Below, piece by piece: positions 1 through 64,000 of a stretch of 64,000 nucleotides of DNA; the stretch's first letter is position 1; each line of letters begins with the position of its first letter. Position numbers and translations under genes: made by a program. The stretch spans positions 1,728,001-1,792,000 of the forward strand of contig CAWGXH010000004.1 of assembly GCA_963826525.1 (NCBI GenBank), in the 5' to 3' direction. The notes below the pieces were generated by a model that saw nothing but the letters and a program-made list of their open reading frames with translations, made no database searches and had not been told where the DNA came from. The DNA is from an uncultured Methanomicrobiaceae archaeon (GTDB lineage Archaea > Halobacteriota > Methanomicrobia > Methanomicrobiales > Methanoculleaceae).

Positions 1-145
1 AGCCTAGGCGACATCTCGCTTGTCTACCTCTACCTCGTGGACGGGGAGGGCACCATCAGGTGGGCCGAGAAGGGGACGACAGACTCCTGAAGGCGTTGAT
101 TCTCTCCTGAATGCCGCAAGAACGATGCTCGAGGAGTTTCGGTAG
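1..145 (+). CDS. 3' end of a hypothetical protein (possibly ATP10-like thioredoxin-fold family); truncated by window edge, apparent frameshift near 80
   Basis: Frame 1 reads SLGDISLVYLYLVDGEGTIRWAEKG; a shifted frame continues TPEGVDSLLNAARTMLEEFR* (TAG 143-145). Family guess from the YLVD..G.IRW..KG pattern only. Confidence 0.35.
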
Positions 146-155
146 ATTGAGGTGA

Positions 156-1146
156 TCAGGGCTTCCCGTCCCCGGGCAGCACTGCGGAGAGGATGGCGAG
201 TGCCGGTCCTGCGATCACGCCTGCCCAGGTGAAAAGCCCGACGATGCCCAGCACTACCATGGCGGCACGATCGGCGATGCCGCTTCTCCGCCGGAGCCCG
301 ACCACCAGCATGACGGTGCCGAGCACGATCGGGATGAGGGCGACGATCAGCGTCACCAGTATCGCAGCCGTCAGGGGAAGGCCCATGAGGGCGACGATCA
401 GCTGAACGATCGTCATGGCACCGCTGCCGATATAGAGCAGGCCGGCGAGCACTGCTGCCCATCCGAATGCGGATAGGGTTTTTCTCTGCCGCCGCGCCGA
501 TCAGAACAAGCCCGGCGGCGACCACACCGATCAGCGGTGCCAGGATAACGGCGAGCGACTGCCCTTCCCAGAGATGGATGCCGATGACGTCTACGGGTAT
601 CGTCAGCCACTCGGTGAGCGTGTAGCTCTCCCGGGTGCCGACGGCGAGGGCATACGGTCCTGCGCCCTCATCGGCATAGACCGCAACGTAATAGTCACCC
701 GTCTCCGGCGCCGGGATGGTGATCTCGGCAGTTTCGTAGGCTTTTGAGGGGGTGAACGGCTCGAAGAACGGTCGCTCCGGTCTTGCTCCGGGAATGACCG
801 CTGCACCGTCGGTATCGGGTATGTGAATGAACGGCGACGGGGTTCCGGTGGATCCGATCCCCGGCCCCATCACGACCATCCCGGGTGCAAACGCTCCTGT
901 CTCAGGTGTCTGGACGGATAGCCGGATCTGCTCTCCCGCCTCCATCCGGAACCGGTAGTAATCGACGGTATCGTTTCCGGATAGTTCTGCATAGATCACC
1001 CAAGACCGGGTCGGATCATCGATGACGACTGCGGTAGCAGGCCGGTCATGCTCGCCTTCAACCATGACGGGGACATGTGCGGAGGCGACGGAGAGCAGGA
1101 TACAACAAAAGACGACTATATACAGGGAAGTGCTCCGTGCCGACAT
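156..1146 (-). CDS. Exported/membrane hypothetical protein: signal peptide, beta-sandwich domain, C-terminal TM helices; frameshift near 495
   Basis: Signal peptide MSARSTSLYIVVFCCILLSVASAHVP, then DYYRF and EPFTP motifs. The hydrophobic C-terminus continues in ORF 156..452. Confidence 0.7.
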
Positions 1147-1228
1147 AGCAGAACCACGCCGGTAGGATACTATATAGGCATATCGGTGAAGGTTGCGTGT
1201 GCCCGATCCGTATCGCAAAAAGAAGGTA

Positions 1229-1705
1229 TTACAGGTTTTTCAGGGCGACGATATCCGTGACGCCCGTCAGCTTCCATATGTTCGAACGCTCTTCGGATGC
1301 GATCGACTCGATCGGCTCCTCCGGTTTGTGACCGAGTGCTGCGAGGATATTCTGGGAGAGATTCTTCTCCTTGATCATCTCGATGAACTTTTGCCTGATG
1401 ATCTTCTTCTCGATAGCATCTTCCAGCTGGACAAGGTATCCCTGCATGGTCACGAAGGTATATGAGGAGAGGTCTTTGGTGTAGCGCTCGACTTCCACCG
1501 AGACGTAGGGGTGCTGCCGGAAGAGATCGTTCTTTCTTCCATATTTGGTTGCCAGGAAGTAGAGGAATTTCCCGTCGAAGACATAGAGAAACGGAGCGAT
1601 ATAGGGATACTTGTTCCCCTGAAAGGCGATCCTGGAGACATAGCCCTCTTCGATGAGGTTGTCGTATTCTGCTTTATCCATTCGTGGAATTTTCACGATT
1701 TCCAT
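1229..1705 (-). CDS. Pyridoxamine 5'-phosphate oxidase-like (NimA-type) flavin-binding protein
   Basis: RIAFQGNKYPYIAPFLYVFDGKFLYF..KYGRK and PYVSVEVE motifs typical of split-barrel FMN-binding proteins. Confidence 0.8.
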   Translation of the reverse strand: MEIVKIPRMDKAEYDNLIEEGYVSRIAFQGNKYPYIAPFLYVFDGKFLYFLATKYGRKNDLFRQHPYVSVEVERYTKDLSSYTFVTMQGYLVQLEDAIEKKIIRQKFIEMIKEKNLSQNILAALGHKPEEPIESIASEERSNIWKLTGVTDIVALKNL

Positions 1706-2107
1706 TCACATTCCTCACACTGTCGATTATCCAAAACCGTATTTAAAGGTTTCTTTATTGCGTATTATTCCCGTTTTTCGGGCTTTTCTTCCCCTCATAT
1801 GCCCCGGAACCACCTGGAAAGCGAAACCCCCTTAGTTCTTTCGTGCGACACTGCCGGGTGGCATCGGGAATCATCTCCGGGCGGAAAGCCACGCCATGGG
1901 AGTGCGCTGCCCTGTCTCCGGCAGGCACCAGCGAGAGAGTCCCGATAGCGGATACCAGTGCGGATTACGTGCCCCGCGGGCATATGTGTCCGCCTTCACC
2001 GTCCCTCTCGCTATCCGGAATTTTTAACCGGCCGGTTTCCGGAATAAATGCTCATTATTTTCTGATTTGCCTTTATACTAAATGTATTTCATCCGATTAT
2101 ATTGTAT

Positions 2108-2122
2108 TACTTTTATATATTT
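2108..2122 (+). promoter_or_regulatory. Archaeal TATA box upstream of paralog cluster
   Basis: TTTTATATAT about 25-30 bp upstream of ATG 2142, in an AT-rich stretch. Confidence 0.55.
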
Positions 2123-2141
2123 ACGCATAAAATAATCTGGT

Positions 2142-3431
2142 ATGCGCGTTCGTCTTTCATCGGCGCTGTTTGTCATTGGAATCGTCGGACTTTTGGGGTT
2201 CCTGTTTCCTGTATCGGCTCTGGACATACCCCTCGATGCAACCACCGTCCCGACCGGACAGACGGGGCCGTTCGATTTTGCCATGCTTCAGGGTCAGGGT
2301 TCGTTCCCTGCCGCCGGTGCGCTGTCGTCGTACCTGACCCCGAACCATACGGCGGCAACCTCTGTCGAGGCCGGGACAGACGGCAGTGCGCTGGAGAATA
2401 TCTCCGCACAGGTCACCTCTGCTCCGGCTGAGGATGCTGCCACTTTCGATGATGGCGTGCCCGCAATCAACCGGGATCTTGATGCCGTCGATGCACCGTC
2501 CGGGGGGGAGATCTCGTATAAGGATGAATACGCCGATGAGATGCTGCTCGGCCTCATTGCCGAGTCCGGAGTGCCCCTGATGGTCTCTGCTGTGCAGTGC
2601 ATGTACGCGGAGCACGGCAATGATACTGCTTCTATGCAGAATGGTGCTGCTACGATGTACAACCTCGGTATCGATGCTCGTGATAAAGCGGCATCGCTCA
2701 CCGTATCCGCTGAGTTAGAACCTGTGCATGCAGATTTCATGCATGCACTGGAGAACTTTATCAGTGCAGGCTCTGTCCTGAAGGAGGCCGGTACTCAGAA
2801 TGCCTCTGCAACCGATGCGGCATTCGTGCAGATCACGGAAGGATGCAGTTATCTTCAGACGGCACTGCAGGGACCCGGACAGGGAGCGATGGTTGCGGCG
2901 GCAGCCTTCGGCTCGCATCTGCAGGCCGCCGGCATGCCGTCTCCGGAAGATCAGATCGCGTCCCGGGACGACCTCGCTCTCCTCGAGCGGTTCTGCTACG
3001 ATGATCCTGAGGGCGAGAACACGCTCTCGTTCGTGGTCGAATCCACCGGGAGAGTTCACTCGTATACCTACACCCGCGATGAGCAGAAAGTGACCGTCCC
3101 GGCAGAGTTTGGGCGCCAGTTCCTCCTCGTTGTTGTGAAAGCGACCAACGTCGGGCATAAGGGAGACGGAGACCTGTACGAAGCGGATACCCCGGATCTT
3201 GCAGCCGTAACGCTTCACCACCGCGCCGATGTATACTCCCCGGCCGCTCTGCCGCCTGCGACCTCTCTCGGTGAGTCGTATGCCGGTGCTCGCCTGGAGC
3301 GATACGAATCGAAGAAGAGCTTCCTTCTCTTCGATGTGCCTGCCACCCTGAATGTCTCCGAGGCGCGCCTGCAGGTAGACTTCGGATCACCCGGAGTCAC
3401 TGGTTGGAGCCTCAGAGAAGTTCAGCCCTGA
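2142..3431 (+). CDS. Exported protein, paralog 1 (helical domain plus C-terminal DUF4352-like Ig fold)
   Basis: N-terminal hydrophobic signal; C-terminal AEFGRQFLLVVVKATNVGHKG and LERYESKKSFLLFDVP. Confidence 0.7.
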   Translation: MRVRLSSALFVIGIVGLLGFLFPVSALDIPLDATTVPTGQTGPFDFAMLQGQGSFPAAGALSSYLTPNHTAATSVEAGTDGSALENISAQVTSAPAEDAATFDDGVPAINRDLDAVDAPSGGEISYKDEYADEMLLGLIAESGVPLMVSAVQCMYAEHGNDTASMQNGAATMYNLGIDARDKAASLTVSAELEPVHADFMHALENFISAGSVLKEAGTQNASATDAAFVQITEGCSYLQTALQGPGQGAMVAAAAFGSHLQAAGMPSPEDQIASRDDLALLERFCYDDPEGENTLSFVVESTGRVHSYTYTRDEQKVTVPAEFGRQFLLVVVKATNVGHKGDGDLYEADTPDLAAVTLHHRADVYSPAALPPATSLGESYAGARLERYESKKSFLLFDVPATLNVSEARLQVDFGSPGVTGWSLREVQP

Positions 3432-3531
3432 ACCTCTTTTTCAGGTCTCCTCTTTTTCTGGTTACCGGTGTGAGGCCGATAACCCTGATCTGCAAGGCTT
3501 TATGTAACAGAACGAAACACTATACCCATTC

Positions 3532-4736
3532 ATGGAGCGTTGGGACTCTGCCGCAATGGTTATCGCCCTGATTATCTTTGCAGGGATTCTGGTCTTCTCC
3601 CTCGCCGCTTCGGAGCCGGACGGTATGCTCAACGCGTCCGTGCCGCACCCGGCCGCAGAGGGATGGCGCTTCCAGGCTGATACCGCCCCCCTCTTCGCCG
3701 ATACGTACGCCCGGCTGGCTGAGGAAAGTGCGTTCTCCGGAGAACCTCTGCCGGCGGTGCTGCCGACCGTTGAACCCGTTGAAAGCGAAACCGCGAATAT
3801 AGCCCCTGTCGATCCGGGCAATGTCACCGTGGAGATGCCCGAATATGACGATGATATTCTGGTAGATCTTATCGCCAACACCAGTATTCCTCTTAGCATG
3901 CTCTCGGTGCAGAATGTGTACCACTGTACTACTGGGACGAGGCTGCCGTGAGTGCTGGCGGGAGCGAGCTCTCCGATATGGCCACGGATGTCCTTGCGGA
4001 GGTGAAGCCGCTCGAGATCTCACCTGAGCGGGAAGGCACCCGGTCTGCGTTTGTTGCTGCTCTTGAGTCGTATGCGTCAGCCGGTAGAGTCCTAAAGGAG
4101 GCAGCGCTCCTGACCACGACCGAAGTGGATTCTGCCTTTGAAAATATTACTGCAGGTACGGATCACCTCCGAGAAGCGATCGACGGCATTTCTGACCGGG
4201 CACTCGATATTCCGCTGGAGGTTTCCGGTATAGGAGAACTGACTCCCCGTTCATCGTCGCTCCCTGTGTTCCAGACCGCTCTGCCGCTCCGGCAGCGGTA
4301 TACCTTCGATGACCGAACCGGTGCGAATACGATCTCCCTGATCCTCGAGTCGGTGCGGCGGACAGGATCCTATCAGCTTCTCGGGGGCGGCGGCGATACC
4401 GTTACCGCAGAGCCGGGGCGGATGTTCCTGCTGGTCGCCGTGCAGGTCACCAACATCGGGCACAAAGGGGAGAGCAGGACATACACCATAAAGACACCGA
4501 CTCCCGGTTCGTTCACCCTCCACTACTACAATGCCGCGTATTCGCCGCTCACGGTCACCACCTCCACCTCCTATGGCGCTCCGTATGGAGTAGCCACACT
4601 GAACCGGTATGAGACGAAAGAGGGGTATCTGATCTACGACGTGCCCGCATCGTTCAACGTCTCCGGTGCCTACGTTTCGGTGAACCTCGGAGATCAGGGC
4701 TCTCCTGTGTGGGCACTCGGCAAGACCATGCAGTAA
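3532..4736 (+). CDS. Exported protein, paralog 2; frameshift near 3921
   Basis: ORFs 3532..3951 and 3948..4736 join by one base (SVQNV.ALYYWDEAAVSAGG). Shares AEPGRMFLLVAVQVTNIGHKG and LNRYETKEGYLIYDVP with its neighbours. Confidence 0.7.
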
Positions 4737-4879
4737 CCGCTTCTGCAGATCGACCGGGAGAGCTGCGGTGCGTTCACAGGTGGCGGGTTCGCATGCTCTC
4801 CTTAATGAGTGTTTTGCCGATACGGATCTTTCTGTCGGAAACCGGAATCATTATATGTTATCTCCTGGTATTCTGCGGT

Positions 4880-6004
4880 ATGCGGTTGCGATACTCTCTC
4901 CTAGCAACGCTGGTGCTCGCCGGTCTACTCGGGGCGTTCATCTTTACCATGGTTGTGCCCGGAGAGGCTTACGCAGAGGTTCGGAACGCTTCGGCAGGAA
5001 CCGTCTATGCCGATCTCATTCCGCTCCCACTGAATCCGTTCGCCGTCGCAGCCTCCTCTCCCGCCGCTCCGGTTGAGAATGCTTCCGATATATCGAGTGA
5101 GAACGGCAGCCTCGTTCCGGCCTCAGGCGACGACGAGCTCGCCCTGCTGATGGCGGATTCAAGTCTTCCCCTCCTGATGCTCTCTGTTCAGAACATTCAC
5201 GCCGCATACTACCGGGATGAAGGAGCGCTTTTTGAACTTGCTCCGGCGCTATACGATCTCGCTTTCTCGACACTCCAGGATGCCGAGGCCTGCACGGTCT
5301 CGCCCGAAAACGAATCGATCAAGGCGGATTTTATTGCAGCACTTGAAGAATACGCAGCAGCCGGCAGAATGCTCGCCGATAGCGGGCTCCGAGACCCTGC
5401 AGAGGTCGAGACAGCACTCGACCGCATCGCTGTGGGGACGGATCGCCTGCATCTGGTAATGGCATCGTTCAACGATACAGCAGATGTCGCTCCGGATGAG
5501 TTTTTGCTGCAGGCAGAGCCGTCTCCGATGCCGACTCCCGCATTCCCCGGTGCTCTCGGCCTTGGCGAACGTTATTGCTATGACGACTCGAGCGGTGATA
5601 ATATGCTCTCGCTTATCGTCGAATCAACGAGACGGGCACATGCGTTTACGGTGGAAGACTCCTCGCGGAAACGCATCGAGGCCGAACCCGGTCGGGAGTA
5701 TCTCCTCGTTGCGCTCAAGTATACGCACCTTGGGTACAAAGGAGACGGGAAGAACTATCTTGTCAGGCTTCCCGCGGCACGGTCGTTCACGCTTGTTTAT
5801 CAGGAGTCGACCTACCAGGCGATCGATGTCCCTGCGATGACGTCGCAGGGTCAGTCATATCTGGGCGGACAGCTTGATCGATATGAGGCACTGGAGGGCT
5901 TCCTCTTCTTCGAGATCCCCGAGGCGATGAACATCTCGGAGGCCTACCTAAAAGCCGATCTCGGTGTGGGCAAACCTATCTGGCGGCTTATGAATCTACG
6001 GTGA
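4880..6004 (+). CDS. Exported protein, paralog 3
   Basis: Start MRLRYSLLATLVLAG; AEPGREYLLVALKYTHLGYKG and LDRYEALEGFLFFEIP. Confidence 0.7.
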   Translation: MRLRYSLLATLVLAGLLGAFIFTMVVPGEAYAEVRNASAGTVYADLIPLPLNPFAVAASSPAAPVENASDISSENGSLVPASGDDELALLMADSSLPLLMLSVQNIHAAYYRDEGALFELAPALYDLAFSTLQDAEACTVSPENESIKADFIAALEEYAAAGRMLADSGLRDPAEVETALDRIAVGTDRLHLVMASFNDTADVAPDEFLLQAEPSPMPTPAFPGALGLGERYCYDDSSGDNMLSLIVESTRRAHAFTVEDSSRKRIEAEPGREYLLVALKYTHLGYKGDGKNYLVRLPAARSFTLVYQESTYQAIDVPAMTSQGQSYLGGQLDRYEALEGFLFFEIPEAMNISEAYLKADLGVGKPIWRLMNLR

Positions 6005-6632
6005 TCTGCAGGCGATATAGCCCGGTTTATTTCACTTTTTTCCGTCCGGGTGGCCGTTTCCCTGGGCAGGTATCCTTCAGGCCTTCTAGGGGCAAAGCGT
6101 GTCTTGAGGCTCTGCACCGGGCAACACACGTACGGCCTTGCACCTTGGCCTCTCCCTTCCAACGGGAGAAGCCTCCGGACGATGGCTGCAAGGGCTCACC
6201 GCGGCTCTTTGCCCCACATATTCTTCAACTGCAGGCGCTGGTCGGGATGTTCCGTGGGGCGAGGGTCCTGGAAGAGTCGTGTCTGCAGCGTCGGCTCTGC
6301 CCTCTTTCGTCCGAATTCACATCGCGATTGCTGGCAAGGTCATCAAAATATTCTTTAGCAGGGGGGAGATCCTCCCCCTCCCCTATGTGATAGCCCAACG
6401 TCCAGGCCGTGCTCGCGATGTGGATAGTGCGGCTCTTTTCCGCTGATGCAGTGACCGTGAGAGTGCTTCGATCCGAATCAATTTTTTCACTCCCGGATAC
6501 TTTTGGGATCTGCTCAGTTGTATACGCCGGAAGTATCTGATAACGACGGTTTCGTTCCCGTCGGGTCCCGTGGTATCCCAAACCGACCCGGGCAGGCCGG
6601 TTGCCTGCCCCGGCATGAAAAGAAGGAATGGT

Positions 6633-8876
6633 TCAGGCCGAAACAGAATCAGACGTTTCGAGGTTCGCGGCCGGCGTGTACGTCCAGCCGTCTTTTTCTA
6701 CCGCATCGACTGTGAAGGTGAAGACGCCGCTGTTTCGCACCGTGTTCGATGTAAAAGTTACCGAACCGGCGCTGTCTGTCGTTCTGACCCCGGCACCCCT
6801 TCCAAGACCGCCCCAGTGTCCGGTGACTTCAGCTCCCGGAACCGGGTTGTTGCCGTCATCGACAATCGTGACGGTCGCGACGCCGTAGGTGCGGTGCGAA
6901 GCCTCCTCTACAAGCATATCGATAGCCTGGACGTGCATCCCGGCCGCTTCGTTCACCCCGATAACGGTGACGATCTGTGTCTCCGTGGATGATGCTTCTG
7001 CGTTATCGGTGACGGCGAGTGTAACGGCATAGGTGCCTGCCGAGTCATAGATGTGGGTTACCACCGTCCCGGTTCCGCTCGTGCCGTCACCGAAGTCCCA
7101 ATCATACAGCACGATCGTGCCGTCCGGATCGGACGATGCCGAACCGTCGAAGACTGCCGGACTGTCCATATACACGGTGCTGTCTCCGTTGAGAACTGCA
7201 ACCGGCGGCTGATTGGCTTCAACAACGATCTGCACCGAATCGGTAGCGGTTGCCCCGTCGGTGTCGGTGATCCGCAGCGTGACCGTGTGTATTCCGACGA
7301 CAAACGTGTACGTCAGACTCTCTCCGGTTCCGAGGCTATCGTCTCCTTCGAGCCATTCGTAGGCGACGATGGAACCGTCGGGGTCAAAAGAGCCTGATCC
7401 GTCGAGGAAAACTGCTTCGAGGCCGTCACCGTCCGCATCGCCTGTCGACCGATCGTCACCGGCGTCGGGAACCGGGAGGTCGTTTGTCAGTGTTGTGAAG
7501 GTGTATGGAGCCTCCACGGCAGGGGCGGTGGCGGTGTTTCCATATGCATCGGTCGATGAAACTGTGTAGGAGTACGCGACGCCTTTTTCGAGGTTCGCGA
7601 GTTCGAGGCGGTGCGAAACGCCGGTGTCGGTTTCTGATACCTGCTCGTTCAGGGCGGATGGCGAGGTGCCGTACCGGAGCATGCCCGATGCCGGTTCGTC
7701 GGTCTGCCAGGTGATCGCCGCACCGCTTCCCGTTACCCCCTCAACCGCAACGCCGGTGATGATCGGCGGGGTCGTATCCGTGATGGGGAGACTCCCCACC
7801 GCCTCGGCGGCGTTCACTATTCCATTGCCATACCATGCCGGCTTACCGAGATCTGTCGCGGTGGTGGCGAGCGTCTCCCGAACCTCGGTGTTGCTCAGGT
7901 TCGGATGAGCTGCCAGGACGAGTGCCGCAACGCCGGCGACATGCGGACATGCCATTGACGTTCCGCTTATCGAGCGGTAACCGTCCGGATATGTTGAATA
8001 GATCCCGACACCCGGTGCAGCGAGCTCCACAGCAGGTCCGGTGCTCGACCAGGATGCTCGTTGATCGTTCTCGCCGATTGCAGAGACTGCAATCACGGAG
8101 TCATACCTGGCTGGATAGTCGACTGTATCGCCGTATCCGGAGTACCTGCCGTCATTGCCTGCAGCCCCGACGAGGACGATCCCTGCGTCGTATGCCGCAT
8201 CACAGGCCGACTGAAGGGCATAGGAGTTGGAGTTGCTGCCAAGGCTCATCGAGATGACCTGTATATCATTGTCGACCGCCCATTCGATACCCGATATGAC
8301 ATCGCTGATGTATCCGCCGCCACTGCTGCTTAACACCTTGACCGCATAGAGATCGGCCTTCGGGGCGACACCGATGATACCGATATCGTTCATCTCGGCT
8401 GCAATGATGCCTGCACAGTGTGTTCCGTGGCCGTTGTCATCCATGGGATCGGCATCGTCGTTGGCGAAGTCGTATCCTCCCCGGTAGTTCCCTTCCAGGT
8501 CCGGGTGGGTGTAGTCGATGCCCGTATCGAGGACGGCCACACGTACTCCATCTCCGGTGACAGCTTCATGCACCATCGGTGCTCCGACTCTCTCGATGCC
8601 CCAGGGGATGGTATCACCCAGTGCATGCACCTGGTAGTCCGGCTCGATATAGGCTATCCTCGGGTCGCGTGCAATCCTCTCAATGGCGTACGCGGGCATA
8701 TCCGCCGATACTGCCGAGATCCCGTGATGTACATGCGTGACTGTGCCGTGTTGAAGCATTGTCTGATCCATATCGCCCCGAAACCCGATTATGACCTGCT
8801 CCGCCCCGGCTACTGTGACAAACGTGCCTGATATCAGTAAAAGAACTATCAGGCACAGGAAATATCCCCGCTTCAT
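6633..8876 (-). CDS. Secreted subtilisin-family (S8) serine protease with I9 propeptide, FN3-like and PKD domains
   Basis: Catalytic triad motifs VAVLDTGID, HGTHCAG and GTSMACPHVAG; PKD signature WDFGDGT; signal peptide. Confidence 0.93.
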   Translation of the reverse strand: MKRGYFLCLIVLLLISGTFVTVAGAEQVIIGFRGDMDQTMLQHGTVTHVHHGISAVSADMPAYAIERIARDPRIAYIEPDYQVHALGDTIPWGIERVGAPMVHEAVTGDGVRVAVLDTGIDYTHPDLEGNYRGGYDFANDDADPMDDNGHGTHCAGIIAAEMNDIGIIGVAPKADLYAVKVLSSSGGGYISDVISGIEWAVDNDIQVISMSLGSNSNSYALQSACDAAYDAGIVLVGAAGNDGRYSGYGDTVDYPARYDSVIAVSAIGENDQRASWSSTGPAVELAAPGVGIYSTYPDGYRSISGTSMACPHVAGVAALVLAAHPNLSNTEVRETLATTATDLGKPAWYGNGIVNAAEAVGSLPITDTTPPIITGVAVEGVTGSGAAITWQTDEPASGMLRYGTSPSALNEQVSETDTGVSHRLELANLEKGVAYSYTVSSTDAYGNTATAPAVEAPYTFTTLTNDLPVPDAGDDRSTGDADGDGLEAVFLDGSGSFDPDGSIVAYEWLEGDDSLGTGESLTYTFVVGIHTVTLRITDTDGATATDSVQIVVEANQPPVAVLNGDSTVYMDSPAVFDGSASSDPDGTIVLYDWDFGDGTSGTGTVVTHIYDSAGTYAVTLAVTDNAEASSTETQIVTVIGVNEAAGMHVQAIDMLVEEASHRTYGVATVTIVDDGNNPVPGAEVTGHWGGLGRGAGVRTTDSAGSVTFTSNTVRNSGVFTFTVDAVEKDGWTYTPAANLETSDSVSA

Positions 8877-9101
8877 GGGTGTGCCGTATGCCGGGGACTA
8901 CTATTTAATGGTTTCTTTTGGTGGAAGCATATTTTGATTATTATTATTCGTTGACGAATAAAATGGGGTGGTCAAAACAAAGATTATTTTATTTAATTGT
9001 TTCTCACAGATTCTCCTACTTGGGAAAGTTATATATACAAATTACGTCTATGCGCGTCTAACATCGTTCAGGCGATGGGTATGAAAACAGGTGAAGAACT
9101 C

Positions 9102-12100
9102 ATGACGAATGCAAAATTCGGGCAATCAAACCGGTTGCTTCTCTGGTCGGTGTTTGCACTGGCCATTGCGGCGCTGCTGTTCGTGCCCGTAAGTGCAGTG
9201 GATGTGGCGAATACCACGCCTGCTGTTTCGGCCCAAACCACTGTGGTGCCTGCACCCTGTGAGGTCTGGGTCTGTCCGAGCTATGGACCATCGACTCCAG
9301 GATATGGATGCGATCACTTCAAGACCATCCAGGAGGCAGTCGACGCCGTGGCAGAATGCGGCATTGTGCATGTCGGCGACGCGACCTACTATGAGTCCGT
9401 CGAGATTACCACGCCCGGGATCTCCGTGATCGCCGATGAGGGCACTATCCTCGATGCGACGGGAGAATTGATCGGCATATGCATCCACGATGCGGCGGAC
9501 GTCACCGTCAGCGGTTTTACAATTATTAATGCCGAAGAGGTCGGGATTCTCGCTGAGTATGCCGACAATGTCCGGATAACCGACAACTGCATAGACCTCG
9601 ATGTACTGTTTGGCGACGGTATCGCTGTCTACTGCTCTGATAATGCCGTCATCTCCGGCAACAGCATCACGATTGATGCGTGCATGGATGCCTACGGTAT
9701 CTACGTCGACGACTCCGAGAATCCTCAGGTAACCTGCAACTCCATCTGTATTAACGTCATTGGTTCCGAGGGCATTATCACGACCGATGAGTCGGTCGTC
9801 AGCGCCCTTGATACCGGACATACGGCAGGTCACCGGGCCGGGGTAAAGTCTTCTGAGATCTCAGCGGCGAACGAGCAGTCCTGCTATGCATATGCCGCCG
9901 GTATCTCCGTCTACGGTACCTCCGCACTGGTTGAAGAGAACGTCGTCAACGTTACCTCAACCTGCGAGGTCTGCGTGTTCGGGAGCTTCGCCGGAACCGT
10001 CGGTATCGATGTCGAAGGCGACTTCGCCGAGGTCTCCTGCAACCAGATCACCTCGACCGCAGCGGCCGACTGTGCCTATGCCGACGGCATCTATGCCACC
10101 GGCCTGAAGATTATCGTCGATTCCAACACGATCGACTCCTGCACCGAGGCGTACACCGCCGACCCGTACGGTATCGATATCTGGGATGCCGAGAAGGGTC
10201 AGGTCGTCGATAACGTCATCAGCATGAATGTCTACGGCGTCGTCGCCACCGGGTATGGTATCATAGTCGAAGATGCCGAGAAGGTTCAGGTCATCGGCAA
10301 CACCGTCGGTATCGACGCCTGCCTCGAGAGCCTTGATGGTATCGATCTCGTCGACAACGTCGACGCAGAATGTAGTGCAGCCTTCTGGATGGAGGGCATC
10401 TACGTCTATGACAGTTACCAGTCCCAGGTTGCCGACAACTGCGTCGATGTGAAGGCCAATGTTGCTGCTTCGTCCCTCGACGGAGCGATCGCTATCGGGA
10501 GTTCCGGCCACGCTCAGGCAATGAATGAGATGCACGCCGACGTCGCCGGTGTATCGGTTGCAGAGTGGTCGGGCACCGCCGGTGTCGATATCGATGCCTG
10601 TGATGAGGCGGATATTCACGACAACACTATCAGTGTCGACCTCTGCATCGAGGCTCTTGACGAGAGTGAGGCCTTTGCCGTTGCCTATGCCGGCATCTGG
10701 GCGGAAGGCCTGAGCCTCTGGAGAGGGTGCGACTCTAACGTTTACGAAAACAGTGTCTCCGTGCTCCTCGACGCCGAGGTTGCCTCGGCTTCCGGAGATG
10801 AGACCAGATATGCAAACACTGTCTGTCTTGCAGACACCGAGGCCTTCGGTATCACGCTCTACGATACCTACGACACGACCGTCATCGACAACTGCGTCGA
10901 TGTCAAAGGCAGCAACGCCATCGCCGGTGTTGCGGTCGCATCATGCTCCGGCATGACTCCTGACTGCCTGATGGCGCGGCTCGCCCGGGAGGGCATGCTC
11001 GTTCAGGAGCAGGCCATGCTGGTGAACGAATCCGTAAACTCGATCATCGGTTCCACCGATGCATTCGCCGACCGTGACATCGTCGAACGCCGTCATCGGC
11101 ATCTTTGCGGATACCGACGGAAACGTCGAGATCAACGATAACTCCGTTGATGTCTGTGTTGACACCGCCGCGGTCGCCGCCTCGCACTCCGAGGTCGGTG
11201 TTGAGGATGCATTCTCCGGCCAGACCGGACTTGGTGTCGGGTTCGGTATCATCGGCCCTTCCGGTGACTGTGCGATCATCACCGGGAACGATGTCTCCGT
11301 TAGCAGCGCTCTCAAAGCCGTTGCATACGCCGAAGAAGAACTCATCGGTACCAGGGATGCCGTCACGACCGGGTTGAACGGCGTGGCTGCGGTCGGTATC
11401 ACCGCGCTTGCGCATGTCAACGACGTCTCCGACAACACCGTCTGTATCGATGTCTCCGGCGAATACAAGGCAGCCTCCATTGAGAGCGTGCCCGATGAGT
11501 ATGCCGGTGCATACGGCCTCCTCGGCTCGGCCGGTATCGGTATCGTGACGCTGAACACCCTTGATCTGGTCGACGAGTTCGTCGATCTGAACACTGTCGC
11601 ACAGAATGATGTGACCGTTGAAAACTGCATCACCATGAACCTCTACGCCGAGGGTATCGGTGACCCGGTTGCTCTTGCGGGCGGCCTTGGTGCGAGTGTG
11701 GGTATCATCGCTCCCGACTCCTTCATCCACGGCAATGACGTGAACGTCACTGCCTGTGTGGACGGAGCAATTGCAGAGACCTACGAAGCATCGGCTCTTG
11801 AAGTCGGATCCGCGAGCGGTGCCGCCGGCCTTGCCGTAGGTATTGCTTCGATCGACTCGGTCGTCACCTGCAACAACGTCATCGCAAACGGAGGCGCAAA
11901 TGCCGTCGCCGTCGCCGAGACCGAAGCGCTCCTCGAGAACGCATTCGGCTACGCGCTCAGTGCCGGTGTCGGTATCGGGATCCTTGACCACGAATCCTCC
12001 ATCGAGCAGAACACGGTCGAGGGCCACGGATGCGCAGTCGCCGAGGCAGTCGCCGAAGGCTACCGCACCGATGCAGATTCCCTTGCGTTCTCTGCCGGTA

Positions 12101-12969
12101 TCGGTGTCTTCACCTATGGCGGCGACGTGAACTTCAACAACCTCGTCGGCAGCGACGATGCAGGGCTGTTCGTGATCGACGCAATAGTCCTGCCCGGAGA
12201 GCTCGAGGCCGATCACTTCGATCCCACCGATGCGACCTACAACTACTATGGCGCCGTCAGCGGCCCCTCCGGCATGGGACCGGGCATCGGTGATGCCGTC
12301 TACGGGACCTGCACCTACGAGCCGTGGCTGACACAGCCCTTTGCGGTCGTCATCGGCGAGCACAAGGCTGCCCTCGGCTTCGAGCTCAAGGGTGAGTACG
12401 ACTACTACGCCCTTAAGAAGGGCTGGAACACGCTCTCCACCCCGATATCGCTCGTTAACAGCAGCTGGGGCTCGATCAGCAACCTCGGCGACGGCCTCGA
12501 CTACTGTGCTGCAGTCACGTGGGATGCCGAGCAGCAGACCTGGGTGCAGGTTATCGACTCCACCGAGATAAGGCCGCTTGATGCGATCTTCATCAAGATG
12601 ATCCGCGACGACCGTGTGCCGCTCGCAATCAACCCGGAGATCACAAGCCCGGCCATAAAGTGCCTCCAGCCCGGCTGGAACCTGATCGGGCCTGCATACT
12701 GCCTTGACCAGGACTGCCTTGCGTGGGAGACCATGCCGGTCGACAAGACACTCATCTCCGTGGCAGAGACTCCCGACGGGAAGACCGGATACACACTCGT
12801 CGTCAGCCCGTCCGTGAACGAAGACTGCTGGGTCTACACTGTCGGCTGCGATGAGGCGCCGACCATGGATGTCGGACGAGGATACTGGGTCTTCATGGAG
12901 AACTGCGACACGCTCGCAGGCTTCTCCTCAACACCCCTGAACATCCCGGCAGTGAACCTCTGCTGCTGA
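9102..12969 (+). CDS. Large acidic, Cys-rich right-handed beta-helix surface protein; frameshift near 11072
   Basis: Signal peptide; FKTIQEAVDAV cap; many GI.v..N.i repeats; C-terminal LKKGWNTLSTP/LQPGWNLIGP repeats. ORFs 8997..11141 and 11059..12969 join if one C is removed. Confidence 0.8.
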
Positions 12970-13013
12970 TAGCACCGCACGTCCGAGAAGGGAATGCAGA
13001 AAAGACAGCAAAT

Positions 13014-13043
13014 AGCGGGAACCTAGGTTCCCGCTTTTTCTTT
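13014..13043 (+). terminator. Perfect 22-bp palindrome followed by a T-tract
   Basis: AGCGGGAACCTAGGTTCCCGCT (13014-13035), then TTTTCTTT, 45 bp after the stop of the surface-protein gene. Confidence 0.65.
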
Positions 13044-13058
13044 ATGTGAGGATAAGAC

Positions 13059-13787
13059 ATGAGAAGCGAATACGTAATTCTAATCTGTCTTGCGGTGTCA
13101 TGTGCTCTGGTCACCACCGTTCTGGCAGAAGATGCATCGCACCCGCCGCTCCCGCAGTTCTTCAACGGCTCGGTCGCCGATAACCTCGGCAACCCTGCAC
13201 CGGTGGGGACGGAGATTGCGGCTTACATTAACGGTGAAGAGCGCGGCAGCATCGTAATGACCAGAATAGGAGCTTACGGATGGGTCGATCCCGGAGAACC
13301 AACGCTCGTCGTCGTCGGCGACAGATCCGGCCAGACGATCACCTTCTACGTAAACGGCATCCTTGCGGAACAGGACACACAGTTCGCATCCGGAGAGGTC
13401 ACACGCATGAATCTGACTACGAAGGAAGCCATCCCGGTAATTACGCCCACCGTCACCCCCACCCCCGCTCCCACCTCCACGCCCGGCGGTGGCGGTGGTG
13501 GTCTATCACCCGCACCGAGCGGTGGAACTGGTGGGGGTATCATCTTCTCCGGCGCATCCTTGGAGACCAGCGGTTCTGACACCCAACCGTCGAACGTGAC
13601 GGAAACCCCGGAGATCACCCCGACCGAAACAGTAACCATTCAGCCGGAGGAGACTGCAACGACGCCGGTCACGACCGGCATCGAGACCGCCGCCCCGATC
13701 GGCGAGGTTCCGATGCTCGCGATCATCGGTGTGGTTGTTCTGGCAGTGGCTGCCGTCGGAGGCATCTTCTTCATGCGCAGACGGTAA
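13059..13787 (+). CDS. Cell-surface protein with Pro/Thr/Gly linker and C-terminal TM anchor
   Basis: Signal peptide, PPLPQFFNG..GNPAPVGTEI domain, TPTPAPT/GGGGGG linker, TM helix followed by RRR. Confidence 0.8.
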   Translation: MRSEYVILICLAVSCALVTTVLAEDASHPPLPQFFNGSVADNLGNPAPVGTEIAAYINGEERGSIVMTRIGAYGWVDPGEPTLVVVGDRSGQTITFYVNGILAEQDTQFASGEVTRMNLTTKEAIPVITPTVTPTPAPTSTPGGGGGGLSPAPSGGTGGGIIFSGASLETSGSDTQPSNVTETPEITPTETVTIQPEETATTPVTTGIETAAPIGEVPMLAIIGVVVLAVAAVGGIFFMRRR

Positions 13788-13872
13788 ACCCGGTTTTCTC
13801 TTTTTTCCATCCGGCATCGCCGGATCTACGGGGAGAAGGCGAAAAATGGTGGGTGAACCGGTTCTTTCTCCC

Positions 13873-15031
13873 TCAAATCCCGGCTGCGGCGCCTGATACG
13901 TTTACGTCGAGGACAAACCGGTCTTCGGTGCCGGTGGCGTTCTCCCATGGCCGTTTATACACGGCCGAGAATGTCTCTCTTCCCTCTTCCATCGTTCTGA
14001 AGAACCACTCCTGGGTTCCACCCCCCCGACGAGGCCTGTCTCGTTTTCGATAAAGAGATCTCCGACGATCAGAAGCCCTTCAGTCGTTGAGACATTCCAT
14101 GAGTATCCCGTCGAAGGGTTTTCGCTCAGTCTGACGGTGGCATAGGTGTCGGGCGAGAGCGTTACCGTGCTTCCGTTGTCCGCCCCGGTGAAGACGTTGG
14201 TCAGGTTCTTGACGACCTGCATGGTGAACTGGAACCGCTCCTCGGTTCCGGTGGTATTCTTCCCGGGCTCCTGAGGAGTGCGGTGAACTGGTAGGCGCCC
14301 GTATCGTTCGGCGTGAGGCGCCACTCCCGGATGCCGCCGCCACCGGGAACCGTTTCGTTCCCGGATCCGGATATGAACTGTTCACCAACGATCTCCATGC
14401 CCCGGGTGACCGTTACGTTCCAGAAGTGCGGGGTTGATGGATTGTCCGGGAGCCGGACGGTGACATTGCTCGCGAGCGGAATGATCACCGTCTCGTTGTT
14501 ATCCTCTTCGGTGACTGTGTAGTCCTGTATCTTCGATTCATTTACAGGCATCAGCACCCGATCGATGGTGTGGATGACACCGTTGTCGGCGTCGATATCC
14601 GCAGTGATGATCGTCGCGTTGTTCACCGTCAGGTTCTCTCCGGAAAGTGTCTGTAGCATAGTGCTATTCCCGGTCACGTTCTCCGCCGCCGTCATATTCA
14701 GGAGCCGGTCGGAGGTTTAACTCCCCGGAACTATGTGGTACTGCAGGATCGCGGTGAATTCAACGGTGGTCGCGTTGCCGAACGCGGCAAAAGCGGAATC
14801 TTCCGGTGTAAAGACGGTATACGGCCAGTCGGCCTGGAGCGCCCCGGTCAGGTTGGTCGCGTCGATCGCCCGGGCGAGTACGGTCAGGTTTCGGTCTGTT
14901 TCGATGATACCGGCCACGGTATCCGTCGTCAGGTTTCCCGATGTATTCTCTTCTCCTACGGGAGCTGCCGCTGCCGTGGCGGGTAACGCCAGGAGAAGGA
15001 GTAGTGTGCTCAGAAGCATAATCTGTCTCAT
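13873..15031 (-). pseudogene. Fasciclin (FAS1) domain plus two I42 (chagasin) protease-inhibitor domains; disrupted
   Basis: FAS1 motifs PYTVFTPEDSAF, YHIVPG and NGVIHTIDRVL; I42 motifs LPDNPSTPHFW and LSENPSTGYSW with GGGG..EW. In-frame TAA at 14717-14719 plus frameshifts near 14265 and 14025. Confidence 0.75.
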
Positions 15032-15234
15032 TAGGTTCCCCCCTTTAAATGAAGCATAGGATGGTCTGAATGTATTTAATAATTTTTATGAAATGCCTGG
15101 GACAGTGACCCCGGCTCGCAGCCACTACATGCCGCGTCCCGGCAGGAGTTCTTCGATGATCCGGTACCCTGTCCTACGAGCTGCGGCTGTCCACCGGATG
15201 CGCGGTGAAGACTCCCCTCCACGTCGATACGCCC

Positions 15235-15735
15235 TTATCGGAGGTTCACGATCGTCGCTCTCCGAGTATCCGTCTCCAGCAGTGCGATCGAAGGCTCCCC
15301 TAAGAGGTACCCGCAGACTTCACCCGGATTGATGACGAGGGTCTCCTCGCTCATATGCGCCCCTGCCCGGTGGGTGTGCCCGTGAACGACGACGTCGAAG
15401 ACCTGCCGTTCGATCAGTGCCGACAGGAGTTCGTTCTGATCGCCATGTAGCAGGCCTATGGCGGTCCCGCCCGCCGCGATAGCGGCAAACCTGTCCCGTA
15501 GTTCGAGATTGTCCGCCTCGGCGAATCGGGCCAGGAGCAACGCGTGATCTCCGTCATTATTCCCGAGCACGCCGATGAGCGGTGCGTTTAGCCTCCCGAG
15601 GCGGGGAATAACGAACGGAGAGACATAGTCTCCGGCATGCAGGACAAGGTCGACATCCTCATCGTTCAGCCTCCCGACTGCCCGGTCGACCATTCCCAGG
15701 TTGTCGTGCGTATCGGAGATCAGGCCAATGAGCAT
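15235..15735 (-). CDS. Metallophosphoesterase (YfcE/MJ0936 family)
   Basis: SDTH, HAGD, GNND, HG, GHTH and INPG motifs. Confidence 0.92.
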   Translation of the reverse strand: MLIGLISDTHDNLGMVDRAVGRLNDEDVDLVLHAGDYVSPFVIPRLGRLNAPLIGVLGNNDGDHALLLARFAEADNLELRDRFAAIAAGGTAIGLLHGDQNELLSALIERQVFDVVVHGHTHRAGAHMSEETLVINPGEVCGYLLGEPSIALLETDTRRATIVNLR

Positions 15736-16230
15736 ACTTCTTCTCACCCAGGTATCCTGATCGCGGTTCTATTCTTATACCTGATGCATACCGGAGACTC
15801 CGGATCCGCACGTCGACCCGACGCATCATTTCCGTCACGTATACCCTTCGTCTGCGAGCCTGCATCGGGTCACGCCTCTGTATCAGGCCTGCAGAAGCCT
15901 GCACCGGCCTCCCCGGCCTGCGCGGGATGTGCGATCGCCCCTCGCGCTTCAGAGGCGCATCTCCTCCGGAGATTCTCTCTCGTTCTGCCGCACCGGTAAG
16001 TCCCTGAGTTCCATGCCACGCTTCTATCAGGGACTCGCGGGCGCGCTCTTATCCAAAGGCCAAACCAGCCGGGAATTTTCGAATGTTCCCGGGATTGCGC
16101 CTGCCCTGGATCGTAAACTCCATATCCCCCTATCGGTGATACAAGAGTATGGCAGATCTCCACGGCCCCGGACGCCGATCGTCGAGAGAGCGGAAACGGG
16201 CCTGGCGGAGTGTGAAGTGGAGGTAGCGGT

Positions 16231-16401
16231 ATGTGGCTGCTTGTCAGACAATCAAGTGGAAAGACGGAAGAGCGCGAGTATCCGGCTGGAATGTACTTTG
16301 AGATCGGCGACGTTCTTGAGGACGGCGCTGTGGTGATGGATGTTCCGTATCCCGACAGTATCGACGACGACTTCGAAGCACTGGATATGTACGACGATTA
16401 A
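16231..16401 (+). CDS. Small acidic protein, 56 aa (not in the ORF track)
   Basis: GGAGGT RBS a few bases before ATG; MWLLVRQSSGKTEEREYPAGMYFEIGDVLEDGAVVMDVPYPDSIDDDFEALDMYDD*. Confidence 0.6.
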   Translation: MWLLVRQSSGKTEEREYPAGMYFEIGDVLEDGAVVMDVPYPDSIDDDFEALDMYDD

Positions 16402-16577
16402 CCTCGTTCGCGGCAGAACACGGCAGGTATGTTGTTGATGTTGCGGGTTCGAAGGATCGTATCCGCAGGGTTCGATCGCTCCGGATACTTTTTCTCCCGG
16501 CAGTTCCGGGAATTGCTGCCGTTCTCCGCATCCGGAGACAGAGCAGCCTTCATCGTCCTGTTCACGTGGCAATCCGG

Positions 16578-17100
16578 TTATCGGATCCGAAACTCCCGGA
16601 GGTTTTTCTCCCGATACCTTCCCCTCCTGGAGGTGCTCCATCTCGTGGGCGAGATCGTACGCCGTCGATCCTGAAAGGGTCATCTCCATTCCTAAGAGCC
16701 TCCCCGTGACGATCTCGCGATGGAGAGGATTGACGGTCATTTTGATGATCTGGCCTGCCCGTACCCTCACCCGAAACGGCCGCTTGACCAGCATCCGGGT
16801 CTGTTCGTTACCACACTTCTCGAGCCGGTGAACCGCTCCTTCGCTCTCTACGAGATGCGGGTTGACGAAGAGGAAGATCTCTTCACGTGAATACCCGATC
16901 CCCGTCTCGTCGTCGTACACAGATGTCTTCTTCACGATTGAGATCGTCCGGATCTCTTCTGCCGCATAACTATAATCCCCTCCGAACCGGAGCGAGAAAA
17001 AGAGGGGAAGGAACGCATCCGGTGAAATGCCGAACCGTTCCGGAAGATCCCTCTCTGCCTTCAGAAATGAGAGCTGCTTTTCGATCTCATCGGTATCCAT
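16578..17100 (-). CDS. Peptide-deformylase-fold metalloprotein (divergent); probable frameshift near 16610
   Basis: FVNPHL..EG, EKCG (cf. EGCLS), VKRP..VRVRA and G..AYDLAHEMEHLQ.G (cf. QHExDHLxG). The shifted frame ends KNLREFRIR*. Confidence 0.65.
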
Positions 17101-17204
17101 CGGCGTTAATGTACGCCGATGGAGTCCATAAAGGTACCGGGAATGCCGATCTTCCTGAGTGCCAACGTATTTCTCATCGGGGGGTATGGGTATGCCGATG
17201 AGCG

Positions 17205-18093
17205 ATGGCACAAGCACATTTTGTCTACCCCAACGTCACCGAGTTCGAACAGCGGGGAGGGCTGGCCGAACGATGGGCACGGGCACGGGATATCGGATGC
17301 GATATCGTCGAGGTTCCTGCAGACCTGATTAAGAACAAGACCGAAGTGGAGCGCACCGGGCAGGACATCGGTTCATTTCTTACGCAATCATCAATCGAAC
17401 TCCTCTATCGGCGGGATCTCCCAATCCCCGGCGATCTGAAGTACCTCGCTCCATACCGACCCGTCAATCCCGAGAACCGATCGTTACGGACGGCGGATCA
17501 CAGCGCCACTGCGATGGTATGACGCTGCGTGGGTGAGTGCCTACACTGATATGCTTCTCGGCCTTGCGGACTACCTCGGCCCCCCTCCGCACGCCGTCGA
17601 GCTGTACCCGGGGGATCGAAAGAACACCGTCGCGGATATCGTCCGGGCGATGACTGTTCTCTCCGGTGCGTACGTGGACGCATTCGGCTCGTCACCGATT
17701 CTCTTCCTCGTGAACCGGGCAGAACAGTCCGTCTTCTCCGAGACCCAGCTGCGATCGTTCTGGCTGCACCTCACCGACCACTCCCCGGAGCTTGAGAGCG
17801 TCGCCGGCGTTGCCCTTGACATCAGGCAGCTCCGGATCGCGAAGGGGGATGAATGCGCCGGGGCGCTCGCCCGGGTCTTCCCGGAATCACTGAAAGGGTT
17901 CCATATCCCTATCGCCCGCCGAAAACCGGCTGGTGAGGCCATTCCCTGGGATCAGGTGTTTTCCTGCATGCTTTCGCTCCGCCACGACTTCTTTGTCAAA
18001 CCGGATGTCATCCAGCAGAGCCGGGTGGAGGAGGGGGTCAGGTTTGCCGCCGGGATGCTCCGGAAAGCCCGAAGAGAACTATCTCCTGTGTAA
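17205..18093 (+). CDS. Xylose-isomerase/endonuclease IV-like TIM-barrel protein; frameshift near 17447
   Basis: ARDIGCDIVEVP, LLHTDP (after removing one G), VELYPG, VALDI and GFHI match the AP_endonuc_2 barrel pattern. Confidence 0.55.
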
Positions 18094-18321
18094 TGCCCCG
18101 TTCCGGGGCTCCCGGGTTCTTCCTCGACGCCGGATGAACTCCCCCTTGGGAAGAATGCAATCGCGGCACCCCGGATTGTCATCGAGTCGAGCGGCAAACG
18201 GTATGCCCTGATCACAGCGCAGAAGTTCGTCATCAGGCATATCGAGGAGCGCCTCCTCCGATCCGTATCCCTGCCATCATCCCAACATTCATATAATCCG
18301 CCCGCGGTAAACACTGCCTTC

Positions 18322-19786
18322 ATGGAGCAGATCCCCCTCTTCGAGTTTCCCGCTGACCTTGAGTGGTTCAATACGGATCGCCCTCTCTCAATGCAGGATC
18401 TGGCAGGAAAGATCGTGCTGCTCGATCTCTGGACATTCTGTTGCGTCAGCTGTATGCAGGTAATGCCGGATATTACGCGGCTTGTCGAGAAGTACCCGGA
18501 GCTCGTCGTCATCGGGGTTCACTCACCACAATACGAGACTGAAGCCGTGACCGAAAATATCAGGGAGGCTATTATTCATGCGAACTTCGAGTATCCCGTG
18601 ATCGTCGACCGCGATCTGATCCTCTGGCGCCGCTTCGGTATCAGGTCATGGCCGTCGTTCGTCCTGATCAACCCTGATGGAGCTGTTGTCGGCAAGATAG
18701 AGGGGGAAGGGATATATGAGCGGCTCGATCCGATGATCGCGAAGATGAGCAGAACCTACGAAGAACGGGGAACGCTGAAGAAGGAGCGGATGGCCTCGGG
18801 TTTCATCCGGGATACCGCACGGGGGAGCATGCTCTACTCTCCGGGGAAGATCGAGGCTGACTACGGGGGAGAGAGGCTCTTTATATCGGACTCAAACCAC
18901 CATCGCATCCTCCTTGTCAGGCCGGATGGAAAGATACTCGAGGTTATCGGCTCCGGAAAGCCTGGTCGTCGGGACGGGTCCTTCGAGGAGGCTGCCCTCT
19001 ACATGCCGCAGGGACTTGCATACGACGGTCGGGAATCGGTTCTGTACGTTGCCGATACCGGCAATCACCTCATCCGAAAAGTATCCATCCGGGAGAGAAC
19101 GGTGGAGACGATCGCCGGCACCGGGCTTGAGGCGATGCCCGGGAGAAGCGTCGGCGAGGATACCGAAGTCGCGCTCGAGCTTCCCATGGGATCTTGTGCT
19201 GCTTGGTGACGATCTCTGGGTCACCATGGCGGGGTCGCACCAGATATGGAGAGTGGATCTTGCTACGTACGATATCCGGCCATATGCCGGCACCGGAATA
19301 GCCGCGCTCAGGGACGGGCCGCTTGAGAAAGCGGCGTTTGCACATCCTACCGGAATTACGACGGACGGCGAGGTGCTCTTTGTGGCGGACAGCGATGCCT
19401 CTGCGATCAGGCAGATCTGTCGCGGGATGGTCACGACACTCATCGGCCACGGACTCACCGATTTCGGTGACCTCGATACTATCGCACGGATGGCCAGGAT
19501 AAACCACCCGCATGGTGTGGCATTCTCCGACGGGCGTATTTACATTGCCGATACCGGGAACCACAAGATCAAATGGCTCGATGTAGCAACCGGCTGGGTC
19601 ATCTCCATGGCAGGGAACGGGATGCAGGGTTACCGGGATGGACTTGCCGGTGATGGTATGATGAGCGAACCGGGCGGGCTTGTAGCCTTCGAGGGGCTTT
19701 TTTATATTGCCGATACCGGCAACCACGCTATCCGGGTGTACGACCCGGTTCGGCATGTCGTTTCGACGCTGGCGATCCGGAAGTAA
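18322..19786 (+). CDS. Thioredoxin-like domain plus NHL-repeat beta-propeller (NHLRC2/SOQ1-like); frameshift near 19177
   Basis: LDLWTFCCVSC, VIGVHSP and WPSFVLINP; NHL repeats LFISDSNHHRI, LYVADTGNHLIR and IYIADTGNHKI. Confidence 0.88.
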
Positions 19787-20143
19787 GTTCTGAACGCATT
19801 CTGTCCGGAGTTCTTCCTACATCTGCTCCGGCCGGAGAGGTTTCTCCTGGCTCCGGGCGCAATCACCCGTTCGTCTCCCTGGGGTCATTCCCTGAGGATA
19901 GGTTCTTCCGGAGAGGAGGGGCAGTGGGGCGGCCCGCCACCCGGCAGTGCCGATCATGCCTGTCGGTCTGGTGGCGGAACCTACCGTGACTCCCCGGCTC
20001 CGGCGAAGGCTGCCGATCGCAGATTGTGTTCTGGGCAGCATCCTCGTCGGTATTCGCGCCCGATACCGGTTCCGGACGCCGGATACATCTGCCTCGAAGG
20101 AAACTTTTTTACATCTGCCCGTGATGCTGCTCCGGTGGTTCCG

Positions 20144-20452
20144 GTGAGTGTCATTGTGATATACCGAACTTTGGGCTGCAACATCTGTGCGCAGGCGGCG
20201 GACAACGTCCGACTGGTACTCGCTGAGATGGGCATCGACTATGATGAGGTGGTCCTTGAAAAGATCGCCAGCGAGGGGTCTGCAGAGATCGAAGAACTCC
20301 GGCAGATAAACCTATACGGAGTTCCCGTCATCAAGATCGGCGATAATGTGCTCGTCCAGAATGATACGCTGAACGCGTGGAAGGTGCGTGAGTTCGTGGA
20401 AGAATGCCTGAAAGGGATGGTAATCGTACCGCATATCACGGGCGGACGGTAA
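20144..20452 (+). CDS. Glutaredoxin-like protein
   Basis: IYRTLGCNIC (CxxC) and GVPVIKIG cis-Pro motif; GTG start inferred. Confidence 0.75.
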   Translation: MSVIVIYRTLGCNICAQAADNVRLVLAEMGIDYDEVVLEKIASEGSAEIEELRQINLYGVPVIKIGDNVLVQNDTLNAWKVREFVEECLKGMVIVPHITGGR

Positions 20453-20634
20453 TCAATTCCCGGTTTCTGTCTGCTGTGGGTATCTCTGCTCTCTACCGGG
20501 CGTATGAGGGAATGGAGGCACGTGCGATACACGTTCATCTCCGCACTTTACACACCTTCGCCTATTTCACGTTGGCGTGGACTGAAGAGGTGTGACGATA
20601 CTGGAAAGAAGATGCAAAGAACGGAAAGAATCGA

Positions 20635-20706
20635 TGCGCCGACCGGGACTCGAACCCGGGTTTAGGCGTTGGCAACGCCTAGTGATAACCACTACACTAT
20701 CGGCGC
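20635..20706 (-). tRNA. tRNA-Gly (GCC)
   Basis: Reverse complement GCGCCGATAGTGTAGTGGTTATCACTAGGCGTTGCCAACGCCTAAACCCGGGTTCGAGTCCCGGTCGGCGCA folds as a cloverleaf with anticodon GCC and a TTCGA T-loop; no encoded CCA; TATA element upstream (~20745). Confidence 0.97.
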
Positions 20707-20769
20707 ACACGTCGTGTGCCTTACAAAGTGGTATCTGGTAGATTATAAGTCTATCGAAATGTTGCCCGC

Positions 20770-21438
20770 CTAAATGATGATATTCTCAGGCTCCTCGCAG
20801 AGGCGTGAGCAGATCTCCCTGACGTACGTGCTCCGGGTGACGATGAGAAGTTCATCTTCCGGCCGAAGCGCGGGGTTCTCTTTCGCCAGGAGGAACCGGC
20901 CGTCGTGGTAGATGCCGATGGCTGCACTATCCTCGGGGAGGCTGAGATCGGCTATCCTGGTTCCTTTAAGCCGCTTTTTGACGATGATACCGATGAACCG
21001 GACGTCGCCGCGGATGAGAGTGGAGAGCTCGGTGGTATCCACTCCCCTGAGCGCATCGGAGATGATCATCGACCCGATCTGCGCCGGGTTGATGATGTGG
21101 TGGAACCCTAGTTTCTTCGCCACCGCCAGGAACTGCTCGTCATCGGTTCGAAGAACGACCTCGGGGACGTTCGATTCACGGGCGATCAGGGCGATGATGA
21201 TATTGTCCTGGTCATGGTCGGTGCACGCCACAACGGCATCCGCTGCTCCAACCTCTGCTTTCTCAAGCACGTCAGGTCGGGTGCCCTCTGCGTTGATCAC
21301 GGTGCAGTCGAGAATCTCTGCAAGTTCCCGGGCGCGCTCGGGATTCCTGTCGATCAGGATAACTTCATGCCGCTCGCGGATCAGGCGCTGGGCCAGATGC
21401 TGTCCGAGCGGGCTTGCTCCGACGATGATGACACGCAT
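20770..21438 (-). CDS. trkA: TrkA-type K+ transport regulatory subunit (RCK N and C domains)
   Basis: Rossmann start MRVIIVGASPLG; ADAVVACTDHDQDN. Confidence 0.88.
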   Translation of the reverse strand: MRVIIVGASPLGQHLAQRLIRERHEVILIDRNPERARELAEILDCTVINAEGTRPDVLEKAEVGAADAVVACTDHDQDNIIIALIARESNVPEVVLRTDDEQFLAVAKKLGFHHIINPAQIGSMIISDALRGVDTTELSTLIRGDVRFIGIIVKKRLKGTRIADLSLPEDSAAIGIYHDGRFLLAKENPALRPEDELLIVTRSTYVREICSRLCEEPENIII

Positions 21439-21509
21439 ATACAATTACTTCCGTAATCTGGGTATTACCCCGGCCTATCCGCCTTATACCTACCGGCGCC
21501 TGTCTACCG

Positions 21510-22199
21510 TTATCGCCCCCTGTCAAGTGCCCTGCCGATGTTCCGGTTGACGAGAAGCCACATTCCCGGTATCAGCACCAGAAAAAAGACGAGCATCGCA
21601 AGCGCGTAGACCTCCGCCGTGATGAGCAGGAAGTTGAAGAGGCCGTGGAGAACCATCGCAGCGGCGAGGCCACGGGCGACGATCCCCCGGCGTTGTTCCG
21701 GGGGGCTAAATTTCGCCCTGCCGAGAGCGTATCCCCAGATGCTCGCAAAGAGGGCGTGCGCAGGAACTGAGAAGAGTGCACGAACGACGATCGTTCCTAT
21801 CGCCGCTTCCAGAGAGAGGGTATACGCCGAGAAGACGTATATCAGGTTCTCAAGCGATGCGAATCCGAGCGCAGCGGCAGTCGCGTAGACGATACCGTCC
21901 ATGGGTTCGTCGAACTCGCGGTTGCGGTAGACTCCTCTCCGGACGACGAAGTACTTTCCGTACTCTTCGACTACAGGCGCAACGATTACCGCCAGAATGA
22001 GCGGGGAGGCTATCAGGATGCCGATACCCCCTTCGAGGAAGGCGACCGGAAACGTGACGGCGATGCCGAGGAGGAACATCCGCAGGACCAGGTATGGCGG
22101 TTCCGGGTCGTACCGGTCCCTGTGGTAGAAGTACCAGACCCAGAAAATTCCCGGGCCGAGCGCCAGTGAAAGCAGGATGAGGGGATCTATCTGCACCAT
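21510..22199 (-). CDS. PrsW-family intramembrane glutamic protease
   Basis: DRYDPEP, APVVEEYGK, EPMDGIVY, GFASLEN, HALF and LHGLFN motifs. Confidence 0.9.
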   Translation of the reverse strand: MVQIDPLILLSLALGPGIFWVWYFYHRDRYDPEPPYLVLRMFLLGIAVTFPVAFLEGGIGILIASPLILAVIVAPVVEEYGKYFVVRRGVYRNREFDEPMDGIVYATAAALGFASLENLIYVFSAYTLSLEAAIGTIVVRALFSVPAHALFASIWGYALGRAKFSPPEQRRGIVARGLAAAMVLHGLFNFLLITAEVYALAMLVFFLVLIPGMWLLVNRNIGRALDRGR

Positions 22200-22288
22200 T
22201 CTACGCTCCGGAGTTCTCTGCCAGTCACTGTCCTGATCAACGATGAGCTTTTCTCGGCAGATTTCGCCCGCCGGGCGATCCTGTGTCG

Positions 22289-23777
22289 CTACCTGATGAC
22301 CGGGATATGGGCTGCAGGTGTCTTCTCCGCTTCGGAACCGCCGGTACGATCCGGCCTTCGTAGCCACGTCCCGGGCATGAGAAAGATCAGGAGGGGAATT
22401 ATCTCGATTCTCCCAAGCAGCATATCGGCGATCAAGACCGCCTTTAATGTTCCTGCCGTCTCGGCACCGGTGATCCCTGAGGAGAGGCCGACGGTCCCGA
22501 GGGCGCTTGAGACCTCGAAGACCGCATCGACCATGGGAACACCGTGGAGCATGACGGCGAATGCCGAGAGGACGACGGCGGCGAAGTAGAGCAGGATGAA
22601 AGTGAAGAGGTAGTTGAGCTTCTGCTCGTCGATGATATGGCCATTGATCTTCAGCGGGGTGACGGTCTCCCGTGGTACAAAAAAATCTGATGAATACGAT
22701 CCGGACGAGTTGTGCCAGTATCACAATGCGGACGATCTTTATGCCGCCTGCTGTGGAGCCAAGCCCTCCTCCAATCCACATCAGCACCGTCAGCACGGCT
22801 TTTGCCGTGTCCGGAAGAGCGCCGATATCGATCGTCGAGAAACCCGCCGTCGTCAGTGCCGAGGTTGCCTGGAAGGCTGCTTCCGACACGCTGATCACGG
22901 GCGCATCGCCCGGAATGGTGATTGCAAGGCCGACTGTTCCGAGGAGGAGGAAGAGTACGAAGTAGCGCAGCTGGATGCTCGCAAGAGCGGCTCGTGGGGC
23001 TCTGAAGAGTTTCGGGTAGAGGGCGAAGTTGACCGCCCCCATGATGCAGCCGAATGCGACGGCGATGGGAATGCCGGCCCCTTCGAACCCGGCGATACTC
23101 TCCGGTTTTGTTGAGAACCCGCCCGTCGATACCGTCGTGAATGTCTGGCAGATCGCATCGAAGAGCGGCATACCTGCGAGGAGCAGCAGTATGAAGGCGA
23201 GGAGGGTGATCCCGGCATAGACCCTGCCGAGAACCCTGGCGGTTCCGGCGACATTCGGTCGAAGGCGTGTCTCACCGATGTTTGCGTCGAAGAGCCGGAA
23301 TGCGCTTGCTCCCGGCGTTGTGAGAATTGAGAGTGCAAGGACGACGATGCCGATGCCACCGACCCACTGCGCCCACGAGCGGGCGAAGAGAAAGAGGGCG
23401 CTCACCCCTGCCGGGGCGACTGAAAGGCCGGTCGTCGTCAATCCGGATACGCTCTCAAAGAGCGCATCGAGTGGTGGCAGGTTGTTTACGAGAGCGAAGG
23501 GGACGGCATTGATGATTGAACTCAGGGGGAAGACGATCGCGGCGAGGACTATCGCCTCTTTCGGGTGGAGTTCGCACTCGGGGAGGGTGCGAATCAGAAC
23601 TCCGCCGGCAAGCAGGGTGGCGCCGCCGCTCGCCGCGTAGATTGCTGCCGATGCAATCTCCCCGAGGATAAGCGCGGCAACGGCCGGCACTGCTATGATA
23701 ACGCCGATCATCAGCAGGAGATACCCGGTATATTTCAAGATTGATCGGGGGCTCACCGGGGAGACCAGTTCATACAT
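22289..23777 (-). CDS. trkH: TrkH K+ uptake membrane protein; frameshift in A7 run at 22679-22685
   Basis: ESVSGLTTTG, QWVGGIG, STGGFS, GSTAGGIK; C-terminal SALGTVGLS..MLLGRIEI lies in ORF 22289..22552. Confidence 0.9.
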
Positions 23778-23841
23778 GCTCTGGAGGCGTTATGCTGCGG
23801 AGGATTATTTCAAAGATTCCCCTTCTAGCCCGAAAAAAAGG

Positions 23842-24789
23842 TTATGCGAGGAGGGTGTACTGCGGTGCCAGCCTCCCGAGGACGAGGAGCGAGTAGTGGC
23901 GCAGGAAGGTGACGAACGGCACCTGTATGAGGAGTGCTGTGGGGATAGCGATGATGAGGTAGGGGATGAGCAGGACCAGAAGGGCTGCGATGTTCTGGAC
24001 CGCGAGGGCGAGCAGGACAACCCCGATGAGGACGAAGGGTATGGCGATGACGGCCATGGCGAGGATGATGAGTATCGCCTCGACGATCGCTGCGAGAACC
24101 GCGATGATGAGCCTGACGATGATGTAGACGACTGTCTGCAGCACCTGTGACGATAGTACCGGCCAGAGGCGCCGCCATGCGGCGATGACGCCGCAGTCGT
24201 CATGGAGCATGATGGGGACGACGAAATCGACGGTGAGCTGGATGACCACGCCGAAGACGAGGGCCACCAGGATGGCGGCGGGAATGAGAGCCAGGAGGAG
24301 AAGGGAGTACGATATCCCGAGTGAACCGCCCTGCAGGATCAGGGGAGCGAAGATGGCGAGGAAGATTGCGGCCATGGCGAGCAGCATGAGGACCAAAAGC
24401 GCCAGCTGGAAGAGAAAGAGCCGCGCCCCTTTCCCGAGGTGCTTCATGAAGAGCGGCGTCAGCCGGAAAGACCGGGTGGCAAGACTCTCGACGAAGACGA
24501 ACTGAACCGTCGCGCTGACGAACATGAAGATGAGCGCGAGGATCAGAACGAGAGCGATGAGGCCGAAGACGAGCGGCGCGAAACCGTCGAATCCTCCGAC
24601 CATAGGGGCGGAGTAGTCGTCTCCGGAGAAGGAGTACTGAAAGACGTTCGGGAAACTGAAGCCTCCGCCGACGAAGAGGGCAATAACCGCGAGGCGGAGC
24701 CATATTCCCCAGTTTATAGGCCAGAGAAGATCCTTTGTGCGATTCAGCGTCCCATCGAGTTCATCGAATGCATAGGTGTCGTCTGCCAT
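23842..24789 (-). CDS. Conserved archaeal multi-pass membrane protein
   Basis: WLRLAVIALFVGGG, DFVVPIM and TFLRHYSL; about 6 TM segments. Confidence 0.75.
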   Translation of the reverse strand: MADDTYAFDELDGTLNRTKDLLWPINWGIWLRLAVIALFVGGGFSFPNVFQYSFSGDDYSAPMVGGFDGFAPLVFGLIALVLILALIFMFVSATVQFVFVESLATRSFRLTPLFMKHLGKGARLFLFQLALLVLMLLAMAAIFLAIFAPLILQGGSLGISYSLLLLALIPAAILVALVFGVVIQLTVDFVVPIMLHDDCGVIAAWRRLWPVLSSQVLQTVVYIIVRLIIAVLAAIVEAILIILAMAVIAIPFVLIGVVLLALAVQNIAALLVLLIPYLIIAIPTALLIQVPFVTFLRHYSLLVLGRLAPQYTLLA

Positions 24790-24938
24790 GTAGATCGGAA
24801 GAAGATCATATCTCTCACCGGTTAAGCATTCTGGAACCGCACCGCCGCCCTTTAGGTATGTTGCTCCTGGGGGTATTTTCCACGCTTCAGGCCGAAATCC
24901 AACACCTTAATGTGGACGTTTCACCACATATACATCAG

Positions 24939-25565
24939 ATGATCCCTCTCATGCTTGATCTTACGGGCAGGGCTGTACTCATTTTCGGAGGGGGGGAGGT
25001 CGGAGCTCGAAAAGCCGCGTTCTTTCGTCATGAGGCAGACGTGACGGTGGTTAGCCGTTCTTTTGCACCGGCATTCGACGATCTTGCGGTACGGCGGCGT
25101 CGGATGGATCTTGCCGAGATTCCGGACGACGACCTTGAGAGGCTGGTCGAGGGTGTCTTCCTCGTCGTGGCTGCGACCCCCGACACCGGACTGAACGACC
25201 GGATCGGCAGCATCTGCAGGAGAAGGGGGATTCACTTCAACAATGCGGCAGGAGAGCGAGGAGATGCGCTGATCCCGTCGGTGATCCGGGGACGGCACTA
25301 CCTGATGGCGATAACCACCTTCGGGATGAGCCCTGCCGTGCCGCGGTATATACGGATGAGGCTTGAGGACGAGTATGGAGAACTGGACGGTATGATCGAG
25401 CTGCAGGGAGAACTGCGAGCCATGCTGAAAGAGACCGAGCCGTCGCAGGAGAAGCGGTCGGCGGCACTCTGGAGCGTCCTCGCCGACGAGGAGGTCTGGG
25501 CGGCTCTTGCGTCCGATTATGCCGACGCCCGGCGGATTGCACAAGAGAGGTATCTGCGTGCCTGA
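24939..25565 (+). CDS. sirC: Precorrin-2 dehydrogenase / sirohydrochlorin ferrochelatase
   Basis: MIPLMLDL..VLIFGGGEVGARK and VVAAT..LN; first gene of the hem operon. Confidence 0.88.
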   Translation: MIPLMLDLTGRAVLIFGGGEVGARKAAFFRHEADVTVVSRSFAPAFDDLAVRRRRMDLAEIPDDDLERLVEGVFLVVAATPDTGLNDRIGSICRRRGIHFNNAAGERGDALIPSVIRGRHYLMAITTFGMSPAVPRYIRMRLEDEYGELDGMIELQGELRAMLKETEPSQEKRSAALWSVLADEEVWAALASDYADARRIAQERYLRA

Positions 25566-26832
25566 ATCGACCTTCTCACCGCTCGCGCTTGCGGGCGTAA
25601 ACCACCACACCGCCGATATCGCCACGCTCGAGCGGTTCCGTTTTCCGGACGAGGATGAGTTCCTCCGGCTTGCCCGGGCATATTTCAAGGGCGCCCTGAT
25701 CCTCCAGACCTGCAACCGGGTGGAGGTCGTGGTGCAGGGAGAGGGTGCGGCGCTCATGGAGTTTCTGCAGGAGCAGGGCAGAGGAGGTTTCTTCATCCTT
25801 GAAGGGGCGGATGTCACTCGGCACCTCCTCGAGCTCGCCTCCGGTGTCGACTCCATGATCGTCGGCGAAGACCAGATCCTCGGTCAGCTTAAAAAAGCGC
25901 TCTCCATTTCACAAACGACCGGTGCCTGCAGCACGCTCATCGAGCTCTGCGTCAACAAGGCCGTCCACGTCGGTGTCCGCGTCCGTCGGCAGACGGAGAT
26001 CAACCGGGGCGCCGTCTCCATAGGCTCTGCGGCGGTGACGCTCGCGGAGAAACTCCTCGGGAGCCTGAAAGACCGGCATATCCTCGTCGTGGGGACGGGT
26101 GAGATGGGGATGCTCGTGGCGCAGGCGCTTGCCGCAAAGGATCTGACCGCCATCTACGTCACCAACCGCACCCCCCGGCGTGCGGAGATTCTCGCCGGGA
26201 AGATCGGTGGGAAGGCGGTCAAGTTTGACGATATCTACCGGTACGTCGCCCTTTCGGATGTCGTGATCTCCTGCACCGCCGCGCCGCACCCGGTGATCCA
26301 CGCTAGAGAGATCCGGGCGGTGATGGAGGAGCGGCTCTGGCCGCTCGATCTCCATCCACGCCACCTCATCCTGATCGATATCGCCCAGCCGCGGGATGTG
26401 GAGGACGAAGTCCGGTCGATCGACGGCGTGCACCTCTTTACCATCGACGATCTCCGTGAAGTGAGCGATACGAACTTAAACTCCCGTAAAGCGGAGGCGG
26501 AACGGGCGCGGGGGATACTGGACGAAGAACTCGACCAGTTCGTGCGCCAGATAAAACGGGCGGCGGCAGACGAGACGCTCGGCCTCCTCTATACATGGGC
26601 GGAGTCGATCCGGATACGGGAGCGCGACCGCGCGCTGCACCGTCTCGGGGCAGCCGATCCCCGGGTTGTCTCCGTCGTCGACGACCTGACCCGGTCGGTG
26701 ATAAAAAAACTCCTCTCGGATATGACCGTCGCCATCCGGTCGAGCGCCGAGTGCGGCGATCTGACCACGGCGGAAGCCCTTGTACGGGCGATGACTCAAG
26801 GTGAACCAGTATGTTTCCCACGCGACGAATGA
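25558..26832 (+). CDS. hemA: Glutamyl-tRNA reductase
   Basis: TCNRVE, DSMIVGEDQILGQ, GTGEMG and DIAQPRDV. Confidence 0.96.
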   Translation: MPESTFSPLALAGVNHHTADIATLERFRFPDEDEFLRLARAYFKGALILQTCNRVEVVVQGEGAALMEFLQEQGRGGFFILEGADVTRHLLELASGVDSMIVGEDQILGQLKKALSISQTTGACSTLIELCVNKAVHVGVRVRRQTEINRGAVSIGSAAVTLAEKLLGSLKDRHILVVGTGEMGMLVAQALAAKDLTAIYVTNRTPRRAEILAGKIGGKAVKFDDIYRYVALSDVVISCTAAPHPVIHAREIRAVMEERLWPLDLHPRHLILIDIAQPRDVEDEVRSIDGVHLFTIDDLREVSDTNLNSRKAEAERARGILDEELDQFVRQIKRAAADETLGLLYTWAESIRIRERDRALHRLGAADPRVVSVVDDLTRSVIKKLLSDMTVAIRSSAECGDLTTAEALVRAMTQGEPVCFPRDE

Positions 26833-27794
26833 GACGGCTCCGGCGGAGGACTATTCAGCCTCTGCTAAACGAGACGATGCTCTCGAAGAAAGACCTGATC
26901 GCTCCGATCTTTGTTGACGAATCGATTGAGGAACCACAGCTCATCGGATCGATGCCCGGCCAGTACCGCCACCCTGTCGACGGCGTTTCAAGGTACGTCC
27001 GGAGGCTTCGGGATGCCGGTATCCGTGCGGTGATCCTCTTCGGGATACCCGGAAGGAAAGACTGCGATGCAACCGGGGCGTATGCCTCGGGCGGCGTCGT
27101 CCAGAGGGCTGTCAGGGCGATCAAGGCCACCGTGCCGGATATGGTGATCTGCACCGACCTCTGCGCCTGCGAGTACACCGATCATGGTCACTGCGGTATC
27201 GTCGGGGAGACCTGCGACGGCCCCGACCTTTTGAACGACCCCTCTCTCGACCTGATGGCGAAGATCGCCGTCAGCCAGGCGGAGAGCGGGGCCGACGTCG
27301 TCGCGCCGTCCTGCATGCTCGACGGCATGGTGCAGGCGATCCGGGAAGCGCTCGATGCCGCCGGATATCAGGACGTCCTGATCATGTCCTACTCCACGAA
27401 GTTTTCGAGCGCGCTCTATGGGCCGTTCCGGGATGCGGCAGGCTCCGGGTACGCTTTCGGCGACCGGAGCACCTACCAGATGAACCCGGGCAACGCCCGC
27501 GAGGCGTATATGGAGTCGGCGCTCGATGCTGACGAAGGTGCGGACATCCTGATGGTCAAACCGGCAGGACTGTACCTGGACGTCCTCGCCTCGCTCACGT
27601 CGCTCGGGCTTCCGGTCGCCGCTTACCAGGTCAGCGGCGAGTATGCCCAGATCAAGGCTGCCGCCGAGCGGGGCTGGATAGACGAGCGTGCCGTGGTGAT
27701 GGAGAGCCTGCTCTGCATCAAACGGGCGGGGGCGGATCTCATTCTGACATATTTTGCCGAAGACGCAGCGAGGTGGCTTGATGAAGAGCAGTGA
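26811..27794 (+). CDS. hemB: Porphobilinogen synthase
   Basis: [29 protein letters not shown] and YQVSGEY. Confidence 0.97.
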
Positions 27795-29028
27795 TTATTA
27801 CGAACGGGCGAAGACGCTGATGCCGGGGGGCGTCAGCAGCCCTGTACGCGCCATCAGACCGTATCCGTTCTACACGACCGGTGCGGCGGGCTCACGGTTG
27901 GCGACGGCGGACGGTACCGATCTTATCGACTGCTGTCTTGGTTTCGGGCCGCTGATACTCGGGCATGCGCATCCCGGGATTCGCGAGGCGATCGAGCGGC
28001 AGCTTCTGTCAGGGTGGTTGTACGGAACACCCACACCGCTTGAGATCGACCTTGCCGGGCTGATTATCGGCGACCATCCCGGCCTTGACATGATCCGTTT
28101 CGTCTCTTCGGGATCCGAGGCGACGATGTCCGCCATCCGGCTCGCCCGGGGGTATACCGGGAAGAAGGATATCGTCAAGGTCGAAGGCGGGTTTCACGGA
28201 GCGCACGATGCGGTGCTGGTGAAAGCGGGTTCCGGTGCCACCACGCTCGGGATCCCGAACTCGGCCGGCGTGCTCCCCGAGCTCGCCCTGCATACCCGGC
28301 AGGTGCCGTTCAACGACCCCGAGGCGCTCGAGACCCTGCTCTCCGCGAACGAGGATATCGCCGCGTTTATCATCGAACCGGTCATGGGGAATATCGGCCT
28401 CATCCTCCCCGATGCAGGCTACCTTGCGGCGGTCAGGGAGATCACCGCCGCCCATGACGTTCTCCTCATCTTCGACGAGGTGATCACCGGATACCGGGTC
28501 GGTATCGGGGGTGCGCAGGCTGCCTACGGCGTGAGACCCGACCTCTCGACCTTCGGCAAGATCATCGGCGGTGGGCTCCCCATCGGCGCATTCGGCGGGC
28601 GGCGGGAGATCATGGAGATGATCGCACCTTTAGGCCCGGTCTACCAGGCAGGCACCTTCAGCGGCAACCCGCTAAGCCTCGCCGCAGGGATAGCAACTAT
28701 CCGGTACCTCCACGCACACAGCGACCTCTACCGGAGGATGGACGAGGCTACGCGGGCGATAGATGAAGCGATCCCGAAGAACGGCCGGGGTTCGTTCGTC
28801 AAACTCGGTTCGATGTTCAAGTACTACTTCCGCCCGGAAGCGCCGCGGGACTACCGGCAGGTGCAGGAGTGCGATACCGCGGCCTTCGGAAGGTTCTGGA
28901 AGGGCATGCTCGATGCGGGAGTATTCCTCCCTGCTTCGCAGTTCGAGACGAACTTCCTCTCTGCCGTGCACACGAATCAGGATGTCGACCAGATTATAGC
29001 GGCGTATGTGAAATGTCTGTCAGAATAG
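27781..29028 (+). CDS. hemL: Glutamate-1-semialdehyde 2,1-aminomutase
   Basis: [31 protein letters not shown] and QAGTFSGNP. Confidence 0.97.
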
Positions 29029-29897
29029 GTACACGGGGCAGCGCTCTTGCGCTGGTGCAGACGGAACGGGTCTGCAGAATGCTCGCCGACCGGGATATCG
29101 AAGTGGAGACGTTCGTCATCAGTACGGAAGGGGACACGACTACGGGCGTCCCGCTCCACGAGATCGGCGGACAGGGCGTCTTTGTCAGGGCACTCGACGA
29201 ATCCATTCTCCAGGGTGATGTCGACCTTGCCGTCCACAGTATGAAGGATATCCCTGCTGCCCGCCCCGCAGGGCTTACGCTCGGTGCGGTGCTGGAGCGA
29301 GACTCCCCGGCGGATTTCCTCGCATACGAAGGATCGATCGACGATGTCCGGGCGGTAGGTTCGTCGAGCACCCGGCGTCGTGCCCAGCTCCTCCGGTTCG
29401 ATCCTTCGATCACGGTCAAACCGCTTCGCGGCAACGTCGATACCCGGATCCGGAAGCTCCGGGAGAAGCAGTACGACGCCATTGTCCTTGCGGAGGCGGG
29501 TATCGAGCGGCTCGGGTACCACCTGCAAGGAGATCGGCTCCCGGTTCGCGAGTTCGTTCCGTCACCGAATCAGGGGGCGATCGCCGTCGTCTGCCGGGAT
29601 GACCCGTCTCTTGTCGAGACGCTCTCGTTCCTCGATCACGCCGCGACACGGTTCGACGTCGAGATCGAGCGAGCGGTCATGGAAGAGGTGGGCGGGGGAT
29701 GCTTCACCCCGCAGGGGATCTACTGCCGGGACGGCGACCTGATCGCGGAGGTGCTCGCGCTCGACGGAACACGCTTCGAACGCGTTGAGCAGCAGATCAG
29801 GACGCTCGACGAGGCGCGGGAGTGCGGGCGGTCGCTCCGAACCGTCTCCGAAGACCTGATCCGGGATGCATACGAAACACTGGGGATATCACGATGA
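29013..29897 (+). CDS. hemC: Hydroxymethylbilane synthase
   Basis: [23 protein letters not shown] and RGNVDTR. Confidence 0.96.
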
Positions 29898-30637
29898 GCG
29901 GAAAGGCATATCTGGTCGGGTCAGGCCCCGGGAGTTCCGGGCTTCTGACCCTGCGGGCGCGGGAAGTCATCGACGCGGCCGACGTGGTGCTCTACGATCA
30001 GCTTCCGGGCGAGGAGATCCTATCGACGCTTCCTGGCGGTGCGGAGCTGATCGACTGCGGGAAGTACGGCAGCAGCCATACTCTCGAGCAGCATGAGATC
30101 GAAGATCTGATGGTCGCCCGCGTCAGGGAAGGAAAGACGGTCGTCCGCCTGAAAGGAGGCGATCCGTTCCTCTTCGGACGCGGCGGCGAAGAGGTCGAGG
30201 TGCTGCGCGAACACGGTATAGCGGTGGAGGTTGTCCCGGGGATAACAAGTGCCATCGCCGTGCCGGAGTGCGTGGGAATCCCGGTCACGCACCGGAAGTA
30301 CGCCTCGCAGGTGACGATCCTCACCGGCCACGAGGATCCGACAAAGCCCGAATCGGCTCTGAACTGGGAACTCCTCGCCCGGAGCGCGGGGACGCTCGTC
30401 ATCCTGATGGGTGTTAAGAACCTGCCGGTGATCGCGTCGGCGCTCGTTGCGGGCGGGAAAGATCCTGCCACCCCGGTCGCCGTCATCGAGCGCGGGATGC
30501 GCCCCGACCAGCGCGTCACGGTCGGGACGCTCGAGACGATCGTCGGATGCTGCCGGGAGGCAGGTGTCCGCCCGCCCGCCGTCATCGTCATCGGCGGCGT
30601 AGTAAACCTCTACGACGGTTCTTTCGTTCCGGAGTAG
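29894..30637 (+). CDS. cobA: Uroporphyrinogen-III C-methyltransferase
   Basis: [23 protein letters not shown] and VPGITSA. Confidence 0.96.
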
Positions 30638-30806
30638 AATCTTCGAGTTCCTTTTTTTCTTCCCGCTCGGGGATTCATTGCCTGACGCAATCCTGCTGCT
30701 CTTCATCGCTGCGGTGCGTCTTTTGGGAGTCAATCCTGCCCTGCGTGGTGCACCGAGATCTTATACAGGCGTACATCCCACGTACCTTTCAACGGATACG
30801 ATGTTC

Positions 30807-32450
30807 ATGCGGAGTGAGACTGTTAAAAAAGGCTACCAGAGAGCGCCGAACCGATCGCTGCTCCGGTCGCTCGGGGTGACGGATAAGGAGATGGATCTCC
30901 CGTTCATCGGTGTTGCGAACGCCTGGAACACGATCGTCCCGGGGCACATACACCTCCGGTCGGTCGCCGCGAAGGTGAACGAAGGGATCGTTGCGGCAGG
31001 CGGCGTTCCCTTTGAGTTCGGGACGATCGGGATCTGCGACGGCATCGCGATGGGGCACGAGGGGATGCGCTACTCCCTCCCGTCGCGGGAGAATATCGCC
31101 GACTCGATCGAGCTGATGGTCGAGGCGCACCGGTTCGACGGCCTCGTCTGCGTCGGCACCTGCGACAAGATCGTTCCCGGGATGCTGATGGCCGCGGCCC
31201 GCTGCAACATCCCGGCGGTCGTCGTCACCGGCGGGCCGATGCTCCCCGGCTACCTGGACGGGCGCGACCTCTCGCTCATCGATGTCTTCGAGGGTGTCGG
31301 GAAGGTCGCCGCCGGCGTGATGGGGGAGGACGAGCTCTGCGAACTCGAGTGTGCTGCGATGCCGGGGTGCGGCAGCTGCCAGGGGCTCTATACCGCAAAT
31401 ACCATGGCGTGCATGACCGAGGCGGTCGGCATGAGCCTCCCCGGGTGTGCCGCAACCCCGGCGGTGGATGCGGGCAAACTCCGGATTGCACGGGCGAGCG
31501 GCGAACGCGTCGTCGAACTCGTCAGGGAGGATATCCGGCCGCGCTCGATCATCACGCTCGAGAGCCTGAAGAACGCGATTCGAGTGGATATGGCGCTCGG
31601 CGGGTCGACGAACACCGTCCTTCACCTGATGGCGATAGCCCGGGAGGCGGAGGTGCCCCTCGACCTTGAGACCTTCAACGCTCTCGCCGAGCAGACGCCG
31701 CATATCTGCCACATGCAGCCCGCAGGGCCGCACTCGATGCTCGCGCTCCACCGGGTGGGCGGCATCCCTGCGGTTCTGCGGGAACTTCGCCCATACCTCG
31801 AAGACTCTCCGACCGTGGCGGGGAAAAGCATCCTTGCCATCGCCCGGGAGGCGAAGGAGGCCGACGGCGATGTCTTAAAGACCGTCGCAGGGCCGGTCAG
31901 CCCTGCCGGCGGCCTGAAGATCCTCTCCGGCTCGCTCGCCCCCGACGGTGCCGTCGTGAAGTGCGCCGCCGTGATGGAGTCGATGTGGCGGCACCAGGGG
32001 CCTGCCCGGGTCTTTGACGGTGAGCAGGCAGCGATGGCAGCCATTTTGAGCCGGGAGATAACCGAAGGAGACGTCCTGGTGATCCGCTACGAAGGCCCGC
32101 GCGGAGGGCCGGGGATGTCCGAGATGCTCTCCCCAACCTCGGCGTTGATGGGGCTTGGGTATACCCGCGTCGTCCTGGTGACCGACGGCCGGTTCTCGGG
32201 CGGGACACGGGGCCCGTGCATCGGGCACGTCGCTCCCGAAGCCGAAGTCGGCGGCCCGATCGCGCTGGTGCGGGAGGGGGATCGGATCGAGGTCGACCTC
32301 TACGAAAAACGCCTCGATATCCTCGTGGATCCGGGAACCCTGGAAGAGAGGAGGAGATCCTGGACCCCGCGGCAGCGAAATCTCTCCGGTGTGCTCGCCC
32401 GCTACGCACGAACTGTCGAACAGGCGAATCTCGGCGCTGTCCAGCGTTAG
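30807..32450 (+). CDS. ilvD: Dihydroxy-acid dehydratase
   Basis: [27 protein letters not shown] and TDGRFSG. Confidence 0.96.
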
Positions 32451-32585
32451 GGCCTGTAACACCCCATATCTCCTTTATTTTTTCAAACGGCCAAAGGCGG
32501 AGGGTATATGTATCCTCCGGCATACAGTCTCTGTCAGGCAGATCCCTCCGAGGGAAAGCCTTCAATACGATACCATGGTGATGTG

Positions 32586-33167
32586 ATGATCGACAAGTTT
32601 CTCGAAGGTAACAAGACGTTTCTCAAAGAAGATTATAGCCGGAACCCCGAGCACTATGAGGCTCTCGTCTCGAGCCAGAGCCCGGTCGTCCTCTGGATAG
32701 GCTGCTCGGACTCGCGCGTCAACCCAGAAAGGATCACCGGGGCAAAGTCGGGCGAGTTATTCGTCCAGCGCAACATCGGCAACGTCGTCCCGGTACACGA
32801 CTGGAACTTTGCCACTGTTCTTGAGTATGCCGTGAACCACCTGAAAGTCGGGGACATCGTCGTCTGCGGACACTCCGATTGCGGGGCTATAAAAGCGCTC
32901 GACAAGGAGAGCAATGATGCCTACATCCCGCTCTGGCTCAACAACGCAGTCGAAGCGAAGCGACGTGTCGATGCGCGGATGCAGGTGCCGAAGACGCCTG
33001 AAGAAGAGGCGATAAGGCGGCGGCTCATCGAGCTCGAGAATGTCGGCCTGCAGATCGAACATCTCCGCACGTACCCGCCGGTTCGTGCGGCGGAGAAGGA
33101 GGGGCGTGTCCGGGTGCACGGACTGTACTTCGATCTCGCTACCGGCGAGCTGAAAAAAGTCTATTAA
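32586..33167 (+). CDS. Beta-class carbonic anhydrase
   Basis: GCSDSRV, RNIGN, EYAV and GHSDCG zinc ligands. Confidence 0.95.
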   Translation: MIDKFLEGNKTFLKEDYSRNPEHYEALVSSQSPVVLWIGCSDSRVNPERITGAKSGELFVQRNIGNVVPVHDWNFATVLEYAVNHLKVGDIVVCGHSDCGAIKALDKESNDAYIPLWLNNAVEAKRRVDARMQVPKTPEEEAIRRRLIELENVGLQIEHLRTYPPVRAAEKEGRVRVHGLYFDLATGELKKVY

Positions 33168-33508
33168 GCCTCTTCCAGGGCATAATCGACCTCCTCTTTT
33201 ATCAACGTGAAAGATATCCTCCCGATGGACGTGAGCCGCCCGTTCACGAGAATCATCGGGATAGGTGGATGCCGCTCTTCGATGAGGGCTCTGATGTAAT
33301 CGGGCACGGCCTCGTCGATGATGGTCAGCTGGACCTCGACGCGATCTCCATACTCCTTCTTCAGCTCGTCGCGCAGAGCGCTTATGGCATCCATCATGCG
33401 GTTTGACGGATAACAGACCTCAAGGCCGCAGCTGCGTGTCTCATCACAGGGAAACGGGCCGCATTCCGACTCGGAGAGCCCGACGATCTCAACAGTAACA
33501 TCTGCCAT
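33164..33508 (-). CDS. Small thioredoxin-fold-like hypothetical protein with four Cys
   Basis: CGPFPC..RSC..C cluster; PIPMILVNG cis-Pro-like motif. Confidence 0.6.
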   Translation of the reverse strand: MADVTVEIVGLSESECGPFPCDETRSCGLEVCYPSNRMMDAISALRDELKKEYGDRVEVQLTIIDEAVPDYIRALIEERHPPIPMILVNGRLTSIGRISFTLIKEEVDYALEEA

Positions 33509-33525
33509 GTACATTCCATCCTGTT

Positions 33526-34449
33526 TCACCCTATATGAGCCTTCGTCTCACCGGAAGCCTCCAGTAGTGATGCGACAGCCGCCCGCACCCGTTCTTCGAG
33601 CCCTTCAATCGCCCTGACGTCCCGCCGGGTATCCATTCGGTCGACCAGAATCTCCCCGCCGAGATGGATGCCGATGTTCCGCATGAACGCGCCCGTGACC
33701 GACCTGACGCATTCGAACGGCTCAGGCCCCGGGCGTCCTGCGACGGCGATCAGAAGGCCGTTCGTTGCGACGGGTGTCCCGAGGAGCGTCCGTCGTGCGT
33801 GGAGCGCCTGACCCCGGTCGATGACAGCCTTGAGGGCAGCCGGAACGGTATTGGTGTAGACCGGTGTTGCGATGATGAGGAGGGACGCCGTTTCGATGGC
33901 CTTGAGAATAACTGTCATATCGTCCTCGAGCAGACAGATGCCCTGGTTGTAGCAGACATAGCAGCCGGAGCAAGGCCGAATATCCATCTCGTGTACGGAA
34001 AAGATATGCGCCGAACGTTTCTGCCGTGACGCTTCGTCGGCACACCATCCGGCAAGGGTTGCCGAGCTGCCGAAATGCCGCGGGCTGCCCTGAAGGATGA
34101 CGACGTCGTAGGCCTCGCCCGGGAGTGTCCGGCTGACGGGTGGCAGGGCCTTCGTATAGTGTTCCGGGCGCGCCGCTACGTCGTACGCGAGTCTTCCGAA
34201 TACGATGTCGGCCACCTCGTCTGTGGAGAAGAGCGTATGCGGCGGTTGTTCGTAGGAGTTGATCACGTAACGGTAGACGCATTGCCCCGCATGCCGGATC
34301 TCCACGGTATATCGCCGCATGCCCGGATAGACAGTACCAAGGTCTTCGCTCAAGAGGTTAATGACGAACGCTCCGACCGGTGTCTCGACCGTCCGGCTCT
34401 CTGCCGGTTCTCTGCTGGCCTCCATGCATCGCAGTGCGTGGCATACCAT
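33526..34449 (-). CDS. Iron-sulfur flavoprotein / NADPH-dependent FMN reductase family with an extra N-terminal domain
   Basis: GSPR, Cx2Cx2Cx5C (CSGCYVCYNQGIC), ATPVY and KAVIDR. Confidence 0.82.
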   Translation of the reverse strand: MVCHALRCMEASREPAESRTVETPVGAFVINLLSEDLGTVYPGMRRYTVEIRHAGQCVYRYVINSYEQPPHTLFSTDEVADIVFGRLAYDVAARPEHYTKALPPVSRTLPGEAYDVVILQGSPRHFGSSATLAGWCADEASRQKRSAHIFSVHEMDIRPCSGCYVCYNQGICLLEDDMTVILKAIETASLLIIATPVYTNTVPAALKAVIDRGQALHARRTLLGTPVATNGLLIAVAGRPGPEPFECVRSVTGAFMRNIGIHLGGEILVDRMDTRRDVRAIEGLEERVRAAVASLLEASGETKAHIG

Positions 34450-34570
34450 ATGAACGTAACGGAGTGCTCCTGCGGCAGGAAGGTCGTTAGAAAGACGGAC
34501 GGGATGCGGCAGCGCGCCGGTCAGTCACTACCGTTAATAAGGTCCCGCACCTATGGTACTATGGTAATTC

Positions 34571-35626
34571 ATGAAGGCGGTTCTGGGTCTTGAAGACGGC
34601 ACTTTTATAAAAGGAGATGGTTTTGGTGTTGAAGGGAGCTGCTCGGGCGAACTCGTCTTCACCACGCAGATGACCGGTTATATGGAGTCCCTGACGGATC
34701 CGAGTTATGCCGGTCAGATCTTGATGTTTACCTTTCCTACAATCGGAAACTACGGAGTTGATACCCAAAATTTCGAGAGTTCCCGGGTTCATGCGCTGGG
34801 CTCCGTCACCCGCGAGATCTGTGCAAAACCCTCTACGAACTCTTCTATCGCCCGATTCTTCGAAGAAAACGGGCACTTTGGAATATGCGGTGTCGACACC
34901 CGGATGCTGACGATCAAAACGCGGGTGAGCGGCACGCTGCGTGCATCGCTCATCGTCGGCGATGATAACGAAGAAGCGGCGATCGAGCGCGCACGGTCGG
35001 TCCCGCCGATAACTGACCAGGATCTGATCGGCAGCGTATCCTGTCCGGAACCCTATCGGATCGCCGGGCAGGGCAAACGGATAGCCGTCATCGATCTCGG
35101 TATCAAGCGGAATATCCTCGTCAGTCTTGCAAAAAGGGGTGCCGACCTCTGTGTCTTCCCCCACGACGCCACGGCCGACCAGGTGATGGCATGTGAACCC
35201 GCCGCCCTTTTCATCAGCAACGGACCGGGCGATCCCCGCAGGGCGGCAGCGGTCATCCGGCTCATCAGCGACCTTGCGGGCGAGCTTCCCATAATCGGTA
35301 TCTGTATGGGCATCCAGGTGACCGGGCTCGCTCTCGGCGCCGAGACCTACAAGATGAAGTTCGGTCACCGGGGCACAAACCAGCCCGTCCGCTACAAAGA
35401 CGGCAGCATTTACATCACCACGCAGAACCACGGTTTTTCGGTCGACGCACAGACGCTTCCCGAGGGATGCCTAGTCTCCTACCGGAACGTCAACGACGGT
35501 ACGGTCGAAGGGTTCGAGAACAAGGACTTGGACATCACCTGTGTCCAGTTCCATCCCGAAGCGCACGGGGGGCCGCGCGATACGGAATCACACTTCTTTG
35601 ACAGAATCTACCGGGGGATTCCCTGA
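34571..35626 (+). CDS. carA: Carbamoyl-phosphate synthase small subunit
   Basis: TDPSYAGQ, SNGPGDP, GICMG, QNHGF and QFHPE. Confidence 0.97.
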   Translation: MKAVLGLEDGTFIKGDGFGVEGSCSGELVFTTQMTGYMESLTDPSYAGQILMFTFPTIGNYGVDTQNFESSRVHALGSVTREICAKPSTNSSIARFFEENGHFGICGVDTRMLTIKTRVSGTLRASLIVGDDNEEAAIERARSVPPITDQDLIGSVSCPEPYRIAGQGKRIAVIDLGIKRNILVSLAKRGADLCVFPHDATADQVMACEPAALFISNGPGDPRRAAAVIRLISDLAGELPIIGICMGIQVTGLALGAETYKMKFGHRGTNQPVRYKDGSIYITTQNHGFSVDAQTLPEGCLVSYRNVNDGTVEGFENKDLDITCVQFHPEAHGGPRDTESHFFDRIYRGIP

Positions 35627-38600
35627 TGCCGCGGAAAAATCACATACACTCGGTTCTTCTCATCGGCTCGGGGCCGATCCAGATCGGCCAGGCGGCGGAG
35701 TTCGACTTCTCCGGATCCCAGGCCTGCCGTGCTCTCCAGGAAGAGGGTGTTAAGGTCATCCTGGTTAACTCGAATCCGGCGACGATCCAGACCGATCCCG
35801 ATATGGCGGACGTCATCTACGTCGAGCCGCTCAAGGCGGAGATCATTGCTAAAATCATCAAAAAGGAGAAACCCGACGGCATCCTCTCCGGCATGGGCGG
35901 GCAGACCGGTCTGAACATGACCGCCGAGCTTGCGGAGATGGGAGCGCTTGAGGGTGTCGAGATCCTCGGTACGCCCCTCGAGGCGATCTACCGCGGCGAG
36001 GACCGCGAGCAGTTCCGCGACCTGATGAACGCTATCGGCGAGCCGATTCCAAAGAGCATGGTCCTCGAGAGCATGGACGAGATCGATACGGCTCTTGCCG
36101 AGGTCGGCCTCCCTGCCATCATCCGGCCTGCATACACCCTCGGCGGCTCCGGCGGCGGCGTTGCTCACACCGCTGAAGAGATGCGCCGGATCATCGAGCT
36201 CGGCCTTGCCCGTTCCCGTATCCACCAGGTCCTCGTGGAAGAGAGCGTCGCCGGATGGAAGGAGATCGAGTTCGAGGTGATGCGGGACTCGTCCGATACC
36301 TGCATCATCGTCTGCGGTATGGAGAACGTCGACCCGATGGGCATTCATACCGGTGAATCCGTCGTCGTGGCGCCGATCCTCACGCTCCGCGACGACGAAT
36401 ACCAGATGATGCGCAGCGCCGCAATAAAGATCATCCGCGCGCTCGACGTTCAGGGCGGATGTAATGTCCAGTTCGCCTTCCGGGACGGCGACTACCGGGT
36501 CATCGAGGTGAATCCCCGCGTCTCACGGTCATCCGCTCTCGCCTCCAAGGCGACCGGGTACCCTATCGCCCGGGTTGCGGCCAAAATAGCGATCGGCCTT
36601 CGCCTCGACGAGATAATGAACACCGTCACCGGTGCAACGCCGTCATCGTTCGAGCCTGCCATCGATTACGTCGTGGTGAAGGTGCCCCGCTGGCCGTTCG
36701 ACAAATTCAAGTCTGCCGACCGGACGCTCACCACGGCGATGAAGAGCACCGGCGAGGTGATGGCAATCGGGCGGACGCTTGAAGAGGGCTTTAAAAAGGC
36801 GCTCCGGTCGCTCGATACGGATATGAAGCGGCACACGAACCCGAGCGAGATCCGGATGATCCTCACCCGGCCGACCGACGAGCGGTTCGGCTGCCTCTTC
36901 GACGCCTTCCGGGAGGGTTTCTCGGTCGAGGAGATCGCGAGCCTTACCGCCATCACTCCCTTCTTCCTTGAGAAGATGCAGAATATCGTGACGATGGAGC
37001 AGAAGCTGCAGGCGGATTTTAAGCCCGAAGATGTCCGGAGCGCAAAGCGCTACGGGTTTACGACCGAAGAGATCGCCGAGTTCTCGGGCAGAAGCCCGGA
37101 CGAGATCGACGCGCTCGCCGGTTCGCCGACCTACAAGATGGTCGACACCTGCGCTGCGGAGTTCCCGGCGACGACCCCGTACTTCTACTCGACCTGGGAG
37201 GACGGGTGCGAGATCACGAAGAACGGGATGAAGAAGGTGCTGATCCTGGGTTCCGGCCCCATTCGGATCGGGCAGGGGATCGAGTTCGACTACTGCACCG
37301 TCCACGCCGTCATGGCGCTCCGGGAAGAGGAAGGGGTCGAGGTGCATATCGTCAACAACAACCCCGAGACGGTCTCGACCGATGCGGATACCTCCGATCG
37401 CCTCTTCTTCGAGCCGATGCAGCTTGAGGATGTGGTGAACATCCTGAAAAAGGACGATTATTACGGGGTCATGGTACAGTTCGGCGGTCAGAACTCCGTA
37501 AATCTCGCCGTACCGCTCGATGAGGCGATACGGAAACTCAATCTCCCCGTTCGGATCCTCGGAACCAGCCCCGATGCCATGGATGTCGCAGAGGACCGCG
37601 ACCGTTTCAGCCAGCTCCTGACGAAACTCGAGATCCCGAGCCCCCCGAACAGCTCCGCGTACTCCGAAGAGGAGGCACGGACGATGGCGCGAAAGATTGG
37701 CTACCCGGTCCTGGTGCGCCCGAGTTACGTCCTCGGCGGCCGGGCAATGGAACTTGTCCACGACGAGACGGAGCTTGAGAGTTACATCAAAGAGGCCGTC
37801 CGGGTGAGCAGAAAGCACCCCGTCCTGATCGACTCCTTCCTCCAGAATGCGGTGGAGATCGACGTCGACGCCGTCTGTGACGGCACCGATGTGCTCATCG
37901 GCGGTATCATGGAGCATATCGAGGAGGCGGGCGTCCACTCCGGGGACTCAGCCTGTGTTATTCCGCCGCAGTCGCTTTCTGCGTCGGTGATTCAGCAGGT
38001 GCGGGACTACACGAGGAGGCTCGCCCTCGGCCTCGGTGTCGTCGGCCTCATCAATATCCAGTATGCGGTCAAGAGCGACGTGGTGTACGTCCTCGAGGCA
38101 AATCCCCGGGCGAGCCGGACGGTCCCCTTCGTCTCCAAGGCGACCGGCATCCCGCTTGCCAAGGTGGCCGCAAAGGTCATGATAGGCAGGAAGCTCGCCG
38201 ATCTCGGCGTTACCGAGCGGGAGATCAGCCACGTGGCGGTCAAAGAGGTGCTGCTCCCGTTCAATAAGCTGCCGGGCGTCGATACGGTGCTCGGCCCCGA
38301 GATGAAGAGCACGGGCGAGGTCATGGGAATCGATTACGACTTCGGTCGGTCGTACTACAAGGCCTGCACCGCTGCCGACAACACCCTTCCGGTCAGGGGG
38401 AACGTCTTCATCTCGGTGACGGATGAGCAGAAAGAGGAGATTATGCCGATCGCACGGAAACTCGGTGAGATGGGTCTCTCCCTTTACGGCACCAGCGGAA
38501 CGGTGGAGTTCCTCGCCCAGAACGGTATCGCGGCGAATCTGGTGCGTAAAGTCCAGGAAGGTTCGCCGAACGTTATCGATATGATGCGCCACGGCGGCAT

Positions 38601-38796
38601 CAGCCTCATCATCAATACGCCTGCGGACAAGGCTTCAAGGCAGGATCACCTTCAGATCATGCGTATGGCTATCGATTACGGCATTCCCTACATCACCACG
38701 CTGCAGGCGGCCCGAGCCGCCGCGATGGCGATAGATGCGATACAGCGCGAGGAGATCACCATCGAACCGCTCGGCCACTATATCGGAACGGCATAA
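35626..38796 (+). CDS. carB: Carbamoyl-phosphate synthase large subunit
   Basis: IGQAAEFDFSG, duplicated ATP-grasp halves and MGS domain; 1056 aa. Confidence 0.98.
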   Translation: MPRKNHIHSVLLIGSGPIQIGQAAEFDFSGSQACRALQEEGVKVILVNSNPATIQTDPDMADVIYVEPLKAEIIAKIIKKEKPDGILSGMGGQTGLNMTAELAEMGALEGVEILGTPLEAIYRGEDREQFRDLMNAIGEPIPKSMVLESMDEIDTALAEVGLPAIIRPAYTLGGSGGGVAHTAEEMRRIIELGLARSRIHQVLVEESVAGWKEIEFEVMRDSSDTCIIVCGMENVDPMGIHTGESVVVAPILTLRDDEYQMMRSAAIKIIRALDVQGGCNVQFAFRDGDYRVIEVNPRVSRSSALASKATGYPIARVAAKIAIGLRLDEIMNTVTGATPSSFEPAIDYVVVKVPRWPFDKFKSADRTLTTAMKSTGEVMAIGRTLEEGFKKALRSLDTDMKRHTNPSEIRMILTRPTDERFGCLFDAFREGFSVEEIASLTAITPFFLEKMQNIVTMEQKLQADFKPEDVRSAKRYGFTTEEIAEFSGRSPDEIDALAGSPTYKMVDTCAAEFPATTPYFYSTWEDGCEITKNGMKKVLILGSGPIRIGQGIEFDYCTVHAVMALREEEGVEVHIVNNNPETVSTDADTSDRLFFEPMQLEDVVNILKKDDYYGVMVQFGGQNSVNLAVPLDEAIRKLNLPVRILGTSPDAMDVAEDRDRFSQLLTKLEIPSPPNSSAYSEEEARTMARKIGYPVLVRPSYVLGGRAMELVHDETELESYIKEAVRVSRKHPVLIDSFLQNAVEIDVDAVCDGTDVLIGGIMEHIEEAGVHSGDSACVIPPQSLSASVIQQVRDYTRRLALGLGVVGLINIQYAVKSDVVYVLEANPRASRTVPFVSKATGIPLAKVAAKVMIGRKLADLGVTEREISHVAVKEVLLPFNKLPGVDTVLGPEMKSTGEVMGIDYDFGRSYYKACTAADNTLPVRGNVFISVTDEQKEEIMPIARKLGEMGLSLYGTSGTVEFLAQNGIAANLVRKVQEGSPNVIDMMRHGGISLIINTPADKASRQDHLQIMRMAIDYGIPYITTLQAARAAAMAIDAIQREEITIEPLGHYIGTA

Positions 38797-38808
38797 TATG
38801 AGGTCATG

Positions 38809-38855
38809 CTGCGGGGAAGATACGTTCCCCGCAGAAGACGCCTCCGCTTTTTTCT
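38809..38855 (+). terminator. Hairpin plus T-tract between convergent carB and the HdeD-family gene
   Basis: CTGCGGGGAA-gatacg-TTCCCCGCAG (10-bp stem), with TTTTTT shortly after. Confidence 0.6.
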
Positions 38856-38883
38856 CATGACGATACGGTAGCGGTCGCAGGAC

Positions 38884-39429
38884 TTATGCCGCTAGTGGTG
38901 CCCTCCCGGTGCTTCCGCCGGTGAAGCCATAGATGATTCCGAGGATGCCGAAGATTATGGCGTAGATCCCGAGCACCCAGACGATGGTGGCTGCACCGAG
39001 GAGCGGGTAGAAGAGGAGAACTCCTCCGAAGATCAGCGATACGATGCCGAGGAGCACGAGTAAGAGGCGCATCCCCATTCCTGCCGATGCGGTGAATGCG
39101 GCGACAAAGTCACCGACACCGGTGATCAGTGCCCAGAACGCGATGAGATAGATGATGATCACGATAAAGAAGTACGGTGAGACAAGCGTTAAGATGCCGA
39201 TCAGAATCCCGAGGAGCCCGAGGAGTATGATCGACCACTTCGCGCCGCCGGAAGGGCCGGAGGTTGCTCCGGCGATGAGTGCGAATGCTGAGATGATGAT
39301 GGCAAAAAAGCCGAAGAAGTAGACTAAGAACTCGAGAACGACGGCCGGCCATACGATGGCGGCAATCCCGAAGAGGAGCGCGATGACGCCTCTCAGGACA
39401 TAATACCATTTCTGCTCTGTTCCGTCCAT
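38884..39429 (-). CDS. HdeD/DUF308 family membrane protein
   Basis: W..LRGVIALLFGI..WP and repeated hydrophobic hairpins. Confidence 0.88.
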   Translation of the reverse strand: MDGTEQKWYYVLRGVIALLFGIAAIVWPAVVLEFLVYFFGFFAIIISAFALIAGATSGPSGGAKWSIILLGLLGILIGILTLVSPYFFIVIIIYLIAFWALITGVGDFVAAFTASAGMGMRLLLVLLGIVSLIFGGVLLFYPLLGAATIVWVLGIYAIIFGILGIIYGFTGGSTGRAPLAA

Positions 39430-39808
39430 GGTAAAACCTTCTGGTTCAGGACTGCATACGGTGCTTGCACTATTTATTGTGTTGGGACGGCCGTCTCCTG
39501 CCGGGAGGTGGCGACGGATGCAGCGGGGGCGATCGGCCTCTGCCGTCGCGATAAGGCAAGGAGCCTGTGCTTCCCGGGATGCCGGTACCCGGGTGGAACA
39601 GGAGCGTGCCGTTCAGAAGCGTCCCCGGCCTGGGCCGGATCTTCGCCTTCTCCGGCCTCTGCCCATGTCGAGAATTCTCTGCGGGTTCCGGACGGAGGCT
39701 GCCGGATTGGGTCAAATCGGAGCGTGCAGAAACCGATGCCAAGGATTTAATGCGAAAAAAGGTGCATTTTTACAGTGGTGCCCGCAATGAGAAGGGGAGG
39801 GAAGTTTC

Positions 39809-40516
39809 ATGCGCAACGCGGAAGATAACACTACTGTCGAGTTCCCGCTCCGCGGTGAATGGACGGCCGTCCGTACGCCTGCATACCGTGTACCAAGCCA
39901 CGGGACGGGGGAGTTCGGGCTGCGGTATGCCTTCGATTTCGTACGGGCAGAATGGGAACCTTCCATGCGGTTTTCGTCGAAAAACAGGTTTCATCAACTA
40001 TACGGTCATGTCCCGGTAAATGACTACTATGGCTGGAGCCAGCCGATATATTCTCCCTTCGACGGCGAGGTCGTCATGGTCCGCGACGGCTGGCCCGACA
40101 TACTGGGAGTGAACACGTTCAAGGACATCTTTCATTCGCTCCTTCTTACCTATTCATTCATGCGTGCTCCCTCCCCCCGGAGCATCGATATCCGCCGCGT
40201 CGCCGGGAACTGTGTCGTCGTCCACTCGGAACGTTGCTCGGCCTTTCTGGCGCATCTCCGGAGTGGCTCAGTGAGCGTCAAAGAAGGGCAGCATATACAG
40301 GCAGGCGATCTGATCGGCGAAGTCGGCAATTCAGGCAATACAACGGCGCCGCATCTGCATTTCCAGCTCATGAAGGGAGACGACCCTTTTACAGCCACCG
40401 GCCTTCCCTGTCGTTTCCGATTTTACGAACGTTACTGTGACAAGGCATGGGAGTCCGTAACCAACGGCATTCCGGGGCGGCTTGAACGTATACGGTATAT
40501 GGGTGAACTGCCATGA
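39809..40516 (+). CDS. M23-family metallopeptidase
   Basis: H..YAFDF, SPFDGEV, GN.VV, AHL and VGNSGNTTAPHLHFQL. Confidence 0.85.
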   Translation: MRNAEDNTTVEFPLRGEWTAVRTPAYRVPSHGTGEFGLRYAFDFVRAEWEPSMRFSSKNRFHQLYGHVPVNDYYGWSQPIYSPFDGEVVMVRDGWPDILGVNTFKDIFHSLLLTYSFMRAPSPRSIDIRRVAGNCVVVHSERCSAFLAHLRSGSVSVKEGQHIQAGDLIGEVGNSGNTTAPHLHFQLMKGDDPFTATGLPCRFRFYERYCDKAWESVTNGIPGRLERIRYMGELP

Positions 40517-41444
40517 CAAAGAAAGCCATGCGGGAAATCGCCAGGCAATTCTTGCAGTGAGACTGCACTCAGAAGGCTACGGAAACAGAGTTCCACGACA
40601 ACCAAGAGTGATAACTCCAATGTGCAACAGCACCCGTAATGCGACGGTATGAAATCCCTTTCTCAATCGCCTTCCTGGTCACAACTTTTCAGCCGCATCG
40701 CAGAAGAGGTCGGGCAAAAACTGGCTGGTGGACATAGCAGGATCCGGGAAGAGAATGCCGGGCTCGTCCGGCAATTCTTCGGACTGAAGAGGAAGGCCTG
40801 ATGAGCATGCGCAGCCGATCCGGATCTGCGTATGGCTTATGGATGGACGATAACTGTGGCAGTAATTATGCAAAATGCCCTATTTTCTGCGTTCTCCCGG
40901 GCTTGCCGGGATCTCTTCGAACAGCGGATCGCGAAACACGTCTCCCCGCGGGAAAGTCACCCCCCGGGCATCCCGAACGAAGGTCAAATCGGCGTTATTT
41001 TCCGGTTCTATCGCCCTCTTCGGATGTCGGATTCCAGTACCGGAAATTATCCTGTGTATGTCGCCCCGATCGCCGTAAAACGGTAGGATCGGAGGGCCAT
41101 ATCGGCCATATGCGGCAGAGTAATTTTCAGGGGGATGTCTCCCCCTGGTTCGACCAGAGATCGGCTGTCTGAGGGCTTCTGTGAGGGTCGAAATTCGGAA
41201 GAGTTCGGCCTGGATTGCCGATATATAAGCGTTGCTTAACCGGTGCTGTGTTGCACAAATCTGCCCGGAGATATTCGGTGGCTATTACTCATGTGCATCC
41301 GCTCACCGACGCCCGCAATCGGAAGGCAATGCTGATAGATATCAGCCGAGCACCTCTGGAGTTCGTCCGCGTCACCGCTGACCGGGCACGGGGCAAAGAC
41401 TTGGCCGACAGCCCCGTATGTTCCGGCAGAGCCAAAAAAAAGAG

Positions 41445-42326
41445 TTATTGTGTGCCGATCCAGGCGTTCACCTGGTCGGGGTGGGCGTCGACCCATGCCT
41501 TTGCTGCTTCCTCATCCGATGCGCCTTCCTCAATGGAGACCATCACCGACTGCATATCGTCGGCAGTCCAGTTGAACCGGGTGAGGATCTCGTAGACTTC
41601 GGGCTTGTCGGTCGCAAGACCCTGGCGGGCGAGCGTTGCGATGTACTCTTCACCGCCGTAGATTCCCTTTGGGTCGTCGAGATACTTGAGGTCCCACCGG
41701 GCGAACTTCCAGTGCGGTGTCCATCCGGTCACGACGACCCACTCTTCGTTCGCAATAGCGGAACTGAGCTCGGCAGCCATGCCTGCGCTGCTGCTCGCGA
41801 CGATCTCATAGTCAAGACCGTACGCGTCGATCGCCTCTTCGGTTCTTGACATGATCCCGGCACCGGGTTCGATGCCGGTGATCTTCCCGTCAAATTTCTC
41901 AGTGACAGTGTTCAACTCATCGATGGAGTCGATGGTCACGTACGACGGAACAACAAGTCCGATCTTGGTTCCCTGCATGTTCTGCCCGACCAGATCGATC
42001 CGGTCGCCATACTCTTCCCAGTAGTTTGCCTGTGTGGCGGGGAGCCATGCGGAGATAGTACAATCGACATCACCGTTCGCAACCGCCTGGTAGAGCGGTC
42101 CTGCATCGACGGCGACGATCTCGACGTCATATCCGGCTTTTTCGAATGCCTGCTTGAGCACATTGGTGCTGGCAATTTCCGAGTCCCAGGTTACGTAGCC
42201 GATGGTTACGGTTTCTGTCGGTGCGGATGCCGGCGTTGTTTCGGTCGTCGTGCATCCGGCAGCCAGAATACTCACCAAAAGGAGGCATCCGGTCAGGAGC
42301 AATACACTCTCTCTTTTTAAAAACAT
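41445..42326 (-). CDS. otaC: Glycine betaine ABC transporter substrate-binding lipoprotein
   Basis: Lipobox ILAAGC; WDSE, AWLP, GIEPGAG and GWTPHW. Confidence 0.92.
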   Translation of the reverse strand: MFLKRESVLLLTGCLLLVSILAAGCTTTETTPASAPTETVTIGYVTWDSEIASTNVLKQAFEKAGYDVEIVAVDAGPLYQAVANGDVDCTISAWLPATQANYWEEYGDRIDLVGQNMQGTKIGLVVPSYVTIDSIDELNTVTEKFDGKITGIEPGAGIMSRTEEAIDAYGLDYEIVASSSAGMAAELSSAIANEEWVVVTGWTPHWKFARWDLKYLDDPKGIYGGEEYIATLARQGLATDKPEVYEILTRFNWTADDMQSVMVSIEEGASDEEAAKAWVDAHPDQVNAWIGTQ

Positions 42327-42556
42327 CTCAATCACCTTCCGGAGCGGTTGTGCTGCATAGACATCGAGAGCGAAAGTCGGCACTTCAGTGGTGCAGAGCA
42401 TTCTCCTTGATGCTGAACGGTTCTGTGTATGTGAAAAAGACGATCCTTCTATCACAGATATCCGACATATATGCCTTTTCCAAAAACCGTTCTGCAGTCT
42501 GATTGGAAAGGCCAATAATGACCGATTAAAGGGTTGTTCTTCACGCCATAAAGGGA

Positions 42557-43399
42557 TTATGGGTTTCTTTTATGTGGGAGAACATTCTGGGTGATCCGGT
42601 CGAGGATAATGGCGATAATAACGATGGCAAGGCCCGCTTCAAACCCGCTCCCGATATCGACCCGCTGGATTCCTTTCAGCACCTCGAGCCCGAGACCTGC
42701 CGCACCGATCATCGAGGCGATCACCGTCATCGAGAGTGCGAGCATGATGCACTGGTTGACGCCCGCCATGATCGTCGGCAGGGCGACGGGGAGCTGCACT
42801 TTGAGCAGTTTCTGCCTTGGGGTCGTACCGAATGCGTCCGCAACCTCGATCAGCTCCGTCGGGACCTGGCGAATCCCGAGATTCGTAAGCCGCATCGCGG
42901 GTGGCATCGCGAAGATCACGGTAGCGATGATGCCCGGGACGTTCCCGAGGCCGAAGAAGATCACTGCCGGAATGAGGTAGACGAAGGAGGGCATGGTCTG
43001 CATAAAGTCGAGCCCCACCCGCAGTACGGTGTTTATCCGCTCGTTGGTCGCGGAAAGGATGCCGAGAGGGATGGCGATGGCGAGTGCCAGTAGGGTCGCG
43101 GAGATCACCAGCGCGAACGTGAGTATCGCCAGGTCCCAAAGCTGGAGGTTCCAGATCAGCAGAAGGCCGAGAGCGGTCAGCAGGGTGACCTTCAGATCCC
43201 GGCGGGTCATGAAGTAGACCAGGACAGCGGCGAGGACGACGAAGACGGGCGCCGGAATGAGGAGCAGCATGTCCTGGAACCCGTCGACCAGGTATTTGAG
43301 CCCTCCGCTGACGCCGTCCAGCAGCCAGCCGAAGTACTCCTCTATCCCGTCGACCAGCATCTCCGCACCGGCACCGAGAGGGAGTTTAGGCAGCATCAT
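42557..43399 (-). CDS. otaB: Glycine betaine ABC transporter permease
   Basis: [15 protein letters not shown] and [14 protein letters not shown] (ProW family). Confidence 0.93.
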
Positions 43400-44675
43400 C
43401 TACATGCACCTCCATCTCCGCCGGGGCGGTGTGCTGCACCGGGGCATCATCCGGTGCGGCAGGCTGCTCTCTCTCCACTTCCTTGCGTGCCAGGGCGGCG
43501 AGCACCGAGCCCCGGATGATGATACCCCGGATCTTTCCGTTCACGTCGACGACGGCAATGGGATACCGGCTGTCGGCGATCACCGGGATGATATCCGCGA
43601 CGGGCGTGTCGCAGGTGACCGTGGGAACGTCGGTGATCAGGATATCTTCCAGTAATTTCCCCGACTTGAGCGCTTCGACGACGTCGTCGATCTGCACGAG
43701 TCCCCGGACCTGCCGCTGCCGGTTGACGACGAAGATGCTGGCAATGTCGTGCTCCTCCATCAGGTGCAGGGCGACTCTCGGGCCGGCGGTGCTCGGTGCC
43801 ACCGGCTCCGGGCGTTTCATGACGTCGTTTGCCGTCAGCACCTTTGCCATATCCACATCGGCGACGAACTTCTCGACGTATGCGTTGCTCGGCCTCGTCA
43901 GGATATCCTCGGAACTGCCGATCTGGACTATCTCGCCGTCTTTCATCAGCGCAATCCGGTCGCCGAGTTTCAAAGCCTCGTCGAGGTCGTGCGTGACGAA
44001 GATGATGGTTTTGTTGAGCCGCTGCTGCAGTTCGATGAGTTCGTCCTGCATTTCCTTCCGGATCAGCGGATCGAGGGCGGAGAATGCTTCGTCCATCAGG
44101 AGAATGTCCGGGTCGCTCGCGAGCGCACGGGCGAGCCCGACACGCTGTTTCATACCGCCTGAGAGATCGCTGGGCATGCTCTCCTCGTAGCCGGAAAGCC
44201 CGACGAGTGCGAGAGCCTCCCGTGCTTTGCGGTGGCGCTCATCCTCCGGCATACCCTGCACTTCAAGTCCGAACGCAACGTTCCCGATGACGCTTCGGTG
44301 TGGAAGCAGGGCGAAGTTCTGGAAGATCATGCCGATCTTCCGCCGCCGCGTCTGCCGCAGCTCGTCGGATGACAGGGCTACGATATTGCTGCCTTCCAGC
44401 GACACTGTGCCGGCAGTCGGTTCGATGAGCCGGTTGAGGCAGCGCAGCAGGGTCGATTTTCCGCATCCCGACAGTCCCATCAGGACGAATATTTCACCGG
44501 GATAGACCGAGAATGAAACATCTTTCAGAGCGACGACATGGTCGGTCTTCTCTTTTATCTCCTGTTTTGATGAGCCTGACCGCAACAGCTGCAGGGCTTT
44601 TTCGGGCTTTGGGCCGAAGATTTTTACCAGGTCATCAACCCGGACTATCGGCATCTCTTCTCTGTACTGCTCCAT
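43386..44675 (-). CDS. otaA: Glycine betaine ABC transporter ATPase with CBS domains
   Basis: [17 protein letters not shown] and [12 protein letters not shown]; C-terminal CBS pair. Confidence 0.94.
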
Positions 44676-45134
44676 GTAATCCTCTCAAAAAATCTGGATA
44701 TTCGAATCTGAGTGTATAGGGCACTGATAGATCTGATTTCTATTCGACTCACTTTATAATCTCCGGTTTCAAAATTTGGACGTTTATACGTGGAATTTTA
44801 AAAATATCGCCATTTTGGAAAGGTATTCGGGTTCGCTATACGGGCTGTCCGTAGATCTTGATATTTAGAGATATTTTGGCATTAGGGGCAATATAATGGA
44901 CAGTATGGCATTTTTGGCTGTGGTCAGATGTCGCCCTGACTATGCGATGTATATTGGCGGTCTCGTGCCCGACCCTTGCGGAGTGAAGGTGCTCCGTTTT
45001 CCGGAAGAGTTATCGGTGGTGTGTTATAAGGGCTGATTCACGATACTATTCATTTATTGGGAGAAAGATCATATTACTATGGACTGTATCGTTCTGCTAC
45101 GGAGATATATCCAGCGCAACATGGGAGTTTGAGA

Positions 45135-46319
45135 ATGGAGAAGGGAAAAGTCGTCCTTGCATTTTCCGGAGGTCTTGATACCTCCATCTGTGTCCCCCTT
45201 CTGCGGGAGCACTATGGCTACGATGAAGTCGTTACCGTGGCGGTCGACGTCGGTCAGCCCGAAGAAGAGATCCGGAGAGCAACAGAGAAGGGAGCGCTGC
45301 TCGCAGACCAGCACTATACGATCGACGTCAAGGAGAGGTTCGTCGAGGAGTACCTCTTCCGCTCGATCAAGGCAAATGGGTCGTACGAAGGCTACCCGAT
45401 GGGAACCGCCCTTGCACGGCCGCTCATTGCCGAAGAGATCGTGAAGGTCGCCGATAAGGAGAGCGCCCGCTGCATCGCGCACGGCTGTACCGGCAAAGGT
45501 AACGACCAGCTTCGGTTCGATTTCATCTTCAGAGCGGCAGGGTATGATATCGTCGCCCCGATGCGGGAGATGAACCTGACCCGCGAGTGGGAGATCCAGT
45601 ATGCGCAGGAGCGCAACATCCCGGTGACGGTGGTCAAGGAGAAACCCTACAGCATCGACGAGAACTGCTGGAGCCGGAGTATCGAAGGGGGCAAGCTCGA
45701 GGATCCTGCCTTCCACCCGCCCGATGATATCTATGCGTGGACGGTCTCCCCGAAGGATGCTCCCGACAGAATGGAAGAGATCACCATCGGGTTTGAGAAA
45801 GGTGTGCCTGTCGCACTCAACGGAGAGAGGCTTGACGGCCTGGCCCTCATCAAGCGCCTGAACCTGATCGCGGGACGGAACGGCGTCGGCAGGAACGACA
45901 TGATAGAGGATCGTATCCTCGGGCTCAAAGCCCGCGAGATCTACGAGCACCCGGCTGCTACCGTCCTCCTCGCCGCGCATCGCGACCTCGAACACCTCGT
46001 GCTGACCCGAAATGAACTGGCGTTCAAGCATATCGTCGACGACAAATGGTCGGAGCTCGGTTACATGGGACTCGTCCACGAGCCACTCTACCATGCCCTG
46101 AACGCGTTCGTCGATACCACGCAGGAGCGCGTCACCGGCTCGGTCGACGTCGGTCTCTATAAGGGAAGCGTCAAGGTGCTCGGCAGAGCGTCGGATCTGG
46201 CGATCTACTCGGGCGATCTTGTATCCTTCGACAGCTGCACTATCGACCAGAACCACGCTGTCGGATTCTCCAATTACTTCGGGCTGCAGGCCCGTCTCTG
46301 CAAGAATATGAAAAAGTAG
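45135..46319 (+). CDS. argG: Argininosuccinate synthase
   Basis: [21 protein letters not shown] and K.RE.YE.P. Confidence 0.97.
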
Positions 46320-46334
46320 ACGGAAGATTGGTGC

Positions 46335-46739
46335 TCACAGCACCTTCTTTCCCGCTTCTTTCCCCGGGGTGCACTCGAAGACCTCGGTGATCGAGATCAC
46401 GATCAGCGATCTTGCCGGGTATGCCTCGCTCTTTGCCTTCATCTGTGCGCGGAACTTCTCGTATGCCTCTCCCGAAGTCTGGATCTCCGCCGAGCCTTTC
46501 ACCTGGAAGCACCGCTTGATATCGGGATCGTAGACGTAGAGCGCCACCGTCGGGTTCTCTTTTAAGTTCTCAAGCGTCTTGTGCATGTAGTTGTCCATGA
46601 TCCAGATCGTGGCATCGTCGACGAGCTGAACCGCGCCCATCGGGGCTACGTTCGGAACGCCGTCTCTGGATGCCGTCGCCATCGGGAACACTTTGTTTTT
46701 CGTAAAAACAGCCTTCATCTCATCGTTTAGTGAAACCAT
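46335..46739 (-). CDS. Pyridoxamine 5'-phosphate oxidase-like FMN-binding protein
   Basis: ATASRDGVPNVAP, KTLENLKENP and FQVKG; only the C-terminal 134 aa of the 657-aa ORF appear real. Confidence 0.85.
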   Translation of the reverse strand: MVSLNDEMKAVFTKNKVFPMATASRDGVPNVAPMGAVQLVDDATIWIMDNYMHKTLENLKENPTVALYVYDPDIKRCFQVKGSAEIQTSGEAYEKFRAQMKAKSEAYPARSLIVISITEVFECTPGKEAGKKVL

Positions 46740-46955
46740 GCCCTCATCTCCTCGTATATGGCCGTAGCGGTCAATGCGGGCTGCTACGGCCAGCCACGTA
46801 GGGGTATCGGACGTCGGTATATATAATTCCGCTGGTACCGGTATCCTGACCTCTGCATGTGCATCGCGGGAAAATCGGCAGACGGGACGGGAGGATTGCC
46901 GCCCTATGCCGCCACTATGGAAAGATATAAAGATACAGACGCGAAAACGACTACT

Positions 46956-48452
46956 ATGTGTGCCCGCTTTTTGGAGCGCTTTTTCAAACCCAAACCTCAT
47001 ATCGTGGAGAGTCCGCCTCCACCCTCGATCTCGCACGGGGCCGGCATGACGATGCCGGAGTATAAGGTGAAACCCTATTTTATCGTGGCCTCCGTCGAGA
47101 TGGGAAATACGACGACGAAGTGCATCCTCACCGGTACGAACCTCGAGACCGGTCGAACGTATATCATCAATAAGACCGTGACCATGAGTCGGGACGTCCG
47201 GGCGCCGAAACCGGGCGAGGCGGTCTTCGGTGCCACGCTCGACGGCACCGAACTGACCCGCGAGTCGGTCACCGAGCTCGTCCGCGACACCCTTATCCGG
47301 TGCCATAAAGAAGCGAACCTCTCTATTCAGGACGATCTCGACTTCGTTGTCAGGAGTACGGGCGTGGTGGCGGCGATGGACTCCCCCGAGCAGGTTGGGG
47401 ACTTCGTTATTGCACTCGCCAACGGTTGTCTCGAGGCAGGCGTCCCGCCCCGGAAGATGACGCCTCCGATGTCGATCGAGAATCTTCCGAAGAAATTGCG
47501 GGAGCACAGTTTCGCCGACCGGGTCGTCTTTGTCGGCGCGGTGGCCGGAGTCGTCCCGCCGGTCGGGTGCACCGGCGTCGAGATGGTGGCAAACGAGATG
47601 GAAGGCGAGCTTGCCATGGCGGGAATGAAGGAGGGCGCGAAATGGACGCCGGTCGATTTTCGGAACCCCTGTCTCTCGATAGACTTCGGGACGACGCTTG
47701 ACGGGCGGATAACGAGCGATGTCGCCCCCGACGAGCCGAACCCGTTCGCCAAAACCATCGGCAACTTCTGTGGGCTTGCCGGAGCGATACCCGACTCGAT
47801 CGTGCGGGGAACGGGGCTTGTCCGGGAGAGAACCGGAACCGCCCTCGACCTCCTCGGGGATCGGAGTATCGGTAGCGGACTTTCGAACCGGAAGGGCTTT
47901 CTCGTAAAGGAGTACGTCGACCGCTGCCACGAGCATATCGATATCCGCATCGTTCCTCCCGACCGAACCCGGTTCGGACGGGTTCCGGTCTGCGCAGCCG
48001 CGGCCGCGGAGTCGGGCGTGGCGCTGATCGGCTGTGACTGCGGTGTCAACGGCAGTGAAATGGACATCCTTAAAGAGATCGGGAAAGAGATCTATGATAA
48101 CCACGGTATCGGCCTCCTCACCCAGGTCGTCGATCATGTCTGTGCAGAGATGGCACTGCGTCTCATCGATGTTGCCATCGCACAGGGGATGGTTCCGCCA
48201 AACTCTGCGATAGGGTTCACCGGCAGGGCTGCAATCTCCGGGAGGAAGCCCGAGTACATTCTCGACGGCATTACCGAGAGAGGGATCTATGATATGCCGA
48301 ACGATCACCTCGTCTTTGTCGATGACGGCCTTGCCCGTGGTGCAGCCCTGATGGGACGATGCATGAACTCGATCGGAAAGCCGAAAGATCCGCTCGGCGG
48401 AGTCTGTGGCGGGCCGTGCATTATGGCAAGGCGGATCAAGATTGGAAAGTAA
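46956..48452 (+). CDS. Methanogenesis marker protein 14
   Basis: ASVEMGNTTTKCIL, SIDFGTTL and DDGLARGAA actin-like ATPase motifs. Confidence 0.88.
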   Translation: MCARFLERFFKPKPHIVESPPPPSISHGAGMTMPEYKVKPYFIVASVEMGNTTTKCILTGTNLETGRTYIINKTVTMSRDVRAPKPGEAVFGATLDGTELTRESVTELVRDTLIRCHKEANLSIQDDLDFVVRSTGVVAAMDSPEQVGDFVIALANGCLEAGVPPRKMTPPMSIENLPKKLREHSFADRVVFVGAVAGVVPPVGCTGVEMVANEMEGELAMAGMKEGAKWTPVDFRNPCLSIDFGTTLDGRITSDVAPDEPNPFAKTIGNFCGLAGAIPDSIVRGTGLVRERTGTALDLLGDRSIGSGLSNRKGFLVKEYVDRCHEHIDIRIVPPDRTRFGRVPVCAAAAAESGVALIGCDCGVNGSEMDILKEIGKEIYDNHGIGLLTQVVDHVCAEMALRLIDVAIAQGMVPPNSAIGFTGRAAISGRKPEYILDGITERGIYDMPNDHLVFVDDGLARGAALMGRCMNSIGKPKDPLGGVCGGPCIMARRIKIGK

Positions 48453-48454
48453 CG

Positions 48455-48700
48455 GTGATACAGTTGACAGAAGAAGAACTCTTTGATTTGCTCATCCCGC
48501 CGGGTGTGCCCCGGTCGATTATCTTCGAGATTCCGAATAAGTTCGATGTCGAAGTCGTGAAGCGCCCAAGAAAGATGCAATTTGCCAATATGGACGGCGA
48601 TATGCGTGAACTGCTTGCGTTCCGCGGAAGACGCGAGGTCGTCGAGCAGGTACAGCAGTACCTCTTCAACGAGCTCGCTGAGTTCATAAAAGAAGAATAG
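48455..48700 (+). CDS. Small conserved hypothetical protein
   Basis: LLIPPGVPRSII and LLAFRG; starts 2 bp after marker 14; GTG start inferred. Confidence 0.7.
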   Translation: MIQLTEEELFDLLIPPGVPRSIIFEIPNKFDVEVVKRPRKMQFANMDGDMRELLAFRGRREVVEQVQQYLFNELAEFIKEE

Positions 48701-48710
48701 TATTCTATTT

Positions 48711-49637
48711 TTATCGATCCTGCCGGGATCCACCGATCAGCCTTGCGAGCAGCGCTTTCTGGGCGTGGAGACGGTTTTCTGCCTGATCCCACACAATGCT
48801 CTGCGGACTTTCGAGAACCTCGTCGGTGATCTCCTCGCCCCGGTGTGCGGGCAGGCAGTGCATGACGAGGGCGTCCGGGGAGGCGTGCCGAACAAGCGCG
48901 GCATCGATGGTGTATCCGGAGAATGCCCGAAGGCGTGCGGCGCGCTGGGATTCGTCGCCCATCGAGACCCAGATGTCCGTATAGAGGATATCCGCATCCT
49001 GCGCCGCAACTTTCGGGTCGCTGCCGATGCTGACGTGCCCTCCGGCATCCCGCGCCATTTCGACGATCTCGTTCTTCGGCTGGTAACCGGGTGGGCTTGC
49101 CACCGCAATCTCCATTCCGGTGAGCGCGGAGGCGAGGATAAACGAGTTGCAGACGTTGTTTCCGTCGCCGACCCAGGCGAGGCGGAGTCCTTCGAGCGAG
49201 GTGAAGCGTTCTCTCATCGTCAGGATATCGGCGAGCACCTGGCAGGGGTGCAGCCTGTCGGAGAGTCCGTTGATTACCGGAACCGTTGAATAACGGGCGA
49301 ATTCTTCAATGGTTTCATGATGGTACGCCCGGATCATAACCGCGTCGACGTAGCGTGCAAGCACCCGGGCGGTGTCGCGGATCTCCTCGCCCCGACCGAG
49401 TTGCATGTCGTGAGGGTTCAGGAAGAGCGCGTGCCCGCCGAGATCGGTCATCCCGACCTCGAAGGAGACCCGTGTCCGGGTCGAGGCCTTCTCGAAGATC
49501 ATGGCGAGGCTTCTCCCGGCCAGGACCTCATGTGGAATGCCCTCCTGTTTCAGCACCTTCAGCCGGCGCGCCTCGGTGATGAGAGACTCGAGTTCTTCGC
49601 TGCTCAGATCGATGATCGAGACGAAATCTTTCTTCAT
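48711..49637 (-). CDS. argF: Ornithine carbamoyltransferase
   Basis: STRTR, HPCQ, SMG and HCLP. Confidence 0.97.
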
Positions 49638-50927
49638 AGAATCTCCTGCATATGCCTGCACCGCTGGTCGAGGAGCTCCCGGGTCCCGATATCCCGGCGG
49701 TGGAAGACCGGGCCTGTAACCGAGGCGGTTGCATCCTCTGCGATTGCCTCCGCCTCTTCGAGCGTATCGCCGATACCGACGAAGGCAAGTGTGCGTGAGG
49801 TCAGGGTATGGAGCGTGCCGCTTCGCTCCTCCACGTTTGCGTAGTACGTCAGCGCCTTCCCGGCGTCGCCCATGGAAAGAGGGCGGCCAAAGACCGGATG
49901 GTCGGGATATCCCTCGGGAACGAGGTACTTGCAGACCGTTGCCTTTTTGGCAAATCTGACGTTCGATGCAGAGAGGTTTCCTTCGACGAGGCGGCAGACC
50001 ATCTCGGAGAAGTCGGATTCAAGGAGAGAGAGGACGTTCATCGCCTCGGGGTCCCCGAACCGTGCGTTAAACTCGATGACCTTCGGCCCCTCCCGGGTGT
50101 TCATGAACTGACCATACAGGATGCCCCGGTACGGCGTGCCGCGACCCCGCATTGCTGCGACAACGTCTTTCATGATACGAAGAGCTTTTTCGTAGTCGGT
50201 AGCGCCGACGAAGGGGAGCCTGTGGTCAGGGAGGGAGTACCGATCCCATTCCCCCGGTATTCGGGCCCATGTCGCCTTCGTATGCACGTTTGTGATCCTG
50301 GACGAGCGGCATCGGCACGAGATGGGTGCCGTCGACGAATGCCTGCAGGGTGAACTCCTCGCCGATCAGCCGCTCTTCAACGATGAGGTCGCCGCCGAGG
50401 CTCTCCGCATACTCGACGGCTCCTCTGGTATCGACATGCTCGCCCATGATGCGGACTCCTTTTCCTCCGGTGAGCCCGATCGGCTTAATGGCAAGGTCGC
50501 CGTCGTATGCCTCGATGAATTCGCGTGCCGCTGCACTATCGTGGAAGACGCGGTACTTCGGGCATCCGGCAATACCATCCCGTTCCATCATCTCCCGGCA
50601 GAAGGATTTATCCGTCTCCAGGCGTGCCGCAATGCGGTTTGGACCCATGCAGGGGATGCCCGCCCCTTCGAGCATATCGACGATGCCTGCTTCGAGAGGT
50701 GCTTCAGGACCGATGACTGCGCTCTCCACACCGCATTCGGTGGCAAACTGCGTTATCTTTGAAACGTCGGTCTCTCTTCCGATCAGCACGCTTTCGGAGA
50801 GTCGGGCTATCCCGGGATTCCTCCTGGCCATCACAGAAAAAATTCTCACGTCGCTGTTGCAGGAAAGCGCTCTGGTGATCGCATGTTCCCTGCCACCACC
50901 ACCTACAACAAGTATTCTCATATCCAT
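49634..50927 (-). CDS. purD: Phosphoribosylamine--glycine ligase; frameshift near 50240
   Basis: [21 protein letters not shown] and [10 protein letters not shown]; one extra G splits the frame. Confidence 0.95.
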
Positions 50928-50954
50928 CTATATGAACCGCATGTCGTTTAATGG

Positions 50955-51467
50955 TTATTCGTTCAGAACCTCGCTGACACGCACAAGAGCCTCGAAACGG
51001 ACTCCCTGGCGGCTCAGCGCTTCGGCAGCGCCGGCCTCGCGATCGACGACGGTCACCACGACATGTACCTGTGCACCGGCGGAGCGGAGCATCTCCACAC
51101 CGTACAGGGCACTTCCTCCCGATGTCGTTACGTCTTCGACGAGGAGCACCTTTTTATCTTTTACCTCCCCTATTATGGCGCCCGATTTGCCGTGCTCCTT
51201 CTCGGTCTTGCGTATGATGGCAAAGGGCTTTCTGCTTGCGAGCGAGACCGCCACCGCTATCGGCACCGCTCCTACTGCGACCCCGGCCACGACGTCGAAG
51301 TTCCGGGTCTTTGCAATCTCTTCTCCGATTGCACCGAGTATCTCCGGATTGGTCGTGGCGGTCTTGATATCGATGTAGTATCTGCTCCGCGCTCCCGAGG
51401 CGAGGAGAAAGTCTCCGAACTCTATTGCTCCGCTTTCGATCAGCATCTCCTGAATTGTGGTTACCAT
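50955..51467 (-). CDS. pyrE: Orotate phosphoribosyltransferase
   Basis: F.LASG.S.YY.D, RK..K.HG and VEDVTTSG. Confidence 0.95.
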   Translation of the reverse strand: MVTTIQEMLIESGAIEFGDFLLASGARSRYYIDIKTATTNPEILGAIGEEIAKTRNFDVVAGVAVGAVPIAVAVSLASRKPFAIIRKTEKEHGKSGAIIGEVKDKKVLLVEDVTTSGGSALYGVEMLRSAGAQVHVVVTVVDREAGAAEALSRQGVRFEALVRVSEVLNE

Positions 51468-52009
51468 GGTACGTCCTTCACTCCTGTAAGGTATCCTATA
51501 ATGTTTGCCAGCCGGTGGAGCAGGGGTGTCAGAATGAGAATCCAGATCGCGATTGCCGGTGTTATGGTTTCAAAAAACCACGAGGGATTCCCTATGAGGA
51601 CGAGAATAAATGCCCCGACCACCAGGTCGTACTGGTCGGCGACCGGCCACTTCTCTCCCCGGTCTTTGCCAAGGCGCCGCTTGATGAAACTCTTGGCAAG
51701 ATCGCCGAGGAGTGCTCCCGCGGCAAGCAGCACGACCGTGAGAACCGTCAACTCCGGGAGGAACGTCCAGCCCGCGAGACTGCGAAGCAGGATCTCCGCG
51801 ACTCCCGCCAGCACCCCGGCGGTCACCCCTCCGATGAAACCGCGGTACGTCTTTCCGTCGCCAAAAACCCTCCTGCCGTCGGAAAACTTCATTCCTAGGT
51901 CTATCGGTCTCCCGCCCCCGAAGAGGGCGGCGGCAGAGTTTGGCACGTATGCCGGAATCATTATCCATATCGCTGACAATAGTGAGAGCGCAATGTAAGC
52001 GATATCCAT
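51461..52009 (-). CDS. carS: CDP-archaeol synthase
   Basis: PAYVPN, D.G..DGRR.FGDGKT.RG, GDL.KSF.KRR and DQ.D. Confidence 0.93.
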   Translation of the reverse strand: MDIAYIALSLLSAIWIMIPAYVPNSAAALFGGGRPIDLGMKFSDGRRVFGDGKTYRGFIGGVTAGVLAGVAEILLRSLAGWTFLPELTVLTVVLLAAGALLGDLAKSFIKRRLGKDRGEKWPVADQYDLVVGAFILVLIGNPSWFFETITPAIAIWILILTPLLHRLANIIGYLTGVKDVPW

Positions 52010-52103
52010 ACTTCTAGTCGCCAATAGTCTAGTATAAAGAGTAAATATAAAGATTAAGGTATCGAAATATGAGATCAGAATGGACGACGGCACAGGTGAT
52101 TCG

Positions 52104-53572
52104 ATGATTATCAAGAAGACAAAGAGCCTCTGCCCCACATGCCGTATGGTACTGGACGCGGATGTCGTGGAAGAGGACGGGAAGGTCTGGTTGGTGCGGA
52201 CGTGCCCGGAACATGGGACGTATCGCGGTCTGTACTGGTCCGACCCGGAGATGTTCAGGCGGTTCGAAGAGTACGAGGTGGTTGGAAACGGCGTTTCGAA
52301 TCCGCAGAGATCTGCGTCCGAGGACGAATGCCCCACGGCCTGCGGTCTATGCAATAATCACTCGTCAACGACCCTGCTTGCGAACATCGACCTGACCAAT
52401 CGCTGCAACTTAAACTGTGACTTCTGCTTTGCCAACGCCCGTGCGTGCGGCTTTATATACGAACCGACCTTCGAACAGATTGTGGACATGATGTGCCTCC
52501 TGCGCGGAGAGAAGCCTGTGCCGGCTCCCGCAGTCCAGTTCTCGGGTGGCGAGCCGACCATGCGTGACGATCTGCCGGAGATCATCAGGAAGGCCAAGGA
52601 ACTTGGGTTCCAGCAGGTGCAGATCGCGACGAACGGGATCAACCTCGCGAAGGACGTACACTACATCCAGGAACTGAAGGATGCCGGACTCAGCACAGTA
52701 TACCTCCACTTCGACGGCGTCTCCAGAGAGACAAATCCTATCCTCCCGACCAGTGAAAAAGCGCTCCGTAACTGCGCAGAAGTCGGCATGGGTGTCGTGC
52801 TGGTGCCGACGGTCATCCGTGGCCGCAACGATCACGAGCTGGAGCTATCATCCGGTATGCGGCGGAACGGATCCACGTCGTCCGCGGCGTAAACTTCCAG
52901 CCGGTGGCATTCACCGGAGCCGCCAGCGACGACGACGTCGCCAAAGAGCGGATCACCATCCCGGACCTTGCCGAGTGTATCGATGCTCAGACCGACGGCA
53001 TCATAAAAAAAGACTTCTTCTACCCGGTGCCCTGCGTCGTCCCGGTATCCGAGCTCGTGGAAGCGTATACCGGCAAACCCCAGCTCGTATTCACGGCACA
53101 TCAGCACTGCGGAGCCGCGACCTACGTCTTTATCACCGACGAAGGCATGGTTCCGGTAAACAGAATGCTCGATGTCGATACTTTCTTCGATTCGATCAAG
53201 AAGATGGAGACGAAACTTCGGAAAGGCGGATCGATCAACAAGTACGTGACCCTTGTCGAGGGGGTGCGGGATCTGCATACCTCTGTGAAGAAGGCCGAGG
53301 ACGGCAACACCACGGATTTCTGGAAACTGATCGCAAAAGCGCTGGTTCTGCATAACTTCGAAGCGCTGCGGGAGTTCCACTGGAATGCTCTCTTCATCGG
53401 GACGATGCATTTCATGGACAACTTCAACTACGATCTTCAGCGTGTCCGGCGCTGCTGCATCCATTATGCGACACCGGACGGGCGCGTTATTCCATTCTGC
53501 AGTTACAATAGCGGCCCCGTCTACCGGGAGCAGGTCTGGAAGGCCTTCGCACAGCCTCCCGATGAAAACTAG
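52104..53572 (+). CDS. tes: Tetraether lipid synthase (radical SAM); frameshift near 52841
   Basis: SLCPTC..CPEHG rubredoxin-like start, CPTACGLC, CNLNCDFC, QFSGGEPT, NFQPVAFTG and C-terminal RCCIHY..PFCSYN. Confidence 0.92.
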
Positions 53573-53770
53573 GCTTCCCTCCCTTTTATGGCGAGTTCAT
53601 CTCGAAAACCGCCGATAAGGCCATACCGGCCATAGGCTCGACCGATGAAAATCGATTGTCATGGTAATTTTCCGGCAGAGGTCGGATCTGCCCCCTCCTC
53701 CTGTCGATGCGATACCCCGAGAGAGACCGACACTTCCCTGCTCTTTGTGAGATCTGCTCACCGTGTGCAG

Positions 53771-54706
53771 TTACGGAAATGGCAGCGTTATACTTTCCAG
53801 CTTTTGCATGGCGATACCGGCGATGGCAAGGTCCTGAATGGCAAGACCCGTCGAATCGAAGATGGTGATCTCTTCAGGCGTTCTCCGGCGCTTCTTTCCG
53901 AGAACCACCTCCCCGAGGGTGCCGGCAATCTCGCCCGGCGTGTAGAGTCCCCGGCTGATAGGTACGTTGATCTCGCCGGAGTGGACGGCCTGTTCCCGGT
54001 CGTCTACGTATACCTCCGCCCGCCGGAGGAGAGCAGGGTCGAGCTCCTGTTTGCCGGGAGCGTCCGCACCGATGGCGTTAATGTGGGTTCCGTCTGCAAT
54101 CCATTCCGATCGCACGATCGGCACGGTGGACGGGGTTGTGGTCACGAGTACGTCACAGTCGCACGCCTCCTGTAGTGAGGCGCTGCGGGCGTTGTACCGG
54201 GCATACCGCCCGGCAAACACCTCGGCGTGCCCTCTGTTCCGTGCCCAGACCTTCACCTCCTCGATGGTGAGCTCCGCAGCGATCGCTTCGAGCTGTGCCT
54301 CTGCCTGTCTGCCGCTCCCGACGAGCCCGAGCGTCACTGCTCTCTTCGGCGAGAGGTACTTTGCCGCCACAGCTCCTGCCGCCCCGGTACGCATGGCGGT
54401 GAGCTCGGTTGCATTGATGATGGCCTCGGGAAGGCCGGTCTCCGGGTCGAGGATGATGGTGAGCGCCATCACGGTCGGAAGGCCGCGAGAGCGGTTTTGC
54501 GGATGCACGGTGACGATCTTCACGCCTGCAATGCCGAGCGCCGGCAGGTAGGCGGGCATGGTCCGAAGGTCACCCGCATCGAAGGTGACGTAGATCTTCG
54601 GCGGCATTCGGATATTTCCCCTGCCGGCCTCGGCAAACACCGTTTCGACGGCCCGGTTCACGTCGGCGTACCGGATCTGCTCTCCGCCGCCTGAATAGTA
54701 TCGCAT
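53771..54706 (-). CDS. ala: Alanine dehydrogenase (ornithine cyclodeaminase/mu-crystallin family)
   Basis: MPPK, RTMPAY, LTAMRTGA, GSGRQA, GADAPGKQE and FDSTGLAIQD. Confidence 0.88.
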   Translation of the reverse strand: MRYYSGGGEQIRYADVNRAVETVFAEAGRGNIRMPPKIYVTFDAGDLRTMPAYLPALGIAGVKIVTVHPQNRSRGLPTVMALTIILDPETGLPEAIINATELTAMRTGAAGAVAAKYLSPKRAVTLGLVGSGRQAEAQLEAIAAELTIEEVKVWARNRGHAEVFAGRYARYNARSASLQEACDCDVLVTTTPSTVPIVRSEWIADGTHINAIGADAPGKQELDPALLRRAEVYVDDREQAVHSGEINVPISRGLYTPGEIAGTLGEVVLGKKRRRTPEEITIFDSTGLAIQDLAIAGIAMQKLESITLPFP

Positions 54707-54757
54707 GCTTCCTGGTATCCGCACGCGAGAAGAAAAAGAGTCTGATCTGCTCCTGCC

Positions 54758-55444
54758 TCAGATCTCTTCCTGAATGCCCCGGATGGTCAGCCTGATGAGT
54801 CCCAGGTGTGCATCGGGCTTTGTGAAGACACAGATATAGAGGTCGCCGTACGGGGCGATGATCAGCTTGCCGTCGGGGGACTCGAGGATCATCTGGTTTA
54901 AGTTGCCCATCTCCATATCCGAGACGATCTTCACGCCGGCCCGGAGGAGATCCTCGGCTACGGCGGCAACCTGTTCGACATCGGCGTTGCCGATGGACTG
55001 GAGTGCAAATCCTTCATGAAATACCGAGACGGCGATCACGCCGGGTTGTCTCCCGATCTGTGCCAGCCTCTCCTCACTCATCGTCGATTCGCGAGCGATA
55101 GGCTCCTCCTGCTCCGGTTCCTCTTCGACTATACTGCAGCCGTTAGCCCTGCAGTACTCCCATGCTGCTTCGAGCTCGTCCGGGGTGTATGCTATCATCG
55201 TGCATTCGAGCAACGACCTGCCGTAGAGGTAGTCGAGCGCATTTTCACCGCTGATACTGTAGACCCGGTCGTCCTCCTCGAACCTCGCGGCTATGGGATT
55301 GCCTGCCTCGACGACGAGAAAGCCGCCGCCTTCCGGCCCGGTGATAGTGAGCGCGCCGGTAAACCCGGGGCTGACGCTCATGAGATTCGCAAGAGTCCCC
55401 TGCATCTTGCCGAGCATTGTCCCTTCAGGCAGCATCGGTCTCAC
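54758..55444 (-). CDS. DUF2226-like domain fused to a C-terminal roadblock/LC7 domain
   Basis: N-terminal MLPEG..FTGAL..G.NAL; C-terminal PGVIAVSVFHEGFAL..EQVAA..MGNLNQMILE..GKLIIAP..AHLGLIR. Confidence 0.75.
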   Translation of the reverse strand: MRPMLPEGTMLGKMQGTLANLMSVSPGFTGALTITGPEGGGFLVVEAGNPIAARFEEDDRVYSISGENALDYLYGRSLLECTMIAYTPDELEAAWEYCRANGCSIVEEEPEQEEPIARESTMSEERLAQIGRQPGVIAVSVFHEGFALQSIGNADVEQVAAVAEDLLRAGVKIVSDMEMGNLNQMILESPDGKLIIAPYGDLYICVFTKPDAHLGLIRLTIRGIQEEI

Positions 55445-55788
55445 AGAGCGGCAGTTATCCGGTCACGGTTCTTCTTCAGCTCGTATCTGATCCTGCCCAC
55501 GTTGACGTTTGCATTCGCGACGATGGCGATCAGTTCGTCCTCGGAGAGCGGCGAGAGGAGAATCGGGCCGTTCTCAAGCTCGACAAGCATCTGGAGCATC
55601 TCCCCCTGCCCGAGTTCCATGCTCATCGCCTCCGATGTTCCCATGCCGGTCGATGCCATCGCTCCAAGAGCTTCGATATCCACATTGCCTGCAACCACAC
55701 TTTCAATGACAAAGCCGTCCCGTCCTGCGACGACAGCGGCAGTCACTCCGTCGAGTTTTAAGAACTCTCCAAGAATCTGTTTCAGCAT
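55441..55788 (-). CDS. Roadblock/LC7 (MglB-like) protein
   Basis: DGVTAAVVAGRDGFVIES, EALGA, ELGQGEMLQMLVELENG and NVGRIRYELKK. Confidence 0.9.
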   Translation of the reverse strand: MLKQILGEFLKLDGVTAAVVAGRDGFVIESVVAGNVDIEALGAMASTGMGTSEAMSMELGQGEMLQMLVELENGPILLSPLSEDELIAIVANANVNVGRIRYELKKNRDRITAAL

Positions 55789-57170
55789 CTCTTCATCCCC
55801 TCTTGTTTTGCGTTTTCTATGTCTATTCTGATGGGCATCTGTCCGATGGCGTGGGTTGCGCACGAAATGCAGGGATCATACGCACGGATCACCATCTCTA
55901 TCCGGTTTGCCGCGCTCTCGGTCAGGGCACCGTTCTGCACGACCCTGCGTGCCATATCCTCGACGCCCCTGTCCATGGCATAGTTGTTCTGGCAGGTCGC
56001 CACGATCAGGTTGCACCGTTCGATCAGTCCGTCCTCGCTCACGGAGTAGTCGTGGATCAGCGTGCCCCGCGGCGCTTCGATGATGCCGACGCCGCGCCTG
56101 TTCGCGACTCCCACCGCAGGTGTTCTGATATCCTGCCCGGTGATGTCCGTATCCGAAAGATAGGCGACTGCCTTTTCGCACGATGCGATGAACTCGATAT
56201 ACCGGGCGATGTTGTAGGCGAGGGTAGTCTGGCTGTGCGCACCGAACTTCCGGCGATATTCTGCCAGCGCTTCGTCGGCACGCTCGCTTCCCATCTCCCG
56301 AACGATGTTGAGCCGTGCCAGAGGGCCGACGCGGTAGTAGTCGCCGGATTTGAGCCGGGCGAACTTCAGGTACGACCAGGGTTCCGAGTACTCATCGATG
56401 TACGTCGCGTAGTCTTCTCCCGAGAAGGACCCGATCCGCTCTCCACCGGCTCCGAGCACCTCTGCAGTGCCGTCATACGTCGTGAACGTCCCCTTGTCGG
56501 AGAGGCCGACGAATGCCGTCTTGACGGCACCGAACGAGGGGTCGACGTCGTCGAGGAGCCCCTTTGCGATATCCCATCCCTCCTCAGCGATGGCGAGCGA
56601 CTCCTTCGCCATCGAAAGAAGGTCGCTTCGCTTGCTCTCGCTTAAGGGTGCGGACATCCCGCCCGGCAGCGCGTTCCCCGGGTGGATTGGCTTGCCGCCG
56701 ACGGCTTCCGTCAGGCGCTGCCCGAACTTCCTGACCGCGATCGCCTTCTTTGCGATCTCGGGCGACTTCTTTGCAAGCCCGATGACGTTGCGTTCCTCCG
56801 GCGGGGCCTCGTGGCCGATGAGGAAGTCGGGTGCCGCGAGCATGAAGAAGTGCAGGGCGTGTGAATGGACGAACTGCCCGACATTGAGAAGTTCGCGGAG
56901 TTTCTTGCCGGTTTCCGGGGGTTTGACGCCGAAGATCTGATCCGTCGCTTTCGCTGCGGCGAGATGGTGGGCGGAAGGGCAGATGCCGCATATCCGGGGC
57001 GTGATGCGGGGCGCCTCTTCGACGGCTGCCCCGATGAGGAACTTTTCAAAGCCCCGGAGCTCGACGACCTGGAAATGAGCGGACTCGACCTCCCCGGCGT
57101 CGTTTACGTAGATCTTGACCCCTGCATGCCCTTCGATCCTCGTGACCGGGCTGATGGTGATCTCTTTCAT
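55782..57170 (-). CDS. [NiFe]-hydrogenase large subunit (group 3, MvhA-like)
   Basis: TRIEGH, RGFE, L1 RICGICPSAH, EAPRGTL.H and L2 DPCISCATH followed by a cleavable ~22-aa extension. Confidence 0.93.
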   Translation of the reverse strand: MKEITISPVTRIEGHAGVKIYVNDAGEVESAHFQVVELRGFEKFLIGAAVEEAPRITPRICGICPSAHHLAAAKATDQIFGVKPPETGKKLRELLNVGQFVHSHALHFFMLAAPDFLIGHEAPPEERNVIGLAKKSPEIAKKAIAVRKFGQRLTEAVGGKPIHPGNALPGGMSAPLSESKRSDLLSMAKESLAIAEEGWDIAKGLLDDVDPSFGAVKTAFVGLSDKGTFTTYDGTAEVLGAGGERIGSFSGEDYATYIDEYSEPWSYLKFARLKSGDYYRVGPLARLNIVREMGSERADEALAEYRRKFGAHSQTTLAYNIARYIEFIASCEKAVAYLSDTDITGQDIRTPAVGVANRRGVGIIEAPRGTLIHDYSVSEDGLIERCNLIVATCQNNYAMDRGVEDMARRVVQNGALTESAANRIEMVIRAYDPCISCATHAIGQMPIRIDIENAKQEGMKRC

Positions 57171-58084
57171 CCGCTTCTCTCCTTGATAAGGTCGCGAATC
57201 TTTGAGTTCTCTTTGTCTTCCATGATCAGGCTTCCGATGGTGAACGCATACATGGTATGGGCGACATCGTAGAGTTCTTTTTCAACCTCTTTCTGCGGTT
57301 TATCCGTCAGATCGGAGATCCGCCGCACCATCATATTGTAGATGTCGCGGCACGGTTCGCGGAGAATGTCGAGCGACGGCCCGTTGCACCCGTGGCACGG
57401 CACGTTGTTCTTCGGGCACGCCGCTCCGCATCTCCCGAAGGTCACGCTTCCGAGACAGAGGTATCCCTGGCCGAGCAGACAGTGTTCCCGGTCGGGAATT
57501 CCCTCGTACCGCCGTTTCAGCGACCAGTTCTCGACAGGCCCCATCGTCCTGTCGCACTCTGCGCAGACGGACTTCCTGGAGAGTTCGAGGGTATCACCTG
57601 CTATCAGCGCCGGAATAATCTGCTTTAAGAGTGCTTCTTTCGGCGGGCACCCGGTGATGTAGTAGTCGATCTTCGTCATATCCCCGACGGCGAACGCCCG
57701 GTACAGGAACGCAGGGACATCCTTCGGAATGGTACCGTCCGGGTGCGCCGTCTCCACGCCGCGGTAGACGTAGTCGAAGAGTTCGGCATTGCTGCTGAGC
57801 ATCGAGAGCCCCGAGACGCCGCCGTAACAGGCGCAGGTGCCGAAGGCGACGATCTTCTTTGCCCGCTTTCTGAGGAGATGTAGCCGCTCCTGATTCTCGA
57901 CGTTCCGTATTGCTCCGGTTACGAACGCGATGTCGATGCCTTCCGGGGGCTCCTTGACGTCCATGATCACCGGCGAGTAGACGATATCGGCCTTCTCGAC
58001 AAGGTCGAGGATCAGTTCGTGGAGGTCGAGCACGGCGATCGTGCACCCCGAGCACCCTGCAAGTTCTTCAATGGCTATCTTCAC
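57167..58084 (-). CDS. [NiFe]-hydrogenase small subunit (MvhG-like)
   Basis: GCSGC, GTCACYGG, GCPP, SVCAEC, CLL.QG..CLG, CGAACP and CHGC.GP; no Tat signal. Confidence 0.92.
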   Translation of the reverse strand: MKIAIEELAGCSGCTIAVLDLHELILDLVEKADIVYSPVIMDVKEPPEGIDIAFVTGAIRNVENQERLHLLRKRAKKIVAFGTCACYGGVSGLSMLSSNAELFDYVYRGVETAHPDGTIPKDVPAFLYRAFAVGDMTKIDYYITGCPPKEALLKQIIPALIAGDTLELSRKSVCAECDRTMGPVENWSLKRRYEGIPDREHCLLGQGYLCLGSVTFGRCGAACPKNNVPCHGCNGPSLDILREPCRDIYNMMVRRISDLTDKPQKEVEKELYDVAHTMYAFTIGSLIMEDKENSKIRDLIKERSG

Positions 58085-58093
58085 AGGGTCACC

Positions 58094-58657
58094 TCATTTC
58101 AGAACGAGCTTCTTCAAGCAGGCATTCGGCCCGGTATGGACGATCTCAAGCTTCGCACGCCGCCCCGTTATCTCTTCGATAGCGCCGACGACGTATCCGA
58201 AGAGTGTCTGGCAGAGGGGTCCCCCCTGTTCCAGGCCGTTCCGGCGAAGCGTCTGGCGAACGATGCAGTCGTGGAATACGAGGTAGATGAACGTCTCGCC
58301 GTTCTCTTCGATGATGAAACTCTCTTTATCCTCGGGTTTCCAGACCTCGAAGGTGTACTGCCCGGAGAGGAGGTCAGAGAGCTCGTGGAGCGCCCCTTCG
58401 ACGTCCTCACGCTTCTGGAAGTATTTGGCAGTTTCATGGCCGAACTTCTTTCCGGCCCGGTACGTGACCGCATTTGCCCCCCGGCCTGCGATCTCTTCGA
58501 GTGAACGGATGATGAGCCCGTTCAGTTTCATGACTCCGTGGAGCGTCTGCTCCATCTCCCTCGGTCGCGGTGTGCAGTCGAGAGGGATGTCCTCGGAGAG
58601 GTAGACGATATCGGTGTGGAAACTCTCATGGAGCTCGTCGATATAACTTGCTGTCAT
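58094..58657 (-). CDS. V4R-domain protein
   Basis: YRAGKKFG helix; FHDC..R, GPLC..LFGYVVGAIE.ITG and GPNAC (three Cys typical of V4R). Confidence 0.82.
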   Translation of the reverse strand: MTASYIDELHESFHTDIVYLSEDIPLDCTPRPREMEQTLHGVMKLNGLIIRSLEEIAGRGANAVTYRAGKKFGHETAKYFQKREDVEGALHELSDLLSGQYTFEVWKPEDKESFIIEENGETFIYLVFHDCIVRQTLRRNGLEQGGPLCQTLFGYVVGAIEEITGRRAKLEIVHTGPNACLKKLVLK

Positions 58658-58899
58658 CAGATCACCCGATTCAACATTTCACAGACCCGCATGTCGATGT
58701 AGTGCCTCCGGGCAGGATAGATCCCGCGGTGCTCCAGTGCCTGGGACGGGCAGATCTCGTGGCAGGAGAGGCAGCCCATGCAGTTATTTGGTTTGACGGG
58801 GACACTAATCCCCTCCTGGAGTTCGTAGACGTCCATGGGACAATCCTTGACACAGAGACCACACCCGAGACACGCGTCCTTATCTACACGTATATCCAT
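58657..58899 (-). CDS. 2x[4Fe-4S] ferredoxin
   Basis: CLGCGLCVKDCP and CMGCLSCHEICP; stop overlaps the V4R start (TGATG). Confidence 0.92.
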   Translation of the reverse strand: MDIRVDKDACLGCGLCVKDCPMDVYELQEGISVPVKPNNCMGCLSCHEICPSQALEHRGIYPARRHYIDMRVCEMLNRVI

Positions 58900-58929
58900 C
58901 TCTTGAGCCTCTTGGTAGATTCAATCACT

Positions 58930-58958
58930 GTGATATAAAAATCCTCCGATATTTATAC
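58930..58958 (-). promoter_or_regulatory. Putative TATA box of the ferredoxin-V4R-hydrogenase operon
   Basis: Minus strand TATAAATA and TTTTTATATC elements about 35-55 bp upstream of ATG 58899, within a 243-bp gap. Confidence 0.5.
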
Positions 58959-59142
58959 GTTGTGTTTTCGGTTGTTCAAGGAAAAAAGATTTCTTCCGAT
59001 AATGTCGTTTTTTAAAGTCGGATGATGGGCTACGTTCAATCGGCGGCAGTATATTGTTTTCGCCAGGCCGATTGCGAGTCTTCCGGCCGCACCCGGGAGG
59101 GGCTCATCCGCCCCTGTGCCCTTCACGAGAGAAAATGGTGGA

Positions 59143-59340
59143 TTAGTTGAGTTCTGCAACGTTTCTGGTGGCGGTCATGAGCATCTCAAGATCGTCTTCG
59201 GAGAACGACATCCTTCCCTGCAGATGATCGACCTCGTCCTGCTGCTGCCGGATACAGCGGTACATGACGTATACCATGAAGATCTGGAAGAGTACGATGG
59301 TGCTGAAGGCTACGAGCAGTATGCTCTCAACCGCCATCAT
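59143..59340 (-). CDS. Small single-TM protein with a coiled-coil-like tail
   Basis: Hydrophobic first ~28 aa, then RQQQDEVDHLQGR; ATGA overlap with the minD stop. Confidence 0.65.
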   Translation of the reverse strand: MMAVESILLVAFSTIVLFQIFMVYVMYRCIRQQQDEVDHLQGRMSFSEDDLEMLMTATRNVAELN

Positions 59341-60125
59341 CTCACCCTGAAGAGTGTCCTCGCCAGCCTGTCGACGAATCCCTCCCTCACCGGGCGGTCG
59401 GGTTCGTCGTCCGTGTTCTCGATCCCTGCAATATTTGCAGAAATGCGCCGAAACGCCCGTGATGCATCGGACGAAGGGTACTTGACGACGATGGGGTGAC
59501 GGCCCGCGGATGCACGCCGGACGTTCGGGTCTTCGGGGATGATGCCGATGATCCGTACCCCGAGCAGTTTCTCCATCTGTGCACGATTGAACTCATCGTT
59601 GGTCGTGGTGACGCGATTGAGTATCGCCCCTTCCACATGGCCGCCGACGGTCTCGGTCAGTATCTTGGTCTTCAGCGCGTCGACGATGGAGGAGATCTCC
59701 GGATTGACCACGAGAATCACCCCGTCGGCAACGGTCAGCGGAATGATGCCGTCTCTGCTGATTCCTGCCGGAGCATCGATGAGCATCACATCGAAGTCGC
59801 CGATGAGCTCACTCATGACGTCGCGGAGGCGATCCGGATTGGAGTTCTGGAACCCCTGGAGCGAGAGACCGCTTGGAACGACCTTCACCCCGAGCGGGCC
59901 GTCGTAGATAGCGTCCCGGACGGATGCCTTTCCCCCGAGCACTTCGTGGAGGGTTACCGGGAGATTTTCAAGTCCCAGGATGAGTCCGAGATTTGCCATC
60001 CCGACATCAGCATCCAGAATGCAGGTCTTCTTGCCGTACTTCGCAAGCATCGGGCCGAGGTTTGCCGTAACGGTCGTCTTTCCCGTACCGCCCTTACCGG
60101 ATGCAATTGTATATACATATACCAT
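59337..60125 (-). CDS. minD: MinD/ParA-family ATPase
   Basis: Deviant Walker A KGGTGKTT, DAD..MANL, IDAPAG and IPEDPNVR; C-terminal amphipathic GFVDRLARTLF. Confidence 0.92.
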   Translation of the reverse strand: MVYVYTIASGKGGTGKTTVTANLGPMLAKYGKKTCILDADVGMANLGLILGLENLPVTLHEVLGGKASVRDAIYDGPLGVKVVPSGLSLQGFQNSNPDRLRDVMSELIGDFDVMLIDAPAGISRDGIIPLTVADGVILVVNPEISSIVDALKTKILTETVGGHVEGAILNRVTTTNDEFNRAQMEKLLGVRIIGIIPEDPNVRRASAGRHPIVVKYPSSDASRAFRRISANIAGIENTDDEPDRPVREGFVDRLARTLFRVR

Positions 60126-60157
60126 GGTCGCTCATTCCCCGTTTCTTCTCGGGTAGG

Positions 60158-60740
60158 TCATACCCATCTCCGGAGGGCTTCTCCGACGTCACTTTCAAGC
60201 ACTGGCAGAGCATCGGGAGAGGACCTGCCGTACCGGACGGGCGATACCGATCACCGTTTCTCCCCTGTGGGAAACGCCGATAAGCCTGACATCTTCACCC
60301 GCCGGTCTCTCTCCCTGCTGGTAGAGGTAACTGAACTCTGCCGCCTCTTTTTGCGGGTCGGATCGCGTCGATCCGATGACAAGACCGTCCGCGGTAGCAA
60401 GCGTAAAGGACGTCAGGCTGTACTTCTCTGCGATAGCGGCGAGATGCTCCTGCAGGCTCTCCGCAGCAGTCAGGTCGATATCGGTTCTTACGCTACTCTC
60501 CGGCTCTTCCTCTGCCGGAACCCCTCTGTTCTGCACGGACAGCCGCTCCGGACGCAAGTTCGCGAATCCGGTCCCTACGGTGACCTTTCTGTGGAGGTCC
60601 ACGATCGTAGAGAGGTTCCTGTGAAGATCTACAATGAAGTAGAGGCATCCTGCGCAGGCTATCACCAGGATCACCGTGGTGATTGCGATAAAGGTCATCA
60701 GGAATGTTGTGTATCCCGTTGGATCCATAAATGGCGTCAA
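60158..60740 (-). CDS. Membrane-anchored protein with a roadblock-like C-terminal domain; probable frameshift near 60220
   Basis: N-terminal TM helix; LAAIAEKYSLTSFTLATADGLVIGS..EAA; the shifted frame ends DALPVLESDVGEALRRWV*. Confidence 0.6.
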
Positions 60741-60746
60741 CTCCTT

Positions 60747-61386
60747 CTATGCGTCACCATCCTGAATGAGATGCTCGAGGTTAATTCTCCGGAGCATATC
60801 CTTGCAGCTGACCCTGAACGTACTGTTGAGTTTATCAAGATCCATCTCTTCGATCGTCTGCACGATCGAATTGAGGTCTTCCTGGTGTCCGTCGGCAGGA
60901 GGAGCCCCTGTTCGATCGCCCGTCACCCGACTCGGCCGAACCTGCGGCACTGCTGCCACAGGTCCGGTAATGTTCGGTGGTGCGGGCGGTTTTGCCCCCT
61001 GCCCCGGTATCCGGGAACTCGCTGGTCTCTGGGTCCCGCTCCGGGCCAACGACGCTTTCCCTGGAGCACCTGCCTTTGGCGGTTCGGTGCTGCAGGAGCG
61101 GTTGAACTCCCGTGCGAGATTGATCTGTTCTGGGGTGAGATGGTTCAGCTCTGCCGCTGCCTCGCGCTCTTCGTCTTCCCGCAAACCGTCCAACGCATGC
61201 ATTCCCTTCTTCGCACCGCACTCGGCAAGCAGCACCTGCCCCCTATCGAATACTAATATGGCGCTTTCCTTCCCGAGTGCGATTGTAACAATATCCGGTG
61301 AACTGCGTACTCCCAAGCTCGTCCTTCAGTGAACGAAGGGTGACCGATCTATAAAGGCGGTGAAACATTCCACGCGGCAGCTGCAT
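60747..61386 (-). CDS. DUF2226-like protein; frameshift near 61287
   Basis: Reconstructed start MQLPRGMFHRLYRSVTLRSLKDELGSTQFTGYC joins TIALGKESAILVFDRGQVLLAE..GMHAL if one base is removed; Pro-rich linker and helical C-terminus. Confidence 0.65.
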
Positions 61387-61525
61387 ACGACCACTTCACG
61401 CCACTGATATTTAATATATGCTATATTTATTTGTTTTCTGCCGATACTATCGGGTGTGGGGAATCGTTGCTCCATTCCCCGAGGGTACCCCTCTCTTTTC
61501 GGGTAACGGTTCTCCGAAAATGATT

Positions 61526-61990
61526 TTACTCCGCCATCTCCCGAAGAACGAACGCATACGCGGTCTTTACGCCGTCTTCAACGGCTGGATCGATTGCCGG
61601 TGAATAGTGGTCTACGCTGCCGACCTCTATGCCGATGGTTACTATCTTTGTAGCAAGACCGAGTTCACGTGCAACGGTGACGGCCTCACCGACACCGAGA
61701 TCATGGAGGACGATTGATCCGTGACGCACCGGGGGCGGCTCCCGAAAGATATGCACTTCTCCGATGCGCTCTCCAATCCCGACCATAGCGTCAACGATCA
61801 CGATCTTTTCATAGCCTTCCATGAGGGGGATCAGGCCGAGCCCGCCGGCTCCACCGTCAACTGCATCTATCCCGGGATTCAGCTCCAGGAGGAGGTGCAG
61901 CACCGCAATTCCTGCCCCGTCATTTCCCATGAGCGGGTTTCCGCATGCAATTACTCGTCTCCGGGTGTGTGTCACGCTCTTCCTCACCAC
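61526..61990 (-). CDS. Hydrogenase maturation protease (HycI/HybD family)
   Basis: GNPLMGNDGAG, DGGAGG, IVDAM, LHD and IGIE. Confidence 0.9.
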   Translation of the reverse strand: MVRKSVTHTRRRVIACGNPLMGNDGAGIAVLHLLLELNPGIDAVDGGAGGLGLIPLMEGYEKIVIVDAMVGIGERIGEVHIFREPPPVRHGSIVLHDLGVGEAVTVARELGLATKIVTIGIEVGSVDHYSPAIDPAVEDGVKTAYAFVLREMAE

Positions 61991-62077
61991 CGGTTTTATT
62001 GTGCCAGGTAGAAAAGGGTACGTACAAACCGTTCAGGGTGCAGTCGTTTCGTCCCTGACCGGAGTTGCGTGAACAGC

Positions 62078-62872
62078 ATGATCTACATTGTTCCAAAACC
62101 GACCGATACGCCCACCGACAACTCCACCGGGCAGGTAATCGGTGAACTTGAGAAGGCCGGAGCGGGATATACCCTCCTCGATCTCGACTCCCTCGATCCG
62201 CTCGAGAGCGGTCTTGAGCGCGAACTCATCTGGGCATGCGGCATCAGGCAGAACGGCCATGACTTCGAGACGCTCAACGTACTCGCGCTTGATAACCGTG
62301 TCGTGAATACTCCGGAGAGTATCGTCACCTGCGCCTGCAAGGTGGCAACGACGGCGCTTCTCCTCCGTCGGGGTGTGAATACGCCCCGGACGCTGTTTAC
62401 GCCCTCGGGCGAGAGAGCCCGCTCCTTCATTGAGGAGTGCGGGAAAGTCGTCTACAAGCCTCTCTACGGCTTCGATGGGAACGGTATCAGGCTGATAACC
62501 GACGTCGCCGATCTCGAGGCGCCGCCGTGGTATCTGCAGGAGTACGTCCGGAACGATCGTGATTTCCGGGTCTTTGTCATCGACGGCGAGGCCGTGGGCG
62601 CGATCGAGCGTGTCTCCGACAGCCTGACACACAATATCCATCAGGGAGGGCTCGGAAGGGCTCTTCCGGTCGACGCGGAGATGGCCTCGGTTGCCGAGGC
62701 CGCAGCCCGTGCCGTCGGGATCGATTACTGCGGCGTGGATCTGCTCCTCGACGGCCGGGAGTATACTGTCCTTGAAGTGAACGGAACGCCGAACTGGCAC
62801 TGCATGGCGGCACCGATCCCGAAGCTCCTTGCCGGGTTCCTTATCGAGAAGGAACGGGAGATGAAGTCGTGA
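62078..62872 (+). CDS. RimK-family ATP-grasp alpha-L-glutamate ligase (MptN/CofF-like)
   Basis: VYKPLYGFDG.G, LQEYV, DFRVFV, HNIHQGG, GVDL and EVNGTP. Confidence 0.85.
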   Translation: MIYIVPKPTDTPTDNSTGQVIGELEKAGAGYTLLDLDSLDPLESGLERELIWACGIRQNGHDFETLNVLALDNRVVNTPESIVTCACKVATTALLLRRGVNTPRTLFTPSGERARSFIEECGKVVYKPLYGFDGNGIRLITDVADLEAPPWYLQEYVRNDRDFRVFVIDGEAVGAIERVSDSLTHNIHQGGLGRALPVDAEMASVAEAAARAVGIDYCGVDLLLDGREYTVLEVNGTPNWHCMAAPIPKLLAGFLIEKEREMKS

Positions 62873-62975
62873 GAACAATCTGCCCCTGCGCGCCTGGATT
62901 GGACGGAATCGGGCACAGGAGGGGCATAGGACGCCCTCAGTGAGGGTGTCCGTGCAGAGAGGCTATATCCTGAAA

Positions 62976-63260
62976 TTACTGGAGATATTCGATTTCCTTC
63001 AATGTTTTTTCGGCGAGCTCCCGCATGCGCGCCGAGATCCTGCCCGATGACGAAAACTCGACATCTTTCATTGCGTTTGCAAGTTCGGTTCCAAGGACGA
63101 AGATCGCGTATTTGTGCTCCATTTTACTTTTATGAACCTGCGTCGGATCGATCTTCAGGGAGTAATACTGCGAGAATTTTAATTCAGGGTTCATCATCTC
63201 AAAAAAGTCTTTTATCTCGGTAAGCATCCCATGTAGCGTTATAAGCTCTTCCTTGTGCAT
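62976..63260 (-). CDS. UPF0058 family protein
   Basis: MHKEELI.LH and P..VHKSK.EHK.AIF.L. Confidence 0.88.
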   Translation of the reverse strand: MHKEELITLHGMLTEIKDFFEMMNPELKFSQYYSLKIDPTQVHKSKMEHKYAIFVLGTELANAMKDVEFSSSGRISARMRELAEKTLKEIEYLQ

Positions 63261-63322
63261 ATTCTCTCCCTGAAATAAAAATTGTAAATATAAACATATA
63301 TAAATTTGCACGCCAAAATCCG

Positions 63323-64000
63323 CTACCCCATCTTTATAAGCCTGATGGAAGCGGGCCGCTTGACGATTCCCTTGAAGTCACGGGCGGCGACATACTCAAG
63401 GTTCTTCCCGCCAAGGCGGTCGAGGAGTCTCTGATCAACTACACGGTCGACGACGAGCCCCTCCACCTTTCCATTCAGGCTCAGAAGGGCACCCTCCAGA
63501 TCTGCGGCATCCGATTCTGCAAGAACGGCGGAGTCGGGGGAGAGGAATCGGGCGAGATTGCGATCTTTCACGTTCGCGATGTGGTCGCCGAGCGTTAGCG
63601 GGACTCCCGATTGCAGGGGCTGCGGGTCTTCCCGCGCCGTCTGTTGCTCCGGGGGATGTGCATCGGCAGTCTTTTCGTCGGTCGGTAACTTCGCCTCCGT
63701 CGGGATTGCTCTTCCCGGCTGCTCCTGTTCTTCCCTCCCTGTGTATTCCGCGGTAAACTCGACCGGCACTTTGTTCCGGAGCGCCTTGACGATCTCCTTT
63801 CTGGTCATTCCTTCGACGCTCTTGCCGCGCTGACAGTACGACACGAAATCGATATCGGCGACCTGCAAGAGTTCACGCAGGATCAGCTCGCCGCCGCGGT
63901 CGCCGTCGAGGAACGTCGTTGCCGTCTTTCGGGAGCAGAGGTCGATGATGATATCCGGAACGTTGGTGCCCTCGACGGCCACAGCGTTCTTTATGCCGTA
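63323..64000 (-). CDS. dnaG: Archaeal DnaG (TOPRIM), C-terminal part; 5' end outside the window
   Basis: AVEGT, FLDGDRGGELILREL and VE.MT.KEI.KALRNK. Confidence 0.92.
   Translation of the reverse strand, partial: YGIKNAVAVEGTNVPDIIIDLCSRKTATTFLDGDRGGELILRELLQVADIDFVSYCQRGKSVEGMTRKEIVKALRNKVPVEFTAEYTGREEQEQPGRAIPTEAKLPTDEKTADAHPPEQQTAREDPQPLQSGVPLTLGDHIANVKDRNLARFLSPDSAVLAESDAADLEGALLSLNGKVEGLVVDRVVDQRLLDRLGGKNLEYVAARDFKGIVKRPASIRLIKMG

Follow-up and report, generated by a model that had tools for sequence, protein, structure and literature searches.

The regulatory [NiFe]-hydrogenases of group 2b (HoxBC/HupUV) sense H2 and work together with the kinase HoxJ, and they have in common with the archaeal gene cluster described here a proposed principle, the use of a Ni-Fe hydrogenase as signal input rather than in bulk metabolism. 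In contrast to them, the large subunit of the cluster has its closest relatives in group 3 and not in group 2 and retains a C-terminal extension, and no histidine kinase is found in the cluster, the proposed transducers being V4R, roadblock, PATAN and MinD proteins. The likeness to the Mvh/Vhu enzymes of group 3c (MvhAGD-HdrABC) is that of a cytoplasmic Ni-Fe enzyme made of two subunits and comparable in size, with a C-terminal extension and a protease. However, the gene of MvhD is not adjacent, its place being taken by a ferredoxin and a V4R protein of the cluster's own, the genes are co-operonic with roadblock and PATAN genes, and the enzyme falls in a clade separate from the canonical copy. 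The third point of reference are the MglA-MglB, PATAN and MinD regulators of filaments (Myxococcus, Synechocystis, archaeal pilus and archaellum loci), with which the cluster shares roadblock folds, PATAN-like domains and, in its relatives, a SIMIBI NTPase beside a PilB/PilC machine. In Synechocystis, PATAN regulators have been reported to bind the pilus motor (10.1101/2021.06.11.447907), and a preprint (10.64898/2026.10.19.760177) reports MglA-MglB switches in which a ParA-type NTPase takes the place of MglA, as well as V4R-ParA fusions. The differences here are that a small GTPase is absent from the window (the whole stretch of 64,000 nucleotides analysed) and present only in the locus of family f15, with MinD in the place of the NTPase, and that the proposed input module is a hydrogenase, a term that occurs nowhere in the main text of either pilus survey. 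The operon joins hydrogenase genes with those of the probable regulators of a machine resembling a type IV pilus.

The eleven co-oriented minus-strand genes read in the first-pass annotation are all present as ORFs at the same coordinates, from the maturation protease at 61990 to the end of the last gene, g11, at 54758. Neighbouring start and stop codons overlap or almost touch in the core operon, for example the ferredoxin stop with the V4R start codon, and the start of g05 overlaps the stop of the MinD gene by 4 nt. An AT-rich intergenic stretch upstream of the ferredoxin gene (58900-58960, minus strand), in which two TATA-like boxes can be read, may serve as an archaeal promoter for the core operon of six genes, and a T-run follows g11. 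Another ORF with a TTG start (58953-59159) is probably not a gene. A search starting from the V4R protein gave 80 species-level loci, all from genomes related to one another and so not independent, and each gene was counted only where the locus was long enough; on this basis the ferredoxin was present in 79/79 loci, the small subunit in 77/77, the large subunit in 71/71, the roadblock protein in 69/69 and the PATAN-roadblock fusion g11 in 68/68. Every related locus with sufficient length has the core ferredoxin-V4R-small-large-roadblock-PATAN/roadblock. Of the 45 loci with sufficient sequence on both sides, 37 have MinD and eight are without it, and an orthologue of the HycI-type protease heads the cluster in loci of the Methanoculleus type, 20 of 45 by the same measure. 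The gene set is the same in Methanocellaceae and rearranged in some Archaeoglobaceae and in f15. Conservation of the neighbourhood, one of the points to check in the first-pass annotation, is strong and reaches beyond the Methanoculleus-type genomes, so that the annotation is not refuted on this count, and its claim that the accessory genes lie outside the standard hydrogenase maturation factors is supported.

The hydrogenase is a distinct, cytoplasmic, Mvh-like type in which a dedicated 2x[4Fe-4S] ferredoxin and V4R-fold protein replace MvhD. Its small subunit (57167-58084, 305 aa; PF01058, Oxidored_q6, 2.4e-26) is Mvh-like, without a signal peptide, and has 13 cysteines invariant in the orthologue alignment, of the three-cluster type. 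The large subunit (55782-57170, 462 aa; PF00374, NiFeSe_Hases, 4.7e-37) has both CxxC Ni-Fe motifs intact, with C61, C64, C434, C437 and H440 invariant, and carries a C-terminal extension; among the relatives, only the large subunits of Archaeoglobaceae end at the last Ni-Fe motif. A maturation endopeptidase of the HycI family is encoded at the head of the cluster (61526-61990, 154 aa; PF01750, 1.7e-15). Against the curated models, the large subunit scored 390.9 bits for VhuA (cut-off 800) and the small one 232.6 bits for VhuG (cut-off 450), and the best solved relatives of the large subunit were 7t2r_D (408 bits) and MvhA 5odc_F (395 bits), solved MvhA chains giving 384-395 bits. In the loci for which the genes were listed as ORFs or by Pfam match, mvhD was not seen adjoining the hydrogenase, and the source genome has a single MvhD gene, 1.59 Mb away, with neither mvhD nor hdr linked to the cluster. 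Methanocellaceae and one Archaeoglobaceae genome have the V4R-linked type plus a separate canonical mvhG-mvhA pair beside mvhD-hdrACB. Since mvhD does not adjoin in these loci and canonical Mvh is kept separately, the V4R-linked enzyme is a paralogous type, equipped with a ferredoxin and a V4R subunit that canonical Mvh does not share. A single clade (SH-aLRT 100), distinct from that of the canonical Methanocella enzymes, unites the V4R-linked large subunits of Methanomicrobiales and Methanocellaceae; those of f15 and Archaeoglobaceae fell outside the Methanomicrobiales clade in this quick tree, which, with its deep nodes unresolved, is compatible with one origin as with several. In Methanoculleus-type genomes the V4R-linked hydrogenase is the sole Mvh-like hydrogenase, and 8 of the 40 relatives searched do not have it.

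The ferredoxin (58657-58899, 80 aa; Fer4_7, 3.1e-13) has eight cysteines that are invariant in 21 orthologues. The protein encoded next to it (58094-58657, 187 aa) had been labelled V4R, a label borne out by the fold of its predicted model and not by the Pfam search, which gave no PF02830 match and an ATC_hydrolase match (1.1e-4) under the cut-off. In Foldseek the model (pLDDT 73.7) matched V4R sensor domains, TRAPPC3/Bet3 and MJ1460, with a probability of 1.0 and a TM score of ~0.46, and homologues are annotated in their sources as "hydrocarbon binding protein (contains V4R domain)". It therefore appears to have a fold in common with the V4R domains of XylR/DmpR/MopR sensors and MJ1460 and with TRAPP Bet3/TRAPPC3, although here as a stand-alone, hydrogenase-adjacent protein lacking a Pfam V4R match. 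Invariant among the orthologues are C131, C149, H174 and C180, a set which we take to coincide with the zinc-binding site of MopR-type sensors. The gene adjoins that of the small subunit in 19 of 20 loci, the exception being L019.

Downstream of the large subunit lies a roadblock/LC7 (MglB-like) protein of ~115 aa (55441-55788; PF03259, 9.5e-16), the start of which is probably the ATG at 55788, overlapping the 3' end of the large-subunit gene, instead of 55863. It is followed by g11 (54758-55444, 228 aa), a fusion of an N-terminal PATAN/DUF2226-like part (DUF4388, 0.051, residues 28-84) with a C-terminal roadblock domain (PF03259, 1.7e-8, residues 125-206); Robl_LC7 was matched in 11/11 orthologues. 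These are two of only three roadblock domains in the source genome. At the other end of the cluster, g02 (60747-61384) is a PATAN/DUF2226-like cytoplasmic protein with a probable true start at the ATG near 61384 and, from orthologue alignment and DNA reading, an apparent 1-nt frameshift near 61287-61290 that splits the gene in the source assembly; an RNA-library contig of a relative has one base fewer at 61287. The earlier label DUF2226-like has no Pfam match behind it in g02 itself, but g02 and the first half of g11 are homologues (hhalign 85%, E 6e-6) and the Archaeoglobaceae counterpart matches DUF2226 clearly (59.8 bits, cut-off 22). Matches of the g02 and g11 N-terminal domains to DUF4388/PatA_N and DUF2226 are otherwise weak: DUF4388 came up in 2/7 members of the g02 family (0.0023), and an Atlas search with g02 gave DUF2226/PatA_N look-alikes. 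For g03 (60158-60740), a membrane-anchored protein called TM-roadblock-like in the first-pass annotation, both Pfam and an hhalign comparison with the roadblock profile were negative, and it is the predicted fold of an orthologue that upholds the label. In its AF2 model (L010, pLDDT 83) a long N-terminal helix spans residues 3-51 and a C-terminal alpha/beta domain residues 89-185, and its best Foldseek matches were MglB 6hjm and other roadblock entries (probability 1.0, E 9e-4). The last helix of g03 is truncated in the source assembly by an apparent 1-nt frameshift near 60216-60222. The archaeal MinD-type ATPase (59337-60125, 262 aa) is one of two paralogues in the source genome, with 325 bits for TIGR01969 (cut-off 201.75), a PF01656 match (4.7e-22), the deviant Walker A motif GKGGTGKT and a single Cys, a CxC motif not being visible. 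After it comes g05 (59143-59340), a protein of 65 aa with one hydrophobic helix, which had no family match in profile searches; tblastn located orthologues after MinD in four loci (L001, L010, L021 and L027) and a weak one in a Methanocellaceae locus (L012, E 7e-4).

A type IV pilus-like locus with a PilB3-type ATPase, PilC and a prepilin peptidase holds orthologues of the roadblock, PATAN/DUF2226, membrane-roadblock and MinD genes. In three hydrogenase-negative genomes the roadblock, PATAN-roadblock, PATAN, TM-roadblock and MinD genes are all at that locus, the roadblock orthologue, 68-77% identical, directly upstream of PATAN-roadblock and PilB. The hydrogenase operon itself is nested in the pilus locus in 24 of 57 loci with room, followed in the same direction by the PilB3-type ATPase and PilC, in 25/74 loci the ferredoxin gene has an A24 prepilin peptidase within 2.5 kb on its upstream side, and the order in f15 is ferredoxin-V4R-small-large-PilB-like-PilC-like-KaiC-like. 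In the source genome the PilB3/PilC machine is encoded 550 kb from the cluster, with no roadblock domain beside it, and in Methanocellaceae no PilB was seen within ~3.6 kb beyond MinD, so that for these the pilus link is one of orthology, not adjacency. That type IV pilus loci of archaea can include MinD and roadblock genes is already on record (PMC4858521). Together with this record, the presence of the regulators beside hydrogenase-free pilus loci makes it most likely that the roadblock/PATAN/MinD "switch" is a pilus regulator, onto which hydrogenase, ferredoxin and V4R protein have been added. The first-pass interpretation, a hydrogenase-coupled switch, is supported in part, by the conserved neighbourhood, the non-standard accessories and the lack of linked mvhD or hdr; it had overlooked the pilus-locus orthologues, and the regulators are not hydrogenase-specific.

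We propose, with a probability of about 0.45, that a switch of roadblock, PATAN and MinD proteins controls a type IV filament and that hydrogenase, ferredoxin and V4R protein together make up its H2/redox input module. H2 would be oxidised at the Ni-Fe site, reducing the small-subunit clusters and the ferredoxin; the V4R protein, with its Bet3/TRAPP-like, ligand-binding fold, would pass the redox state to the roadblock/PATAN proteins. These could act on the nucleotide state of MinD or on its location at the membrane, and MinD with the PATAN domains would control the assembly or placement of the PilB3/PilC filament. Gene content, folds, conservation, the paralogy with canonical Mvh and the orthology between the regulators and pilus-locus genes come from the analysis itself; which proteins touch, which way the signal runs and what it acts on are inferred.

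Counted against a sensor are all the retained features of the enzyme (Ni-Fe ligands, three-cluster-type cysteines, C-terminal extension, own protease), which give it a catalytic, metabolic appearance, unlike the known group 2b sensors. It might then be a metabolic hydrogenase, H2:ferredoxin or with a V4R-bound acceptor, placed or tethered at the membrane or the pilus machine by MinD, roadblock and PATAN proteins, the switch acting on the enzyme, in the opposite direction to the input module. Positioning of large complexes is a role of MinD/ParA ATPases, and archaeal MinD reportedly has it for the motility machinery (cited in PMC13705601); the cluster has two membrane proteins (g03 and g05), the enzyme looks fully catalytic from its sequence, and in Methanoculleus the regulators relocated together with the hydrogenase, without PilB/PilC. 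Nevertheless, the regulators are conserved at pilus loci without any hydrogenase, which cannot then be their primary client, and the V4R protein has no known acceptor or substrate; we consider such positioning doubtful.

As the sole Mvh-like enzyme of Methanoculleus-type genomes, the source genome included, the hydrogenase could still supply Hdr via the distant MvhD, that is, be a plain Mvh hydrogenase feeding HdrABC electron bifurcation from MvhAG-like subunits, with neighbours sharing the operon for unrelated reasons. VhuA and VhuG are indeed its closest curated models, and the Methanoculleus marisnigri orthologue (Memar_1007-1008) is listed as F420-non-reducing hydrogenase (PMC2686161). We find this unlikely in view of scores far under the curated cut-offs, the lack of an adjoining mvhD in the annotated loci, the separate mvhD/hdr-linked copy in genomes with both types, the invariant ferredoxin and V4R partners and the relatives that do without the enzyme; many Methanomicrobiales are also reported to be without MvhAG (PMC3087415). 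Finally, MinD, HypB and CooC are all of the SIMIBI class, and a maturation protease heads the cluster, so MinD and the roadblock proteins might be HypB/CooC-like maturation factors for metal or Fe-S delivery; for other systems it has been suggested that ParA associated with HypA stands in for HypB (preprint 10.64898/2026.10.19.760177). This seems very improbable, given the MinD, roadblock, PATAN and TM-roadblock orthologues at the pilus locus of genomes without this hydrogenase, the single Cys of MinD with no visible CxC motif, and the loci from which MinD is missing. If the input module is real, methane-making archaea may sense hydrogen with a hydrogenase and so control their surface filaments.

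All eleven co-oriented reading frames that the first-pass annotation had placed on the minus strand at 54758–61990 are present, and its names for the maturation protease, MinD, ferredoxin, small subunit, large subunit, and roadblock genes were borne out by profile matches. The first gene of the cluster matches the HycI-type maturation proteases in a profile search (1.7e-15), MinD scores 325 bits against TIGR01969 (cut-off 201.75) and has the deviant Walker A motif GKGGTGKT, and the ferredoxin is an 80-aa, 2x[4Fe-4S] protein with eight cysteines invariant in 21 orthologues. The large subunit (PF00374, 4.7e-37) carries both the N- and C-terminal CxxC Ni-Fe motifs, with C61, C64, C434, C437, and H440 invariant in 21 sequences, and the small subunit (PF01058) has 13 invariant cysteines. 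Roadblock profiles are matched by the roadblock gene g10 (9.5e-16) and by the C-terminal domain of g11, the PATAN-roadblock fusion (1.7e-8). Three genes (g02, g03, and g05) gave no Pfam or NCBIfam match. The name TM-roadblock-like for g03 is upheld by the predicted fold but not by profile comparison: the model of an orthologue (pLDDT 83) opens with a long N-terminal helix, joined by a disordered linker to a C-terminal domain whose best structural matches are MglB and other roadblock proteins, while comparison with the roadblock alignment yielded nothing (probability 0.7%). The label DUF2226-like had been given to g02 and to the N-terminal half of g11, which are homologous to each other (hhalign 85%). 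For the window proteins it stays weak and below cut-off (g11 itself versus DUF4388/PatA_N, 0.051, and 0.0023 for the best orthologue of g02; DUF2226 at 0.032 in one of 11 orthologues), but the Archaeoglobaceae counterpart is well above it (DUF2226, 59.8 bits, cut-off 22), and the Atlas look-alikes (DUF2226/PatA_N) of the PATAN-like parts score 0.88–0.89.

In this assembly, g02 (60747–61384) and g03 (60158–60740) each contain an apparent one-base frameshift, and one base is missing at 61287 in the contig of a relative. Since the FrhA frame of the same genome (G000:C4:623902–624498, 350 aa versus 455–462 in relatives) and its PilC gene (split, L106:11384–13346) also look cut, the frameshifts more likely reflect indels from the assembly than decay of the genes. 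A 68-aa frame with a TTG start between g05 and the ferredoxin gene (58953–59159), without a family match and overlapping a promoter-like AT-rich stretch, is probably not a gene. The flanking genes, which encode an ornithine cyclodeaminase/mu-crystallin family protein (53771–54724), a RimK-type ATP-grasp protein (62069–62872), and a UPF0058 protein (62976–63311), show synteny that is limited to close relatives (L006, L009, and L010) and appear unrelated to the cluster.

The name V4R for g07 is upheld by the predicted fold and not by Pfam; no PF02830 match was found at E-values up to 0.1. The model, built on 15 sequences and with a pLDDT of only 73.7, has as top Foldseek matches (probability 1.0, TM 0.42–0.47) the sensor domains of MopR, PoxR, and DmpR, TRAPPC3/Bet3, and MJ1460, pointing to a V4R/Bet3/H-NOX-type fold. 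Its homologues bear the source name "hydrocarbon binding protein (contains V4R domain)", and C131, C149, H174, and C180 are invariant. Complex predictions combining the large subunit (1–445), small subunit, ferredoxin, and V4R protein (21–187, as partner) scored 0.70, 0.73, and 0.68, against 0.00 and 0.00 with the partner replaced and 0.66 with the large subunit replaced, and were counted neither for nor against binding.

The first-pass annotation had named conservation of the gene neighbourhood as a check. Of 40 relatives belonging to the order, 32 have a large-subunit orthologue (66–94% identity), which in one case is partial and at a contig end; the eight in which none was found include all three genomes searched from each of the families f5 and f6. 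Ten fetched loci all have the core ferredoxin-V4R-small-large-roadblock-PATAN/roadblock, nine of them with MinD. When a single genome of each species was searched with the V4R alignment, 80 loci came back; their sources are Methanoculleus, Methanofollis, Methanogenium, a Methanolinea MAG, other Methanomicrobiales, and Methanocellaceae, and each gene was counted only in loci long enough to hold it. The core is there in every locus with room (ferredoxin 79/79, small subunit 77/77, large subunit 71/71, roadblock 69/69, and PATAN-roadblock 68/68), and MinD (37/45), g02 (23/45), and the protease (20/45) are found more variably. These counts rule out a chance clustering of the genes, and, the loci being kin, they measure persistence rather than independent events. 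Overall, the V4R protein occurs in 49 of the 401 sampled genomes of the phylum, and outside the order in 13 of 15 Methanocellaceae (family f14, identified from named loci), four of 64 Archaeoglobaceae (f8, from the source names of 81–82% identical homologues), two of 54 f15 genomes, and one of two f29 genomes. In nine of ten loci fetched from outside the order, hydrogenase and V4R genes are adjacent, and MinD and/or roadblock genes lie close by. Metatranscriptome run X1 (7% of sampled words) gave 28 contigs at least 85% alike, none of them at 99% or more, covering 22 of 30 bins; as they come from relatives, cannot as contigs reveal a transcript, and may derive from DNA in the library, they are not evidence of expression or co-transcription, and no meaning attaches to the bins left bare.

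The Archaeoglobaceae loci have an organization of their own, with two V4R paralogues before the small subunit, which the ferredoxin gene separates from the large subunit (L015–L018). Their V4R-linked large subunits (L015:5909–7093, L016:5548–6762, L017:5812–6981, and L018:6125–7339) are only 390–405 aa long and stop exactly at the last Ni-Fe motif, without a C-terminal extension. An acidic protein of 218–258 aa adjoins the hydrogenase both in f15 (L014:8987–9760) and in Archaeoglobaceae (L015:5251–5904 and L017:5083–5805); the two versions share 31% identity over about 100 residues and belong to no Pfam family.

The hydrogenase stands apart from the canonical Mvh/Vhu enzymes (group 3c, working with MvhD-HdrABC). 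The nearest curated models score far below their cut-offs (VhuA 390.9 bits versus 800, VhuG 232.6 versus 450), and the best solved relatives are the large subunit of a bifurcating NiFe-HydABCSL (408 bits), MvhA (384–395), and an NAD-reducing enzyme (364). A search of 1.84 billion cluster representatives retrieved a single one more than 50% identical, the next best being 45%. Two Methanocellaceae genomes and one Archaeoglobaceae genome have the V4R-linked hydrogenase together with a second, Mvh-like pair that adjoins mvhD and hdrACB, and in Methanocellaceae also fwd genes. A quick IQ-TREE phylogeny (LG+G4, SH-aLRT only) was built on 88 rows; from those of the 150 returned representatives that reach at least 400 aa it took P0041–P0105, with seven low-scoring rows as an outgroup that did not form one side of a branch. 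It joins the V4R-linked large subunits of Methanomicrobiales and Methanocellaceae in one clade (SH-aLRT 100), separate (100) from the canonical Methanocella pair; the f15 and Archaeoglobaceae V4R-linked forms fall elsewhere, with the deep nodes open, and the tree was counted neither for nor against monophyly of all V4R-linked hydrogenases. The enzyme of Methanoculleus and many other Methanomicrobiales is orthologous to the second, V4R-linked hydrogenase of Methanocella and not to the mvhD/hdr-linked enzyme. In earlier papers, the Methanoculleus enzyme is treated as Mvh (PMC2686161), MvhAG is described as absent from many Methanomicrobiales (PMC3087415), and Methanocella conradii is credited with an "Mvh1" and an "Mvh2" (PMC6046458). 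The enzyme also differs from the group 2b H2 sensors (HoxBC/HupUV): its nearest models are of group 3 and not group 2, no partner histidine kinase was found among the genes of the cluster, and the C-terminal extension that group 2b lacks is kept, together with a protease.

The regulators lead to a different system. In f15, the hydrogenase genes are directly followed by a T2SSE/PilB3_N ATPase, a T2SSF platform protein, and a KaiC-like ATPase. The neighbours include a divergent MinD and, at L014:11539–15336, genes for an Arf/Ras-like small GTPase and a 660-aa DUF2226 protein together with three roadblock genes, which puts a complete MglA/MglB-like set next to MinD. Searches with the f15 pilus-type proteins located, in 24 of the 57 related loci with room, a PilB3-type ATPase and PilC that come after the operon and share its orientation. 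In 25 of 74 loci, an archaeal A24 prepilin peptidase precedes the ferredoxin gene at a distance of no more than 2.5 kb. The nested arrangement is the peptidase followed by ferredoxin-V4R-small-large-roadblock-PATAN/roadblock-(PATAN-MinD)-u209-PilB-PilC-PilC2. Every one of the order's 41 genomes carries a PilB orthologue. In three f5 genomes that lack the hydrogenase, the genes roadblock, PATAN/roadblock, PilB, PilC, and PilC2 run one way and PATAN, TM-roadblock, and MinD the other, followed at some distance by u209 in the former direction and the peptidase in the latter; the roadblock protein there is 68–77% identical to that of the window, and no ferredoxin, V4R, or hydrogenase gene was found at the pilus locus. 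One f6 genome has just the peptidase and u209-PilB-PilC. Altogether, three of the four hydrogenase-negative genomes examined have the regulator orthologues beside PilB, PilC, and the peptidase. As these regulators occur at the pilus locus without the hydrogenase, the roadblock, PATAN, TM-roadblock, and MinD genes are best read, from gene order, as pilus-locus regulators, and the ferredoxin-V4R-small-large block as having probably been added immediately in front of the roadblock gene.

In the genome of the window, the peptidase and u209-PilB-PilC stand alone, 550 kb from the cluster, and in Methanoculleus-type genomes the regulators seem to have travelled with the hydrogenase and not with PilB. 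Roadblock and MinD genes are linked in the cluster, at the pilus locus of relatives, and at another locus of this genome. Of its three roadblock domains, two are in the cluster, and the third has as neighbours a response regulator and a second MinD paralogue. This paralogue (67% identical; G000:C4:906815–909046, L104:7813–10046) is divergent to the third roadblock gene, which is followed by the receiver-domain response regulator; the pair is hydrogenase-free and sits between ATP synthase/pgk-like and RNA polymerase genes. The conserved protein u209 (about 205 aa, no Pfam match) always precedes the PilB3-type ATPase (L062:15635–16261, L082:13957–14565, and L106:8531–9169), and on visual inspection its N-terminal part looks similar to the PATAN-like domains of g02 and g11.

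A survey of archaeal type IV pilus loci (PMC4858521) records FleN/MinD ATPases as well as roadblock proteins there, and MinD is discussed again in PMC13705601; the word "hydrogenase" is absent from the main texts of both. Our literature search found no paper joining roadblock or V4R to a hydrogenase operon, and for the Memar locus tags it yielded just two papers with Memar_1007 or Memar_1008 in them. According to a 2026 preprint (10.64898/2026.10.19.760177), ParA-type NTPases replace MglA in MglA-MglB systems, and V4R-ParA fusions and a ParA-HypA link are noted there as well; PATAN regulators are reported to bind the pilus motor (10.1101/2021.06.11.447907).

The reading we prefer, with a probability of roughly 0.45, is that the hydrogenase, ferredoxin, and V4R protein act as an H2 or redox input for the roadblock/PATAN/MinD switch that governs a type IV filament. 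The analysis establishes the parts, their folds, operon-like packing, conservation, paralogy to canonical Mvh, and orthology of the regulators. Beyond these, the ferredoxin and V4R protein would bind the small subunit, one of them would communicate with the roadblock proteins, these would act on MinD, and the output would be pilus assembly or placement. The interpretation in the first-pass annotation is partly supported: its coupling of hydrogenase and switch stands, with the contacts as conjecture, but the switch itself seems to belong to the pilus system. Counted against such an input are an enzyme that looks fully catalytic and keeps its protease, and a PilB that is not adjacent in the window nor in Methanocellaceae.

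The MinD/roadblock/PATAN switch may instead position the enzyme, which we consider unlikely. It is quite unlikely that the enzyme has an ordinary Mvh function through a distant MvhD; the sole FlpD/MvhD gene of the genome is at C4:195017, 1.59 Mb from the cluster, and no genetic link of the cluster hydrogenase to mvhD and/or hdrABC was found in this genome. A maturation role for MinD and the roadblock proteins is very improbable and was rejected, because their orthologues occur in hydrogenase-negative genomes. Returning to the input reading, its most novel form is less likely than not: a group-3, Mvh-derived hydrogenase that has its own ferredoxin and a Bet3-like V4R protein would feed redox state into the switch without a histidine kinase, as an unrecognised way of H2 sensing. 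What the cluster presents is a known class of filament regulators to which an Mvh-like hydrogenase with new partners has been joined, with a fair chance of being a new type of H2 sensor.

We know of no H2 sensor of hydrogenotrophic archaea, and the cluster offers a concrete, testable candidate. Methanococcus is reported to show taxis toward H2 (PMC3817446). If this most novel form of the input reading is true, H2 supply would govern how methanogens and some Archaeoglobaceae build, place, or retract their type IV filaments, which could serve attachment to H2-producing partners, and the V4R-roadblock pairing would be a prokaryotic, redox-coupled analogue of the TRAPP Bet3-longin architecture. 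Such a link of redox enzymes to MinD/MglB/PATAN polarity modules and archaeal type IV filaments matters for questions of syntrophic attachment and of how roadblock/Bet3-type NTPase regulators evolved. The orthology to the V4R-linked enzyme of Methanocella also changes how the "Mvh" of Methanoculleus and numerous other Methanomicrobiales is to be understood, which bears on the electron-bifurcation models in these abundant biogas and wetland methanogens.
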